From assembly GCA_000934665.2 (NCBI GenBank), contig JYFJ02001620.1, positions 1-64,000 on the forward strand: a stretch of 64,000 bases of DNA, written 5' to 3'. The notes under the pieces were generated by a model. The model ran no database searches and had not been told where the DNA came from. It was given only the letters and a program-made list of their open reading frames with translations. A program made the translations under genes and the position numbers. Source of the stretch: Catajapyx aquilonaris. Lineage: Eukaryota. The number at the start of each line of letters is the position of its first letter. Positions within the stretch are counted from its first letter, which is position 1. Positions 1-64,000 of the stretch are shown here, piece by piece.

Positions 1-3000
1 GACATAGCGAAATGAAACAACCGCTAGTATGCGGTTGGGTGGCCATAAGCTCGTCTGACGACCTCGCCGCGAGGTAGAGAAAATTTCGGTAAGGGTTGGG
101 GGAAAAAAATTCTACGTGAGATCTCTGTTGGGAACGAGGCTTATCGTAAATTTATGCATTTTAACAGCTGGTGGGTTTGTAAAGCAGACAACTGATACAA
201 CGTGTATACTGATGTATGATCGAAAGTATAAGGGTTGAAGAAAAGAATAGCCGAATGGGATCAATAGGCTAGTATAGTTAAGTAGAGTTTTCAAGGAATA
301 TAATGGATCAATATGCATAGGGAATAATGGTTATAACGGCTCTTCTTACATTAGCATTATTATATACTGTAGAAGGGTGTTTTACAGTAGTCCATAACCT
401 TATTCGCCGCTTGAAATAAGCACCTCTAGGTGATAGGCCTACTACAGTTTTTTTGTGCAAAAATATGCGCTAATTTTACTGCATAGCGTGACGCTCTTTT
501 TCTCCCTTCAAGTGAATAAAAAGTATACGAAAACAGCCTATTATAATGCACAATTTGCCGTAAACCTGCAACAGAACCGGTATACTTCATGCATACTGCA
601 GTCGTTCGTACATAAAAATGAAGTCATAACAATTGCGCCATCAAGAAAGTTTTATTACACCCTATAACTTTCGCCAAGGTAATAATTTGTAGCAGTTTAA
701 ACCTCCCGACACGTGACAAAATTGAGTGAGACAATCAGGTGCGACAATTAAAAGGAGCGTCTGTAATTTTTTGATATTGCACAGCACGTAGATGCATGTC
801 CTTCAAGGGCATCAGGGAGAAATAGCAGGGGGAAAAAGTTATAGTAAAAATGATGTGAAATTACACTAGTCCCTCCCCTACCTCTCGGTACAACCCTCCC
901 TTCCTCCCACCCCCACCTTCCTCCTCCCCTTGCACCTGTTCCATACTCTGCACATTCACATGCCAGGATACATCATCAGAAAGCCTTCACGTGCAGAAGC
1001 AGCCAGATACTACTCCACGATCACTTCGTATAATATACCCACAGTTTTTGAATATTTCTTTCCTTCAAAAGCCAGTTACTTGTGATAATGACATTCCAAG
1101 CACCATTGTGATTTTGAGCTGCTATCGAAGTGGAGGCTGATACAAGCCAGCTTTTGTTTCCCGTGGCTCATTTATGTGCGGTTGCTTCCGGCTGAAGGTT
1201 GTGGGACTTGTGTCTTTGCAAAAGTTGAAGGTGAGTTTTACTGAGAGCGCATGTGTGCATCAGTGCAACCATGGTATTTCCTGGATTAATTAAGACTGAC
1301 AACTGACGATAACAAAATAGGACGTAAATTCTCGTGGTCGTTAATTAGTTCAGCTTCACTAGTTACACAGTCATGGGTTGGTACAAATCATGCACCGATT
1401 TAGAGGCACTCGTACTTGCAGAGCGGAAATAACTTGATGGAAAAATAACAATAATCCGGCATGCCCGATTTAGCCATTTGTTGCAGATGACGTGAAGCAA
1501 CAAGTTGCATGTGAAATTGCATAAAAAGTTCAATTTTGAGAGCTGGAATGTGACGTAAAAACTCCTGAAGTGTACATCCTCTTACTTCGAGCTAATGGAT
1601 AACTAGGTACAGGGCACAGCAGCCAATTCCTCTTTTTTTTTGCATACAGATTATACACGGGCAATCCGTTTGAATGAAAGTACATTGCACAAATACATCA
1701 GATAGGTCCTGATTCCAACGACCATAACCTAGCGTATAACCTGTAGGGTTATATGGAGTGTGTAACGGTGGTGTATTGGGAATTGGGGCATGTATACAGT
1801 GAGCGTGGGAATTTACCGGAGTCTCAAGAGAGCAATGCAGCACGCACCTGGAGGGGACAAAATACTTCCGGACACCTGCATACAAACTTGTTAGAGTTTT
1901 TTTTTTAATATACAGAAGAATATGGTTCTAAGTTCTGCAACCGAATTTTTGTCTGGAAATTATGAGGCAAATAATTATTTATGTCTTTCAATCCTTCCTA
2001 TTCGGCAAAATATTATTTACCATCACTACATGCATAATACTAATTTTTAACAAATATTTTGTTCCATATAGAAATTCTGACAATTATTAAATTCACATTA
2101 TATTACTTCATTAATGGCGTTATGAATTATTATTTTTGTTTTCAACATGTCGTTGACGAACAAGTGAACAATATGGTCATGTAAACACTTTTTTTTGTAA
2201 TAGGTCTAATACTAAGAGAGCTGACGTGACGTTTGCGCGTTATTTTTACCAGCTCGTCGATCGCGTGTTCAAGTGTACCGAGAGCTTTTCATTATGTAGG
2301 TACTGTATTTCACATGTATAACTGAAATTGCATATTGGACTAGTTGCAGGACAAGTATAGGCTATAATTGGAGAAACATGCGAATTAGAGTGTTTTCACA
2401 AACAAGTTTCCCAGTGTCCTTTAGATGTCACTGATATTAAGGTCGACTTAATTTACCTAGTCTCGCTGAATCAAAATTATTTATTCTTGACGCACTGTAT
2501 ATTGTTGACTTTGAATACCCCCCAGTTTCCAAAGCCAGTGCATGCTTTATTCATCACGAACATTAACACGATCAAGAGAATCGTCGAAGAGAAAAGGTCC
2601 TGAATTCAATTGACTGGCAAACACATTATTCATAAACTATACAGCCTGTTATTTTGCATCCACCTGTCCAATCACCATCTTATGTTCTGAAAATAACAAG
2701 ACCAGACGAACATTGCTATCTACAGTATATCTACATGGTTAATATACGCACATTTTATACACCGGCCTCTGATGAAAGGCATAAAAAAGAGCACATGTTC
2801 GTCTCTGCCTGCACAGGAAAAATATCTGGCTTCCACTTCCCATACATATGCAAATTGAGTATTTGTGCAACTAGACTATACGGTAAAGTCTGGTTTCCAG
2901 CACACTGTATCATTATAGTGCTGTATAACATTATGAAAAAAAAACATGCAAGTGAAAGTTATCCCCCGGCTCTCTAAGGTTGCCGTCAAGTCAAGAGGTT

Positions 3001-5165
3001 GATGAAGAGCGGCAAAAGGCCTTCTATCACGTGTGCACAAGTCATCTTTTAGGGACACAGACGCCTCCTTGCGCATGCAAGGAATATTTTATAAGAATGC
3101 GACTCTGTATATACTGTGTATGTCATCTTCGTGATATTCAATTAGGCAACATGTGTGCATCAGCAGGTTAATTTTCTCCCCCATTAATGTACCTGGTGGG
3201 ACATAAAAGTACAGATGCGGTTGTAACGGTTTAATTATAAGTACAGTAGAATGGATGCGTCCAGACAAGGAGAAAGCACTGATGATATTTTCGGGGCCAA
3301 AGACCTGCGATGGGAAATTCAGGACTCGTGCACACAGCAGACTTATATGATGGGCCGCAATAAAACTTCCTATGCGTCATGACCGAGTAAAGTAAAAAAA
3401 AGAAAAATTAAAAGAAGGGCAGGAGGCCTATATTTTTGGCTATAGGACAATCCCTTCACCTACCTCTTAACGTGTCACACTTACACATCAGGAGAATCCA
3501 TTTATCAAACCGTGACTCCCCAGAGAATATCTGCCTGATTGTGTAACAATTGAGACATTACGAGCAGATCCATTGTGAGTGATTATCAGCCATCTCACAT
3601 TGTCCGACTTTATTTGTAATTTACTGACATTCTCGCAACTCCTATTGTCATATACCAGATTCATTAGCGTCGACTCTGTTCATGCTGACAGTGTGGTGCA
3701 CTACTCATCTCTCAATAGTCTAATTAGTGGAAAATAAACTATAAATGGTCAATAGGTGTTGATATGCTGCAGACAAAACGGAAGGAAAGTGTGTGCGTAG
3801 GAGTTTCTTCAAAAAGAGACCTCTTGACACCGTGAAAGTGAAGAGCGTCAATTTCCCACATGCTGAAGACTCTTCTTCCTTATCTAAGGAATCGTCCTCA
3901 TAACACGACCGTGCCATTCGTCTTGTTCCATCCAGACGGAATTACACAACTCACTTAACAGCCTAAAGGCATTTAAAAATGCAACGTGTCGTTGTTCTGA
4001 TGTGTATCTTCCGGACTTTGCTTTCTAAACACGACAGGTGTTGGTGTCAAAAAAGTAAGTGTCCTGTCCTCCTCCGTGTTTTGGTATAGAGTGTGATTGG
4101 GGAGGATATGACCCATTTATTTACGCCATGGTAAATGAGGATCGGCTTGGTTGCATCCACTCCTGATGGGGCTGCTGTACTTCCAGAACATCCTCTATTA
4201 ACTGTACCCACTTGTGGTAGGCGGACTGCAACTGTCTTTTGGTTCACATAACGGATCTCTTCCTCTTTGACCGAGTGCCTTTTTGCAGTCAACTTCTGTG
4301 TACCTTTCTGGGGGAGTCACACACGCACACACAAACTTAGAGGGGGCTGACTTCATCACGTGTTATTTAAGTATACGGGATCCAGATTCGTATACTGGGA
4401 AATGCACATGGTCGGCCATGAAGAACTAATTTGGAACATTGCCAATTATGTTGGTTTCTTCCCATTCCGTTTCGGTTAAAACGGTGCAAATTCTTAGCCG
4501 GAGAATCGACACACATTATGCAAAACCTATGTATTTTCCGTGACTTCCCATGAACACATTTTGGTAGCGTCTAAACCAGTGTCCCAGTTTTTATGTATAT
4601 ATATTTTGGTCGCGCATGATAGGCGTGAGAATCGAAAGCTTTACCATATAACTTATAGCTTTAAAATAACAAAAATTTAGGGCAGATCATTCAACTCGGG
4701 TAGTTGTAGTTTCCACATTAAATTTGTTTATGACTTGTTTGTGATATGTTTTCCAACAGATGGACCTGTTTATTATGTTGATATGTTACAATATTCGAGC
4801 CATATTTTATGTTGCAATTCGGTCTGTGAATACTGCATGTGCATATCTTGCTATAGGCTGGAGTCATACCCAGATTCACTTTGGTTGGGGAGTCGATAGG
4901 TTGTGTGTGACCTATATACCAGGTACTTCAGAATGTGAAGTATGATTACCTTTCTGCATTACTGACCCATATTTTTGTGATTTTGATATTTTCCAGTTGA
5001 TTGGCAACCTAGCTCCATCAACTAAATTTTGACAACTAGTCAATCCACAAATCTTCGACAAGGTATGTTGTTCTTTCGGTTTCTGCATTGACCCGTGCAA
5101 GGACATGCGATAAGTGTACATTTCGTTTATCAGGAGCTGTGGTCATTAGTGTGTGCAACCTGCGT

Positions 5166-6930
5166 ATGGAATCGTCTCTTCGGGCCATGGAAGGCATAGT
5201 TCTGGGCATGGGTCTGACCAGGATTATCCTGGTGACCGCAGTGGCCTTACTCAACCTCAGCTCCCTGCTCCGACACAGGCCAGCGTGTCTTCACTCTCTG
5301 GTAAACGAGGCTGTCCTCCTCTGCAACGTTGTCTACCTCTGTTCCTGGCTGCCCTTCCTGCTCTACTCCTTCTTCAACGGGCGATGGGTCATCCTGGACG
5401 ACCACAGCTACTGCCACATGCAGAACTTTGTCACCAACACCATCTCCATGGTATTCCTGGGCCTCCTGACGCTCCTGGTTATGGAGCACACCAGGATGAG
5501 GATACTGAGAGACGCCAGCATCTTGACCCCTAAGAAGTCAGCTGCCATGGTCCTCGCAATGTGGATCTTGCCACAGCTACTCTATGATTTCGCCACAATC
5601 CTGGGAGGTCAACCGAGGTGTCGGACGTCCCTCTTCCGCTTCCTAGACGACATCATGCCCTTCTCAGAAGGCGGAGAAGCCGCTCCCAGGCACAAGTACC
5701 GCATAGGTAAGAAATTTTATTCTCATGTATATACTATGTGCACACTTTTTACCCACCGAGTGCTCTGCTCACTCCCACTTGTGATGTCATGTGCGACATG
5801 TGCTCATGTTTGCATGTAATCAGAGCAAGGTCATACGAAGAATTGTACGTGTGTGCAATAAAAATACCACAATTTTTTTTTTCTGTGGTTTCCAGGTTTC
5901 ATGATTTGCGAGCAGGTCTTGACCAAGGAAGCGGTTGTGGAGCACATCTGGAAGTACGTGATGGTGGTTTTGCCATTTTTTGCACTGGTGCTCGTCTGCG
6001 GAGTCATGCGTGTCTTCTGGGGATGCGCCAGAAGGACTCAGCCGCTGTCAGTCTCCGCAGGAGACGTCGTTGGACACGAAGGCACGTCTTATAAGTATAT
6101 TCGCCTAAAATCTAACAATGAAGTGAACAAATGCAGTGGAAGGGTCATCAAAAAAATTAATGTATTGTTTCATCAAGCGCAATTAATAAGGTTTTGAGAT
6201 ATACAAAACTGGCTTGTAAATTGTATGCAAACATTTGGCATTGGTGACTTTTTAATTAAGCAGATTTATTGGCAGAAAAAAATAGCTGCAGTACGTCTAA
6301 TATTAGGCTGAAGTGAAAGCACTTTCCTTATAAGGTAACGTACATAAATTGCAGGAAAAACAGGTAAAAACGGAGCAATTTCGGGCCACGTGCATGTAGG
6401 CATCACCACCGCAATTATTCACTTTGGCAAAAATAAATTGCTTCTTTGTTTATGGTACGAAACAAAGTTTCTAACCAGTTTGTCACCCCTTTGCAGACCG
6501 GCTGATGAGGTCAATCTTGAAGGCCTCCTCAGGCTGCAAGCATTACCAGAACCAGAGATACATGTGCACCGATGCTGTGGGGCTAGTCCTTATCGTGAAC
6601 CTGGTATGGCAGCTTGTCTTGCGTCCCTGCTTCATTTACATGCTGTGGGTTCATCCGACACTTGGAAGTGCACAGGTGAAGTGTCCTGATTTTTTCCTTA
6701 TGGCTTCATATATAAAAGCGAAAAGATGCAATCAACTTATCTCATTTCCATTTCAGCTGTATGGATACATGGACTTTGGGAGCCATCTGGTCCTTACGAT
6801 CTCGACTGTTTTCGTGCCTCTCTCTTCCGCAGTCAACTCCGGAAATCCAAGAGATGAAGAGAAAGTGTTTCTAATGAAAGTGACGGACTTTGAAGACGAT
6901 GCTAAAGATTATCAAAAACACAAGTATTGA
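5166..6930 (+). CDS. Divergent orphan rhodopsin-family (class A)-like 7TM receptor, ~359 aa, 4 coding exons (5166-5706, 5896-~6081, 6497-6675, 6757-6930)
   Basis: Spliced ORF gives about seven hydrophobic segments, an ECL1 'GRWVILDDHSYC' (W...C3.25 pattern), TM4 Trp 'AMWILP', an ECL2 Cys 'MICEQ' and TM5 'VLPFF'. DRY is replaced by EHT and NPxxY by VPLSS. Splice sites are GT-AG except the exon-2 donor, which is uncertain. Confidence 0.7.
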
Positions 6931-7141
6931 AAAATGTAAGTTGTCGTTTACTTACAGGGAGAGAAAAATACGGTACACAACGTGGGTGTATGCTCTCAAA
7001 AGTAAATTCTTGTATATAAAAATAGAGTGACTGTACACGCCTATATTAGGCATGTGTGTTATACGCAAATATCACAGTTTATTTTTTTTTGTGCTTTTAT
7101 GTTATCTTGTGCCGATAATAACTGGAATGGTTCAATGCATC

Positions 7142-7638
7142 TCATGCAAGGAGCTGCAAAAGCTTCCGTTGATCCAAGGTGCTGCAATAAATTATATTTT
7201 ATTAGATCGACTTACACAAATAATTATTCGGGTAAGTAGCATGCGAAATAGTTTGCAGATTACCAGGCGTACCAGGTAGTATACTCCTCATCATTTAGAT
7301 TTTCCATGAGAATCTTCTTAACATTTTCAGGAGGATTAAGTCCCAAATTAGCTGCTCTTTCCCATCTTTCCATCCGAGATATGTTCATGCAAGGTCCGAA
7401 TTCGCAATCAAAGTCAAATTCCTTCAGCTGCGCCAACTCATTTTGCCGCTTATTTGCTTTCACAGTCCGGGCAGCTACAAATAATAACAATAATAAACCT
7501 TGTGATAAACGAGTTCAGTAATGATGTAATGAGGAATGTAATATAATTATAATTACCTTTTCTGGCACTGCGGGCTTCTTGATCCTTGGAAGGCTTGAAA
7601 AAGCGCGTGATTTGAGTTTGATTTCCTTCTGCAGACAT
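7142..7638 (-). CDS. POLD4: DNA polymerase delta subunit 4 (p12)
   Basis: Exon ~7557-7638 gives MSAEGNQTQITRFFK (PIP-box QxxIxxFF). Exon ~7266-7476 gives LKEFDFDCEFGPCMNISRMERWERAANLGLNPP, the diagnostic p12 motif. The last exon (CTLDQRKLLQLLA*) is less certain. Confidence 0.88.
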
Positions 7639-9904
7639 TTTGGGGCCCAATGCCTTCGGATCCCCTGCTTCTACGATGCAACTCTGCAGGCAGCCATTGA
7701 TTTCTACATGTGTGTGTGACGTCTCGACGCCAAGGTTGGAATTGCGAAAATGTTGCAAATATTCGCGCACACTCCATCTTTGCAAAACTGTTGACAGTTT
7801 TGTTGTTACCATTATTTATAGTATCTATCAGTACATTGATTGTGATTCAATTATGTTTAACATACATGTTGTATATTTTTGCAATAATTATTTTCGCCAG
7901 AATATTTTTGCTGTAGTACCAAGCATTTAGCCTTGGATAGAATGAGTTTGTGCCATAGCCACATCGTGCAAGTGGCAGTTGTGATGCCATGGTTTGTGGA
8001 TACGTGGCGACAACTGCAGCCCACTAGCGGAACTTGCTCAACATTTTTTTTTCCTTTCCTTCAAGGACCGGCCTTTTCATATTGCACGCGATAAAATTTT
8101 ATCATGGTTTATTGCTGTTAAAAGTTCCATTCATACAATCATGTCCTTATGAATATTTTCAAATTGCATGTCTATAGCAGTAATACTGCAAAAAGAAAAA
8201 CGGCGAATGAGTTTTCTCATAAAATTTATACGTTATTTTTATAGCCAACTACCCCACACGCCTTAATATTATGGGTGTGTTGCACAGTTGAAGATAGACC
8301 GTGACAATACTTGCTTATCTGTGTCCTACAAATGCTAAACTCTCGGCGGGCCACGTCTACAGCATTCGGGTATTCAACTGAGTATTTCGGAGAAACGAAC
8401 TCATTATGTAAACAATATACTGCTGACAGGGAATTAACCAGAAATTAATTACAAGGAGAAACATGCTATTTTAGACATACTGAGTTCGGTGCCACTGACC
8501 TTGTCTGTGAATAACATTTTTTATTTAGTTTTGGTTCTGTTAAGCATTGCTAGCGCTTTTGACAACAATGCAGTAAGTCAATGTTAGTATGCTGCGATGT
8601 CGTCTGTGATATAGTGCAGAAAATGTTATTTATAATGCAATAAAAGTTAATAAAAAGCAGTCGCCTTATTTAATTGGGAGTAACATTTCCGGCGTTTTGG
8701 ATCAGGTGACTGTTGAATTATTGATCTAATTTTAACATGGCAGAAATTAGATATACGTATACTGTATAATTATATAGTTCTCATGATTATCTGCATAATG
8801 AGATTGAGCCAGATGGCGTAGTTGCAGATTCCAAGGACTCTACTGCACACTGCTCAACGAGGACATCAGTAGGCCTATCTATAGAAGAGGCTCGTAATCA
8901 TACAAACTCGTAAAATATGTAGATTCCTTGAATCTTTGAATCAGCAGGAAGTCATTATCGCCTGTTGACGTGATGGTGACAGGAAGCAGACAACCAGGCA
9001 AGTCCTATAGGTAACCCACAGACGACACGGGACACAACCTACCCTATACGTATATGACCAGGCCATAGGTCACGGTCAGTAACATGTCAGCAAAACAGAC
9101 TACTCTGGACAATAAAGAGGCTGCAAAGACGTCTATGCTCCACTTGATAGGTACGTAGCCTAGGTAATAGAGATAAGAGTTTGTGCATAGTGAAATGATA
9201 TCTTTTGGGTAAAGTAAATGGGGCACAATTTCTAATATTATGGCGCGGGAAAGCTTCTGGATGAAATGTCAAAGGTGTTTGGCGTTATTAACCTACTTTT
9301 CAGTATATATCGTACCGGTAAGCTCTTTGATCCTCCACAATATTAACACTGTAATGAAGTTCGTATCGAATGCAATTCCCGCTCGTAAATAAATATTAGC
9401 TTATTAATTCTATGGTTTTACGAGCTTATAATCATTATGTGCAGTGTTCCTTCTCTTAAAGGGCATAATGACTTAAGTGATGCAATAATTGGCCTTGTTT
9501 ATCATGCTCTGTGAATTTTGTTACGTTTTAACCCAATAGCGTGACATTTGTGCCATTAGGTATGCCCTTGGCTTTGAATGGTTCATTCAAGGTCCAGCAA
9601 AGCACTCACGTGACCATACCTTTCGTTTGCGGACCACATGTAGCATTGTGCAGTAATCAAACATAATTGCACAGATTATAGTAACATTCACCTTGTGGAA
9701 GCCTTGATTGCACGTATAACTCTGCAAGTTATAATTACTGAATAACACAATAACTATTCAATGGTGTACAGTGTACTCAATGTATATTAAAAAAAGAGAT
9801 GAAAGAGAGACTGGGCGAGAAAATATTTCTCTTATTTATTACACAATAATAATACTTTCATATTGATGGCATTCTCGTCGAAAAGTAAACATTCGCATTT
9901 AGAA

Positions 9905-12900
9905 TCACCGCATCCAACATTGCACACAAATTAAAGTGATCAACAATATAAAATCTGAGCTGATTTGATTACTTTTGCTTTCACATGCACTCATTTTTTC
10001 AGCCATACTAAAATACGGGTCGGTGTCTTCAGTATGGTTCATTAAATTGGTCCAGTTTTGAGGTAGGTATCGGAACTTCTCATTAGTTGGCAGGGAGTTC
10101 TGAAAAAAAATGTAAATAGTATGATTTCAGTTCACACTAAATAAATTATCCAAAGACACTCACGTCCACTATTAAATTAGGTTTCCCTTCGTACGACGCG
10201 AAGAACTTGAACGAACTCCACGACGACATCTCGAACTTGAACCCAATCTCGAACAGCGCAAGACTAAAGTTGTCCAATTCGTATTGTTTCCTGTTCTTAG
10301 CAGCCACAACCACCTTCGAGTTCGGTTTAACTCCCCAGTTGCAATGGAAATACTCTTTGATCTCCTTCACTCCTGATCCATCACCACAGACCAGTTGATA
10401 ATCATTTTCGCTCATATTTAATCCTGAAAGGCCTAAAAATATTATGCCATTAATTTTAGTTGAATCTATAGTTGGGTTCACATGTCTGCCTAACCTCCTG
10501 GTGGCTTGAAAAACAGCTCCAGTCCTTCATTCGGAGCCACAAAGGCCACATCTCCTAGTCCTGAGCTTAGACACTTGTAAGCTTCTCCTTCGGTCCATAT
10601 CCCCTCCCAGTGTTTCCTCTCGGGACACATTACGTTGTTGCCTGCACATAAATATTTAATCAAAATCTCACCGTCACGACATAACAAGTGGTGGAGAATC
10701 ACGAGCTTCTGTTTTAATTAAATGGAAATACCGTGTTTGCAGGCGTCGCAGAGGCTATTTGGGTTTCCCCATCGCGTGTCGTTTGTCGCCAACTGGTTGC
10801 CATAAACGCAACTTGCCGAGAAAAATTCGCGAAGGCTAGATTCGAAGGTGCAACTATCTCGGCTAATTAACCCCTTCTCCTTCAACAGATGTACAGGTAT
10901 ATTCCAAGCTAAAAATAGAAAGCGGTTCATAAATTATTATAATACGTACAGCGGAGCATCACATATTTTTTTTATATATCGAAGGGGTACTTACCAAGGT
11001 CGTTTCCAGCGTTTATCGCGTGACATGACTTTTTGCCCTTCAAATCTTCCAACTTCTCAATGCCAGATCCGCGCCGCACCAAAGCAACAACAACGTCCAA
11101 GTCAGTGCCCCCGTAGTAACTCTCTGCCAGAATCGGTATCAGCTCTTCATTCCTGATCGAAAAAATGGGGATCAGTCACAGATATATCAGATATATTTTT
11201 ATCAGCTCTTCACTTCTAAAACATTTGGTGGGACATTACACAGCGTTTTTTTCGCAATTTTTCAAGGTGCGAGTATGCACTAGACTTTTATTGAAGCACA
11301 CCATAGGAGCAATTTTTCAGAATCTTTATCAGCTCTTCACTACTGTGAGAAAATATTAGGGGTCTACTTTAGAGGCAAATTATTTTCCTGTATTTTTCAT
11401 GATCGGTATCAACAAACTCCCACAAAAAAATGGTGTATACTTTTAGAGCGAATTTTTACTATTTTTTGGAGGTTGTGTTGCGAACCTGTCTATTTCAAAT
11501 GCCAAGGCCGGATCGGCGAGGGTGACATCAGCACGTCCATCTCTTACATCGCGGAGGCAGCTGACTGAAGATTCTCCTTGGACACATTCCAGTTTGGGAC
11601 GGATCCACCAGGACCAGGAAGCCTGCTTCAATGTCTCGCATTTTCGCATTTCTTCACCGCCATGGACGCATATCTTCATTCGAGGCTCGGTCTCGCACAA
11701 TGGCCTGTCTATGCTGGGCCCATAATGAGCTGAGAAAAATATGATTGATAAATTATGCGGGATATTTAATGAAAGAGGCAGGCTTAGTTTAATACCTGGC
11801 TTCAAGTGCTCAGAGACAGGCCTCGGGGGCTGCATAACCACGCCTATGCCTCCAGCAATGTTGCTGCCGAATATGTCATACATGGCGATGCTGACCCTTG
11901 GATCCTTGTAAGGGTACTGGAACAGGTCGTCCAGCTGCTGCTGAAGCTCATCCAAAGAGTCACTGTTTCAGAAAAGAAAAATCAGAAATTACGGATTTTT
12001 TCACCTCTAACAATAAGGGTAACGAAAAAGACTAACTTTTACCTGCTCTTTTAATTTCTATAGCATAAGGCCTTTTAAAATCAGAGATAGCATTGCTATC
12101 TGCTAGACACATTCCAAAAATAATAAAAAATGCAGGGAAAAATTTATGTCATAGCTACAATAGTAAATGCTTCCAACATCCTGCTTCTCTTTACAATGGT
12201 TGTTGGAATGCTGGGGTTAACACCCTATTACATTCTCTCCATGCCTCCTTTTGAACTGAGGACTTGAGCAGTGCATTATCCTGAATAAATGTTTGTAAAT
12301 ATTTTGGCATTCGATTTTTGGGGAGGATCCAGGTCTATGGTTTTTATTACGTGTAAACTGCAGAAGAAGGCTCCTAAGGCGACTCACTGAGCAAGCAAGG
12401 AAATTATTAAGTCAGCTGTCAATATAAAAATTATCTCCGGGCAATTTGCAGATTTAAACAAAAAATCAAGTCGTAACTTTTCTTTGTACAACTTGCTTCC
12501 ATTATTATTTGCCAGTAAGCAGCGTTACCTTCCTAGTGCGTTTCTGGCGACAAATCCGCCCCAGGGCGAACCGCCCCAGATACAAAAGGACGGCACCTTC
12601 TTGACATTGAGCTGCATTTTCCTCCCATTGGGACACATGAAGCTGAACGTTGATCTTGCACTTTTCCTTCCTTCTTCGTCCTGGGAAAAGAAGTGCAGAA
12701 AAAAGGACGCGGTGTTAAATTTATCAGGGATTGCTTTACACTTGGCGCCGTTATTCGGCCAGACGACACCCACATCATATCTAATCTGCAGTGAGTCAAT
12801 GGTCGTCACGGCCATGTCTCCTTCAAATTCAAGGCATCGGATGTCGCCAAATGTGCCTGCATGGGCGTCCAGTTTGCCGCAATCTGAGTTGTAACATAAG

Positions 12901-14640
12901 CTGCACAGATTTTTGTACTTTTCCTCTGAAACGGGATGAACCTTATTAGCAGACTGATATTGTTACAGATCACAGAAAAAAATCTTTCTACAGCAAGATG
13001 TAGTCATTTAAAAGAAACGGAGAACAAAGGATGTGACTAATTCTTCGTCATACTTTCCACTGTACAAAGACCGTAAATGAAAATTGTAGTGCCGTACTTA
13101 GTTCTTTGGTGTGGTTGTAAACAGGTGTCCAGTCTCCGGGTGCACAGGATGAGCCGAAAAATTCGGACAAACTGGCCAGTTTTCTCTCAACGACTGACAT
13201 TTCAGCTCCGCATTTTTCGCTGAGTATGTTTTCCTCCATCAGCTGCAATTATTGCCACTATAATTTTGCAACACGCATCGATATTCACTTCCCATTTCTG
13301 GCTGCTCAAGGATATTCTCACACTAATAGGGGGCATAATGTGCAGTACTTACTCTTCCCATTACTGTGCGCAGTATGTAATCCTTTTCTCTGCCTGCAGA
13401 GATAACATCGTTGTGAAAAAGTGACAGACAAGCCCTTTTCCCTCGTAAGTCTGACAAGGTGTTGATTCTTTGATCGTTTCTCACAACCATAACGATTTCT
13501 GTGCTGAGGTTTCCTGAGAGAAAATCGAAAACTCGACCATTACATGATCCAATTTACATAACACACTTTACATGGCACAAATGGTTTTCCCAAAGAAACA
13601 CTTACGCTTTTCGTGTGCGTGTTGCCTCACTTCTCTCACAACGGAAAATTTTCCGTGGTAATACTTATCCATCAGGTAAAAATCCTCTATACGCTCCACA
13701 GCCACAAAGTCAGCTTGAGCTTTGTTCATTTTACGTATACATTCCGCTCTAATATTTGAAAATCAAAAGGTTCGCATTATTATTTATTATTGATCAAGAG
13801 AACGGACAGCCTCAAACGAATAAGCTTTGAAATCAAGAAAAAGCGACAAATGATCCGGATTAAAAATGTATAATGTTGCACTAGGTGGACCTAGTACAAC
13901 ACGATAAATTTTTAATCCGTGATTTTTGGTTATTCATCTGTATGAGAATATTTAAGGGCTGTCCATTTTTGTAGAGTAAAACTGCTATAAATCAAACATT
14001 TACCTGTCGATTGCAATGACACATTCGAAATTGGTTCCAAATCTGTTGACATTTTCCATGAGATCGTTGCATTTTTGAAGCGTGGTCGGTTTGTTACTTT
14101 TCGTCTGCGGAATGCATAATTTATCTGCAAATATCGGTGAGAGTCATCATTTACAAGCACAGCATATGGTACCTCAAGGACAGATCATTCAGTCACTTTA
14201 TCACCCAGGTTATTAATAATACTTTTATACGTCCTCGTGATGGAAAATTTTACACCCTTCTGAACCTCATGTTACGGCCACTAAAAGTACATCCCCCAAC
14301 GGCATTCTTGCAAGTTCCGGTACAATGCTACACGTTGTCTCGCACGTCTCCCACAATAGTCATTGTCTAGAAACCTCGGGTCAACCACGCGCTCTTCCTG
14401 CCAGCAGCCACCCCCCAAAAAATATGGACACGTCTGATTTGCTGACGAATATTTTTCAAAAGCTTGGCAGCATGTATATTTACGAAGAAAAAAAAAAGCT
14501 GGATCAAATCTGGCGCCCCAGACATGGCCGGCATGACCAACCGCGGCATTGACCTGTCTCGAATACTACTCACACTTTCTCTCGGCCGACTGGACACCGA
14601 TGCCCAAGACCAGAAGCCAGAACCACCAGAAGGAGCCCAT
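9905..14640 (-). CDS. Tf-A: divergent two-lobed transferrin paralog with signal peptide and C-terminal hydrophobic (GPI-like) tail; iron ligands largely lost; ~14 exons
   Basis: Exon 1 14574-14640 MGSFWWFWLLVLGIGVQSAERK; exon 2 ~14004-14124 YKLCIPQ...FECVIAIDR; then FFGSSCAPG, LCSLC, CIWGGSPW, IRPKLECV...RADVTLADP, GKKSCHAINAGNDLAW, YKCLSSGLGDVAFV, CNWGVKPNSKVV; ends SSDFILLITLICVQCWMR*. Confidence 0.88.
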
Positions 14641-15834
14641 CTTCTCGACCAGTCCACACTACACTACCGCACTCATAAGTCCATGGTCCCTTCGGAGAGC
14701 TAACAAAGTCACGTAATGCAATTCTGGCTAACCGCACATCCACTGGTGAATCATTCAGCCCCAAGTACGGCCCGGAAGCAAGCTTGGTTGGCTCTTGGTG
14801 CTCACACCTCCCGGCTCAAACTGAGGCTCTCGGGGTGAGATCCTCAACGTACCAGCTCAACCACCATGGTCTAAAGTCCACCTGTCGATGTGTGGTTGTA
14901 CAAAGAGGGAAATGGGAAAAAGGGGGTCATCAGGTTTCCAACTTCCGACCGACCGATCGTCCAATGAGAAGACAGGGTGTTACCTTCCGACTCTTTTTGC
15001 TACTTTTTCAAGCCCTGGGAATCCGTTGGTGGGATATTATACGAACACCTTTGGGGCCGACTTCTTGTCCTTCGGCACTGCTGGCACTGGTGGAAAGTCA
15101 AGGCTTGCTGACGTAATGGAGCAAAAAAATACTAAGGGGGGGAATTGTGGGGCCAGGTAGTGCGGTGAACAGGTTTTTTTTTCTTCTTTCTTAATCTAAA
15201 TCCCCGCAGGTGATGTGTACTACCTTTGAATTATACCTGGAGTTTCGATACTATCCGGTCTTTATACGTCCTGAAACACTTTTAAAGAAATGTAAAATAT
15301 TTAGGTATTGCACCACCTCCCGAAAGATTTGTCAAATCTCTGAAAAAGGGGCCGAAAAGATGTGGTTATGCATTGTTGGCAGTATTGTTGACAACTGATG
15401 TTTCAAAAATCGGGCGAATTTTGCAGATGGTACAACCGGACCTTATTGACTAATTTTGAAGCGTTTTCTCGAGCGTTTTCTTCACAAATATTAGTGAACT
15501 TTAACCAATCAGAAGAGGGCACTTTTGTTGCTTAAAAAGTTTGTTGGTTAAGCAATGGGTAACTTCCCTTCCTCTTCCGTCTTGGACTGTGGACTTGGGT
15601 GTGTACAGTACCTTCCTGAGTGTACAGTCGTCAATTATTATCTCTCGTTTGCTGTTGTAACTCATATGAAAAAAATACTGGCAATCACTCCCAACAAAAA
15701 AACTGAGAAACAAACAAGAAACAAGAAAAATTTCATAAAATATTGCAAAGACCCAACGTTGGTCTTACCCATCAACGTTTCAGATTTCTTGAAAGTTTTT
15801 GCTGATTTAATATAATTTATTTTGCAAGGCCTTA

Positions 15835-18800
15835 TTAGAGTACAACAGCGAGGAAGGTCAACATAAATGGAAAAATCCAGGTGGCCTTCCAGAGGAAGCC
15901 GCTGTTGTTGCAACAGCGGGGTATCCTGTCTATCATCTTAAAATACCGAGAAATATCCTCGTGGTCCTTCACCGGAGCCACCATGCTCTCAGAGGTAGGT
16001 AAGTGATAAAATCTCTTCGTGTTGTCCTGAGAAGAGAGAAAAAAAGAGCGGTGACATATCAAAACTATTGTGTTTGTGACAATGAATAGAGCCGAATATT
16101 TACGTGAAAAATTAGGTCGTGATTTCCTTGAAACGGGCCGAACAACCAGAATGGGCTGGTCTTTCTCTTGAAAAGCTCAGCGGCTTCCAGAAGCACGTAC
16201 AAGTAGTTTTTAAACTCGCTTGCACTTTTTGATAGTCTCGTAATCACCTGCAATTAGTACGGTCTGATGTAATCGCAGCAATTAATGATTTTCGTGGTAT
16301 AGGGTCAGTTTCTGAAGTGGAAAAAAAAACCCCGATCGAAACTCCTGCGGAAATCAGCTTTGAACGCCGCAAAGATGTTGACTAATCATATCTCTGGCTT
16401 AATCGCACGTCTAGAAAAAATCACTCAAAGTCAACAATTAAAAAAATATGAAGCCTTACAGCAGGAGCAATCAAGGCCACTTTTGAAAAATCAGATTTAG
16501 CAGGCAATTCGGTGGGAACAGTGCTTGTGAAGCGGTGCTAATGGCGATAAGAAATAACATGAAACCTTTCTGCCAGGTACCGTTCCCCAGTGGCACTGAT
16601 AATAACTGGTGAGAGGCTGCAAGGAAGATTCACCATGAGGACACAGGAGACTCAGGCTGGTGAAATCCAAGCCAATGGCCACCTTTCTCGTGTCCTCATC
16701 TGCATGTAAACGGAGCTTATATTTTAGCACATGTTTAAGGCCTTTGTTGCAAAATGAGGATACAGGCTGAATAGAGGAATGAGACCTACCTATGTAGTCA
16801 TTGAATTCACGCAGTCCTTGGTGGAGGGTAACAAAAGCGATGTCGCCAATTTTATCTGCGAGGCAGCGGAAGACGTTTTCTTCTGAGACTGAAGTACGGG
16901 AACTCTTCGTGGGGCAATCTGCGAGGTTTGATTCGGATATATATGTTTAGAGCACTCATTGCATGCAAAATGATAAAGAGATGCTGTATTTTTCTATTCA
17001 GAGTTAGTGGTTATTTTTGAACGGTTGGCAGGCCACGTATCACATGGGTGTCTAAAGGACAATAGGGTAATTAAATCACCGCTTGCGAAATTGCTCTGAT
17101 TGTGCAATCGTGCGGTTTATTATCAGCATGCGTTGTGCTAAGTGGACTATCTGAAGCTTCCGATCCTGAGGTCAGAAGTAGTGACTTGTACCAAGTATGG
17201 CATGGGAGGAATCTAGGATGTCATTTAATCACTTGGAAGTAATGACTGGCTTCCTCAGGAAGCTGGAAAAGTCTCGTATTGCTCATGTTTATTCCCGTGT
17301 TTCTCATCTCGGTTATTATTTTTTGTTTATACGTTGCCTGTGGCAGAACTGCTTTATTAATTTGATATCGGGTAAGATCTGAGTAACTCTATATCCGTGT
17401 ATGGCACAACCTATAAATACAGGGTAATGAGACAGCAATTTTTATTCCCGGATGCCTTTTTTGGGTACTACCTCTTGCAGCACAAGAAAACAGCAATTAT
17501 GCTCATCCTAAATCTTCAGATCTACATGCAATGCTGTCTGAATAAGTAACTGGCAGTATGACTTATCAACGATGCAAACTCCTTTGCTTGGGATAAGCAA
17601 AATAATAATTTTGTAAATTACTGTAGGCTGCGAGTGTGTGCGTATAATTTATTTACGAGTACTTCTTTGGGCAACTACAAACTACCAAACGTCATATTTT
17701 TCATTGCAACCTTTGTTGTTCAGAGGCTTATATAAGCATTGCAGCTTTATACTAACGAGTAAGCCTTCAAAAGTTTTGAACATATCAAATAAATCTTGCA
17801 TTGAATGTTTTTGACGGAATGTTCGACGCCTCAATTTAAGGTGATTATAGTTCACACGTTCACACATCCGACCTCCTATAATTCTGTCGGGCAGTTGTGT
17901 ACGTCCACCTTTAGTCACCCCCTTTTTTCTTTGGCCTAATGCCATGGAGCTTCAGGTGAGCGCAATGCCCCACACAAGCCAGTGAGCCACCAGTAGCTAC
18001 GTTTTATGTATAGACGTAAGAGTAATATGTAAAACCGGTATTTGTACTACGAGATTAATGACGATATTTTTTACCACTTTGAAAGGCATTACAGGAACTC
18101 TTTGAAATATATTGTAGGCTGTTACGTTCTCTCCCAAAATCAACAGAGTTAGGGTTGAAAAAGGAGAAAACGTAACACAAAGGGATTTCACGAGATATTA
18201 TCAGAAGCTGTTTATAAACACTTGCGATGCTCATGTAGTTACACTTGCATCAAATGAAATGCCACTTCCTTAGGCTATACTTTTGGGTGACACACTACAG
18301 TGCATGCTATCATGCAAGTAATTATTACTTCAGTTGAGGCTCATAAAATGTTAAATATTCCTGTCAAGCACTGTAGACGTAACAGGTGCTAAAGCTTTCT
18401 TAGCAAAGTTAATCGAACAACACCGCATTAATATTACAATGAGCCTACAGGTGCTTGCTTTTATGCCCCGCTAATGAATTTGTTTACTGTCACGAAATGC
18501 TAAAATATCGCGGCGCAGACAGCAGCAATGCAGCAGACTAACCCAGTGATCCAAACCAGACGATCCAGGGAGCCCTGCCGTGATAATAACACACTTTCAG
18601 CGATCTGACTCACCACTTGGACGCCCTTCACAGTCAAACTAATCATATCTCAAATCTGAACCATCATAAAGGCATCGCCCCCGATAGATACAGAGCTGTA
18701 CAGAAATGGTACAGAATGGCGCCATCAGTACGACACCAATAATGCCCAGAATTGTACGTCTTCGTATCAACCTCACTTGTCAACCTCACCTGGAGTACCG

Positions 18801-21800
18801 GACCTGCACAGTCCGCACAGCCTGTCCGGATTCCCCCATCGGGTGTCCTCCGGCTCCAGATGCGTCCCGAAGACGCAAACATCCGAGAAGACGGACGCGA
18901 GTGACCCTCCGAGGTCACAGGCTGAATCTGGAATCTTCCCCGCGTCCTTCAGGATCCTGACTGGATACTGCCAACCGTAATCGTTCCCTGCGTGGCTTAT
19001 GTAGCAGGCACTTTTACCCCACAGATCCTCCAGGGTTCGAATCCCGGAGTCGTTCCGGACTACTGCTACCAGATAGTAATTTCGGTCACTTCCTGGAGGG
19101 TTCTCGGACAGGATGGCTTCCAGCTTCTGCTTCCTGCTGGAACAGCATCAGATTGTGTTGGGTTTACCAATCACAACTTTTAGATTTACCCTTTGCTGGA
19201 GTGCAGTAGTCCGCTGTCAGCGCTGATTAGGTCTGATTTCCCTCGGTTGATCTTGTCCAGACAGTCTTCGCTGGAGGCTCCAGGGATGCAGCTGATCTCC
19301 GGGAAGATCCGCCTGGACTTGGCGGCTTCTTTGAAGGCCCTGCATTTTCCCTGTTCGTCCACGTTTCGAGTGCACAACCTCAAGTGCTTGTCGCGAGGAC
19401 ATCGAGGCCTGTCGATGCTCGAACTGTAGTTGCCTGAAACAATGTGCTTCAGTGCTCTGTTACTCAAACACTCGCAAAATGAGAGGAATCCTAAGCGAAA
19501 TTTTTGTAAGGGAAGTAATGGAGAATATTAAATGTTACCGTATATTAAAATTTGTGTGGTGGTGAATAATTGTTGTCCGTATGGGTGGCAGAAAGCATTA
19601 AAAATGACGCCATCAGGCGCTATATAATAATTATGGTCATTTAAAATCGACATTACATACACACATTATGTAACACATTATTGGCTACCTCTGCCAGAAT
19701 GTCCTATTACGCCAGCATACTGTAATTACAGCTCATACCGCAGTTAATTACTCCCTCCTGTTTAAGAACCAAGAAATCAGCGACGTGCTTCTCCCAAACC
19801 TCAAGCCATCCATAACGAACATCGTTACCGCACTCTGCAAAATTACTGTACTTACTGGCTTTCATGTGGTAGCCAACGAGGGGCGGAGGTACTTGAGAGA
19901 CTAGAACACTGGCGGCTATTTCAGGCGTGAACAGCTCATCCACGGTGTTGAACAGCACAGAATCTCCTTGCCTGACGGCTATGATGATACTGATCTGTCG
20001 TCTGAGTTCAGCCTGTTTTGATCTGAAATCAGTTCAGAGGATTAGCATTTTTGAGATTTTATTATTATTTTCTCCTCCACATGCTGACTTACTGGACTAG
20101 TGAAGAAGAAGCTAGGAAGGCAGGCCAAGGAGCTGCGGCCCACGTGCACTGCGTTCCATTCAGAAGGAAGTCCATGGGCTGCACCCGGCCATCCGGACAT
20201 AAAAGTCCGTACTCTTCCGAGTACTCCATCAACTAAAAATACAGCCCACTTCGTGACAAGCCGGCTTTTTTTCCCCCTACCCATCAAAATCCCTTACCGA
20301 GCTGTCACTTATGGCAGCCCCTGCTGTGGTAAAGGCCAGGTCCCCGACCTCCAAAAGGCACTGTAGGGCTCCATCCACCCCCGCATAGTCATCATACTGG
20401 TGGCTAGAGGTCATCGGGTCCTTACACAACGAGGTCAGACTCTGATACTTCACCCCTGAGTAACAAATTTTTAGCACCCTGACACACCCCCGAATAGCAA
20501 TAAAAAAAATAAAAATGGCCTTACTCAACTGGTGCTCAACCATCTTCTTCCCATAAAACCATTGACCGGGAGCACAGGACGGACCAAACAGCTGAGACAC
20601 TGAGGCCAGGTCACGCTCGAGGGCAGGAATGTCCTCGCAAATGGGCTTGGCCACGCCCAAATCTAACAGCTGCGACAAGTGTTTTTAAGCATTTGACTCT
20701 CGAGTGTCGCAGTGACAACTAACTCACCTTTCCTGTTAAGAGGTGAAGGACAAAGTCGTCCTGGGCCCATTCCTCAACTCGATGCAGGCTGGACAGACAG
20801 GCCTTCTTGCCTCTCAAATGTTCCACGCTGTTTATTCCACTGCTCAGACGGACCAGAACTATCGCTTCGTACCTGTATTTACCTGTATAGCAACAATTCG
20901 GATGGAAATATTTGATGCCATATGACCACTCTTTTGGCTGCAAATTGCCTACTTTGTTTTGTCAGTTACATCAGGCCACACCCACGTGCCTTACCTGCAT
21001 CAATCGAGTTCCTGACATCTGCAAGGACGACCATCTGTGTGGGAAAGTGGCGTCCGGCCAGAAAAAGGTCCTCTGGATGCACCACCAGAGATACATGGGC
21101 CTCACCTCGTGCCACCTTCTCAAGGCAGTCCATGCTGCTGACACGGTTCAAATATACAAAGGATCGCAAAAAAAATTTAATGACCACAATTTAATGCGAG
21201 GGTGCGACTTGGCGCTAATCCGGCGCGAGATTTGCATACCAACCTGTCGCCTCCGGAGACGCACTCCAAGTTGACGCCGAAAGGTCGGAGCTGCTGGACC
21301 GTGTCCTGGCAGTGCGAGAATGCAGAAGGGTTCGGGGGCTCTTCATCGTGTCGTTTGGACACGCACAGTTTATCTGCGTGTGGGCCAAGAGATTGCCGTA
21401 GGTTAAGGCATGCGGAAATCGCGGCTCTGGAACCGCGGGCCACTTAAATCTCCCACTTTAGACACTCGCTCTTGGATTCTGCACAAGTCCCAAGTTTTCG
21501 CAAAATTTCCGTCGTGAGGCGCTTAGCTCCTATGCAAATCATACATGGTGTGGAACTCAACACCAGAAATACTATACCAGTTCACAAAATAGTTGTAGCT
21601 GCATGTTAGTGTTGTTTGAAGTTCTGCGGGATGAGGGCGTGTTCTTATATAAAAATGCAACTGCGTCTTGTGTTTCAAGGCGTGGTAAACCGGTTTTATG
21701 CCCATCAGAAAAGCAGTGAGTTACACAAATTGTGGCAGGAAAAAAAATCCCATTTTCCGAGAACTATAAATAAAATTTACATGTATTGAAAGATAAGTAT

Positions 21801-22495
21801 TAGAGCCCAGAACTACAGATAAACAGGTTGCATACCGCCACACCTTTTTTTTGTGAACCCAGTCATCAAAGTCCACTCGAGTAAACCAGAGAAATCCGGG
21901 TACACCATGTTGAAATGAATAGATATAGCAGTGTCACCCATGCTGGTCATAAATCAGTCAATCCTTGTGGCTCCTGCCACAAATTGTTCGCTAATTGGCT
22001 AATTTATACAGGGTGGTGCACAGCCCAAGAAACCAGTTCAAGAGGGAGAAGAATTTATGGATTGTTTACCCCAGCAATTAGTTCAAACAGAACGAATCAG
22101 TCGGAAGAAACAACCAGCACTTGTTGTGATTGTGATTGTTCTCAATTACAGGGTGGTAATGAGGCTACACACCACCCTGCAATGGTACCTATCAATTATA
22201 TTCGTGGAAATCAAACAAGCCAAGCCTCAGACAAAAAAAGCTACGAATGCATCAAGGCGCATTAAAGATTCAAGGAAATGAACTAATAGGAGGGGACATG
22301 CTGTGTAATCCATGGGTGGGACCAATCAACATGCATAAGGAGGAAATCAATGATTGGATTTTTCCTGGACTGATTTCCTCCCCAGCCCCGATTTGAATAG
22401 AGAACAACAATCGAGCACTTACATGCATCGTATGCTGCTGCGACCGATGTGATGGCCAAGACGCTCATCATCAAGACGACTTCACACCGCGACAT
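15835..22495 (-). CDS. Tf-B: divergent two-lobed transferrin paralog with signal peptide and GPI-like tail; iron ligands largely lost; ~14 exons
   Basis: MSRCEVVLMMSVLAITSVAAA signal; YKLCVSK...LECVSGGDR; KYRYEAIVLV...GKKACLSS; YAGVDGALQCL; CTWAAAPWPAFL; IFPEISC...SDLISADSG; NYYLVAVVRNDSG...SACYISHAGNDYGW (exon ~18790-19134); CHWGTVPGRKV; ends WIFPFMLTFLAVVL*. Confidence 0.88.
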
Positions 22496-25400
22496 GTCCC
22501 CAACCCCTAATCAATCCTGTTTACCAACATCGAAGGCATTGCCCTCCGTTGCTCCTGATGCGAACCGCAACTTCCTACCTCTGGAGATATCAACTTGAAA
22601 TTAAAAGATCATCCTCCCAAAAAAATACACAGGGAGAAAGACATGTGTATAAAACGTGGCCAGCAATGTGTCACACTTTAATTGACACCAGCCAGAGGCG
22701 CGCGCACACACACAAAAAAACAAACAAGCTAAGCTGACCAAGTGTCCCATCCGGACCTACGGATAAATATATCTCCGGTGTAGCTCGCACACTAACAATA
22801 GCATATCCAGCTGGTGTGGCCAATAGGGTCAGAAACCAATAGACTCACCGAGGCGGCGGATATAAAAGGTCGACCCCCCCTCACATGGCACGCGCTAGTC
22901 CACTGGCAATTTCGGTCGAGCCATTTGTTCCAATGGGATATAGTCAACTGCTCCAACTCTTTTGCACGTCCTTCTGGCAAAATGCTCGGGGAAAGGCAAG
23001 GTCAAGCTCTTGTTGTAGAGAGCGTCGCGCCAAAACTCAGTGTGGGCAAAACCCCCCCGTCCTTTCCCTTGCACACCCCCTCCACCTACTACACCCCCTC
23101 CCTGTACCCACTTCGCCGAGTGTTTGTTTGCTGGCAAAGTTAGTCAGTTGCTGGCGGTGATCGTAAATTACTGGCATCAACAGGAGGTTTTGTTCCCCTG
23201 AGAACTAGTGAAAGTGGACGGGGTTATTGGCTGCACGGAATCTTTACCGTCTTGGCTTGGAATAGGCAGGTGGGGGGTTGGAAGGGGGAATTGTGAGGGA
23301 GGGGAAGGGGGGGGGGGACAACTGAATACGGTAATTAATTCGTGATGTATTGGATTCGCGCTCAGGAACTCGCGTACTGCATAGCATTATGGTCGTTACA
23401 CACAACACGGGGGTTGTGCGACGCGAAGTATTCGGTGGCACGAATTTTTTTGGCTGCCAATAATTTTTACGGGATTAAAGCTCACGCTAATGGGGTGCAT
23501 AAATAAATTGAAGTGTTTATTATCCTTACTGTTGGAACTGGAGGGACGTCAACAACCTTGTTTACATTATGATGATGTAATTTAAAGAACCCTTGACGCG
23601 GAAAAAATATTTGACATAAACTTACATATTAATGCCCCTGGCTGGAGGACATCAGTAAAAAAAAGGCTTTGCTATGTTCCTAATGATATAATTCATATAA
23701 ATCCTAATCAACTGTATTACTAGATTATTTTACGGTTCACGTGTGAAATATTCATGAAAGCGTTGATTGTAGCATCAACTTTATTGTAACTGCAAATTTT
23801 ACAGTATATGCTAATTTCTACAGGACATTTCTGTCACGACGTGCAGTCTTACAGATTCAGTGCATTATGCTAATGCAATTAAACTGCACAGGATTGTTTA
23901 GCGCTGATTTAACTGCATCATGATATGAACACCATCAAAATGATTACGATGAAGTGATATTTCGAATTATTAACTATTAAATTAAAATTGCACTCTACCA
24001 CCTAAAATTCAAATGAAAAAGTCAAGCTCGGTTCGAGTAACCTTGACATACCGTAATTTACGGGTTAAATTTCCAGACTGTTATCTTGGCAATGAGGCTC
24101 CGAACCCGAAATAACACTTCTTCATAAAGTTATCATCTGGTCCACAAGAATTCACCCTAAAGGTTGTCGACATTAATTACCTTCCATACCTTACGTAGTT
24201 GAGAATTGACAGTTATGTGTCAATCTGTATACAGTACTTTATATATCTGCAGCATGTTGGAAAGAATTTCCCACACGACATACAAGCAACAAGAGAAATG
24301 GATGTGTCAGCTTTGTCAATTGGCGTACTTATGGTAATACACTAATGTCCTGCATCATTGAATAAATAGAGCAACGTAATTTAATCACCGGTTATCACTC
24401 GATCATCCTGTGAACCTAAGAGCAGGTCCGTCCTGTATGTATACATGAATGCTTTTTATGAGGTCGCTTCATCTGGAATAACCATAACATTATCCTGCCA
24501 GCATTTCCTTTGTGCTAAAAAAAATCTGGCTCAGACCTGTCTCGTAACTTACGTGGCAATGCCACTTTTCACGTCCTTTAAGTCGGACGCATTTCAAGTC
24601 TCAAGTAGTTAAATTCCTCGAGAGCAGTAGATAATACCATTTCATGACTAAGCTAGTCGACTCGCCTCTTAATGATTCCCATTACGAGATCATGCGTGTG
24701 TGTGTGTCAGAGGCTTGTCGTTCAAGCTCTAAACGTGCTGTTACTCATGTGTCGTATCCTTCTTCGCACATGCCATTCGACCTTGGACAGAGTCTTGAAC
24801 TGTAACACTCGACGCAACTATATGCACAATGTGCCTCTCTCTGAATCTCGCTATTTGAAGTGGCAACATAAGTAATAGCCCTGCAGTTCGTAACTGCTAA
24901 AATATTGAGTTCAATATTTAGTAGAGCTACAGTTTATCTTCTCTGTCGTTCGTAAATAAACGCTCTGTTTTACTTTGCAATTTAATTTTCAGGGGTATCT
25001 TCTCAATTTGAATGGTTTTCACATTTTGTGCTTTTGAAGAGCGAAAATGTTCTCTGCATTGCATTGCCTCAAACAATTCCGTCTGTTCGGGTATATGATT
25101 AGCACTAAAGGCGTGTGGAAAAACGACCTTAAAATTGATTTATGGCCACCTGATAGATTACCCGAGAGGACTGGAGACTACTCGTATTTCACGCAGGGAG
25201 ATCGAGCAAAATTCATACAAAATAATTTAAAGAGTAAATAAATATTAGAATGATCGTTGCATAATATGGCAATAAATTTATATTAGGAATATGACCGTGT
25301 GCAGTAAATTGTTAGGTCTGTAATAATAGGTCTTGGGCTGTGTTTTAATGATTATGACGTTTGCAGTAAAACGATGTCTATTGCCGTGTAGCTATTACGC

Positions 25401-27425
25401 AATAAATGCAATAAAAGTTCGCTTGCACATGGTAATATTACACAACACATTGCCACTTAATTACAATTAGTGTAAAGAGGGCTTTGTAGTGATTTTAAAG
25501 GAGCTTGTGACGAAGTTTTTGCCTGCACATCATGTGTAACGGAAATCTATACCTCTTTGAATCCATAGTCTTTGATGTTGCACTGTAACTTAAGCAAAGG
25601 GGCCTATTGAATATTCAGCTTCTGTATGTAGCCTACCTGGGCACCTTACTTTACAGTCTATTCCTATAGGAGCATTATAAAATTACCATTTCGCCCAAGC
25701 TGCCGGTACTGCCATAACTGAGTCAAATTAGCCAGCTTAAATTCCAGAGATGAAATATCGAGCAAAATGCCTGTGCAAAGGTATTTCTTAATCATTCCTG
25801 TAAACTTTTAGGGTGAACTTACGGGAATCAGAGAGTAATTTTATGTTCAAGTGTCATTTGTCTCCGAAGCCTTTCACTGAGAAAATTATAATTAATTAGA
25901 GTGCAATGTACTACTGTTACTTTTTATGTGAGGAAGCCTATGGTGATATATCAATGTCGTGGAAACTGCCGACTATACCTAACGAGATCACAATTATTTG
26001 TTGTGCAATGCATGGTAAATAGGTATGTTTATTTTAAAATAAAAAGATGCACTTACAATGAGTGATGCATACCTACAAGGATATTGCATAACTTGTGTTT
26101 GATGATCATTATCTCGATAAGGAGGCTGATAATTGATCTTTGATATAACATTCAAAATCGCCAATGTGTTTTAGTCTGCAAAGATTAGCATCTGAGAATA
26201 AGAGACCAAACTCGTATTTTGCCCCAAAAAAAGTATTTAAGACGGCCTTACCTTATGTAAAGTGATGTATTCGACGGATTAAATGTGCCTAGTATAGCAT
26301 CAGTTGCGGGAGAGGGCACGGAGCTCCAGCCCACACTTCTCTTGGATACTCAATGTCTGCTCAATGTAATGCGGAAGAAATCTCAAGAGTGACCACGCAT
26401 GTCATTCTACGATTCAACTCGATCCTTACAAGTCCGTGTCATTGCTCAGGTTTTGGATTAGTTATGCGTAGCCTGTATTCAAGAGTATAAAACTACATTA
26501 GTATAGCTAATTCTTAATACGATTCAGCAAAAACAACAGCCTATTTGGTGCAGAATTTTTCCTTACAATGAAAAATATACACATTCCAATGTTCAGATTA
26601 TAAAGGAACATAAATACGAATGAGTTTAATTATATTATAAATGATTATAAAGTTGCTGGTACTTTTCGACAGGCGTACGTAAGTTCTGACTGTGAGAGAA
26701 GAGCACGCAGAGTTTTACATTTTTTTGTAGGCTCGTAATGTATTCTACAGTAGTGTCATTATGGTCTAATCCTTAATATAAGGTTATCTAGTGTCTTTTG
26801 TGTTGCATCGCTAAAAATGAATAATTATTGTCCAAGACCGTTGATTCTATGCAAATGTCAAGGTAAGTCAGTCTGCAAGTCCTACCTACTTTTCTCCTTT
26901 TTGTGTAAACGCGTTTGGTATCATGTTATCCTGTAAAGAGTATAAATCTCTGAGAGAAGGAAATGACACGCAGATATACTAATGATTGGTTAATAACTTA
27001 TTTAATTTTTAACAGGAAAAGCTGGTATCTTCATGAGATATGACTTCATTTATTTTTCTATGCAATCGACCTGAAAAGCTGCTGGTTTATTTTATTTTAT
27101 TTTATTGATTGATTTATTTGTACATAACTGAAATGCTTTGTACTGTACGTACATAAACATAAAATGGATTTTGACAAGTAATGCCCAACTGGTGATAATT
27201 TACCATTGAACGACTTAAATGGTTGCTAAATTGTGTGACAAAAAAATTAAAGCAAATTTGTTGCACCCTACCTTTGAAATAAATTGAATTCACTTTACTA
27301 TCTCACAGTAGGCTTTGATAATGGGCGTCGTTCACAATGAGGCAACTTGCTAGTCACATGAACACAAAAAAGTTTGCACGTTGATGCAGGTGACAAAACA
27401 TGTACGGCACAAGTAATAATGATTA

Positions 27426-30400
27426 TTATCGAAGAATCAGAAAGCCTAACATTAAACTTGTACAAGTAACGACGATATGACCAGGTAAATTCTCATTGGC
27501 AGAGCTGGTCGTGGCTGGTGGAAAGTGAATATTAGAACTGCATTCCACAACTTCTCTGATATTGTTCTGGTTCACCAACTCCAGTTGGTTTGCCGGTACG
27601 TATTTATCAACTCGAATAAACCCTGTCGTTTCATCCTGAAAAATGACAACGGTTATTAGTTCTCTATTGTTAAAACTCTCTGCAGAGTACACGCGCAAAA
27701 AGGAACGTACGCTAATGAGGACGTTGTGAGATCCATGGTACGGGACGCTGGGCTTCACCAAGGCGTCTGACACCATACCCATCTTCATGACGTTGCCGAT
27801 CAGGAACATGGCGTTATCCACATCTTGTTTCTTTTTCTTGGCACTCATCACTACAAACTGTGCCAGGAAAAAGAAGAGTGAGTGACGCAATTACTCCCCT
27901 AAAAATTAACCCAACACTTACACGCCTGGATGTAACTGCGCCCCAATTGCAATCGGTCTGGGAATGTGGATCCACCGAGCTGTTCCACGGACATACCCAA
28001 ATGTATTCACTGCCTGCAATAAAAAAAATAGAAAAATGGGAAATCAAAGAACTGGACAAAATTAATGGCCGACAATCCCCGACATACTCCTGCCAAATTA
28101 CTATAACAGTGGAATCTAGCGTATTCTCACTTTCATTTCTTGATCTTTAGCTGCGCCAAGGAATTACAAAGGACATAATGCGTAATGATACAGACAACAG
28201 TCTAGAATCTAAAGGTCATCTTGTCTAGAAGTGTCATTTAGTCTCGCAGCGTAGTTACAGAGGCAATGGCCTTCACGCCCAAGAACAAAGTATCCTGAAA
28301 GGTATGCGTCCCTCCGCACGTCCTTCCTTTTACACTGAAGCCATATGTGTTCACGCAATTTTAATGTAAACTCTAATCGAACTAGATACAGTAGACTGTA
28401 GCAATGGGTCCCCCAAAACGAGTTATGTCCTCGAAAGGGGCTTCATAATAAATAAATAAATAATATAAGACTGTATAGAAATGGAAGTGCCACATAGGCT
28501 GTGGTAGTGATACAGATACGTTACTGTTTGCTTAATCATTATTATCTCAATAACGAGGCTTCGAATACCACTATTCTACAGATTTATAGTGCCTATAAGA
28601 ACTCACTCAAGAATAAATTACAAAACACCCTTTGTGGTTGAGGCGACCTGATACACACCTGCAAAACTGGGAGACTCAGTTCCAGTGTAGTTGTGGATAA
28701 AAGCAACGTCTCCTAACCCGGATTCCAAGCATTCCAGAGCCAGCTGATCAGGTGTTGAATCAGTGAAGTTCGATGCCGGGCAAAGCGAATTGTCTGTTAA
28801 AGATTAATCGGTGTCAATCATTTATTATCATACGGTATATTATTATTATGTGTAAGTGCTGTACTGTACCTTCTCCGTCTTTACATGCCCTGCACAGGTT
28901 GTCTGGATGGCCAAAGGCTGAATCATTTGAAAGATGATGGCCATACACGCAGCTCTCGTTGAAAAAGCTCTTTAGTAAATTTTCCAGGCCGCATGTTTTT
29001 CCAATATAGCCTTGTGCTTCCAGGATTCTTAATGGCATGTTCCACCCTAAGGGGCAAGAGTTTCAATATACGTTTAATAAGAAGGATTTGAGCGCAACTA
29101 ACTTCTCACCAAAATCATTTTCTCCGTGGCTGATATGGCACGATCGCTTTCGTTTCAGGTCCTCAATGAAGCGGATACCTGACGACTCCTTAACCAAAGC
29201 TTGGATGTAGTATGTAACATGCGGCTCATTACCAGTCATTATTATTTTGTACTCTCCAGTCCTAAAAAGTAAAACCATACGCTGTGGTGAAGAATAATCT
29301 CTAGAAAAGCTGTATTCTTACTGCTCTGCTAAGCTAGACAGTCCGGAATCGACTATGGCCATGTCCACTTGTCCACTCTTGATCATGTTTAGGCAACTGA
29401 CTGGGGAATTGCCCACCACACAAATCAACTGCAACGAAGTCTGGCACTGACCGTTGACAGCCATGCTGAATTCCTCACATTTTTCTTTCTCCAACTCGTC
29501 AATTACACACATGCTTATGTTATCAGTTTTTCCGCAGTCTGGGTACTCGAATTTGAAGGTGTATCCATCTTAGGAAGAAATACAACAAAATTAATTTTGA
29601 GAATATACCTGAATCGTTTCCTGTCTTGATAAAATTAGAATTCAACAATTAGCTTAATTAACAAGTAGATTTGCCATTTTCATCCAGATTCCAACTTACT
29701 ATGTTGGGCATATGCCAAGGGCTCCATCATTGTTATATCTCTTCCCTTTTCCTGCACTGAATGCAACTTTTCCCTGGGCTTAATCTGATTTTGGAATGTC
29801 TTATTGGTGAAGTCCAGGGCCTCTTGATCAGAAGATCCGAGGGTTGTTTTTAGCTGGTTCTTCAAGCTGTTCAGCTTCTGCCTGCAATCCCACATGGCAA
29901 TCACGTTTAGGTCCCCCCTTCCTTTCTACACACAGTATATTTTACCCGTAGCCAAGTAGAAAACTCACTCTCCCAAGGCCTTTTTGGCCAGAAACACAGG
30001 CCAAGGTTTCGAGCCCCAGTCGCACATCCGAGGTGTATCCGACAGATCCAAGTCCTCTAGAGCTCCGTCCATGCACAACACTCGGTACTTCTGGAGGTCG
30101 GAATGCTGGAAACGAGGACATTTATCGTCAATGCTCCTTGTTAAACACTCAAATAAGTGCGGGCTTACATCCTTGAACCTGTGCCTTATTTTGGAAGCTT
30201 TGACCCAGGCCACGTCGCCGCCAGCTTTGAGACACTTGAAAGGATCTTGAGCTTCTACAGCGGAAGGTGTTAGCTGCTTGCTAACACATCTGGTCTTGTT
30301 CGGGCAAGCGTCGCACAGACGATCGCCATACTTTGCTCCTGGAGAGTACATAATCTTTGTCGAATACAGTTCATTAGCTGATGAGGCGGACAATTTGGAC

Positions 30401-31692
30401 TTACTTAAGTATGTTTCACTGGTGTTGTCGAATCCCCAGACGCCAGGGACACAAGCTGATCCAAAAGTGTTGAAGAGCGAATGGAATTCCCTTTCGAGTC
30501 GACTCATTTCGTCCTGGCAAGGCATGGGCACCACTTTTGCTTCTTGAAGCTGGCATAAACACGGAATGCATCCAGAGTTAAATAAAATGTTTCAGTGTGA
30601 TAAACGACTTGATTGCTTTGCCACGCCCACCAGTCCAAGTATGGTCCTCGTGGTGCTGTACACTAATTGGGCGGGGTTGTCCGTCGCTTCACCTTTCCTC
30701 AGGGAGAAGTTTGGGAAGCAGGCCTTCTTGCCCTGCAGGTCATCCAGCTTACTGATCTCAGATTCGGTCCGAACCACCGCTACCATCCTCTCCTGGAAAG
30801 CTCCTGAAAAAACATCCAGTTGACTTCAAACAAACAAACATTGCCTTTTATACATGTATATACTGTAGATAATGTACCTGGTTCGTGTACTTCTGCCAAA
30901 ACGACGATGTTGTCCGAAAAGAAGGTTCCAGCGACGACCACATCTTCTGGGTATATCGTGAAGGTGACATCAGCACCATCGTTGGCCACTTTTTTCAAAC
31001 AGTCCATTCTGGAACGCAATAGCAGGTCGATCAAACGTGACATTAATAATTATTATCACAAAAGAGGAGTGTCCCCTCTGTTTATTTGCGAATTGTGGCC
31101 CGGCTATTACACTTTTTTTTCCGTGTTGGCGAAGGTCGCATTTGATTGTCCTTGAAAGCAGGGCGTGCCATCGAGCCCTCTGATTAAACCGTCACGGCAT
31201 ACGAATTCCGCCATATATGCAGAGCGCCAGGGTAATTAAAGGGGTAAAGCTTCATCTGCTCTATGGTGTAATAGCTCTCTTGCCGCTCTTCCGAGTTGAC
31301 TCACTCGCCAGCACGATGCACACGAGTAATTACCCCTCCTCGACCACAGACAGCGTAAAATTTCTTGCCCATTATTACTCAACAATTCATTCACTCACTC
31401 ACCTCGAATCTCCTTCGATGCATTTCAGGTGGATTCCAGAGTGCGCCAATCGTTCTGCCAGCTTGTTGCAGAAGTAGATTATCGTCGCGTATTCTCCTGG
31501 ATGGTTGTCTCTCACGCATATTACGACTATAGATGAACACAGATATGGAAAAAAGTACCGTTTGTTAGGACAGTTTGTTGCAGTTGAATATTAGTTGCAC
31601 GGGTTAGCGATTCCTAATCAAATTATTGCTAGGATTCAGCTCATTTAATTTTCAACAGTCAATTTCTAATAATAGCATAAAAGTATAGCTTC

Positions 31693-31761
<69 letters not shown>

Positions 31762-34119
31762 CTTGAAAAATGAATGATCTAGCAATATGTCGTGCCAGTT
31801 GCTGCGTTAAAATGATTATGCGTACATTTTTCAGATTGTGTCGCTCGTCATGTGTTATCAGAAAATGCAACTCTGGGCTCCATTTTCGCCTTTATGTTAC
31901 AAATGGGGAGTATTCCAGTTCTTGTACGAAAGGAAAAAAGAAGAGGAAGAAAAAAACTGGAGTCTGGCCAGACATTTCTGTGACGTGTGTCAGAAGTGTG
32001 TTTATGCCATCTTCCCATCCAGTACCACACACTATTGCCCCCAAACATAGGGTCTTAGTGATCACTGATAATAGTTTCGCTTGTTGAAATCATAATATCT
32101 GATGGACACCCCTCCAACTGACCAACTGTACGGAATGCAGTATGGGATTCCGCCCATTAGAGAGTTCATTCCTCGTGCTGCACACCATACCGGATATTAT
32201 CTTAAAATCATGTCTACTGACTATTTATTGCTCTAAGCTAGAAATAGTGCATGGTATTTTGTAAGATTTGAGACGGGCAGACGCCCAATGATAGCACAGA
32301 TTTTCAAAAAACGATTAGTATTCCTAAAGAAAATACTTTCTGAACCACTAGAAAGTTTAAATAGGCAATGTCTGAATTACTATTCAAGGATTGAGTCAGT
32401 AAATAAAACAGGTTGGGGCCCTCTGCTGGACTAGGTATTTAGAGATGTGAGATGTTCATGGCAGTATTGCATGCCAAACAGCGATAAAATTAATATAAGA
32501 GATTTATAGGATGGCATTAGAAAATACAAAATCATACATAGCGTACATTACCAATGGATCTCAAACGGGCAGGAAAAGTATCAAGACTTACCTGTCAATG
32601 CGACAAGATTAATAGCCTTTAAGAAATGGGTCAGTGGTATTTTGGATACAAGGTTATAAAATAAGGATATATACGTATACTGAAAAGATTAGTACATTAT
32701 ATAATTACCGGCATGGTTTGTAACTCTGTATATCATTATGTTGTTTGAATATGTATTCTTAAAAATGACAAGATATAACAATGCTGAGAGAAGTTCCCAA
32801 AAGTTCAAATATTCTATTGCTCTAAGCTGATTAATTTTCTGGCCTAATCAATATTTCTTTTGTGTTACAAGTATTCCCTGCAGCAGTATACAGTGTGTCA
32901 GAATAAATTAATGTAGCTATCTGCATACTGCGGGGCAGCATTAATACTGACGTTAATGTGATATTTTACGTCTGCTGGATTATTCTAACAGTATATTCGT
33001 GTATGTAACCAAAAAGTATGGCCCATTAAATATACCAATTAAGGGCGGCCTTAATTGCGGCTTAGTGCTTTACGTGCTTGGCATGCACACTATAGATTAC
33101 GCTCTGCAGCATAATGTGTTACATCAGATTATGTCCCTTTCGGCAAGTGCCATCCTCAGCGAATATCTCGGATTCTTATGCTAATTGGACTACAGACTGC
33201 ACATTTAGTAGGAATAGGGTGTTATTTGGTTGGTTTGTGTTAAAAACACATTATTTTAATATAATCTCATAAGTCTTCACATCGAAGCAAGTAAGAGTCA
33301 ATTAATCATGGCCATGCTGAATGATTGAGTCTATACAGGGAAGTGGTGGCTGATTATTTAACAACAATTTGATTACAGAGATTCCCCACCGAAAGAAGTG
33401 CCATTGTCAAAGATAAATTATTGCTCTAGGCAGTGTGCTATACTTAGCCTTCAATATTTCTATTTACGTGCACAATCTACGCACACAAACAATGCGCACT
33501 ACCAGCCATGATGGCGTAACGCGTCCGTCAATCTTTTTAACCTTCGTAAAATATATAAAAGTGTAAATATTGTCACACATAAAGTACCGTATACTTGTAG
33601 GAACACAAATGCTTATAGATAATATTTCAAGCTTATATTTCATTAATTTGTAACGCGCACTACATATTTTATTGAAGAAATTGTCCTTGTCTTTTCACAC
33701 TCCAATCCTATTTTTTTCTGTTCGACTTTTATAATATAATCACACTAGCTTACCTTCAAATTTTGACAGAAATATGATAGCAAATTGAACAATTATTAAG
33801 TAATCACGTAATTTAAAAATAAATTATAGTTTTCTACCTCATGCAACATATAATAATACTACGCCACATTATGCAGCCAAATCAAACCTCATTGCTAAAA
33901 TATTCCAGTATTAGATATTTTCCAAGTAAGATAGGGCTCAAATGATACCATCATCTATACCTTCCAAAATAATATACAACGACTGCCACACTACCACCAC
34001 AAAAAGGCGCAAAAGTGTTGGAAACTGGATGCAATATACTCACATTGATCTTCTGCCAATACACTAGCCAAAAGCCACCAAACCAGGAATCCAACTCCTG
34101 CTAACCGAAACCCCTCCAT
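27426..34119 (-). CDS. Tf-C: divergent two-lobed transferrin paralog with signal peptide and GPI-like tail; iron ligands largely lost; ~15 exons
   Basis: MEGFRLAGVGFLVWWLLASVLA signal; FVICVRDN...LKCIEGDSR (~31403-31526); ADVTFTIYPED; GKKACFPNF; FGSACVPG; CDWGSKPWPVFL; VDMAIVDSG; TYYIQALV...KRSCHISHGENDFGW; LECLESGLGDVAFI; CNWGAVTSRR; ends HIVVTCTSLMLGFLILR*. Confidence 0.88.
31693..31760. repeat. (AAT)n microsatellite, ~22 units, in Tf-C intron 1
   Basis: Perfect AAT run read directly from the sequence. Confidence 0.97.
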
Positions 34120-35589
34120 TTGGCCTTTTATCCAGAAAAAAATGACCGCCGTTTCAAACTTCCCAACCAACACGCAGTGTCAGTTGTGCCAGTCAGTGTG
34201 TACCATCTCGCGTGTTCTTCCTTCAACGCATCCAGTACTGGAAATAACACCCACGAACTAAATATTTCGGAAGCACGTGAGCTCCCATCCTGATCTTTTC
34301 CCCCCCTTTTTTCGGTGTTTTTACGTGACCTTCAAAGTCCATGTTTAGGCCAAGGGCAGCTGAAGTTTTCGGCTTTGCATTGTAGTAACCGACATGTTTC
34401 GCTCGCGGATAAGTTTGATACATTTTTCAATTTTGATGTGAAACCTCGTTTCCCCTTTTTGGCCGTTAGATCCAAGGACATGGGGGGAAGTTGGTATTTT
34501 TTTTGTTTCCTTGCGAGGCTAGGGATGAGCACAAAAAAATTATGGACATGCACCCTGCCCAAAAAGTCGGGAAATGACTGTGGTTAGTTGTATCTGGTAT
34601 CTTAATGTGAGGGCATTTGAAGAAACACAGGCACACACTTTTGACACAGACTGGTTTAACACTCGGAACACTTTGTCAGCGGATTATTCATTTAAGAGAG
34701 CTATTTGCTCTCGTTTCACATACATCTAATGACAAAATTATGCAACTTGTCATTACGCAATAATTAACGCCAGTGGCAAGCAAGTTTGATCTTTTGCTGA
34801 TAACCAACTCGTTCCCAAGACATGATACACACCTTAAGATTTTGAAATACTTGACCATGAAACTAAAGCAAGGTTGCAAGCCTTACGTGTATAAATAATA
34901 AGCTTCAATCGTGTTATTAAGGCCCAAATTAAACATGTGAACTTCATAGCATTGTTTTCCTGGCACGTGCCTGAAGCAGATGTTTGGTTGAAAATAAAGG
35001 GTTGATGCACAGTTTATAACTTAACCAGTGTCTTTTATACCATATGCAAGATGGCACAGTCCTGTACTCTACCTAAAATAATGGGCGGTGTCAAAACTTA
35101 TGATCTACCAGTTGGAAAGCTCATGAACCACTGACTGTCAGAAGTAATAAATTTCTCTTTAAGCCCCCGTTATTTATTTTAGGCAGATTACCATCCTGAA
35201 TAATGATGAAGTTCACGTAACTTGTTACACAAATCGGAAGTAATATTGATGACGTCAAAATAATTATAGATTCCTTCAAGTGTGTTGCGTGAGTAATTAA
35301 ATTACATGACGCCATCGATGCAAGATGGCTATCTTTCCGTGATATAAAGCTGACTAAAGCTTGTTGTGAATGTTTGTGACGGACATTTACATGCACACTA
35401 ATAATGTACAAATGTTTTATTTATTAAAGATGTACATCTAACTCTTGCCGCAGGCTTTTGTGCGAGCATTTGTGTCTTCAGGTTCCATATAATCTCTGCA
35501 ATGTACCATATCTTATTTGTAGCGCACAGATGGCACACACTCGTGCTCACACATATAATTTTTTTTCTTTGTATTGAGGATTCCTTTCA

Positions 35590-38500
35590 TCAAACAAGTC
35601 GAGCCATCATTGCGATAATCACAGGTAGGATTGTCCAGTAGGTGGGACACAGCCCCAGGGCACCATTGCAGTTCCTAATCTCCTGGACCATTCGCACGTA
35701 ATCGTCGTCCAGCGTTTCCAAGTAAGTGCTGCCTTGCAACACGTTAACGAGGGCCGTTGAGGAATCCTGGGGAAGAGAAAATTTCTGACTTCCTGTCGAT
35801 GTAGATAGACCAAGGGAAGGGTGGGGGAGAGACGAGTAGATGGGAGGGGAATGCAGGACTTAATTTCCTGGTATAGGGACACACACACAGGGCAGCAGGC
35901 AGGGGGGGAAGGGTATAGGAAGGAGGAAATTACCTTGAAGAGCAGGTCGGACTGGCCTGCGAAACTTCCGAACAGCTTAAAGGCTGATTGCTGGGGACCG
36001 AAGAAGTCCGAGGCTCGAAGGAGCGCCAATCGTATGTTTTCCATTTCGTGAGCGTCTTTTGAACCTCGGGTCATAACCTCAGGACAGAATGAGTCATTCC
36101 ATTAATTTTCGTGAGACAGCAAAAGGTGGACCTGTCCTTCATTGTATGATACGTTTGTCTTTTTTTCCCCCGTACATCAAAGGGTGGTTGCTCTCATTTT
36201 CTCACTGCTTTCGTATAGGTAATCTACACCTAGATTACAGCGACAGTTTGGGTGTTACAACCAATCTCGAAAATTGCTGCAATTAGTCACCATAGTAACT
36301 GCCAAACTTCTGGTACAATCTTTGGTTATAAACAGATGGGGTCGAAAAAAAAGTGACATTCCCACTTGGGACACTTTCGAGACAGTAAAGAAATGCGGCA
36401 GATCATGCAGCCATTAAATATATAACACAGTGTAACAAGTCAGCTTCAACCAGCCTTCATGTAAAGGATTGTATTGCAAAACTTAATGTAGTGTGTAAGA
36501 ATGCAATTTTCTCCCACAACTTTGTATTTAAGTTTAAAATAAAGTTCATTCCACATGTTGTATATACTCATACAAACTTCTTGAACTCCATAATTTCCTT
36601 AAAAGTATCGCAGGTGCAGGTAATATTCTACTATATTTTTGCCATTCACCCCTTTAAATTAACTATCATCAAGTTTATAAATATTGTTTCCTAACCTGTA
36701 TATCAACAGGTAATTATTTAATTGGTTTAAACAGATGATACCAAATAGAAAAGGTGAATAAACGGTTAGTAAACCTCCGTCCAAGCCTCCATCCGGCAAG
36801 GAGATGTGCTAATATTGCAATATCTTTATAAGCACACACACACCAGGTGTACCGAAGTCACGAACAGGATGTTGCGTGTGGTAGGCTATACCTTATGTGC
36901 AGGTACGCGTCCCCAGTGGCAGGAAGCATAATTGCCCACCGGCATCGTGCCTCCGTCTTTACACAGCAAGGAAAAGTCCTCAGATCGCAACCCTCTAGAC
37001 CAGCTCGCATTATTCATGCCATCTGCAAATAATAAAAAAGGGTCAAGTGCAATGGAGCAGGTCACAAAAGGAGCGAATCTGATGTTGAATATTCTTGACA
37101 TGTTTATACCTGTGTTGGAAGGCACAGTGACGTGCTTCACAAAAGCAACGTCTCCTCCGCCTTGAACCAAACACCTAAAGGCACCAGTGTAGCTGTAGAA
37201 GGCTTCGCTGCTGTCTGCTGCACACTTGGAAGGTCCTCCTTGGTACAGCGGAATATTCTGCGAAGAATGCCCTCCTGGTGGTGGCACTGCAAAAAATGTT
37301 GCCATTATAATATTTTAAAAGCCGCCTTCAAATTTATTTATTATCGTTATATGTTTAATACTTTCTCTCACCAATGACATCTTCACCTGCACACAAGGCG
37401 CACATGCTATCTGGATTGTCCCTGTCCGGATCGTTCTCTGGCAGCTTGACCCCTGGAACGCAACTCTGGGAGAAAAAGTCGCCCATGGCTTTTGCGAAGT
37501 TGCAGTTGGTCGGAAATATGAGTCCCTTCTCTCTCAGCACGTAAACGGGTATGTTCCAACCTTTCAAGAGTGAGTATGTGTAACATGAGTAATTAGCGTC
37601 ACTCCAGACACGTTTCGAGGGTATCGATGAAGTCTGTACCTGCCGTTCTGCCGTAACCAGTGTGGCAGGACTTCTTATTATGCAGGTCTTGAACGGTTCG
37701 GATGCCTGATCCGGATCTAATTACTGCCACAGCGTAATAAGACGCGTCCAGATTTCCATACTGCTCCGAGAGAATCGGGGTCAGCTTGTACTCCCTGAAA
37801 GTAATGCAACATGTTAGTTTGGATCCACACTTTTGTTGGCTGTTTTTGTCCTTTGTGTCATGTTAGTTGTTGCGAGGTTAATGTAAAACTATCTGGTTAT
37901 TGACCTACCTGCCAGCACTGTAAACCAGGCCGGCGTCTAGGGCTATGACGTCCGCTACTCCGTCCTTGATCTTCCGCATGCAGTCCACGGGCGAGTCTCC
38001 AGAAACACATCCAATTTCGGGCCGAATCCTCCGGGCAAAGGCAGCCAGTCGAAAGGCCTCACATTTTGACTTTTCGGCCAAGCTCGTAACGCAAAACTTC
38101 ACGTTGTCTTTGTTTCCTGTACAGCTGGGCTTCTCGATGGTCAAAGTGTAGTTGGCTGTAAATTGAACACATTATAGTAACAGGCCAGAGGATAAACAAT
38201 CGCAATAACCAAAAAAGGTTGTCATATCTTTGCAAATTTCAGTTCCTTGTCAACTTATAATATGCACATGCTTTAGTTGATTTCCGTACTTTATTCTCCA
38301 TTAAATGCAGCTAGCATTGTGAATGCTAGGAGGTATCCTGTTGGATATGCAAGTCGTCTACCACCCACGGCAGACGAGTTGCCTATAATGCAGGATATAC
38401 CCAACCATTCATATACATTAGATTGGCGGAAAGGCCAAAATATCTTCAATAAACTCAAAATTATTATTATTTGCAATTGCCAACATGTAAACCCAAATCT

Positions 38501-41500
38501 GGCGCACATTTTGTACACTTTTGCATATTAGAACTCCAACTGTGAGAATACAAATTGCTGAAATTCCAAAAATTAACTTAAAATTTGAAATTTTCAACAA
38601 ATTTTGACACTAGTGCTAATTTTAATTTTTTACAGCTTTTCAACTGACCTTTGTCCAAGTATGTGGCTGTTCCAATGGGATTGACAGGATTGATGTCAAT
38701 GTATTCCGAAGAATCAAACTCCAGGACATTTGAATACCATTGAAACGATTTAGGATTCGTGGCGCCAATGGTTCGCACCTTATTTATCTGCTCCTGCAGG
38801 TCCATTATTGCTTGCCTGCAACAAAGCACATCGGTTTTATTACAATAAGTGCAGACCGATGTATAAAGAAAATATGTGGTTGTATTAATTGATGCAGTTA
38901 TGTCGCATTACCTTTCCATACTTTTACGGGTTAGGAAAGCCGTCCATGGTCGCCCTGCCCACATGCATGGGAACAGTGACGTCAAAGGCTGACTGTGTCC
39001 GTCTGGACACAAAAAGCTATAATCTGAAGTCGGTGCATTTGCTCTAGTTACCGGAACTGCAAGCTGTTACAAACTGTCATTATTACCATGCACTTTTTAA
39101 CCAGGAAAAATGCAAGGGTTCAAAAAAGTTGTAAAATTGTACCCCAAAGTACTGCTTGACGACTTCCAACTTGGTCCAGGCCACGTCGCCGTCACCTTCA
39201 GCCAGGCATCGGAGAGTGCCGATATACCCTGCGTACCTGTCGTTTTCGTTGCACAGGGTAGGGTTGTCGCAGTTTTCACAAAGAGTGCGGTACTTCTCCT
39301 CTGAGGAATGATCGTGTTAAAAAAATAAGCTGTGACAATGACGGCCATTTACACATCACCGACTGAGGAAACTGGATCCAATCCAGACCCGGTCGAGATC
39401 GAGTCCAGTTTCCGTGCGTAAATGAACCCAAACTTACTCATTTGGACGTCTGTTGCAATGTCCGGTGTCCACGACCCGGGCACGCAGGACCGTCCAAAAA
39501 ATTCGGAGACTGACGCAAGTTCTCTCTCAACGTAGGTCATGCCCTCGTCGCACTTTTGCGTCATGTATCCCAAGCTCATCAGCTGCAAAGAAAAGGAAGC
39601 TCGTTAAATCCGGACCTAATCTTGAGTGCTGTAGTTGGCAATCGCACCTTTGGAATTGGAACCTGCCAACCGGTGGTCCTTCCGAATCCAGTGTGACAAG
39701 ATTTCCGGCCTCGAAGATCCTGGATGCTTTTGATCTTGCTGGAATTCTTGATTACTGCCACAGCCTCATATCGATACTGATCTGTTACGATAAGTAAAAG
39801 GGACATCTTGATGATCACACAACCACTTCATTTTAATTGTCGTCAAAGCTTGCTATGTGATGAATGAACCTTTTCAGAAGTAAGGATTGTATATACAAGC
39901 CTCTGATGTCTTTAGTTCGTAGGCTATAGAAGCCCCAATGGATCCAACATAATAAAGCACTCCCGTCACGTAAACACATCTATACAAAAATCTTGGCTCA
40001 GTGTTTTCATCATACGTTACGACACGAATGGCATATCACATTTCGCAAAAATTGTGGCCTCTGCCCCGGCCATTCTTCTACCCTTGAATAAAAATAACAT
40101 GCATTTTGTGGCGTTTGGAATTCTTTCCACGACCATATCTCGCCCCTTCCAGCCGGGAAATTCCAGGGCACGATTCCAGCATCCATATCCTTCCTAGTAA
40201 GCGACATTTCCCCCCCCCCCCCTTCCCTTCCTCCTACATCGAAGACAGTGTATAACAAAGGAGGGCTATGCTAAGAATTTTTGGCCTGTGTGGGTCCCTC
40301 ATCATATGCAACAACAAATATAAAAAAAGTACGCTCGATAACTCCCCGAGATTCAAACGACGCTGACCTTTAATGACATGGGGAAAGGGGAGGGAGCTTT
40401 TGCAAATTGACGTCTTCCGTAATTGAATCTTCGCGAAATCGTGCAGTGAACCGGAGTTCATGTGTCACTTGTCAGAATTGGGCCGCCTTTGTACGAGTGC
40501 ATTTAGACGTCGTAACAGTTCGTAGAATTTATTAAACGGCGCCTCGTGTGCGTGGACTCTCTATCGACCAGTCAGAGCAAATAGAAAAAAAGGTAGGCAG
40601 GGAGTAGATGCAATCATACTATGATTGGCATGTATATGTGTCTTCAGTGAGGTAATCTCGTGGAAGGTCACTCCAATAGTTACTCGTACATACTGATTTA
40701 ACTCGCCCAAGTCACGCTAGAATCATTGTTGAACTATAGGTGCAGCCGGATCGTGCTGGTTCAATTGAGACAGGATGTGTACTTGGAAATAACAGTGGCT
40801 GAAAAAGCTTGCAAAATACACTGAATTGACCAATAGAACAATAGAGCAAGGTAGAAAAACCGTACAGGAAAAAACTCTGTGCATAAAATTTCAGATATGC
40901 AAATATGTTTTATATCCTTCATTCACTATTCTATAGACCAGGATTTCTCAACCGGGGTTCAGCGAGCAATAGTGATAAAAGGCTAATGATATGTAGGCTA
41001 TTCATTTATTTTATTTTTATTTAAGTTACCCCGTTATTGGGGCAGAGCCCCTTTAGGGGGAAATCATAATTATGTAGGCTAAATGCATTTTAGGTATTAA
41101 TTAATACAGTATATAATAATTTTTATATCGGGGTTCCCTGAGACATGAATATCATTAATCAAGGGTCCCCCAAAAAGAAAAAAAATATTGAGAAACCTTG
41201 CTATAGACCTATAATTTGATGCATATACCGCACCAGATTAATTGCTTGCGCAGAAAACGGCGGAATTTGTTCGTCATCAACCACGAGCTTATTAATTATT
41301 AATAAGAGACAGATTGAAGTTCGTACAAATGACAGTTGAAAGGTGATGGAACCGATCTCATCGACATGTGCACATTGCCATTCAAAATTCATAACCTTGG
41401 GCTTCGACCTTTGTTCTATTATGTTAGTGACTCACCAGCCTGCCTGGCCAATTGTCGGATTTCTTTAATAACCACCATCTCGTCTCGATATGTAGTCGCA

Positions 41501-44500
41501 GCTACGTAAATCTCTTCCGGATCGAAAGGAGCTACGTCAGCTTCGTTGTTGTGGATCTTGTACAAGCAATCCAATCTGCAAAAATAAAACTTTGTGTAAG
41601 AGGGTTTTTTTTGTCGCCACCTGATCCAGCTTCCAGTCACTTTTTTTTGTGACTACCACCGTTGCCGAAGACTTTAAGTTCAAAGAACGCGTCTACTATT
41701 TCACGGGAGACACGTCGGATTGTATTCCGGTTTATGCAAACGATCCTCCTTCGAGCTACCCGAGAAACTTCACGCAAGGAGGGATAGGCTTGTTTTTTTT
41801 TGCTTAGTTGAGATGTTGTTACAACCATTCTGATCTCAATCACACTCGGATGCGAATTAATTGCGGAGTTTTGGAGGGAACATGCAACCTGTGATTACGT
41901 GCTGTTATGTTATTACATTAGGCCTAACAATGTTCGCCTCATTTAATGGTTAGAAAATTTGAACTGAGGGTAAAGAGCGGGCAAAAAAAACTAATCATTT
42001 CTTGACGCTTGCGAGAAAATTCAGATTACGCAAAGGTTTGCATTAGATGAGTAAATATACAAATGTAGCCCTACTATAAAGGGCATTTTATATTCAGAGT
42101 ATTAAAAATTCAAAAAAAGTAGGAGATTACAACTTTTTGCTTTCTCATCCTTTCATGTATAAGCAAACTCCTATGGGCGTTAACTTTGTTGGTAACTAAA
42201 ATTTAATTGTTTTTCCTATTTAGCTACTACGTAATTATAATTTTCAATAGTTCTGTACTATCATGGTCTAGTTACAAAAAGTCAGTTACAGTGACAACAT
42301 GAGTCCTCAAAAAATTAAAAATATGGCTTTAGTTGTTGCAGTATACGACGTGTGCTGTGTGTAGCTTGGGGGCTTACAGTAATTATGATTTCGTATGAAA
42401 TATTGGTATAACTCTGCGTGTGCTGTAACTTTCTCGCGCTTGCAAAGTAATTTAATAATCCTGGAAACGGACAGGGTCAAAAGGCTCAACACTGCTGGGT
42501 TGCCCGAGCTTTTCAGCGAATTGGGTTGGAGGAACCCTTAATAACTGGGCAAACAGGAAATTACTGACCAAAGTTGGATTTAATTAACCCATCCCCTCAG
42601 GTATGTGCACGCAGGATCTGAATTCATTCAACCGAATGCACCAGTTCAAAGATTTCCGCGGCCTAGATGGGTACTTTCGATCACGATACTTCCAAGACGA
42701 CCTGCATAAATTGGTACCCTTTTCAAACGAAGGGTACCCAAGTTTCAAGCAGGTTTGCTCAGATGGGTAAAGAACTGGTTACAAGTTTTGAGTCCAACAT
42801 GAATTATGGTTACTGCAAATCAACAATGATAGCAGACGCAACTATAGCATGACAAATGTGGCTATCAAACGAACTTTTAAATTAATTTAAAATTATTGCA
42901 ACAACTGCAGCACTGTTCCCGCTGTTAAAATAATTCTACCCATTTTATTAAGGAGATAGCTGGGAGAAATTACGACATGCTTACTCCAGCAAACCAGTTC
43001 AAAAAGAACAAACATTCTGCACTTTGAACTGGTTTCTGGCCCGGGTAAACAATCCATAACTTTTCATTGTTGAGCCCTGCAATTCGCATAAAATTCGTAC
43101 TATTTAAGTGCTATTTATGCGCTAATGAGCAGGAAACAGCCTGGATGCTGATCTTCCCAGTTGGATCATGTAAACACTTAATAAGTTATTGCTCCCCAAT
43201 GTAAAAGACAGCTAATGCCTTGACCTTGCCCACATCGCATGTGTATCCGCCATTCACATGTCCCCTTACAAATTGGATGGCATTAATCTTTGTCTTTGTT
43301 TCTGCAAAGCCGGCAATTAAGCTATACAAGCCCCGACTCCCTTTCCCTGCACGAAGTTCGGAGGCTGCAGTGGCGATTGTTGTCACTCACTTGTCTCTGG
43401 CTGGGACGCACTGCAATCTGGTTCCGTCCGGAGGTGTGGCCGAGGTGTCCACCATCATCTGCTCACATTGGGTGTAGTACTCCTCAGGCACGCACAGACG
43501 ATCTAAAATTACAGAGAAAACCATCGTGCACTGTTCCCACAAGTCTTATTGTCATCTCATAACTCCTGTCATATTTAAGGTCACTGAGCAAAAACCGTAT
43601 CCAGCCGAAGCCAGGCTTATTTTAAAGCGCGGATTATTATTGTGCGGTACAAAAATATTGTGTGCTGAAAATTTTTAGATAGCTGCTCTCGGCATGAAAA
43701 ATGTAGCGGAACAGATCTGGAGACGTGGACACGTCCGAAGAAATCCTGTCTCACGAAGCTAAAGTGGGTTCTTCTACAGGTGATCCGTGACATCATTTCC
43801 TTCCTTTCCTTAATTTTTCCCACGGTGCCCGGCAGCCCAAGTGGAAACCCGGTCTTGAGCCCGTTCCTGAGCTGAATGCGTTATTAAGGCAGCAAGAGCA
43901 ACACTATATCGAAGAGCCCCCTTTTTTCACTTCAGGGTTGTCCGTTTTATACACTCCGATTTACAGATACATGCTAAGGGGATGGGCGTGGGCATGTTTA
44001 TACCGGTGCAATGCAGCTTTTTTTTTAAAGGTGTCTCTTGCTTGAACGCATCCTCATCATCACCTGGGACTCAAGGGCGGCATCGTTTGAGCACCTGCAC
44101 AAGTCCTTGCGAGGCGCAGTCGAAACTCGTTAATCAGCAATCAAATTCATGGCTAATGCCAGGGATGTCACGTTTATCTACTGGGCTCTGTTTAAAATGA
44201 CGATTTGTTGTCATAGAAGCCCCATCAACTCAAATGGAAAATTCTGCTTGGCTATACATTGAAAGGGTGGGGTGTATCAACAAATATTAAGCAAAATTTT
44301 GCATTAGGAACATTGCATGAAATAACTAAAGATTGCGTTCATACTGTACAACTGGACTTAAAAGTTGTTTTATTACAATCAAGAATACTTTTTGACTATA
44401 CATCCCACACCATTCCTACAAGTCTTATAATTGTCATCTAATAACTCCTGTCATATAAGGTCACTGATGAGCACTAGAACGACAAAGATTATTGTTGTGC

Positions 44501-44907
44501 TACAGATATGAATATATGTAGTACAAAATATGACGGGTTTCTTTCATTTGCGCTCATACAACGATTTCTGCCCACAAGTTTGACTTCCAGTTATCTGCTG
44601 CCCTGTCAAATTCACCGGAATAAAAAAAAGTCGGCTCTGCAATGTATGCTTCTCCTTGTAAACATACAGACGTAGCATTTATTCGAATATGAGATATCGA
44701 AAGGTCAGCTTGAAAGGCTTTGCCATGCTAGAGATACGTGCCTAAGATTAAACATTAACTCAGCATTAAGTTGCAACCAATATTTCGATTCTTAAACTCA
44801 CATTTTCTGTTGCGGTCGAATCCTGAGCCGGTCCCGAAGCATGCCGCCCCAACAATGAGCAACAATGGCCAGCACGAAGCGCAGCACTTCTTGTACATGT
44901 GCTTCAT
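35590..44907 (-). CDS. Tf-D: canonical arthropod Tsf1-type transferrin with both lobes ligand-competent and a C-terminal GPI-like signal; 15 exons
   Basis: Signal MKHMYKKCCASCWPLLLIVGAACFGTGSG; YRLCVPEE...CVPARDKLDCL. N-lobe: FDPEE, RYEAV, SCHTGFGRTTGW, YAGYIGTLRCL, GRPWTAF. C-lobe: IALDAG, SYYAVAV, SCHTGYGRTAGW, FYSYTGAFRCL, RVPAHKV. Ends IRNCNGALGLCPTYWTILPVIIAMMARLV*. Confidence 0.95.
40939..41200. mobile_element. Non-autonomous hAT-type MITE (262 bp) in Tf-D intron 3
   Basis: Terminal inverted repeats CAGGATTTCTCAA ... TTGAGAAACCTTG (11/13 match), flanked by a perfect 8-bp target-site duplication CTATAGAC at 40931-40938 and 41201-41208. Confidence 0.85.
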
Positions 44908-47647
44908 CTCGGTTGGAGAGTTGAAGACAGAAGCTGCCGCGCAACCACCCTCGCTCGACTACCACTACTCATGAGACTGCCTCAGGCTCAGGGGTATAGA
45001 GAGAGAGGAGAGGAGGTGGAAGAGGAGAGAGTAAAAGTAGAGGGGGGGTTGGTTTGGAGGAGAATCAGGAGGTTGCAGTACGGGGGTGGTGGGGAGGACT
45101 TGCTTTGCTCCTTTTTTTTGTGTGTGTGTACAGAAAACACCGGCAGTGAGATGCCCTAAGGTAATTTCGATACCCTTGGCTCAGGTTTAGGTACTCGAGG
45201 TAACAAAAAGTTGGAGGGACACTTGGAGCCTGTTGATAACTTTTCAAAGTGATGGGGCTGATGACCGCCGCAATATTGCTAATAAAATGCGACACCTTTT
45301 TGACTGTCCTAGACTAACTAGGTGTTTCGTAATACAGTAATAATTCGGACAAACATGTGTAGGATGATTTCATACGGACCAGAAGATCATTTTATGTGGT
45401 GTCATTTAGTTTTCGAAGAGTCGTTAACTGAAATAATGGGCGTACAAGTAAAACACAATGCATGTGAAATATCCTGGCAGGTATGAATCCCTACATGCGG
45501 CCTCGCATTTCAACTGAAAAATTTAATCAGTGTTGCTATGTTTTAGTAATCAATAGCAATTTCATTATGGGTAGCAGGCAATGACTGAGAGGATGGAAGT
45601 GGTCTATTACAGTACCGACAAACGCTATATGAAAATGGCAGAATGTGCTATTAATCAGTGCTAATTAATTCAGTAACGAGTAAATCGTTACAGCTCAGAA
45701 TTACAGTCAGGTAAAAAAAATAGTCTCGACAATACCTGCATATGTGAATCGATATGGTGCAAGCATTTTAAAAAAACATTGCGATGAACTATATACAAGC
45801 TTACTTTATTTTGTTGCGCAGAAGCCTATATATAGCAAGAACCTCATCAATGATGTCATGATAAGGGTTGTATTCAATAAGAATATGGACTGTTGCCATT
45901 TACGCACTAAAAATACTGTTACTTGGCTAATTTCAGGACTATCGTTCAGTGATATGCATATGAGCAGAGACATTTCCAGTCCAATGTCATCAGTGGATCA
46001 TGACCTAGTTACATCGATCAATACGCAAGAAAGAATTTCTTGGAAAGCATTTATCTCTGTTTGGCAGAATATTTCAATGACGTGGCCTAGAGGTCACAGT
46101 CATACAATGTAAGTTTTGCATATTTCACTTACCAGCAGTTGGAGAAAACTAGAGAGGAGTAAGGGGCCAATAACCACATTTTTACTTTCACCACAAGTTT
46201 TATCAAGTGACATTAATTGAATATAGGTGAGAACGAAAAGTAGGTTCCAAGTCCACTTCTCTTAAATTGGTTGCAAAATATTTTCCACATGCTGCGTATG
46301 TCCATATTTTTTCACGTTCCCAGTCCAATTGGATACCACAGAAATGAACGATCGTGAAGAATATTCCAGAACGGCAAGGGCTCTTGAAGTTCATATTTTC
46401 CATTCATTGCATGGCGAGTATCAGGTTATGAAAAAAGCTCCAAAACGGCCCAGGTCATCTCGAAGGCCAGTGATAGATAGAGGAGCATGAAGGTCACTTT
46501 TTCCATGTTCAAAAACGATGTCGCGTTAAATGGGCACGATATATCGTCATTATTATGATAGGTCACATATTTATGAATGCAGTTTTGGTAGGCTACTCCA
46601 TACCAGAGCAATTAGTGTTTTAAAAGTTTAAAATATTTTGTCCAAGATAAACACTTAATTGTCATTCGAGGGATTTTTTCCGGAAATAAAAAGCGTGTCG
46701 GCCTGGCTGAAGCTGCGAAAATATTATTTTGCTATATTGAGATACTGTATACATAATTATGTGCCAATTTGAAAGTCATGAGAACATCTGACTATGAGCA
46801 GTACGTGATGTCATTCATAACTTTTCGAAAGGCCATCTGTTGCTGCATTTGGCTAATTTACAATTATTTTCTCACTCGATTTCTCCCCTGAATATTTACG
46901 CTGCAGAACACGATGTGTAGCAAGTTGGACAAGTGGAAAGAATGAAAAGGACCAATGCTCAGCAACGTAATCACATTACCATTTTACAAACTCTATTCGT
47001 ATTTAGATGTTAGATGGTACCACCGGATTTTAGGTCTTTTATAGGCTCCTCCAGGTTATCATTTTTATCAAGTCTTAGTGCGACACTCATTTTGCCAATT
47101 ATAATAATGCGTTATGGTTCATGCTTAGCTCAATTAAGAAAATTCTCCCACGACCTTTTCAAAGACATTGTCAAATTATAGCAATTATTATTATTGTACA
47201 CTTGTAGAGCCTGTAAGAAAATTCGATATTTCCTGCCCCTTTCTCAGCTCGAGTGTCTTGATCGCACCGCTCATCATACCACTTTCAAATGCCTGTTTTG
47301 GATATTTAAAAGCTGAAAGTCTTTTACATATTTTATTTTCATGTAGACCCACTTCCAACTTCATATTCATATGGGTTCACCTATAGAGGAGCTATGCACT
47401 AAAATTACCGACGTTTTTAAAGGCTTAGTAACAACACCGATAACACCTTGTTTTCCGGTCACAATACATTGCATACAAATACACATCTTTTGATGGTAAA
47501 TAATAATAATAGACAAACACATCCTGTACTGCTCTTCAAAGTACAGTAAAATACTAGAGCAACAAAATCTGGCAATGATCTAGCTGAGTATAGCAGGAAA
47601 CTCCAAATGACTTTCCCTCAGCTGCGCTGGTTGTCCATAGCCTATAC

Positions 47648-47649
<2 letters not shown>

Positions 47650-47714
<65 letters not shown>
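47650..47714. repeat. (AAT)n microsatellite, ~21 units
   Basis: Perfect TAA/AAT run. It explains the poly-Tyr ORF at 47580-47786. Confidence 0.97.
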
Positions 47715-47963
47715 TAATGTTCCCCTCTCTGAATTATTCTTCTCTGGGGCAATTTCATTACGTATAATGTGGTAATAGCACATCAATAAATCTCACTCTT
47801 ATATGGCATATTTGCAAACACATCAATAAATATTACATATACCGCCACAATATGCAAAGCAACAGTTTAAAAAATTGAGCAACACATATTTTTATATCTT
47901 GCCTGTTTCGCATCACATTTAAATAAATCTAGGAGCTAACTGGTACTTATGATAACACCACTG

Positions 47964-50860
47964 TTATTCCTTCTTGTTGCAGAATTCTTCCGGCTTTTGA
48001 TCCGTTTGGCAGATGAGTTTGGCGCAATTTTCGAGGGAAAGAGCTTGACCGACACCTGCACATGATAAAAACAGCACAAAATATTTGACGCAAATCCAAA
48101 AATAAATTGCCCTTACCATTTCCTTCCTCTGCGTCGTTCTTTTTGCCTGGAAAAAAAAGACACAGCATGAGAAGCATTTGTTCCCAGGTCGGATTGTCAA
48201 AATAATTGTGTTCCTCCAAAAAATAATTGCGACCATCATACTTACCGTATTCTTGAGGAAAGGACACTGCCTGTGGGTCACTCTCAGTGGAATACTCCCC
48301 GTCCACTGCCACCACCTTGAAGATGTACACCTGCCTGGGTACCAGTCCTCTGAGGACCACGCTGTCCTCAAACCTCTTGGGCTCGCTCTTCTTGTACTCG
48401 GTCCGGTCACTCCTCCTGTACATCACATAAAATCTGGACCCGCACACCCCTTTCAAGTTGGGCAACCAAGTGATCTTGACCTCCGCCGTGTCGTCCCTGG
48501 CAGACGTCAGCTGTCTCCAAGTGAAGCCGGGCTTGTCCGGTCTCAGCATCGCGTTTGGCCTGTCGCTCATGGTGCTTTTCTCGGTGAACTCGCCAAACCC
48601 TTCCCCTGCATTGTTGCTGGCCTTTATTGTCACCCTGTACTTGGTGTCCGGTTCCAACCCACCGAGTATGGCGCTGGTTTGATTCGGAGCAGCAGGAGGA
48701 TTCCGGATGTGACGAGGACCGATGTAGATCCCGTTCACGATCTCGTAGTAGATCGTGTACCGAGTCAGGACACCGTTTGGTTCCTTGGGCTGTTTCCACA
48801 CCAGGTACAATGCTGATGAGCCAAGAGGATAGGCGTCCAGGGAGCTGACTGGACCTGGAGGACCTTCAGGTGTGTAGAAAGAGATGGTCTTGCTTGGAGG
48901 ACCGTCGTATTTCCGGTTGTAAGCCAGTACTCTGAGGTAGTTCTTGCAGTTTGGAGACAGGTCGTGCACCGTCGCTTCGTTCACATCGCTCTTGATCAGT
49001 AGCTCACGCACGTTTCCTTCTCCGTTCTTGTCTGTCCATATCTGAATCTGAAAATATTAATCAAGAAAATGCCATTACGTCGTATTTTCGCTCATCAGGC
49101 GGTATGACTCGTATGACAAACCTTGTATCCTTTGAAGTATCCACGGACTGAATCGCGGTCGACCGGATCCCACCTGATGCTGGCCGTTTGTCCGTCGATG
49201 ATGTTGACCAGGGTGACATACCTGGGAGGGTCCACAGGTTTCCCTTCACCTGAGTATCCAATAACCTCTCTGGGCTTGGCTCTGGAGGGACCCAGCTCAT
49301 TTATGGCTATCACCTTCACCCTGTACTTCTTGTACGTCGGTTGGCTTGGTACCATCAGGCTGGACACTGTCCAGTCGTGGATGTCCGCCACTGTCCAGAG
49401 TTCCCCAGGGATGTCCCTCCGGAAGTACACGCGGTAATGGAACCCAGGTGCACCATGCTGGTCTTCAGGAATGGGCTGAAACAATTCCAATTTACATAAA
49501 AGTACCCTGTATGATGATAAATACTTACGTCCCAAGTGATAACCAAATTGTCCGGAGCCGTTCCTGCGGCACGCACCACGTCCGGGTTCTTGTCCGGAAC
49601 TTTGAGAGGCGACTGACACGCATCTGAAGACGACGAGGGTTCAGACGCCCCGACCTTGTTGATGGCGATAACCCGGAAGGTGTAGTTGGTCCAGGGCTTC
49701 ATGGGTACGGACACCTTGTAGCGTGTCTCGCTGGGAGGTACGGAGTCGCTGTCTCCTATCCAGTTGCCAGGACTGGAGCTGGTGCTGTACTCTATCTTGT
49801 ACCTGAGTATGGGCGATCGGTTGTCTCCAGTCGGACGCCATCGGACTGTCGCGTCATCCTTTCCGCAGGTGAGTCCAGTCACCTTTGGAGGGTTGGGCAC
49901 GTCCTGTATGACCAGGCTCATGGTCGAATGGGCCTCGTCCAGTTCTGTGGATGCTTCGCAGGTGTATGACCCGCTGTCCCGCATCTTTGCCCGCACGATG
50001 AGGAGTGAGTTGTAAGGAGCTCGGGTCATTCGTTGTTCCTCTTCGAGGTCGATGGGCTGACCATTTTTGAGCCATCTGACCGTCGCGGTCAGAGATGGGT
50101 CGGTCACCACTCTGCATGCAAGCTGGACACTAAGTCCGACCGGAACCTCATAGTCTTCTGTTTCTAATATCCTAGTGCGCTCTGAAACATTTGACCAAAT
50201 CATTGCCAGAAGATTGACCATCTTTAAAAAAAAATTAGAACAATAAATATTGGTTTGTGTGATAATTTCAGTTGTCAAAAATTTAATTACTTCATGCTGC
50301 CAGTACTACACGTACTGTACAGTACAATCAATGCCGCACTTTATTCGATGTGTCGGATACTCTGGATACAAACTCACCTCTTACGATAAGTGATCCTTCG
50401 TACTGAGCAACACCCATAGAGTTGCTGGCACTGCATGTGTACTTTCCCGAATCAGAAGGCTGCACATCCCTGCATAAATAAACATCTCATTTAGGCAAAC
50501 TTGTCGAGACGAATAATGTCGGGACACACTTACCTGATTTTCAGATCACCTTCCGACTGGACCGTGTACCTACTTCCGACGAGGTTATGCCCGTCTTTCA
50601 GCCAAACAAACCGAGGCTTCGGATCTCCTTTGGCTCGACAGGACAATGTCACAGTTCTTCCGGCCACTGTCACCTCATCCTTCATGAGTTTTGTAATCAA
50701 AGGGGATGTTCCGTTTTTGCAATCATCTCCTGGAAAACAGTGTTTATGGCGTGGTAAAGCTCCATTAGAATTAACCTAGTGTATACTTACCATAAGCTGA
50801 GTGTCCCAATTGCAGTAGAACCACCAGAAGAATCGCAGCAGTAACAGTTCTGGGACCCAT
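47964..50860 (-). CDS. Secreted neuroglian/L1-CAM-derived protein, 762 aa: signal peptide + 2 Ig + 5 FN3 + short Cys-rich tail; no TM or cytoplasmic domain
   Basis: 8 exons with GT-AG sites and consistent phases: 50791-50860, 50534-50729, 50378-50469, 49529-50181, 49122-49475, 48246-49047, 48117-48146, 47964-48055 (2289 nt). Contains L1-family motifs DSGSYTCEASTELD, QDVPNPP, GDNRSPILRY, PWTNYTFRVIAINKVG, VPDKNP, GYSGEG, VRGYFKGYKIQ, FYTPEGPPGP. Confidence 0.9.
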
Positions 50861-52772
50861 CTCGACTGTGTCTTCTTCACTTGGCAGCCTCTTCCTTAGA
50901 TGAAGTCTCGTTGCCTCCTGCCAAGAGATGCTACGTCACAATTTTACCGTATTGATGACCTGGTAGGCCGTCTCGATGGTCCATTTCCAATCAGATCAGG
51001 TTCGCAACAAAAACTTTTATGGGAACGCACCACATAGTCTAGGTCATGAGGCTCACCGGCAAGGTGAGTCTGGTAAATGAATGGTTCCGCTTAAAAACAA
51101 GCATCTCGTGAAGGTGGATACTGAAATTTTCAGGCAAAATGATCGCCTAAATATTTTTTGCAACTAATATGCAACAGTTTATATCACGCAGCAATGTTAT
51201 GCATGGTAACGGGATTGCTGCAGTACCGGTACTTCCTGTTTTGCACTTAAAAATAATTATTCTATCATATTGTTTGTTTTGCCATTCTAATTTGCAAGAT
51301 CTTTTTTGTCACTTGAGAATCTCTTTTAAATCGCTAAAATGTTTCCCTGCAAGAGATATGAGAAATAAAAACTGTACCTAGCAGAATTATAGTAGCACAT
51401 AATTATCACGAGAAATTTTTCGATATAGTTGTATTTAGCTGACAATAATTCTGTTTGTACAATTATTGATATTAGCATAGCATTTTTCATGCTCTTTTGT
51501 CTAAAAACTATCAGAGGATCCATGCATTTCCATCAAGCTCCGCAAAACAGACGCAGGCTAATAATAACTCTTGATCTTCTGTAAGATCAACGCCTAGCAC
51601 TATAGTGCTATAGTGAATAAAACACTTCAAAATGTGGTTTGCACAATTCCTTGCAAGATCATGTAGCGGTTTGCAATCAAAATGCATCCATTATATAACA
51701 GGTTGACCGCGTGTGCAGAGAAGTAGTGCTGGCATCCATCCAAGTAACGAAAATCTATTACGTCTAGAGCATGTGTACCTTATTCAAATGCCACTAGACC
51801 AGCATTCCTCGGCGTATTCAGCAAAGAACACCGGCACAACGGCCACAACCTATAAAAAGTTGGTCTACTAGTGAATGAACAATGATGTTGAGGATGGTCG
51901 CATAACTGCACCCGAAGAAATAAAAACAATCTGGTTTTTATATAGAACATCCTGGTTTTATTTACGAGAAACCATACATGGCTACAAACAGCGTCATCCC
52001 GGCAAATGAGGGCATATTGAAATAATCATAAAATAATTCGCAAACACATACACCTGAATAAGTGATAAGGTTCACTTAAACTTTCATGCAAACTCACCAG
52101 TTTCTTGCGTTTGTCACGAAATATTCTCTTGAGATAGAAGCGTCGTGTCGGTCATGTTATTATCATATCTCCACGAGAAAACTCTAATAGAGCAATGTTG
52201 GTTGCCTAAATCGCAGGATCGCAAAAAAAACTGCATCAGCAATATATTATCCTGTTTCTTCCTCATCTAACAGGATTATAGAATATGAGTTTGTCTGCAG
52301 ATTGGGGAGCCACAAAGTATATTCGCACATTTTCTTCCATTAAATCTAAAATATTTGAGTTTCTGTTCTCCTAAAGCAATCATAAATAATTTGAACTTAT
52401 TTAAACTCATCAGTTATTCCCCCTAACATATCTGAAGCTGCAATTAAATTATTGCAATTATTATATGTGATTACTTGCTTTCCACATAGTAACTTGAAAT
52501 AGACAAAATGTAGTCAAACAAGTGCAAATAGTTACTGGTACAGTACTACTGTCAAAATCTACACAGAATATCTGTAGTAATTATGGAGATGGGTGCAGGT
52601 TGTCAGTAATGGGGTAAAATGCTTCTCTTTCATTTTTTATTATAAAAATAACTTCCAAATTGAAGTACAAGGTTAAGGGATGTGCCACTCTTGAGTACAG
52701 TTACTGATGTATTTTCTAATTTGAAGGTAACAAAAAAAACAACTTCACAAACAAAACCCTTTTGTTGCATCC

Positions 52773-55700
52773 TCAATTTTCCTTGCAGTAATCTTGAGGT
52801 TTCTGGGCCACTGTGGTGAAAAGTTGAGCGCACTGGATCAGAGTGAGAGAATTGGGTCCAGCCTGACAGTCTCGGACTCTCTTGAGCATTGTCAAATAGT
52901 CAGTCTCAACTGGTTCGATTGGGACAATGTGAGCCACAGTGTCCTGTGAATAAAAAAGAACAATGGCTTTAAAAAACCAACAATGGCAATCTTAGGTAAA
53001 AAGCTTTCTTTTTAAAGTCACAAGATGCTGGGGAAAAAGGACAAGCAAAGCACAAGACTCACCGACAAAAAGTTACCCTCAGCTTCATATGGAGTGAACA
53101 AGTGGAAGTTCTGCTCCCCATCTTCACCCCCAAAGACATCGTTGATGTTCAGCAGAGCTTCACGAATGTCTTCCACCGCCACAGAGCTCTTCTTAATACT
53201 CGTCACAATCTGTTCCAACAAAAATAATCCTTTGAATTCACATATAAATACTAGCTTATTTCTGAATACAGTTTGTAAGCTTGACAGTCATAACCTCATT
53301 CATAACAACTTGGTAATTGGTATGAAAGTAGACTCACCTTACTCCCTGGAACCTTTCCCCAGTTGCATTGCTTGTACTCCTCAACTGGTCTGAGCCCACC
53401 TTCCTTGCACAGGAGACGGAAGTCAGAAGACTTGAGCTGGGAAGCCCAAGGGGCCTCACTGTGACCATCTGCATATAAAAATGTCAGATTTAGGCACACA
53501 GATTAAACATTAAAGGAACTGCAAAAGCAGTTGTCAAATAACTAAAGCAAATTTTCACCTGTATTGGATTCAACTACAAGGTGTTTGGTAAAGGCAACAT
53601 CGCCATGGCCTGAAGCCAAGCATCGGAAAGCACCATCATAGCCATAGAAGGCTTCGTGGTCAGTGGTTGAGCACTTTGAAGCTCCATTCCTTGTGTACTG
53701 GGGGCCACGCGATGTTTCCACCACTGTAATGAAAATCTTTATAATATATTTCTCAAACATAACATCCTCATAAAAAATAGATATCACAAATATTACGTAA
53801 CATTAAAACTGTAATTCTTCTAAATGCACGAACTTAGGAAAAATTGAACAACAGCAACATTTAGAGAAAAAAACCAAACTTTCAATCAATTGCATGTACT
53901 GTACGAAAACAATCGTTGAAAAGTTTTTTTTGTTTTCTTTGTCTCAGCTTACCATCCACATCCTCGCCTACACAAATGGAGCAGAGGCCTTCAGGATTGG
54001 TTCCCTGAGGATCATTCTTGGAGTCTTTGGCTCCTGGTGCACAACTTCCACCAGCAAAGAAGTGAGACATGGCAGTAGCATAATCACAGTCAAATGGATA
54101 AATTAACTGCTTTTTGGCCAGAACATGAGCAGGGAAGAGGAATCCTGCATGGCACTTGAATCCAGAATGGCATGACCTCTTTCCCCTCAGGTCTTCCACA
54201 TTGTGAATCCCTGAGTCTGCCTTGACCACTGCCACACTGTAGTACCGGTAGGGGCTGGTTCCTTCCACAGTCAAGCTCACCACAGGTATGAAGTCCTCAT
54301 CAGAATAGACTTCCTTAGAGTATCGCACCATAATGTCAGCTTCACCTCTGTTGATCATTGCAGCACACTGGTCACGACTTTCAGCCTTGACACATGCAAT
54401 GCCAGGCCTAATCCTTCTTGAGTGAGCTGCGGTTGCAAATTCCAAGCATTTTGCTTCCTGCAACATGGTGTGTGTTGGCAACGTTAGTGAACAGTTCTTG
54501 CTCCGGACACATTTGTAAAGGATTGGTAATAATTTTCATGTAAGGTTTGCTGCACTATATTGAAACAGAGCATTCCTTATATTATGGAAAATTAATTAAA
54601 ATGGCTACTGGTACTCATTAATTATTATTAAAACACCAACAAGTCACAGAAATGCTTAATGGAAAGACTGGCAATAAAGTTTCAGCGAAGAAGGAATGAA
54701 AGAGGTACCTCTCCATCATTAATATTTTATGCTGATAGATAGTTTCTCACCTGCTCATTTCCAACCACACACCACCTAATGAGCTTGTCTTGGCTGCAAC
54801 TTGGGCGATCAATTGTTACATTGTAGTTGGAATGATCAATGTATGAAGACACAGACACAGGGAAGGGCATGTTGTACTGGAAGTCACGCTTTCCCATTCC
54901 CAGCACTTTGGAAAGCCAATCGTTGTTGAGAGAAAGGTACTTGAGCTGCCTGAGTTGCCGTTTGATTTCAATGCCATGAATGGGATCTGCCTCGTTTCTC
55001 ATGACAAATGCACTCCAAGGTCGCCCTGCCCAGGTGCAAGGTTCATTTGAAGTTACTGGCATCAGTTGACCATTGGGGCAGAGAAGACTGAAGTCTTGCG
55101 CATTCTCATACTTCAGCACACTCTGAAGATTAATGGGCACAAATTAGTGATAGGAACATAAATAATATACATCAGAGATCCTAAATCAGTGCAGTTCAAA
55201 CTAGATCACTGTCCTTCAGGCCACTTTTATTATCAAATAGTGTATATGACAAAATAAACTACTACATGCCATGTACTGTATCACAACACAAGCCTACGTC
55301 AGATAGATTCAAGTTTTGTGTGGATTGCAGAATATTTATTGAGGTAGAACAAGCTCACCTGAACAGCACTCATCTTTGTCCAAGCAACATCTCCATCACC
55401 TTGAGTCAAGCACCGGATTGTCCCCTCGTACCCAGCGTATACGTCATCACCATCACAAGTCTCAGGATGTGAGCACAGATCACACAATGAATGGTATTCC
55501 CTCTCTAAGAAGAAGAAATAATCAGTGAAGATCATACAAAAATTAATGGTGTTGTCCATATTTTTAAAACTTACTGAGTTTCTTGCTGACATCCTCATCA
55601 TTTCCCCATATGAAGGGAACGCAGGATGGCCCAAAGAATTGAGCCACAGAAGAAATTTCATTCTCCAGTGTAGACTTGCTTGCATCACAGTTTAATGGAA

Positions 55701-56545
55701 TGATTCCATCATGCATCAGCTGTAGAAAAAAATATTATAAGAGTATTTCCTGATTTTCCAACAAGTAAGAGTAAAAAATTCCATACCTGTGAAATAGGAA
55801 CTCTCCAACCAGCCGTTCGGTCATATCCCGTATGGCATGACTTCTTGCCTCGAAGATCATTCAAATTATGGACCTCACCACTATTTTTAATCAATGCAAC
55901 AGCACCGTACCGATAATCATCTGGATAATTTAAATACAATTACTTAATAAGCCAGGAGATCCTGCAGTTTTATAAACTTACCATTTGCTCCAGCCATACT
56001 TCTGATCTGCTGAATGACAACCAAATCTTCTCCATATAATTTGCCAGCTACATAAATATCTTCAGGGTCAAGTAGAGCAAAGTCTGCCTTTTCCTTCGCA
56101 ATTTTGTGAATGCAGTCAAGTCTGAAATTGTTGAACGTATAGGCACCAAAATACTCTCACACATGTTGCTATGCTGATGGTTACATGCTGCGACTCTAGC
56201 GAGCCTTATGCCATACGTGTAAGAAACTCACTTGTCTCGGCCTGATACGCAGTTGAGGTTCACCTTTCCAAGACCATTGACGGCCTCAAGCATTTCCAGA
56301 CAGGAACTCATTACATTCTCCGGAACACAAATCCTCAGTCTTGTAAAGAGCATGTTCTCAGTTTGTTCTTGCTCCTGCTGCTGTTCTTGACCTCCTTTAT
56401 ATTGCCCTAAAAAATGAAACACATTAGGATTAATCACACCGGTATAAGATTATAACACTGATTAAGCAGTAGAATATTACAAACCATGGCCTAAGTGAAC
56501 AACTGCGCAACAGGCAGCCGCAAAAATGATAGTCTTAAGCCCCAT
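52773..56545 (-). CDS. Tf-E: secreted transferrin paralog; N-lobe ligands intact, C-lobe degenerate; Gln-rich N-terminus; Cys-containing C-terminal extension; 12 exons
   Basis: Signal MGLKTIIFAAACCAVVHLGHG; LRICVPEN...CVSGRDKLDC; LLDPED; YRYGAV; SCHTGYDRTAGW; YAGYEGTIRCL. C-lobe: ADIMVRYS, SCHSGFKCHAGF, KVPGSK. Ends RVRDCQAGPNSLTLIQCAQLFTTVAQKPQDYCKEN*. Confidence 0.93.
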
Positions 56546-56574
56546 GTTCCTAATGTGAATGGCAGGACCTCAGT

Positions 56575-56765
56575 GCAGGCTGGTATAATTTATGCGCTTT
56601 ATATACCCGCATCGTGATGAATGTCATATCTGACGTATGTCACTGGGAAATTCCACGCAAAAAAACATCCAATGGCTAGCTGCCAATCAGTGATTGATGG
56701 ATTCTCAGAAGAGGTCAATAGCAAGGGCCAAAGAGGGCATCAATATTATGAACTGGAAATTCCAG
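56575..56765 (-). promoter_or_regulatory. Tf-E core promoter: TATA box with kappaB and STAT motifs
   Basis: TATATAAA on the minus strand at ~56598-56605, about 55-60 nt upstream of the ATG; GGGAAATTCC at 56645-56654; TTCTCAGAA at 56702-56710; TGGAAATTCCA at 56754-56764. Confidence 0.6.
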
Positions 56766-57455
56766 AACCATAAAAACTTCGGCAAGTACCATGCTACCAC
56801 ATTCTCATCAAACATACCGACACTGTCATTTCACCTTGTTCAGGGAAAATGATAAGTTGATACAACTTTTGGTAACATGCTTTTCCTGCCTCCAGAAGGG
56901 CTTTGGTGTAAGAAGATTAAAAGATTTTCTGAGCTTAGATAGTATTATGAACACTTGGGGTCATCAATTAGGTCACTGATATCAAAATGCCTCTGACATT
57001 TCATTATAAATTCTTAGAATCAAGTTGCAGTGGAATCCAATTCCTTGCATAACGAGGTCATATTAATGGAGATTAAATACAGAAAAATGTACATTCTATG
57101 AAGCTGAAAAAAATGCTGAATTTCCACATTGTCAAAGATGCATGTACGAGAATAGAAATTTGTATAGAAATTATTCAATTTTTCAACTGACCAAACTATT
57201 AGAGATGTCTCAAACGCCTATTACCAAATGACCCACCTACATCAAGTTAGTGATCCACTGGAGATCACAGCCCTAAAAGTTTGTTGGTATATTTCTGAAA
57301 CACCCTGTACCAGAGAACGTTCTGTATAGGACAGTAAAACAAATATTGTTATTGGTACAGCACAATCAGGTGATACTTTAATTCCTACATCATATTCAAG
57401 TACAAAATGATATTGGCATGTTTCACCAACTTATCCACAGCAGGTCGTTGCTGCA

Positions 57456-60400
57456 TCACTGCTTGGTGCACTGCGCCACCTTCTCCACTAAGTCCCTGTA
57501 ATCAGGCTGGTCTGGACTCAGGTGGGTGACACCAACCTAAAAAAAAAGAAGTCTTGTTAGAACTTCCTGCACATGCCAAAACGACAAAAAAACAAAACAA
57601 AAACGCACCGAAAATATCCCTCCTTTTTCTCCCATCTTGAAACTGTTGGTGTAGTAGTTGGCAAAGAATGACATATCCAACACAGCAGACTGGATGGACT
57701 CTTTTTCTCCCTTGATCTTCTTCCCACTGGTTACCACCTTATTCTCCAGCATCACTCCAAAATTGCAGGCCCTGTAGTCAGTCAGCTGCATATGTCCTCC
57801 TTCTGGGCAAACCAGCTTAAACTCCTCAGCTGCTTCTGCAAATGCAAGTAAAGTATCGCAATGAATAATTTTTCTCTGGTACATTTTTTAAGAGTTCATG
57901 ATCACTTTTGCAAATACTCACCAGGATGGGCCAGGATGTAGGAGTGCTTCACAAAAGCTATGTCACCCTTCCCATCTGCCAAGCACTGGACTGCACCCTC
58001 ATCATTGTAATACCTCTCAAAATAATTGGGCTTGCAGACATTGTCGCCGGACTCACTTCCAACACAAAGTGAGCACAGCTTGCTGTTCTTGGCTCCTGGA
58101 ATGCAACTGGCTGCAAAGAACTCTGCCACTTGGTCCTCCAGATCACAGACCTCATTCTTGATTAGTCCATCACTAATCAGTTCATAAACAGGTGCAAACC
58201 AACCTAAAAATAACGCAGCAAATCAATCTCAGTCCCTCATTTAGGCCATTATATGCACTCTCTTTACACAGAAACTTCTGATTATATACAATAAATATCT
58301 CCACTTATTTGTAGATTTTATTCTTAATATGCCATTTGCACAACAGGCATTATGGCATCAATAAATTTGCCTACATGAATACCACCATTACTCATTCGAC
58401 AATTGTGCTCTCAACAAAATCAGATATCCACAATAACAGATTGTCCTTTCATAATAAAACAGGTAGGAGAGGTATTTAATAAATGTAACTTTTCATGAAG
58501 AACTCAGGTCAACTTACCAGCGTAAGTGTCAATAGAACTGTGGCACGATTTCTTTCCTTTCATGCTTATGACATCAACAATATCTGATTCGCTTGCCTTT
58601 ACCATTGCAACTGCAAATATGTGCTTTCCCATTCCATACTCCTCAGATGCAACAGGCACAATGTTCATTTTCCTACCAATAAGAAAAGAAATTACGAATG
58701 TTTCCAATACCGAGATGAGTCAATCCCTTACTTTCCATGGGAATGAATTAATGCTGAATCAACCACGGTGGCATCAGCTTCATTCTTGTTCATCTTCTCC
58801 ATGCAATCCAGCTTTGAATCAGACTTCACACATGAGATCTGTGGCACTATTCTGTTGCTAGTGGCTGCCATTTTCATGCGATCACATTTCTCTGCCTCGA
58901 TATCATCAGTGACACACCACCTGAGGTTCTTCTCAGGATTACTTTTGCAGTAAGGTCGGTCCATCACTTGAGTAAAATTGCCTGTAATAATGAGAAATTA
59001 GAACTGGCAAAATAGCATAAATCACAATGCCTTATTGCTATGAGCAAATGATCCATCATTACTATGTTATGAACGATTATGAAATTAAGTATTCATAAGG
59101 CACATTAGAGCATAAGAAACTTTACATTTGTCATTGTAGTCATTAACTGGCACTGGGTTGGCCAAGTGGTGCAAGTAATCGCCATCATCTCCATGAAGAA
59201 CAGTCTTGTACCAACGGTAAGTCTCCTCATCTGAATTTCCCTTTGTGTGCAGTTTTTCAAGTTCAGCCTTGATCTTCTCCACCTTATCTCTAAAACATAC
59301 AGCATATTGAAATACATCCTTAAATGCAGAACTATGGAAGTACAGGCAGAAAAGGCCAAGGGATACACTTCATTGGAGGGAAAGCAATACTGCAATAAAA
59401 CTTTATAACAAATTTACCAATGAGGATCTCTTTAAAAGTAAGTGCCCCTTGCCCATGCACTTACTTTTGCATTGTGCTGCTAACAACAAAAGCTTTGTGT
59501 GGACGGCAGGCCCATGGACAAATGTCAGCATCCTTCAGATCTTGCTTACTTCCATCCGGGCACAAAAATTCATACTTGTCATGTTCAGGCTTGGGGTTGG
59601 GCTTGTCCAGCTGCAATATATCATGTCACATGACAGATCGGCATACATATTTAAAAATTACCCTTCACACATACCTCGAAGTACTCAATGACAGTCTTAT
59701 CCTTGGTGAAAGTAACATCACCATTTCCTTCAGTAAGACACTTGAGTGAGCCTTCATACCCAGCATACTCGTCTTTCCTGCTGCATGCCTTAGGGTCATG
59801 ACATAGTGAACACAAGTTATTGTACTTGTTCTCTGTAATGAGAAATAGGAAACTGATAATATGATAAATGATGTCTGAATTATTATACATGTGCTTCCAC
59901 GAATTGATATAAAATCAGAGTGAAACAAAGTCAAGAAGATGTTGCCATTGAGTCTCAAAATTGGGATTCTGGAGAAAACTACACATTGACTTACTCAGCC
60001 TAGCATCAACTTGAGGATTTTCATTCCACATGCCAGGAACACAGGACGATTGGAAGAAATTAGAAACACTTGAAATTTCTTGTTCAGGGTATGACATTTT
60101 ATCGTTGCAGTTCTGAGGCATTATATCATCATGCATAAGCTGAAATAAATTTATCACGTGCTTATTAACCCAGTTAGCAGAACCTGAGCAAAGGCTGCGG
60201 AAAAAACCTTACCTTTGAGATAGGAATACGCCAACCAGCGGTTCTGTCGTAGCCAGTGTGGCAAGTCTTTTTGCTCTTGAGATCATTTAGGCTGCCTATT
60301 TGTGCTTCCTTCCTCACAACAACCACTGCCTTGTAGCGAGCTGCATCTGAAAAAATTAATCGGTGCATAAGAAAATGCTTCCAGAATGGGTTTCTAGTAG

Positions 60401-60828
60401 TAAGAGAATTTATGTTACCATTCTCTCTGTGTCGCATTTCTGTCATTACATTGCATTTGTTTGGATAGTAATGGTTCACGGCATACATCTGTGATGGTGT
60501 GAGCAAACCTACATCCATACTTCCTTCAGCCAGCTTCTTCATGCATTCCGTGCTGCAGATAATTGCAACAGTTAATTTTTTAAAAACATCTTCCAGTTAA
60601 TCTTTTACTCACTCGTCTTTGACAACTTCACATTCAAATGATGTCTCCACATCTTTCTTCATCTGCAGGCAGTCTTCAATAAATGATTTGTCAACGCCAT
60701 ATCTGAATGTTTCTGTAACATAATAATTAGAATTAAACTCATGATTAAACCAAGAATGATATATATATCATACCTTGTTGGGCATGCGCTAGAAGTCCCA
60801 AGCAGACCACGATAACCAACCTCCACAT
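57456..60828 (-). CDS. Tf-F: secreted transferrin paralog; N-lobe partly conserved, C-lobe degenerate; ~13 exons
   Basis: Signal MWRLVIVVCLGLLAHA; LLTPSQMY; RYKAVVV; TCHTGYDRTAGW; YAGYEGSLKCL; WACRPHKAF. C-lobe: VVDSAL, HIFAVAM, SCHSSIDTYAGW, YYNDEGAVQCL. Ends VEKVAQCTKQ* with no hydrophobic tail. Confidence 0.92.
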
Positions 60829-60849
60829 CTTTGCCTGTCCTGTATCAGA

Positions 60850-60888
60850 CTGCAGCATTTCCACCTCTCGATTTGGGGTTTATATAGG
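60850..60888 (-). promoter_or_regulatory. Tf-F TATA box and initiator-like element
   Basis: Minus-strand TATATAAA at ~60879-60886, followed about 30 nt later by GCAGT (Inr-like). This favours the ATG at 60828 over the one at 60858. Confidence 0.5.
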
Positions 60889-62233
60889 ATTTGTCCCTGT
60901 GACCGGTTCCACCTTGCCACAGGGAAGTGGGGGAAAAAAATTCTTCCTCCTCCTCCCCTGCTGTACCTTTCCTCCCAAACGTAAATCACTCACTATATTG
61001 CCTCCTCTGACTAGCAAGTAGCCTACATGATTATGCTCTCAAATGGTAGTGCTGTAACATGCTGATTTATAATCATTCCACTTACATCATGATACCACAT
61101 GTAGTATCTTCCGTCATTAAAAAGTGCAATGTGAAGTATGCATGGCTACAGATCTCAAACCACTCCAGTTATGAAGGTAATGATGTCCAATTATGATAAC
61201 TAGGCCCTTTTAAGCAGCAAACTTGATCAAATGTGACAAGCCCTGTAACAAAACCTGCAGAAATCAGCATCATTAAATTGGAATATTTAGCTGCCAGCTT
61301 CAAAAACGTTCAATGACACATTTCCAAACTGCACTACGCAGTTAATGGCGTTATTTATAATAAGGAGACAAGCTATTGCTGAACTATAACCAAATGGCCT
61401 TGCAATAATCATGCACATTTTGGAAGGTATATTCATTCCTGATATTAACATAAGGTCAGCTTGAAAGTCATTTCCCCCACAGATCTTCTCCTACCAATGA
61501 GATGCTGCCTTCCCCGGTGGTACTCCTGCCCACCCCTCCAGCAGTAACCTTGGTCGTGATCTTCCTCAAGCCACACACACCTAACCTTGGTTGCACGACT
61601 TGATCATTAACCTGCCCATCTTCCAGATGCTGACAAAAATCTCCCCAACAGTAAAGCGAATAACTAGGCAGTATTTAAAAAAAAAAAATCAGGCCACCAT
61701 AAGGAACATCTCAAAAAAGAATGAGAGAAATTTCCTGGTTGAATTTCTGGGAAGTCGACCCTCCTGTGAGTTCTGGATAAAGCAGGAAAAATATTGTAGC
61801 AATATATGCCTCGGGCTTGAGTGAAACAAGTTTTAGTGACGTCTGCCCATATGGGCCAAACAATGAAACAAGGACATATCCATATGCAAACTCTATTTAA
61901 TATATTCTTCCACATATATCATCAATGCATCTGTACAAGTGCAATAAACCTTACCTTAACAACTGGCCTGGCAAGCACTTAGCAACAAAACCAATATTTA
62001 AATAAAGGGAGCCCCACCCTAAGTAAGGAAGGGTCACCTTTCCAGATTTACATAACCCTGCTCTTGAGTTATTAGCACAAGGAAGGGGGGACAAAAAGAA
62101 GTACTAGACATTGACCATGAAGGTTTAAACACCTTTTTATATATATAACAGTAGCCTCCAAGGTCACTCAATTTTTGCTGCGAATGGATATTGCTATGAC
62201 ACCAGTTTCAATGACACTTCTCAAAATTAAGCT

Positions 62234-64000
62234 TCAAAGCTTAGGTGTAATATTCCTCATTTGTCTTACTGCAGCCACCAACCGTGGAGGGAATCCCCTG
62301 GTAGCAGTGCCATAGTCATCAGGAGGTATTTTCAGCAGACCATTTAAGTTCTGCAAGTTGTCACTCAAGGAAAATCCTAGGTCATCCAGGATGTTCCCCA
62401 GGTAGTCTGAAATGATCAAGTGCCTATTACGATCATGTCATTACATTCGAGCACTACGCTCTGCTCTCAATTCAACCCTGGGAGGTCTGCCAGTGCTCAA
62501 GGTAATTTCCCAGTTCATAAATGTCACCTCAATCATTACCAAGATATATGTGTAATGATTAAACCAGATTTATGTGTTGCAAAAGTACAAAATCAGTTTT
62601 TACTATTGGATTGCACGAGACAGTTAAAATATAATGATAACAATTCCCAAAAACAAGCTGACGTAAAAAAATCCTCCTCATACCTATGTCTGTAGAAAAC
62701 TGTTTTGCATCCCCTGCATTCAGCTCTCGTATCCTCATCAGCTGCTCAGCATATGCTTGACACGTTGCTTTGGCTATGCCTCCAAGGAGCACCTCCCCTG
62801 GGCTGACACCACTTCCTACTCCAGCACCAAACTCGACGCCCAACACCTGCCCTGATCTGCAGGCCTCCTCGAAGGATCTGCTGAGTCCAGGATTGTCTGA
62901 AAGCACAAAGGGCTCCAGATGCTGTGGTAGCATCATAAGATACTGCCCCACTTGGGTGATGTACTCTTGTGGTGAGAAACTAAATGATGGAAGGTCCGCC
63001 AACACTCGGGAAGTGTCACCAACACGTGCTGCGAGTAAATCTAGCTGTGTCGATACTGGTGCAAATACAACTTCAATTGATGTACGAGTGATATCACCAC
63101 AAGTTTTGGACGCCCACTCAGAAACTTCGCCCAAAAATGACTCCTCGTTTCGTACTCTGGCTATGAATTTTTGTAAACTGGTCACTTTTTCTGGCCTTAG
63201 CAAGACCTCTGTCATATCAATTGAATCCAACTTGGCAACAATGATGCGGTCCACTGCTTCAATCTGGGCAGCCATTTCTCCAGAACATTGCATAAAGCTC
63301 AGGCACTGTTGGAACAGCACCCAGTCCTCTTCACGCCGTTGTCTCTCCAGCTGCCTCAAAACAATCTTGTACTTGTCAATGTAAGATCCGAGGTATGATT
63401 TCAGAGCATGATGCAGTCCCTCAGCACCAGATCCATCAGTGAAGCGCCAGCATCTAGCCACACTGTCTGCTATCACACCTGGCAACCGAGTCACTGAACG
63501 AGCCAACTCACGAATGGATTCACCTAGGTCTGACTTCACCAGCTTAGCTGCATTGCTCAAAAGGCACGCCTCTTCAATTGTGCCATACCGGCATACATAC
63601 AATACATATGGAGAGTACGTTGCTTTTGTAAACTCCATTTTTTCTGGGGTGCCTTCTTCCAAAAATGAGGACTCTGCTGCCTTATAGAAACGAGCTGAGT
63701 TGTCCTTGAGGTCACACAGGAATTGCAAGTGATCCTCTTGAGCCTGCTGCTTTAAGCCAGCTTCAATACAAAACTCCATTGTTGGGTCCAGGCTTGATAA
63801 TACATCTGTGTGTAACGCCACTAGCAGTGAAGCAGTTGCTGCGGAACCAAACACAGCCCCACACCATCTGGCCTGATCATGCCAGTTTGATAAGACATGA
63901 TCGTAAAACCGCGCAGACCAATCAAGAACACCAGCCTTCGCATCATCCTCTGACTCAACCAATTGTCGCCACCTATTCACCAGGGATGTTCGTTCGCATT
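62234..64000 (-). CDS. COG7: Conserved oligomeric Golgi complex subunit 7 (3' part; gene continues beyond the window)
   Basis: Exon 62684->64000 contains EDWVLFQQCL and LPSFSFSPQEYITQVGQYLMMLPQHLEPF. Last exon 62234-62406 gives DYLGNILDDLG...VRQMRNITPKL*. Confidence 0.92.

Follow-up and report, generated by a model that had tools for sequence, protein, structure and literature searches.

Partial duplication and exon shuffling of neighbouring genes are a general, well-known route to chimeric genes. The T peptide of acetylcholinesterase (AChE) is an amphipathic helix with a conserved series of Trp and other aromatic residues, binds a proline-rich partner and carries a Cys near its end. The secretory tailpiece of IgM and IgA is about 18 residues long, with an N-glycan site and a single Cys in the penultimate position. 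Hemolin is kin to neuroglian and keeps four N-terminal Ig domains, and the heavy and light chains of pacifastin are covalently linked. In the published accounts, AChE has alternative C-termini, namely an H peptide (GPI signal) and a T peptide or WAT domain, and the T peptide, encoded by a terminal exon, attaches the soluble subunit to anchoring partners (PMC5943944). The IgM/IgA tailpiece is described as transferable and as driving covalent polymerisation (PMC8413284, PMC13741831). The hemolin of Lepidoptera is reported as a soluble Ig-superfamily protein (PMC11999971), and crayfish pacifastin is reported to have a transferrin-like heavy chain with three lobes and a protease-inhibitor light chain (PMC3012084). 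In Drosophila, Neuroglian and Transferrin 2/melanotransferrin are listed as septate-junction core proteins (PMC8006247).

In the present study, a cluster of six transferrin paralogs (Tf-A, B, C, D, E and F) was analysed in a 64-kb stretch of Catajapyx aquilonaris DNA, which is called the window below. A neuroglian-derived gene, the Ig/FN3 gene, sits inside the cluster beside Tf-E. The two genes are neighbours on the same (minus) strand with 1.9 kb between them, and the predicted proteins end in similar Cys-containing peptides. The features are as follows.

47964 to 48055, minus strand: terminal exon (exon 7) of the Ig/FN3 gene, predicted from sequence, with 30 tail codons, 3 Cys and the stop codon at 47964-47966.
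48056 to 48116, minus strand: last intron of the Ig/FN3 gene, 61 nt, GT..AG.
48117 to 50860, minus strand: exons 1-6 of the Ig/FN3 gene, from the gene model, Pfam domains and neuroglian matches.
52773 to 52943, minus strand: terminal coding exon of Tf-E, which completes the C-lobe and includes the canonical Cys, the tail and the stop, covered by a contig of run X1.
53063 to 54457, minus strand: other C-lobe exons of Tf-E, from X1 joints, GT..AG ends and Pfam PF00405.
56485 to 56545, minus strand: the part of Tf-E exon 1 that encodes the signal peptide, comprising 20 codons and one further base, the first of a Gly codon, at a phase-1 intron.

Tf-E belongs to the Pfam Transferrin family (PF00405), which matched six exon translations from 53296 to 55939 with E-values of 5e-23 to 8e-3. 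It is 41-44% identical to arthropod transferrins, and its nearest relatives are GPI-type transferrins and melanotransferrins. Its C-lobe exons lie at 53209-53063, 53468-53338, 53723-53559 and 54457-53953 in addition to the terminal exon; exon joints were taken from the X1 contig and then set to GT..AG. In the alignment, Tf-E does not keep the full set of C-lobe iron/carbonate ligands (Asp, Tyr, Tyr, His and Arg): Cys stands in place of the Arg and Ser in place of the His, and the Asp is lost. The codon of the canonical Cys (52868-52866) is followed by 30 tail codons (52865-52776) and the stop (52773-52775). Tf-A, B, C and D have hydrophobic, GPI-signal-like C-termini, the nearest relatives P0006-P0008 also end in hydrophobic stretches, and Tf-F stops 3 residues after the canonical Cys. 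Tf-E lacks a GPI-attachment signal and its tail end is polar, GPI-like ends being judged by eye throughout. If the limits of the transferrin fold are taken from the paralogs of this lineage, the peptide lies past its end.

The 3' ends proposed in a sequence-only reading of this DNA were borne out by transcript for Tf-E: its terminal exon, tail and stop are contained in a spliced contig (contig 1 of run X1, 1178 nt), which spans 52722-52942 and continues at 53062 across a junction with CT..AC ends, and the transcript reaches at least 52722. For the Ig/FN3 gene, in contrast, the last exon is a prediction from sequence. The seven-exon model of this gene has 795 open codons and introns of 53-196 nt, all GT..AG. 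Exons 1-6 lie at 50860-50791 (signal peptide), 50729-50534, 50469-50378, 50181-49529, 49475-49122 and 49047-48117, and the last exon follows a phase-1 intron with the acceptor ...TGTGCAG/G. Pfam identified I-set/Ig and fn3 domains, identity to insect neuroglians is 46-49%, and the tblastn match spans neuroglian residues about 430-1116 of 1254. The gene therefore encodes Ig5, Ig6 and five FN3 domains, fewer than the six Ig and five FN3 of neuroglian/L1, and no exons for Ig1-4 were found in the window. No 19-residue segment after the signal peptide exceeded a Kyte-Doolittle mean of 1.39, and a 9-residue hydrophobic relic aligns to the neuroglian membrane span. The neuroglian cytoplasmic domain is absent from the window. 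The neuroglian block has phase-1 introns on both sides.

Translation of the minus strand returned both tail peptides at the coordinates given in the sequence-only reading. Aligned over 21 residues without gaps, they share 9 identities and score 53 with BLOSUM62, with 3 residues between the last Cys and the stop in Tf-E and 4 in the Ig/FN3 protein. A score of 53 was reached in 0 of 2,000,000 fixed-register shuffles (maximum 49, z 6.6), and 9 identities in 12 of 2,000,000. When self and reciprocal matches were set aside, the highest score among the 48,117 stop-free 21-mers from all six frames of the window was 28, and scores of at least 53 are expected 1e-5 to 3e-4 times in the whole window. With tblastn against the window, the two tails were each other's best matches (E-values of 3e-4 and 8e-4), followed by an out-of-frame match in a POLD4 gene (E 0.037). 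The previous statement that no other paralog in the window has the peptide also held, with no third copy in six frames over 64 kb. Judged by these comparisons, the similarity of the two tails is true homology, and the unit is a C-terminal module of about 30 codons.

Different codons are used at 7 of the 9 identical residues, as the sequence-only reading had pointed out. Synonymous sites are saturated (pS 0.74) and replacement sites are not (pN 0.35), so the peptide has been conserved as protein, in agreement with that reading. Nucleotide identity at codon positions 1, 2 and 3 is 14/24, 18/24 and 9/24, respectively; Fisher tests gave p of 0.005-0.033 for synonymous versus replacement changes and 0.019 for position 2 versus position 3. 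These codon statistics show that purifying selection has kept the peptide in both genes since the two copies parted.

The two carriers had been described as unrelated. They do belong to different families (transferrin and neuroglian); however, they are not independent, being adjoining genes with similar signal-peptide exons. The signal peptides of Tf-E and the Ig/FN3 protein share 7 of 20 residues (score 35), and at the end of both exons a phase-1 intron interrupts a Gly codon. This pair ranks above the other five of the six signal-peptide pairs, which scored 13-24, and the Ig/FN3 signal peptide is the best non-self match in the window for that of Tf-E. With the Ig/FN3 signal peptide as query, other hydrophobic 20-mers scored 30-32 versus 35. 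In 1,000,000 shuffles the score was reached 35 times, and in 1,000,000 block shuffles 7,369 times (p about 0.007); under this latter, conservative control the similarity of the two sequences is only moderately significant. In the last Ig/FN3 intron, a Cys codon (48062-48060) begins the final two full codons in the tail frame and falls opposite the canonical Cys of Tf-E in an ungapped alignment with 10 of 31 identities and a score of 58; this Cys match is no more than a hint.

From these sequence features, we consider that the Ig/FN3 gene is most likely a chimera, with a neuroglian fragment placed between first and last coding pieces like those of Tf-E. The source block would be a fragment of a neuroglian paralog with Ig5, Ig6, five FN3 and the relic of the span. 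At the 5' end it would be framed by a signal-peptide exon resembling that of Tf-E, and at the 3' end by only the 3' part of a Tf-E-like terminal exon, read via a new phase-1 acceptor just past the canonical last Cys of the transferrin fold. One local partial duplication in the transferrin cluster would have given rise to the shared tail. No DNA similarity between the two genes was found in flanks, introns or elsewhere, presumably because the event is old, and for this reason we infer which way the piece was transferred and how much of it was copied. The tail of each protein occupies the position of the ancestral membrane anchor, which was a GPI-type signal, as in Tf-A to Tf-D, in one case and the membrane span and cytoplasmic domain of neuroglian in the other. 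Most likely, the tail would act as a small helix-turn tailpiece, the conserved Cys of which would form a reactive or intermolecular disulfide. Such a disulfide would tether or oligomerise the now-soluble protein, the other subunit being a second copy of itself, the other carrier or a partner common to both, a role that is plausible. We assign a probability of approximately 0.5 to the whole reading, namely a local chimera, selection on the tail and a disulfide tailpiece role.

Both Cys of C-x14-C are kept in both tails at the fixed spacing of 14. The Tf-E C-lobe has 3 Cys without a counterpart in the other 7 aligned transferrins, 2 of which are in the tail. Of the 13 Cys in the Ig/FN3 model, neuroglians lack 7, and 3 of these 7 are in the tail. 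For the tail, AF2 predicted at modest confidence (mean pLDDT 67) one helix at residues 9-18 and, after a turn, a second, short one at residues 24-27. An amphipathic helix, which had been proposed, did not find support because shuffles of the tails often reached their helical hydrophobic moment (717 and 947 of 5000). A possible but rather unlikely alternative accepts the same local duplication and regards the tail as a self-contained cap, in which C-x14-C forms an internal disulfide across the helix-turn. The peptide would then have been kept for safe Cys pairing and a stable C-terminus, with no partner, oligomer or sorting role. The fixed Cys pair is consistent with a cap, as are the AF2 model, in which the peptide folds back on itself, and the searches, which found no partner or further carrier. 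However, the number of extra Cys is odd in both Tf-E (C-lobe) and the Ig/FN3 model, and L, L, A, L, Q, K and P were also kept after synonymous saturation, which exceeds what a disulfide staple needs.

The peptide had also been proposed to be a portable tag. No further carrier of the tail was found in any collection searched. The motif occurred in 0 of 31 proteins (25 transferrin relatives, 5 neuroglians and P0031), and a tail profile had no relative among 1.84 billion representative proteins. P0031, the single profile match, is a Cys-free repeat protein and hence not a tail relative. With the tail as query, Pfam gave 0 families and a PDB profile search 0 matches at E up to 10, and an Atlas search gave no usable match. 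These absences are weak evidence because the collections do not include the genome and proteome of this organism. The portability of the peptide stands insofar as it moved between two gene families by exon shuffling; a general tag is not needed. We regard it as doubtful that the peptide is a general tag of the lineage, carried on dedicated terminal exons of many unrelated secreted proteins genome-wide, and it is similarly doubtful that Tf-E and the Ig/FN3 gene are merely two of its carriers and neighbours by accident. The Ig/FN3 tail has a phase-1 exon to itself, as modules do when they spread, and the organism's own proteins never appeared in the collections, both of which would suit such a tag. 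However, the 64 kb hold no third copy, the profile, Pfam, PDB and Atlas searches gave no relative, and one local chimeric-gene event explains the sharing more simply because the carriers adjoin and share a Tf-E-like signal-peptide exon.

It is very unlikely that 47964-48055 is an untranslated relic of a lost transferrin copy and that the Ig/FN3 protein ends elsewhere, for example by read-through of the donor at 48117. The inferred placement of the exon leaves room for this, and the read-through frame is open for approximately 57 further codons, to 47947. However, an untranslated copy old enough for saturation would not keep 9 of 21 identities in one frame or a codon position pattern of second > first > third, and the donor, acceptor, 61-nt intron and phase all fit the rest of the gene. 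Chance or convergence is scarcely credible as the source of the tail similarity; although the peptides are short and Cys contribute 18 of the 53 score points, it is effectively refuted by the composition-preserving shuffles and the window-wide 21-mer statistics, and both peptides are the C-termini of adjoining genes.

If the local chimera is correct, a new secreted protein was assembled inside a tandem cluster, with a cell-adhesion fragment between a neighbouring transferrin's leader and tail. The locus also singles out a 30-residue peptide of no known family that selection has kept in two protein contexts, in each exactly at a former anchor site. We also consider, with low confidence, that the tail is an anchor-replacement module, such that soluble offshoots of melanotransferrin and neuroglian each exchanged the anchor for the same Cys tail, which couples them covalently to each other or to one common partner. 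If true, arthropod junctions or haemolymph would have a new device for assembly or tethering, with a function that parallels that of the AChE T peptide.

In comparison with chimeras of neighbouring genes, the Ig/FN3 gene similarly appears to join a block of domain exons with phase-1 flanks to neighbour-like first and last pieces. However, its 3' piece would be the post-fold part of a transferrin terminal exon with a new acceptor, not a whole exon. As in AChE, one family has both GPI ends (Tf-A to Tf-D) and a short C-terminal peptide (Tf-E); the variants are separate paralogs here and splice forms in AChE. The tails have no sequence similarity to the T peptide and no Trp or aromatic series, are 30 residues long versus about 40, and are not measurably amphipathic. 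Like the IgM/IgA tailpiece, they are short, extend past the last folded domain and have a Cys near their end. They differ in that N-x-S/T is absent and that there are two or three Cys, of which the last is at -4 or -5, and show no sequence similarity or Pfam match to it; moreover, polymerisation is described for the antibodies and would be a prediction for the tails.

Vertebrate serum transferrin and ovotransferrin have, in C-x8-9-C, a second Cys after the canonical last Cys and past a short S/L-rich stretch, similar to Tf-E. However, the Cys that pairs with this second Cys in the vertebrate proteins is Ile in Tf-E, the second Cys is absent from arthropod transferrin relatives, and nothing corresponds to the Q-K-P...C part. 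Tf-E resembles the pacifastin heavy chain as an arthropod transferrin-like protein that may work joined to an unrelated protein. In contrast to that chain, it has two lobes, and we know of no pacifastin-type partner and no tail in common with pacifastin; the precedent that had been suggested is only a loose analogy. Similar to hemolin, the Ig/FN3 protein appears to be a soluble protein of the neuroglian lineage after loss of the membrane span. However, it keeps the other end (Ig5-6 and five FN3) and bears a foreign tail. The parent families of both tail carriers are core parts of one junctional complex, the septate junction, whereas Tf-E and the Ig/FN3 protein are without the membrane anchors of Neuroglian and melanotransferrin. 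If the tail tethers or couples its carriers, it would represent a compact coupling module of natural origin that links two septate-junction families of arthropods; if it does not, the locus is still a clean example of exon capture.

Tf-E, one of six transferrin paralogs in the window, and the neuroglian-derived Ig/FN3 gene both end in a Cys-containing peptide of approximately 30 codons (the tail). Translation of the window recovered both tails on the minus strand where the sequence-only reading had placed them.

48055 to 47964-47966, minus strand: last coding piece of the Ig/FN3 gene, up to and including its stop codon (47964-47966)
52773-52775, minus strand: stop codon of Tf-E

The ungapped alignment of the two tails contains 9 identities over a core of 21 residues (BLOSUM62 score of 53), and the last Cys lies 4 residues from the C terminus in the Ig/FN3 protein and 3 residues from it in Tf-E. 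When one tail was shuffled in a fixed register, a score of 53 was attained by 0 of 2,000,000 shuffles (mean, -16.9; sd, 10.6; maximum, 49) and 9 identities by 12 of them. Across the 48,117 stop-free 21-mers that the window contains in six frames, the highest scores against the Tf-E core were 112 (self), 53 (the other tail), and 28, and exponential fits of the background tail gave 1e-5 to 3e-4 expected matches of at least 53 in the window. The other tail also ranked first when each was compared with the window by tblastn (E values of 3e-4 and 8e-4). The similarity between the tails exceeds chance, and the earlier observation of a shared tail is confirmed.

The tail is conserved as a protein, as had been claimed, and the peptide is selected. 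Different codons are used at 7 of the 9 identical residues. Over 24 aligned tail codons, the proportion of synonymous differences was 0.74, which is saturated, and that of replacement differences was 0.35; identities at codon positions 1, 2, and 3 were 14/24, 18/24, and 9/24, respectively. Fisher tests gave 0.005-0.033 for synonymous versus replacement changes and 0.019 for codon position 2 versus position 3. Between Tf-E and Tf-F, the folded C-lobes are identical at 110 of 298 aligned residues (36.9%), and the tails (9/21 identities) are conserved about as well. Since this codon pattern would be expected only with long translation of both copies in the tail frame, it also provides our principal reason for regarding the Ig/FN3 exon as real.

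Pfam identified the transferrin domain (PF00405) in exon translations between 53296 and 55939. The best transferrin matches were from a sea spider and decapods (41-44% identity), followed by mammalian melanotransferrins; the collections searched contain no close relative of this arthropod. We compared 47760-61500 with X1, a public sequencing run whose kind is not on record and which is kept as Logan contigs. An X1 contig of 1178 nt covers the terminal exon of Tf-E (52722-52942) and has joints at 52942/53062, 53209/53338, 53468/53559, and 53723/53953, which end in CT..AC, namely, GT..AG on the minus strand. Because 15 such joints are listed in X1 over Tf-E and Tf-F together, its contigs are most simply spliced mRNA copies. 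The predicted 3' end is thus confirmed by X1 for Tf-E (terminal exon, tail, stop, and approximately 50 nt of 3'UTR); X1 contigs give no cover over 47760-51890 and are neutral on the transcription of Ig/FN3. At 52731, the X1 contig and the window differ by one extra A in an A-run of the Tf-E 3'UTR. Tf-F (57456-61070, minus strand) is represented by a spliced X1 contig of 2038 nt with 11 listed GT..AG joints.

The exon at 48055 was rejected as an alternative terminal exon of Tf-E; the last intron of Tf-E is in phase 0 and the exon needs phase 1, and with this mismatch the tail frame would be left unread. A TATA-box-like TATATAAAG was noted by eye at 56560-56610 (minus strand), approximately 55-60 nt upstream of the Tf-E start codon, and none was seen by eye before the Ig/FN3 start; therefore, the promoters look different.

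In the Ig/FN3 gene, I-set/Ig and fn3 domains were identified by Pfam between 47947 and 50775. Its large FN3 exon matched insect neuroglians (1252-1259 residues; 46-49% identity), which made up the five hits among 5488 candidates. The tblastn of these neuroglians onto the window covered only their residues from approximately 430 to 1116, corresponding to Ig5, Ig6, and five FN3 domains; exons for a membrane span or a cytoplasmic domain were not found in any part of the window. The gene model comprises seven exons and 795 stop-free codons, and all of its introns are GT..AG (53-196 nt), the last being 61 nt in phase 1. At the position of the neuroglian membrane span, the protein retains a hydrophobic relic of 9 residues with a basic patch after it. 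Judging from the sequence, the last exon appears to be translated and is a candidate terminal exon. The G+C content is 0.525 at 48001-50000, within the gene body, versus 0.35-0.46 in the surroundings. Its introns are very short, one measuring 196 nt and the others 53-74 nt, versus transferrin joints listed that span up to 314 nt. An (ATA)n microsatellite of approximately 24 copies is present at 47649-47718, 250 nt downstream of the stop codon.

The six transferrin paralogs are arranged in tandem on the minus strand (9905-60900) and have three kinds of C termini. Tf-E alone ends in the Cys tail, which directly follows the last Cys of the transferrin fold (the canonical Cys); the ends of the others are as follows.

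about 9905, minus strand: Tf-A, hydrophobic GPI-signal-like end after the canonical Cys
about 15835, minus strand: Tf-B, hydrophobic GPI-signal-like end after the canonical Cys
27426, minus strand: Tf-C, hydrophobic GPI-signal-like end after the canonical Cys
35590, minus strand: Tf-D, hydrophobic GPI-signal-like end after the canonical Cys
stop at about 57456, minus strand: Tf-F, end 3 residues past the canonical Cys

The nearest relatives among the fetched proteins (P0006-P0008) also have ends of the hydrophobic GPI-signal kind after the canonical Cys. The C termini of the paralogs and relatives led us to reject, for this lineage, the tail as a part of the canonical transferrin fold. Vertebrate serum transferrins have a second Cys 8-9 residues past the canonical last Cys, and the alignment column of its partner Cys is Ile in Tf-E. 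Neither the tail motif nor a C-x14-C end was present in any of the 31 proteins fetched, and in a six-frame scan no match between the tail and the GPI-like C termini of Tf-A, Tf-B, Tf-C, and Tf-D scored at least 25. The window also carries a gene for DNA polymerase delta subunit 4 (7260-7815, minus strand; PF04081, E value of 4e-19), with a PIP-box-like Q-x-x-I-x-x-F-F noted by eye in the ORF upstream of it, and an open frame at 62559-63998 (minus strand) that runs past the window end and matches COG7, Golgi complex component 7 (PF10191, E value of 4e-69).

Tf-E and Ig/FN3 adjoin on the same strand (Tf-E stop, 52773; Ig/FN3 start codon, 50860), and their signal peptides are also alike. These share 7 of 20 residues (score of 35), including an M-G start, T at position 5, and L-G-H at 18-20. 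This score was attained by 35 of 1,000,000 shuffles with Met fixed and by 7,369 of 1,000,000 that kept the n-, h-, and c-regions apart. The Ig/FN3 signal peptide is the top non-self 20-mer in the window for that of Tf-E (runner-up, 23); with the Ig/FN3 peptide as the query, the margin is narrow (35 versus 32). Among the six pairs of Tf-E, Tf-F, candidate Tf-A, and Ig/FN3 signal peptides, this pair scored highest (35 versus 13-24). Each of the two signal-peptide exons ends within a Gly codon, in phase 1, and since the last Ig/FN3 intron is also in phase 1, the neuroglian block is phase-1-bounded on both sides. Read in the tail frame, Ig/FN3 has a Cys codon as the penultimate full codon ahead of the acceptor; this codon aligns without gaps to the canonical Cys of Tf-E (10/31 identities, score of 58), and no similarity was found upstream of the canonical Cys in this frame. 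Thus, the homologous block begins just at the end of the transferrin fold. No DNA similarity beyond the coding tail was detected in the flanks or elsewhere between the two genes; a second tblastx segment (48255-48317 versus 56220-56282) is in frame in neither gene and approximately 45% identical, and was dismissed as chance.

The sequence-only reading had interpreted the peptide as a portable tag. This is supported in part. A chimeric gene that arose inside the cluster best accounts for the shared tail. In one event, a neuroglian fragment would have landed within or next to a Tf-E-like copy, from which it would have retained the leader and the part of the last exon that lies past the fold. We infer that the transfer was from transferrin to Ig/FN3, with a DNA trace absent outside the coding tail.

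No third copy of the tail is present in the six frames of the window, in agreement with the earlier claim. A word-based protein search of the Tf-E last exon against longer proteins returned four candidates, none at an E value of up to 10. A tail profile found no relative among 1.84 billion representative proteins; its single match (P0031) was rejected as a Cys-free repeat protein with an E value of 2.9e-5 summed over four repeats. The ESM Atlas, PDB (profile search), and Pfam yielded nothing. Two tail patterns matched 156 stretches in a metagenome scan, one of which passed tblastn (L001); this internal 13-residue stretch of a 287-codon ORF is not C-terminal, lacks the first Cys, and was judged to be chance. 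Since the proteins of Catajapyx aquilonaris are absent from the collections searched, these results are weak evidence against a wider tag. With two carriers known, the tail is a new module that is under selection and belongs to no known family.

The C-lobe of Tf-E has 16 Cys, 13 of which are common to all eight aligned transferrins; the other three stand at columns without Cys in the other seven, two of them in the tail. The third replaces the carbonate-binding Arg of iron-binding lobes. In this lobe (53559-54457, minus strand), the Asp and His iron ligands are lost in addition to the Arg-to-Cys change, and iron binding by the lobe is therefore improbable. Of the 13 Cys in the Ig/FN3 model, six are common to all five neuroglians and seven are not, three of these being in the tail. 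Both the Tf-E C-lobe (3) and the Ig/FN3 model (7) have an odd number of extra Cys. AF2 with a two-sequence alignment predicted a helix at residues 9-18 and a second, short one at 24-27, separated by a turn at K-P (mean pLDDT of 67). The proposed amphipathic helix was not borne out, the helical hydrophobic moment of the tail being no higher than that of shuffles. A complex prediction between the Tf-E last-exon peptide (55 aa) and the Ig/FN3 tail (31 aa) scored 0.02 against a mark of 0.34; run without controls, it is neutral on their pairing.

In both proteins, the tail stands where a membrane anchor was lost. Table 1 of PMC8006247 counts both parent families of the tail carriers, Neuroglian and Transferrin 2/melanotransferrin, among the core proteins of the Drosophila septate junction, which would make a common partner conceivable. 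We favor a role for the tail as a tethering or oligomerizing tailpiece, which the anchor replacement and two known systems would suggest. In acetylcholinesterase, a GPI signal alternates with a T peptide through which subunits are attached to anchoring proteins (PMC5943944). These alternative C termini and the antibody tailpiece (PMC8413284 and PMC13741831) are the closest functional parallels of the tail.

Follow-up and report, generated by a model that had tools for sequence, protein, structure and literature searches.

The neuroglian/L1CAM proteins are neural adhesion molecules in which six Ig domains and five FN3 domains are followed by a membrane span and a cytoplasmic, ankyrin-binding tail. 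Zhao and Hortsch reportedly described the L1/neuroglian family in 1998 as free of exon shuffling since the arthropod-chordate split. In Lepidoptera a soluble immune protein, hemolin, consists of four Ig domains that are most like neuroglian Ig1-4, and we know of no transferrin-derived part in it. Classical exon shuffling is associated with phase 1-1 modules (Patthy's rule) and with new genes of the jingwei type. The immune role of hemolin is described in parts of two publications (PMC9163686, PMC11999971).

Ngl is a neuroglian-like gene of Catajapyx aquilonaris, located at 50860-47964 on the minus strand of the analysed 64,000-nucleotide stretch of contig JYFJ02001620.1 (the window). Six transferrin genes form an array here, and Ngl is located within it, flanked by Tf-D and, directly upstream on the same strand, by Tf-E; the preliminary description of this DNA likewise had it next to Tf-E, on the same strand and inside a transferrin array. 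Like hemolin, Ngl corresponds to part of a neuroglian-type ectodomain and is predicted to be soluble, but the two represent opposite halves, hemolin consisting of Ig1-4 with no FN3 domain and Ngl of Ig5, Ig6 and the FN3 domains. The features of Ngl and its neighbor are given in Table 1.

Table 1. Exons of Ngl (as modelled) and features of Tf-E, in positions of the window
Feature	Position	Strand	Basis
Ngl exon 1: signal peptide with start codon (23 codons + 1 base), then phase-1 GTAAGT donor	50791..50860	-	predicted
Ngl exon 2: 7-8 residues, then first part of neuroglian-Ig5-like domain	50534..50729	-	Pfam I-set/Ig_3; tblastn and blastp to neuroglians
Ngl exon 3: remainder of Ig5-like domain; phase-1 end	50378..50469	-	
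Ngl exon 4: Ig6-like domain, FN3-1, start of FN3-2	49529..50181	-	Pfam I-set 1.9e-14, fn3 2.6e-13
Ngl exon 5: remainder of FN3-2, start of FN3-3	49122..49475	-	
Ngl exon 6: FN3-3 to FN3-5; phase-1 end; last neuroglian-homologous stretch	48246..49047	-	Pfam fn3 7.7e-28
Ngl candidate 30-nt micro-exon, phase 1 at both ends	48117..48146	-	splice sites and frame only
Ngl last exon: 30-residue Cys-containing tail and stop; homologous to Tf-E end	47964..48055	-	tblastx, tblastn, reciprocal best hit with shuffles
Tf-E coding region: 12 exons, 763 aa, 11/11 introns GT-AG	52773..56545	-	X5 contigs; Pfam Transferrin
Tf-E exon 1: signal peptide, then phase-1 intron	56485..56545	-	spliced X5 contig joins 56485 to 56406
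Tf-E last exon (exon 12, phase-0 entry); final 30 codons match Ngl tail	52773..52943	-	RNA-derived joint 52944-53062

Tf-E is a melanotransferrin-like member of the array. Its splicing was taken from RNA-derived contigs (run X5), in which 11 spliced joints back the reading frame and one spliced contig confirms the first intron (56484-56407, 78 nt, GT-AG). Tf-E is thus a real and expressed gene, with strong representation in the single RNA-like run used. The splicing of Ngl is a computational prediction; the same run gave no cover over Ngl, which counts neither for nor against its expression. The model comprises eight exons with a reading frame of 2289 nt (762 aa) that has no internal stop, and each of the seven introns is of the GT-AG type. 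The predicted first intron combines its GTAAGT donor with a pyrimidine-rich CAG acceptor, and the frame is kept whether the micro-exon is included or skipped. In this model phase-1 introns bound the neuroglian block on both sides, one following exon 1 and the other exon 6 or 7, in agreement with the preliminary description. A hydrophilic tail of 30 residues closes the modelled protein, which is probably secreted.

The core of Ngl is neuroglian from Ig5 to FN3-5. Residues 32-719/740 align with neuroglian residues 429/431-1116/1139 at 47-49% identity, with collinear Ig5, Ig6 and five FN3 domains in the comparison with known family members such as Bemisia tabaci isoform X2 (P0003). The FN3 domains, which have Pfam fn3 matches, correspond to neuroglian residues ~620-1116. 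Ngl differs from neuroglian/L1CAM in having two Ig domains instead of six, in lacking Ig1-4, the membrane span and the cytoplasmic domain, and in having its own signal exon and a foreign Cys-containing tail. Neuroglian residues 1-430 gave weak cross-matches in the window to the two Ngl Ig exons only, and no tblastn match to residues 1117-1254, which hold the membrane span and the ankyrin-binding tail, was found anywhere in it. No homologue was detected for the opening 7-8 residues of exon 2. Pfam analysis of the Ngl open reading frames gave no Transferrin (PF00405) match, and Ngl is without a transferrin lobe. Since introns are retained within the core, it is not a retrocopy.

The block could in principle be part of a full-length neuroglian that extends beyond the window and carries the transferrin genes nested in its introns. 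Although the gene model on which we rely is purely a prediction, we consider this hardly credible, as a good signal exon is predicted to precede the Ig5 exon by 61 nt and FN5 is followed by a stop, the 48 kb downstream of Ngl contain no exon of the conserved membrane or cytoplasmic region, and the upstream side is filled by the same-strand genes Tf-E, Tf-F and COG7. In addition, a separate neuroglian-like FN3-1 sequence occurs elsewhere, both in the same DNA runs and in X5. A possible parental neuroglian was glimpsed only as a 45-nt match to 49649-49693 on another contig.

In a phylogenetic tree Ngl groups with insect neuroglians (support 80/83) on a branch of length 1.24, compared with 0.23-0.47 in canonical neuroglians, its terminal branch being longer than theirs by a factor of 3-5. 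The best 150 of 3771 matches included no close orthologue. A predicted 'Neuroglian-like' protein of the hoverfly Eupeodes corollae (XP_055914069.1, P0065, 710 aa) covers the same span, with a signal peptide, Ig5, Ig6 and FN3-1 to FN3-5 and no membrane span. It is 39% identical to Ngl but ends right after FN5 without a Cys tail, its signal is unlike that of Ngl, and it does not group with Ngl in the tree. Its truncation is probably independent.

Beyond the core, the last exon of Ngl and the final 30 Tf-E codons are reciprocally each other's best non-self match in all six frames of the 64 kb. The ungapped score is 58 (55 inside the exon), whereas the best-in-window scores of shuffled tails were 38±3 with a maximum of 50, and none of 300 shuffles reached 58. 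The tail match had been reported as a companion to the signal-exon match, and the reciprocity and shuffle results bear it out. In tblastn the match has an E value of 0.001, with the next best at 0.13. Identical residues number 10 of 30, including two Cys and a QKP motif, and at the DNA level 48 of 90 nt are identical (16, 20 and 12 of 30 at codon positions 1, 2 and 3). Both matches stop 3-4 codons short of the stop codon, and the first aligned Cys falls in the Ngl intron. The last intron of Tf-E is in phase 0 and precedes the matched stretch by 25 codons, so that the tail exon of Ngl opens at a phase-1 acceptor which is new, unused in Tf-E and placed inside sequence that is exonic there.

It is very improbable that transferrin made no contribution and that Ngl is a truncated neuroglian paralogue whose two end likenesses arose by chance or convergence. 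The matches are short (20 and 30 residues) and Pfam recognises neither the Ngl nor the Tf-E tail, but the tail score lies about 6 sd above the shuffled best-in-window scores in a reciprocal best hit. Moreover, when compared with 10 proteins of neuroglian type, the Ngl tail showed no above-chance likeness, its score being equalled by 12 to 295 of 300 shuffles. This explanation is already disfavoured. We regard the tail match as robust, and a chimera of neuroglian Ig5-FN5 and a Tf-E-type C-terminal exon is accordingly well supported, segments of different parentage adjoining in one gene: the core leads to neuroglian, the tail to Tf-E and not to neuroglian.

A further possibility is that the transferrin-like frame is a decaying relic of a dead downstream transferrin copy outside the Ngl message, in which case Ngl would end elsewhere, for example in intron 7, or would be a pseudogene. 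The predicted status of the splice model, the long Ngl branch and a reading frame that stays open past 48117 until a stop at 47947-47949 would fit this. However, a strong acceptor in the fitting phase joins the tail to exon 6 in frame, whether or not the micro-exon is included. Over its 30 codons the match is free of indels and stops, its conservation is of the protein type, and the stop codon is placed nearly as in Tf-E; the full 2289-nt frame and every splice site are intact. We hold a relic to be quite improbable.

At the 5' end, the peptides quoted for the two first exons in the preliminary description are encoded there. In register from Met1, 7 of 20 residues are identical, LGH occupying positions 18-20, while position 4 has R/K and position 17 Q/H (CAA/CAC), and both exons end in a phase-1 intron that splits a Gly codon (RNA-confirmed in Tf-E, predicted in Ngl), all as described before. 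As all seven candidate signal exons in the window end in phase 1, the shared phase is no evidence for a shared signal exon. The pair scores 35 (BLOSUM62) when locked in register and 41 by local alignment. Among pairs of real signal-like N-termini, which came from a small set of 62-70 proteins of other organisms and are not independent of each other, 2 of 2392 reached 35 in register, and 8 of 1891 reached 41 by local alignment, 6 of these being plainly homologous proteins (about 2 non-homologous). The match thus falls within the top 0.1-0.4% of real signal pairs, before correction for the six transferrin genes. None of the 62-70 N-termini attained the Ngl/Tf-E score with either partner, and the other five transferrin signal exons scored 12-21 against Ngl and 9-22 against Tf-E.

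In an open six-frame scan the match stayed within background: shuffled signal queries gave best-in-window means of 34-35, and non-coding translations at 25800 and 48208 scored 35 and 37. DNA identity of the signal exons is 29/60, with third codon positions at chance level (6/20). When exon 1 was extended by 200 nt in both directions, no DNA likeness between Ngl and Tf-E emerged (117 of 500 shuffles scored as high), nor was any found in the flanks and introns by the signal exons. Foreign signals came close as well: the Ngl signal scored 34-35 with the unrelated P0035 (8 identities) and 26-34 with that of neuroglian P0002 from another organism (8 identities), and the Tf-E signal 29-34 with neuroglian P0001. 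Signal peptides hold little information and originate readily. We take the likeness of the two signal exons as suggestive rather than decisive.

These data bear on an alternative in which only the Tf-E-type last exon was captured. The signal exon would then have a separate source, either formed de novo just ahead of the Ig5 exon or taken over from another gene or from the neuroglian parent, and the two hydrophobic leaders would resemble each other by coincidence. The non-coding frames of equal score, the third codon positions, the dissimilar flanks, the unrelated signals within a few points, the uniform phase 1 and the ease with which signal peptides originate would all be accommodated. This alternative requires a second recruitment event, though, and leaves to coincidence a match that is rare among real pairs, is far above the scores of Ngl or Tf-E with the other five transferrin signals, and points to the same gene as the tail. 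We consider it unlikely. A signal exon from a Tf-E-type gene is the likely origin, with moderate added weight only from the signal exons taken alone.

The preliminary description had proposed a chimera built in a Tf-E duplicate whose core was replaced. The neuroglian core, the tail homology and the array setting stand; the origin of the signal exon is likely and no more, the pair score being unusual and without support from DNA or flanks. We lean towards the reading that Ngl is a secreted neuroglian-core chimera with a Tf-E-like tail and a signal exon most likely from the same array member, both end matches pointing to one gene, the immediate upstream neighbor. In the proposed course of events, exons 2-6 would have been copied at the DNA level from the neuroglian exons for Ig5, Ig6 and FN3-1 to FN3-5 and placed in a slot of the tandem transferrin array. 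A short exon originating in the final 30 codons of a Tf-E-like gene would provide the 3' cap through the new phase-1 acceptor, and the 5' signal exon would most likely derive from that same array member, so that a transferrin duplicate would have retained its start and end while the neuroglian block took the place of its core. The product would be unable to perform the homophilic binding that L1-type proteins carry out through the Ig1-4 horseshoe, and may act as a soluble Ig/FN3 binder or decoy.

A stronger version, which we put forward tentatively and hold to be rather doubtful, is that a whole array member was converted, keeping the transferrin promoter region, signal exon and Cys tail while the Ig5 to FN3-5 block replaced the iron-binding core. 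Several observations speak against the reading that we favour. The 61- and 78-nt introns are small insertion targets, and the Ngl tail acceptor coincides with no Tf-E intron. A search of 44000-52700 revealed no transferrin-like match or relic besides the Ngl tail, and a kB-like motif present in two copies upstream of Tf-E was not found upstream of Ngl.

In the model, as in classical exon-shuffled chimeras, a phase-1-bounded block of domain exons is joined to parts of another gene; here, unlike in those cases, the donor of the ends would be a tandem-array neighbor and the acceptor of the 3' junction is new, inside former exon sequence. If confirmed, Ngl would be a clear arthropod exon-shuffled gene for which both donors can be named, one of them next door, and would join hemolin as a second type of soluble protein derived from neuroglian; the hoverfly protein of the same span hints that such truncation may recur. 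Should the conversion of an array member prove true, half a neural adhesion molecule would have come under the regulation and into the secretion route of a transferrin array, and Ngl would be a counterpart of hemolin made from the other half of neuroglian.

The neuroglian-like gene Ngl is positioned exactly between Tf-E, its immediate upstream neighbour, and Tf-D, two of six transferrin genes that are arranged in tandem. The window consists of eukaryotic compact-gene DNA (~41% GC, introns of 53-293 nt), and every gene found in it is carried by the minus strand. In database searches, the neuroglian block of Ngl had best identities of 46-49% (insects), Tf-E of 41-44% (sea spider, decapods) and the COG7 exon of just 37% (insects), which points to an arthropod lineage for which protein collections contain no close relative.

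Coordinates of the Ngl exons, the transferrin array and the COG7 exon
Feature	Coordinates	Strand	Remark
Ngl exon 1	50860-50791	minus	predicted
Ngl exon 2	50729-50534	minus	predicted
Ngl exon 3	50469-50378	minus	predicted
Ngl exon 4	50181-49529	minus	predicted
Ngl exon 5	49475-49122	minus	predicted
Ngl exon 6	49047-48246	minus	predicted
Ngl micro-exon, possible	48146-48117	minus	predicted; 30 nt
Ngl last exon	48055-47964	minus	predicted
Transferrin genes Tf-F, E, D, C, B, A	9589-60828	minus	six in tandem, listed from high to low coordinates
COG7 exon	62559-63998	minus	479 codons uninterrupted; extends past the window end

The model of Tf-E, with 12 exons, 11 GT-AG joints on the minus strand and an open frame of 763 aa, is firm. 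Contigs of the sequencing run X5 over 52722-56564 splice out all 11 introns (word depths 47-422), and this run, of unrecorded kind, was for this reason taken as RNA-derived. In this run, RNA-like by its behaviour, Tf-E is a well-represented transcript. The first intron (56484-56407) interrupts a Gly codon in phase 1, and the last one (53062-52944) is in phase 0. The predicted model of Ngl comprises 762 aa with GT-AG introns throughout and no internal stops. Its predicted intron phases (1, 2, 1, 0, 0, 1, 1) agree with the preliminary description, according to which the neuroglian block was entered and left in phase 1. Intron 6 (48147-48245, 99 nt) is in frame and stop-free, and its retention would add 33 residues with the frame intact. 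A contig of a second haplotype, seen in the DNA runs, has a 3-nt insertion and differs at 7 bases within 50109-50285. Three of these differences fall in Ngl exon 4, where, as we read the frame, those at 50163 and 50139 alter a residue and the one at 50150 is silent.

Residues 32-719/740 of Ngl are collinear with residues 429/431-1116/1139 of neuroglian, that is Ig5, Ig6 and FN3-1 to FN3-5, and the retained introns argue for a partial duplication at the DNA level rather than a retrocopy. We regard it as hardly credible that Ngl is a piece of a larger neuroglian gene; the membrane or cytoplasmic part of neuroglian has no match anywhere in the window, and for Ig1-4 the window gives just weak cross-matches between Ig domains. 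That the micro-exon and tail come from the juxtamembrane region of neuroglian was rejected: BLAST alignments extended there, yet calibration against 10 neuroglian-type proteins gave chance level (12 to 295 of 300 shuffles scored equally high). In a tree of the Ig5-FN5 block, Ngl was placed among insect neuroglians (support 80/83) on a branch of 1.24, compared to 0.23-0.47 for canonical proteins. An exhaustive representative search with FN3-3 to FN3-5 yielded no close orthologue among the best 150 of 3771 matches, none of which exceeded 56% identity, a value reached on short fragments only. A different contig, present in all five runs, matches only 49649-49693 (45 nt in the FN3-1 exon, 6 differences); it is 2867 nt long in run X4, unlike Ngl on both sides, and has a depth of 3.75 in X5. 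It probably belongs to the parental neuroglian or else to another gene of L1 type, and a separate, diverged contig of this type would make the duplication an old one.

A transferrin contribution to Ngl is very likely, as the last exon of Ngl matches the 30 C-terminal codons of Tf-E. Ten of 30 residues are identical; among them are a QKP motif, two aligned Cys that lie inside the exon, and a final Cys, which the two stops follow at distances of 3 and 4 codons. The two tails are reciprocal best matches in all six frames of the whole window, with an ungapped score of 58 (55 within the exon only). Shuffled tails gave best-in-window scores of 38±3 with maxima of 50 and 46, so that 0/300 attained the observed score in either direction, and tblastn returned the match with an E of 0.001 (next match 0.13). 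It is consequently very improbable that Ngl contains no transferrin part, even if neither tail has a match in Pfam and no other transferrin relic was found within or around Ngl. An alignment of the tail DNA that paired pyrimidine tracts and acceptors was rejected, as it had many gaps, was out of frame and was taken to reflect splice-signal likeness, not homology.

At the codon level, 48 of 90 nt of the tails are identical (16, 20 and 12 of 30 at the three codon positions), a pattern compatible with protein-level conservation. The junction departs from a simple transfer in one respect: exon 12 of Tf-E carries the matched codons in its interior, 25 codons downstream of its phase-0 acceptor, whereas the predicted Ngl model enters the tail via a phase-1 acceptor within former exon sequence and leaves the first aligned Cys codon intronic; a new acceptor must therefore have arisen. 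The tail might also lie outside the message as a relic, or Ngl might be dead or mis-modelled. We consider this unlikely, given the open frame of the model and the codon pattern; X5 contributes just a 45-nt match from another gene over the Ngl exons and says nothing on Ngl expression. As judged by eye, the stretch after the conserved transferrin Cys resembles its counterpart in Tf-D and also the C-terminus of vertebrate transferrins (Cys...Leu...Cys), which suggests that transfer went from transferrin to Ngl.

The first exons of Ngl and Tf-E were found as quoted in the preliminary description: 7 of 20 residues are identical in register, with LGH at 18-20, R/K at position 4 and Q/H at position 17. 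The shared phase-1 end, which had been counted as evidence for a common signal exon, carries no weight, since each of the seven candidate signal exons in the window has it; in general, signal and Ig/FN3 exons end in phase 1. Shuffling of residues 2-20 gave p-values of 2.5e-5 (score) and 0.005 (identities), which overstate the significance because the n/h/c layout of signal peptides is destroyed. As nulls, small sets of real signal-like N-termini were used (70 register-locked, 62 non-redundant for local alignment). With the register locked, none of the 70 reached the observed score of 35 with either partner, and 2 of 2392 pairs did so when all were compared with all. The Ngl signal scored 34 against an unrelated 4127-aa protein and 26 against the neuroglian P0002 (8 identities each), and the Tf-E signal scored 29 against the neuroglian P0001. 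When the first 24 residues were aligned locally with gaps, Ngl and Tf-E scored 41, which includes one additional in-register Tyr that is encoded by exon 2 in Tf-E; this score was reached by 8 of 1891 pairs, six of them plainly homologous proteins. The match thus has a frequency of ~0.1-0.4% per pair, or ~1-3% after correction for six transferrin genes.

Within the window, either signal exon scored 9-22 against the remaining five transferrin signal exons. In an open six-frame scan, the Ngl exon was level with non-coding matches (35 at 25800; 37 at 48208 for the reverse query), and shuffled queries averaged 34-35. The DNA of exon 1 agrees at 29 of 60 bases (12, 11 and 6 of 20 by codon position), where agreement at position 2 is expected from hydrophobic codons on both sides. 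Exon 1 with 200 nt of flank showed no DNA likeness (117/500 shuffles scored equally high), and blastn and tblastx of both regions did not report exon 1. The signal match is unusual for two signal peptides, yet no proof of common descent.

Upstream of Tf-E, the kB-like palindrome GGAAATTCC occurs at 56646-56654 and 56755-56763, less than ~220 nt from the start; it is found 3 times in the whole window (0.61 expected) and is absent upstream of Ngl. TGACGTA was rejected as a shared promoter motif: it precedes both genes, yet is not enriched (8 found, 4.7 expected; 13/100 shuffles reach 8).

Tf-D is the closest of the Tf-E paralogues in the window (49% over 544 aligned residues; others 43-44%). Signal and tail of these two are barely alignable, so that the ends of Ngl appear closer to Tf-E than those of Tf-D are. 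The C-terminus of Tf-D is a hydrophobic, GPI-signal-like tail as in melanotransferrins, and that of Tf-E is hydrophilic and contains Cys. Tf-A seems to end directly after the conserved Cys; an intron at its tail junction was rejected, as weak matches at 9658-9590 and 7792-7742 form no credible split exon. A direct repeat at 43522-43574 and 44401-44456 (27 nt at 96%, 28 nt at 79%) has a spacing of ~880 nt and overlaps the beginning of Tf-D exon 2, a boundary that may have been partly duplicated. Between the Ngl stop and Tf-D there is a long (AAT)n microsatellite (47645-47720), and no convincing repeat flanks the neuroglian block.

Given a transferrin tail, the simplest history would be that the neuroglian block entered a Tf-E-like array member in one event, with this member supplying promoter and signal exon as well. 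In the proposal that a Tf-E duplicate kept its first exon and tail while its core was replaced, the tail holds and the signal exon is suggestive. We lean towards both ends of Ngl stemming from a Tf-E-like copy, as the signal match is rare among real pairs, and keep this uncertain because no trace is seen in the DNA, chance matches score nearly as high and the null set is small. On the same grounds, a Tf-E-type contribution confined to the tail deserves consideration as a less probable outcome.

Although derived from the neuroglian family, Ngl lacks three of its four defining features and, by sequence, is not a member; nor is it a transferrin. Its closest analogues are hemolin and a predicted hoverfly protein. 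Hemolin is kin of neuroglian and carries the opposite half from Ngl. An immune role for hemolin has been described (PMC9163686, PMC11999971). The predicted 'neuroglian-like' protein of Eupeodes corollae (P0065, XP_055914069.1) has an Ngl-like span of signal, Ig5-Ig6 and five FN3 domains and, like Ngl, no membrane span; unlike Ngl, it has no such tail. The two were not grouped together in the Ig5-FN5 tree, and soluble neuroglian paralogues of this truncated kind may have originated repeatedly. The titles and abstracts listed on neuroglian with exon shuffling, or with transferrin and chimeric genes, contained no description of a neuroglian-transferrin chimera, which is apparently new; exon shuffling as such is already known.

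The Ngl protein would be secreted and soluble, with two Ig and five FN3 domains. In L1-type proteins, the Ig1-4 module mediates homophilic binding. Since this module and membrane anchorage are missing, Ngl may act as a soluble binder or decoy, and its Cys-bearing tail might permit disulphide linkage.

What the first reader, a model, noticed from the sequence alone, without database searches (positions are those of the whole stretch)
47964..50860. Genomically encoded soluble L1/neuroglian ectodomain lacking the Ig1-4 horseshoe, TM helix and ankyrin-binding tail
Established: L1-family proteins have 6 Ig + about 5 FN3 + TM + a FIGQY tail, and Ig1-4 form the adhesive horseshoe (lepidopteran hemolin is a secreted Ig1-4 derivative). 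Seen: this intact 762-aa ORF has the complementary part (last two Ig + five FN3), its own signal peptide and no hydrophobic C-terminus. Inference: a neofunctionalised secreted rod-like protein, the counterpart of hemolin, possibly a humoral, matrix or decoy factor.
Basis: partly seen in the sequence, partly recalled or inferred. Interest (0 to 1): 0.72.

Follow-up and report, generated by a model that had tools for sequence, protein, structure and literature searches.

The report
Secreted neuroglian–transferrin chimeric gene
An arthropod carries an intact, conserved extra copy of the middle of a nerve and epithelium adhesion protein (neuroglian) that lacks the adhesive head and the membrane anchor and seems to have borrowed its secretion signal and its cysteine tail from the transferrin gene next door; similar anchor-less forms arose separately in several insects, and no function is known.

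Summary
An 8-exon minus-strand gene (50860→47964, GT-AG introns) encodes an intact 762-aa protein: signal peptide, Ig5, Ig6, five FN3, a hydrophilic Cys tail, no TM or FIGQY. The canonical neuroglian is on another contig; no second Ig1-2 or TM exon was found (15, 67-69). The two are sisters (100/99); the window branch is 5x longer yet under purifying selection (134/156 near-invariant sites kept against 74/161 variable, p=3e-14; 79, 86).

Two additions. (1) The gene looks chimeric: its last 21 residues match the tail of the adjacent transferrin (9/21 ungapped, 0/3000 shuffles; 34), where paralogues carry a GPI-like signal (79); the signal peptides match more weakly (37). This lead came from first-reader notes on this same stretch; the scan held none from other DNA (75). 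(2) The architecture is not unique: RefSeq models in diprionid sawflies, Helicoverpa and a hoverfly share it, with separate origins (AU p=2.5e-9; 54, 86).

Best reading: a secreted, disulfide-linked rod for haemolymph or matrix, not a homophilic adhesion molecule. Expression and function are untested. New variant of a known kind.

The parts
50791..50860 (-). Exon 1: signal peptide (aa 1-23), phase-1 donor; resembles the signal-peptide exon of the upstream transferrin
50534..50729 (-). Exon 2: short N-terminal extension with Cys27, then first part of neuroglian Ig5
50378..50469 (-). Exon 3: rest of Ig5
49529..50181 (-). Exon 4: Ig6, FN1, start of FN2; Ig6 has lost 11 of 30 near-invariant residues
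49122..49475 (-). Exon 5: FN2 and start of FN3
48246..49047 (-). Exon 6: FN3-FN5, with new Cys489 and Cys657
48117..48146 (-). Exon 7: 30-nt charged linker micro-exon (phase 1-1; predicted, skippable in frame)
47964..48055 (-). Exon 8: hydrophilic tail with Cys743, 748, 758 and stop; homologous to the tail of the upstream transferrin
52773..52943 (-). Last exon of the upstream two-lobed transferrin-like gene (763 aa, 56545→52773): end of the C-lobe plus the shared Cys tail, in the place where paralogues have a GPI-like signal; inferred donor of exon 8
56485..56545 (-). First (signal-peptide) exon of the upstream transferrin; inferred donor of exon 1
47332..47337 (-). Only AATAAA/ATTAAA hexamer within 1.1 kb downstream of the stop; candidate polyadenylation signal

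Best explanation
A functional, lineage-specific chimeric gene. A DNA-level copy of the neuroglian Ig5-FN5 exons, bounded by phase-1 introns, came to lie inside a tandem duplicate of the neighbouring transferrin gene and replaced its lobes, keeping that gene's signal-peptide exon and C-terminal peptide. SHOWN: intact frame, domain content, separate parent, purifying selection, tail homology. INFERRED: the product is an ~82-kDa secreted glycoprotein rod with no ankyrin link and no horseshoe-type homophilic adhesion. It is probably expressed with the transferrin neighbour and released into haemolymph or extracellular matrix. I think it most likely works as an extracellular linker or scaffold that forms disulfide-linked dimers or oligomers: the inherited pair Cys743/758 closes the tail, leaving Cys27, 489, 657 and 748 as new cysteines, and the now basic surface (pI 8.2 against 4.9 for the parent's Ig5-FN5) binds acidic matrix or cell surfaces. 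Odds: functional anchor-less gene about 0.85; transferrin origin of the tail about 0.85, of the first exon about 0.6; the cross-linked scaffold role about 0.35-0.4.
For: Intact 762-aa, 7 of 7 GT-AG introns. Parent: 1245 aa, 12 exons, with TM and FIGQY, on G000:C4652. One orthologous Ig1-2 exon and one TM exon in the genome, both the parent's. Over 679 codon pairs, nucleotide identity is 0.66/0.75/0.38 at codon positions 1/2/3, 0.32 at 192 four-fold sites; pN 0.30, pS 0.73 (saturated); GC3 0.63 against 0.35 in introns. On the window branch, 134 of 156 near-invariant columns are kept against 74 of 161 variable ones, Fisher p=2.9e-14. Window and parent are sisters, 100/99, branches 0.78 and 0.16 (98 SH-aLRT among 40 rows). 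Tail: reciprocal best ungapped match among about 148,400 six-frame positions of the contig (scores 50 and 55; next best 27 and 26), 0 of 3000 shuffles, DNA 51/116 in register against 26-35 at 12 other offsets. A genome-wide pattern for the tail core hit the two genes and one place that follows a stop codon. Four of the six cluster transferrins, the one other in-genome transferrin whose end I read, and both database relatives end in hydrophobic GPI-like tails at this position, and the shared tail lies in the same exon as the end of the transferrin lobe, which favours transferrin as donor. Signal peptides align from Met1, score 35, 1 of 20000 shuffles; none of the other five transferrin signal peptides is in the top ten. 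Cys489 and Cys657 are absent from the parent and from at least 36 of 37 full-length homologues. Ig1-4 carry L1 homophilic binding and an Ig2-FN5 construct does not bind (PMC3406286, passages). L1 FN3 can self-multimerise (PMC2175144, abstract).
Against: No expression, localisation or binding data. The signal-peptide match is weak: 35 against 32 for the next, unrelated position, and shuffles overstate it because signal peptides share a general design. No other transferrin remnant was found at DNA level in 45000-52700. The tail has no relatives outside this genome in my searches, so its fold and role are unknown; a single-sequence model shows only a helix (pLDDT 68). The other anchor-less forms have no such tail and none of the four checked has Cys at 489 or 657, so cross-linking is not general to the architecture. 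The L1 FN3 multimerisation motif is vertebrate and was not looked for here.
Confidence: 0.6

Rival explanations
1. Soluble decoy or regulator: the protein competes with membrane neuroglian for partners that bind Ig5-FN5 (septate-junction partners, haemocyte integrins) and so tunes barrier assembly or haemocyte aggregation, as hemolin inhibits aggregation.
For: Neuroglian and melanotransferrin (Tsf2) are both listed as core septate-junction proteins in Drosophila (PMC8006247, table passage). Neuroglian-positive haemocytes seed aggregation in Manduca (PMC9218073, passage). The same truncation arose repeatedly in insects. FN2 keeps 69% identity to the parent.
Against: Ig6 lost 11 of 30 near-invariant residues, and net charge rose in five of seven domains; a decoy should keep the parent's surfaces. 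No RGD. A 5-fold longer branch fits a new function better.
Confidence: 0.2
2. Tail as an assembly tag: the neuroglian derivative and the upstream transferrin form a covalent heteromer through the shared Cys tail, so that the rod carries or displays the transferrin (compare pacifastin, a transferrin-like heavy chain covalently joined to a light chain; recalled, not tested).
For: The tail stayed recognisable (9/21 identical, both Cys) in two genes whose surrounding DNA no longer aligns, which implies selection on it in both. Opposite charges, pI 8.2 and 5.4. Adjacent genes on the same strand.
Against: A shared tail is equally explained by an intra-tail disulfide that caps each protein, or by homo-oligomerisation. 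Adjacency follows from the origin.
Confidence: 0.12
3. Not really anchor-less, or not really alive: an unseen exon supplies an anchor, or the gene is a recent pseudogene.
For: Splicing is only predicted. The (TAT)n microsatellite near 47650-47716 reads as poly-Leu/Ile in two frames and is the strongest hydrophobic frame downstream. The assembly has 20,583 contigs.
Against: No TM or cytoplasmic homology on the 74-kb contig or second copy in the genome. The gene is boxed in by transferrin genes with their own signal peptides at 56545 and 44898. Exon 8 has a good acceptor and a conserved coding tail. Read-through of introns 6-7 gives no 19-residue window of 1.9 or more. An unbroken frame after 0.8-0.9 substitutions per site does not fit long neutral decay.
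Confidence: 0.08

Closest known systems
Arthropod neuroglian (L1-type CAM); the genome's own full-length copy on G000:C4652
   Same: Ig5, Ig6 and FN1-5 collinear, 56% identical over 679 aa; Ig and FN1 cysteine pairs kept; two intron positions shared.
   Different: No Ig1-4, TM or FIGQY tail; different signal peptide; Cys tail; four new cysteines; basic instead of acidic; 5x faster evolution; three internal introns absent from the parent and two parent introns absent here.
RefSeq 'neuroglian-like' anchor-less models: Diprion similis XP_046753210.1 and four Neodiprion species (615-627 aa, Ig5-6 + FN1-4); Helicoverpa armigera XP_049692060.1 and H. zea XP_047020507.1 (733-734 aa); Eupeodes corollae XP_055914069.1 (710 aa)
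   Same: Signal peptide joined directly to Ig5, then Ig6 and four or five FN3, no hydrophobic C-terminus.
   Different: Each groups with its own lineage's neuroglian; a single origin with the window gene is rejected (p-AU 2.5e-9). None has the transferrin-type tail. They are automated models; I did not see their loci or RNA support.
Hemolin (Lepidoptera)
   Same: Secreted arthropod protein related to neural adhesion molecules, without anchor (PMC9163686, passage; its origin from neuroglian Ig1-4 is recalled).
   Different: Hemolin is four Ig domains in a horseshoe; this protein has none of them. No shared domain, so no shared mechanism can be assumed.
Melanotransferrin-like (Tsf2-type) crustacean transferrins, e.g. 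Penaeus chinensis and Petrolisthes models P0313, P0314
   Same: Closest database relatives of the upstream gene (44% on the exon tested), which shares its tail and probably its signal peptide with this protein.
   Different: The window protein has no transferrin lobe; the relatives end in a hydrophobic GPI-like signal where the upstream gene has the Cys tail.

Membership tests
L1-type CAM (neuroglian) | Ectodomain Ig and FN3 domains orthologous to neuroglian | tested here: met
   Ig5-FN5 56% identical to the parent; best named hits are neuroglians; sister to parent in both trees
L1-type CAM (neuroglian) | Six Ig domains including the Ig1-4 horseshoe | tested here: not met
   Two Ig only; no Ig1-4 exon on the contig; one orthologous Ig1-2 exon in the genome
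L1-type CAM (neuroglian) | Single-pass TM helix | tested here: not met
   Hydropathy and homology searches
L1-type CAM (neuroglian) | Cytoplasmic ankyrin-binding FIGQY motif | tested here: not met
   Absent from six frames of the window; present twice in the parent
L1-type CAM (neuroglian) | Homophilic adhesion activity | not testable with these tools
   Needs a binding assay; unlikely without Ig1-4 (PMC3406286 passages)
Hemolin | Four Ig domains forming a horseshoe, no FN3 | tested here: not met
   Ig5-6 plus five FN3
Hemolin | Haemolymph protein induced by infection that binds microbes | not testable with these tools
   No expression or binding data
Transferrin family | Transferrin lobe (PF00405) | tested here: not met
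   No PF00405 match and no tblastn match to transferrin between 44900 and 52700; only terminal peptides are shared
GPI-anchored proteins | Hydrophobic C-terminal signal | tested here: not met
   Last 15 aa mean hydropathy -2.05, against +1.46 to +2.49 in seven GPI-like transferrin tails; no dedicated GPI predictor was run
Chimeric new genes (duplication plus exon capture) | Parts traceable to two unrelated parent genes | tested here: met
   Core from neuroglian; tail, and more weakly the signal peptide, from the adjacent transferrin
Chimeric new genes (duplication plus exon capture) | Joined transcript demonstrated | tested here: inconclusive
   No RNA could be examined; splicing is predicted only

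The most novel reading that the evidence does not exclude
A GPI signal of a melanotransferrin-type gene was remodelled into a soluble Cys-containing assembly tag, and a neuroglian stalk was then slotted into a duplicate of that gene, giving two co-secreted subunits of a covalent transferrin-neuroglian complex: a soluble heteropolymer built from the stalks of two septate-junction proteins. The horseshoe-less neuroglian stalk would be a repeatedly re-invented secreted module across arthropods, with a binding activity of Ig5-FN5 not yet described.
Probability: 0.15. Interest if true: 0.8.

Novelty: new variant of a known kind. Interest (0 to 1): 0.55.

Why it matters
What L1's Ig5-6 and FN1-5 do apart from the horseshoe is open (PMC3406286 passages). 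Natural secreted proteins made of just that part, kept by selection and arising at least four times (this lineage, sawflies, Helicoverpa, a hoverfly), point to an activity of their own, testable in Helicoverpa or Neodiprion. The window gene is also a clear case of gene birth by framing: a cell-surface protein's middle placed between the first exon and last peptide of an unrelated neighbour, with a probable GPI signal turned into a soluble Cys tail. I found no paper on either point in nine searches of an open-licence library, which omits most subscription journals.

Tried and rejected
RNA: no RNA holder was listed for 47900-50900, so no reads were laid; this is no evidence either way. Complex prediction of the two tails returned no verdict (score 0.02, no alignment); not evidence. 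The ESM Atlas gave no usable hit for the transferrin's last exon. No close orthologue appeared: the best hit of exon 6 among proteins of 469-2000 aa was 51% (50 hits), and the HMMER search of representatives gave nothing closer over the full length; so orthologue dN/dS could not be computed. The third genomic match to the tail pattern (G000:C1833) follows a stop codon and was rejected as chance (the reversed control pattern also hit once). The first signal-peptide shuffle used a wrong frame for the transferrin and was redone; the first transferrin model had a misplaced acceptor, corrected. I considered that the tail is the canonical transferrin C-terminal helix; rejected because the closest relatives have a GPI-like tail there. 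Dropped from the list of anchor-less forms: the Amblyomma model P0078 (its cluster holds a 1211-aa member) and the many contig fragments that begin or end at exon borders. Tick (Haemaphysalis) and Logan chelicerate forms keep Ig1 and were counted apart. PDB search gave only generic Ig/FN3 relatives and the Drosophila neuroglian FN1-2 fragment 1cfb. The 40-row careful tree did not finish (quick tree used); the 14-row careful tree used LG+G4, which is more prone to long-branch artefacts. The 14 rows were chosen by me from those 40 after seeing the first tree, so the AU test is not blind.

Full report
Observation. Pfam finds Ig (I-set) and fn3 domains in the exons. The most hydrophobic 19-residue window is the N-terminus. 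No FIGQY or NRGGKY occurs in any frame of the window.

The parent and missing exons. Searching the own genome with exons 4 and 6 gave one close paralogue, on G000:C4652 (52-61%). It models as an intact 1245-aa neuroglian with signal peptide, six Ig, five FN3, TM and two alternative FIGQY exons. The window protein aligns from the start of Ig5 to the end of FN5 (56% over 679 aa). The parent's Ig1-2 exon has one strong match in the genome (itself; one other at 31%), and its TM exon likewise (the other hit, E 0.49, holds stops). The parent finds nothing orthologous to Ig1-4, TM or tail on the 74,266-bp contig. These genome searches score only the best candidates and the assembly is fragmented, so a missed copy is possible but not indicated. 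The gene is flanked by transferrin genes with their own signal-peptide exons at 56545 and 44898.

Is it alive? Four-fold sites are near random (0.32 of 192) while second positions are 0.75 identical; pN 0.30, pS 0.73; GC3 0.63 against 0.35 in introns. To isolate the window branch I took columns where the parent equals the majority of 37 outside full-length proteins: the window keeps 134 of 156 near-invariant residues but 74 of 161 variable ones (p=2.9e-14). Trees join window and parent (98 SH-aLRT among 40 rows, quick search; 100/99 among 14 rows, careful search), with the window branch about five times longer. The pair falls outside insects, copepods and the amphipod sampled, so the host is probably a non-insect pancrustacean; that placement is weak. 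The gene is thus an old, lineage-specific duplicate under purifying selection with accelerated change, concentrated in Ig6 (11 of 30 near-invariant residues lost; 0-4 in each other domain). Intron sets differ: two positions shared, three internal ones and the one before Ig5 only in the window gene, two only in the parent. Where other arthropod models and fragments begin or end (P0054, P0083, P0090 at the start of Ig5; the repeat unit of P0004 at the start of Ig6; P0277 at the FN3 site) suggests these positions are ancestral, which points to a DNA-level duplication. This is inference; I did not see those loci.

Chimeric ends. Two first-reader notes on this stretch suggested that both termini match the upstream transferrin, and I tested this. 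That gene models as 763 aa in 12 exons, 56545→52773. Its last residues and those of the window protein align without gaps, 9 of 21 identical including both cysteines and QKP, with stops one codon apart. They are reciprocal best matches among about 148,400 positions (50 and 55; next 27 and 26), 0 of 3000 shuffles reach the score, and DNA identity peaks in register (51/116 against 26-35). A genome-wide pattern for the tail core found these two genes and one chance site. After the last lobe cysteine, four of six cluster transferrins, one elsewhere in the genome and both database relatives have hydrophobic GPI-like tails; one simply stops; the upstream gene has the hydrophilic Cys tail in the same exon as the lobe's end. 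The simplest history is a GPI signal remodelled in the transferrin and then inherited by the window gene. The signal peptides align from Met1 (score 35, 1 of 20000 shuffles) and beat the other five transferrin signal peptides; the parent's looks unrelated by eye. The margin over chance positions is small (35 against 32), so this half is weaker. No DNA similarity remains elsewhere.

Not unique. A search limited to 64-966 aa, the representative search and cluster look-ups gave RefSeq models with signal peptide + Ig5 + Ig6 + four or five FN3 and no hydrophobic C-terminus in five diprionid sawfly species, two Helicoverpa species and the hoverfly Eupeodes corollae (all 13 models scored have an N-terminal 10-residue hydropathy of 2.4 or more and a C-terminal 19-residue maximum of 1.13 or less; three of the 13 are Ig1-keeping chelicerate forms). 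Each groups with its own lineage's neuroglian, and a tree holding the four lineages together is rejected (p-AU 2.5e-9). A phase-1 intron before Ig5 would make this truncation easy to repeat. These are automated models; near-identical ends across five sawfly species argue that one at least is real.

How it probably works. Shown: no anchor, no horseshoe, no ankyrin motif; about 82 kDa mature, four N-glycosylation sequons, no RGD, pI 8.2 against 4.9 for the matching part of the parent; six canonical cysteines kept, two inherited with the tail, four new (27, 489, 657, 748). From the literature: Ig1-4 are needed for L1 homophilic binding and Ig2-FN5 does not bind (PMC3406286, passages); L1 FN3 can multimerise and bind integrins (PMC2175144, abstract and outline); neuroglian and melanotransferrin are core septate-junction proteins (PMC8006247, passages; PMC10084454, passages, for neuroglian); neuroglian marks aggregation-seeding haemocytes (PMC9218073, passages); hemolin is a four-Ig horseshoe (PMC9163686, passages; PMC11999971, passages). 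Inferred: a secreted rod, expressed with the transferrin neighbour, that dimerises or cross-links through spare cysteines and binds acidic matrix or cell surfaces. I put this above a decoy role because the surface has diverged in charge and in Ig6, and above a covalent heteromer with the transferrin because nothing here shows binding. I read no supplements; proteome or gene tables there could list such proteins.

Verdict. Real, intact and constrained. It is a neuroglian derivative but not an L1-type CAM by definition, nor a hemolin or transferrin. New variant of a known kind: the truncation recurs in insects without, as far as my nine literature searches show, any study; the transferrin-framed chimera appears specific to this lineage. 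Interest 0.55, limited by the lack of expression and function data.

Noticed in passing
window 9900-60900, minus strand: Tandem cluster of six two-lobed transferrin-like genes (signal-peptide exons at 60828, 56545, 44898, 34119, 22495, 14640); four end in GPI-like tails, one stops after the lobe, one has the Cys tail. Iron ligands not examined.
   Followed up: partly
window 52773-56545 and 47964-50860: The upstream transferrin (763 aa) and the window protein (762 aa) have almost equal predicted mature mass (82,355 and 82,347 Da) and opposite pI (5.4, 8.2); probably coincidence.
   Followed up: no
G000:C4652 about 18066-18394 (L014): The parent neuroglian has two alternative terminal exons, each with EDGSFIGQY, like the two Drosophila isoforms (recalled).
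   Followed up: no
window about 47650-47716: (TAT)n microsatellite downstream of the stop; reads as poly-Leu, -Ile or -Tyr on the minus strand; no good acceptor seen by eye.
   Followed up: partly
window 47947-48245, minus strand: Introns 6 and 7 can be read through in frame without a stop to 47947 (369-aa open frame), so intron retention would give a different, also TM-less, C-terminus.
   Followed up: partly
proteins P0051, P0188, P0073: Chelicerate anchor-less neuroglian derivatives that keep Ig1 but skip Ig2-4 (Haemaphysalis, several models) or Ig2-5 (eight unnamed Logan proteins).
   Followed up: partly
proteins P0221, P0291, P0247: Unnamed, divergent neuroglian-like proteins with signal peptide, FN3 domains only and a C-terminal hydrophobic stretch with little or no cytoplasmic tail: another truncation type.
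   Followed up: no
protein P0004 (Ischnura elegans, 1717 aa): Model with Ig6-FN5 duplicated exactly and no TM; likely an assembly or annotation artefact.
   Followed up: no
window 5040-6930, plus strand: Open frames with several hydrophobic stretches that look like a multi-pass membrane receptor; not tested.
   Followed up: no
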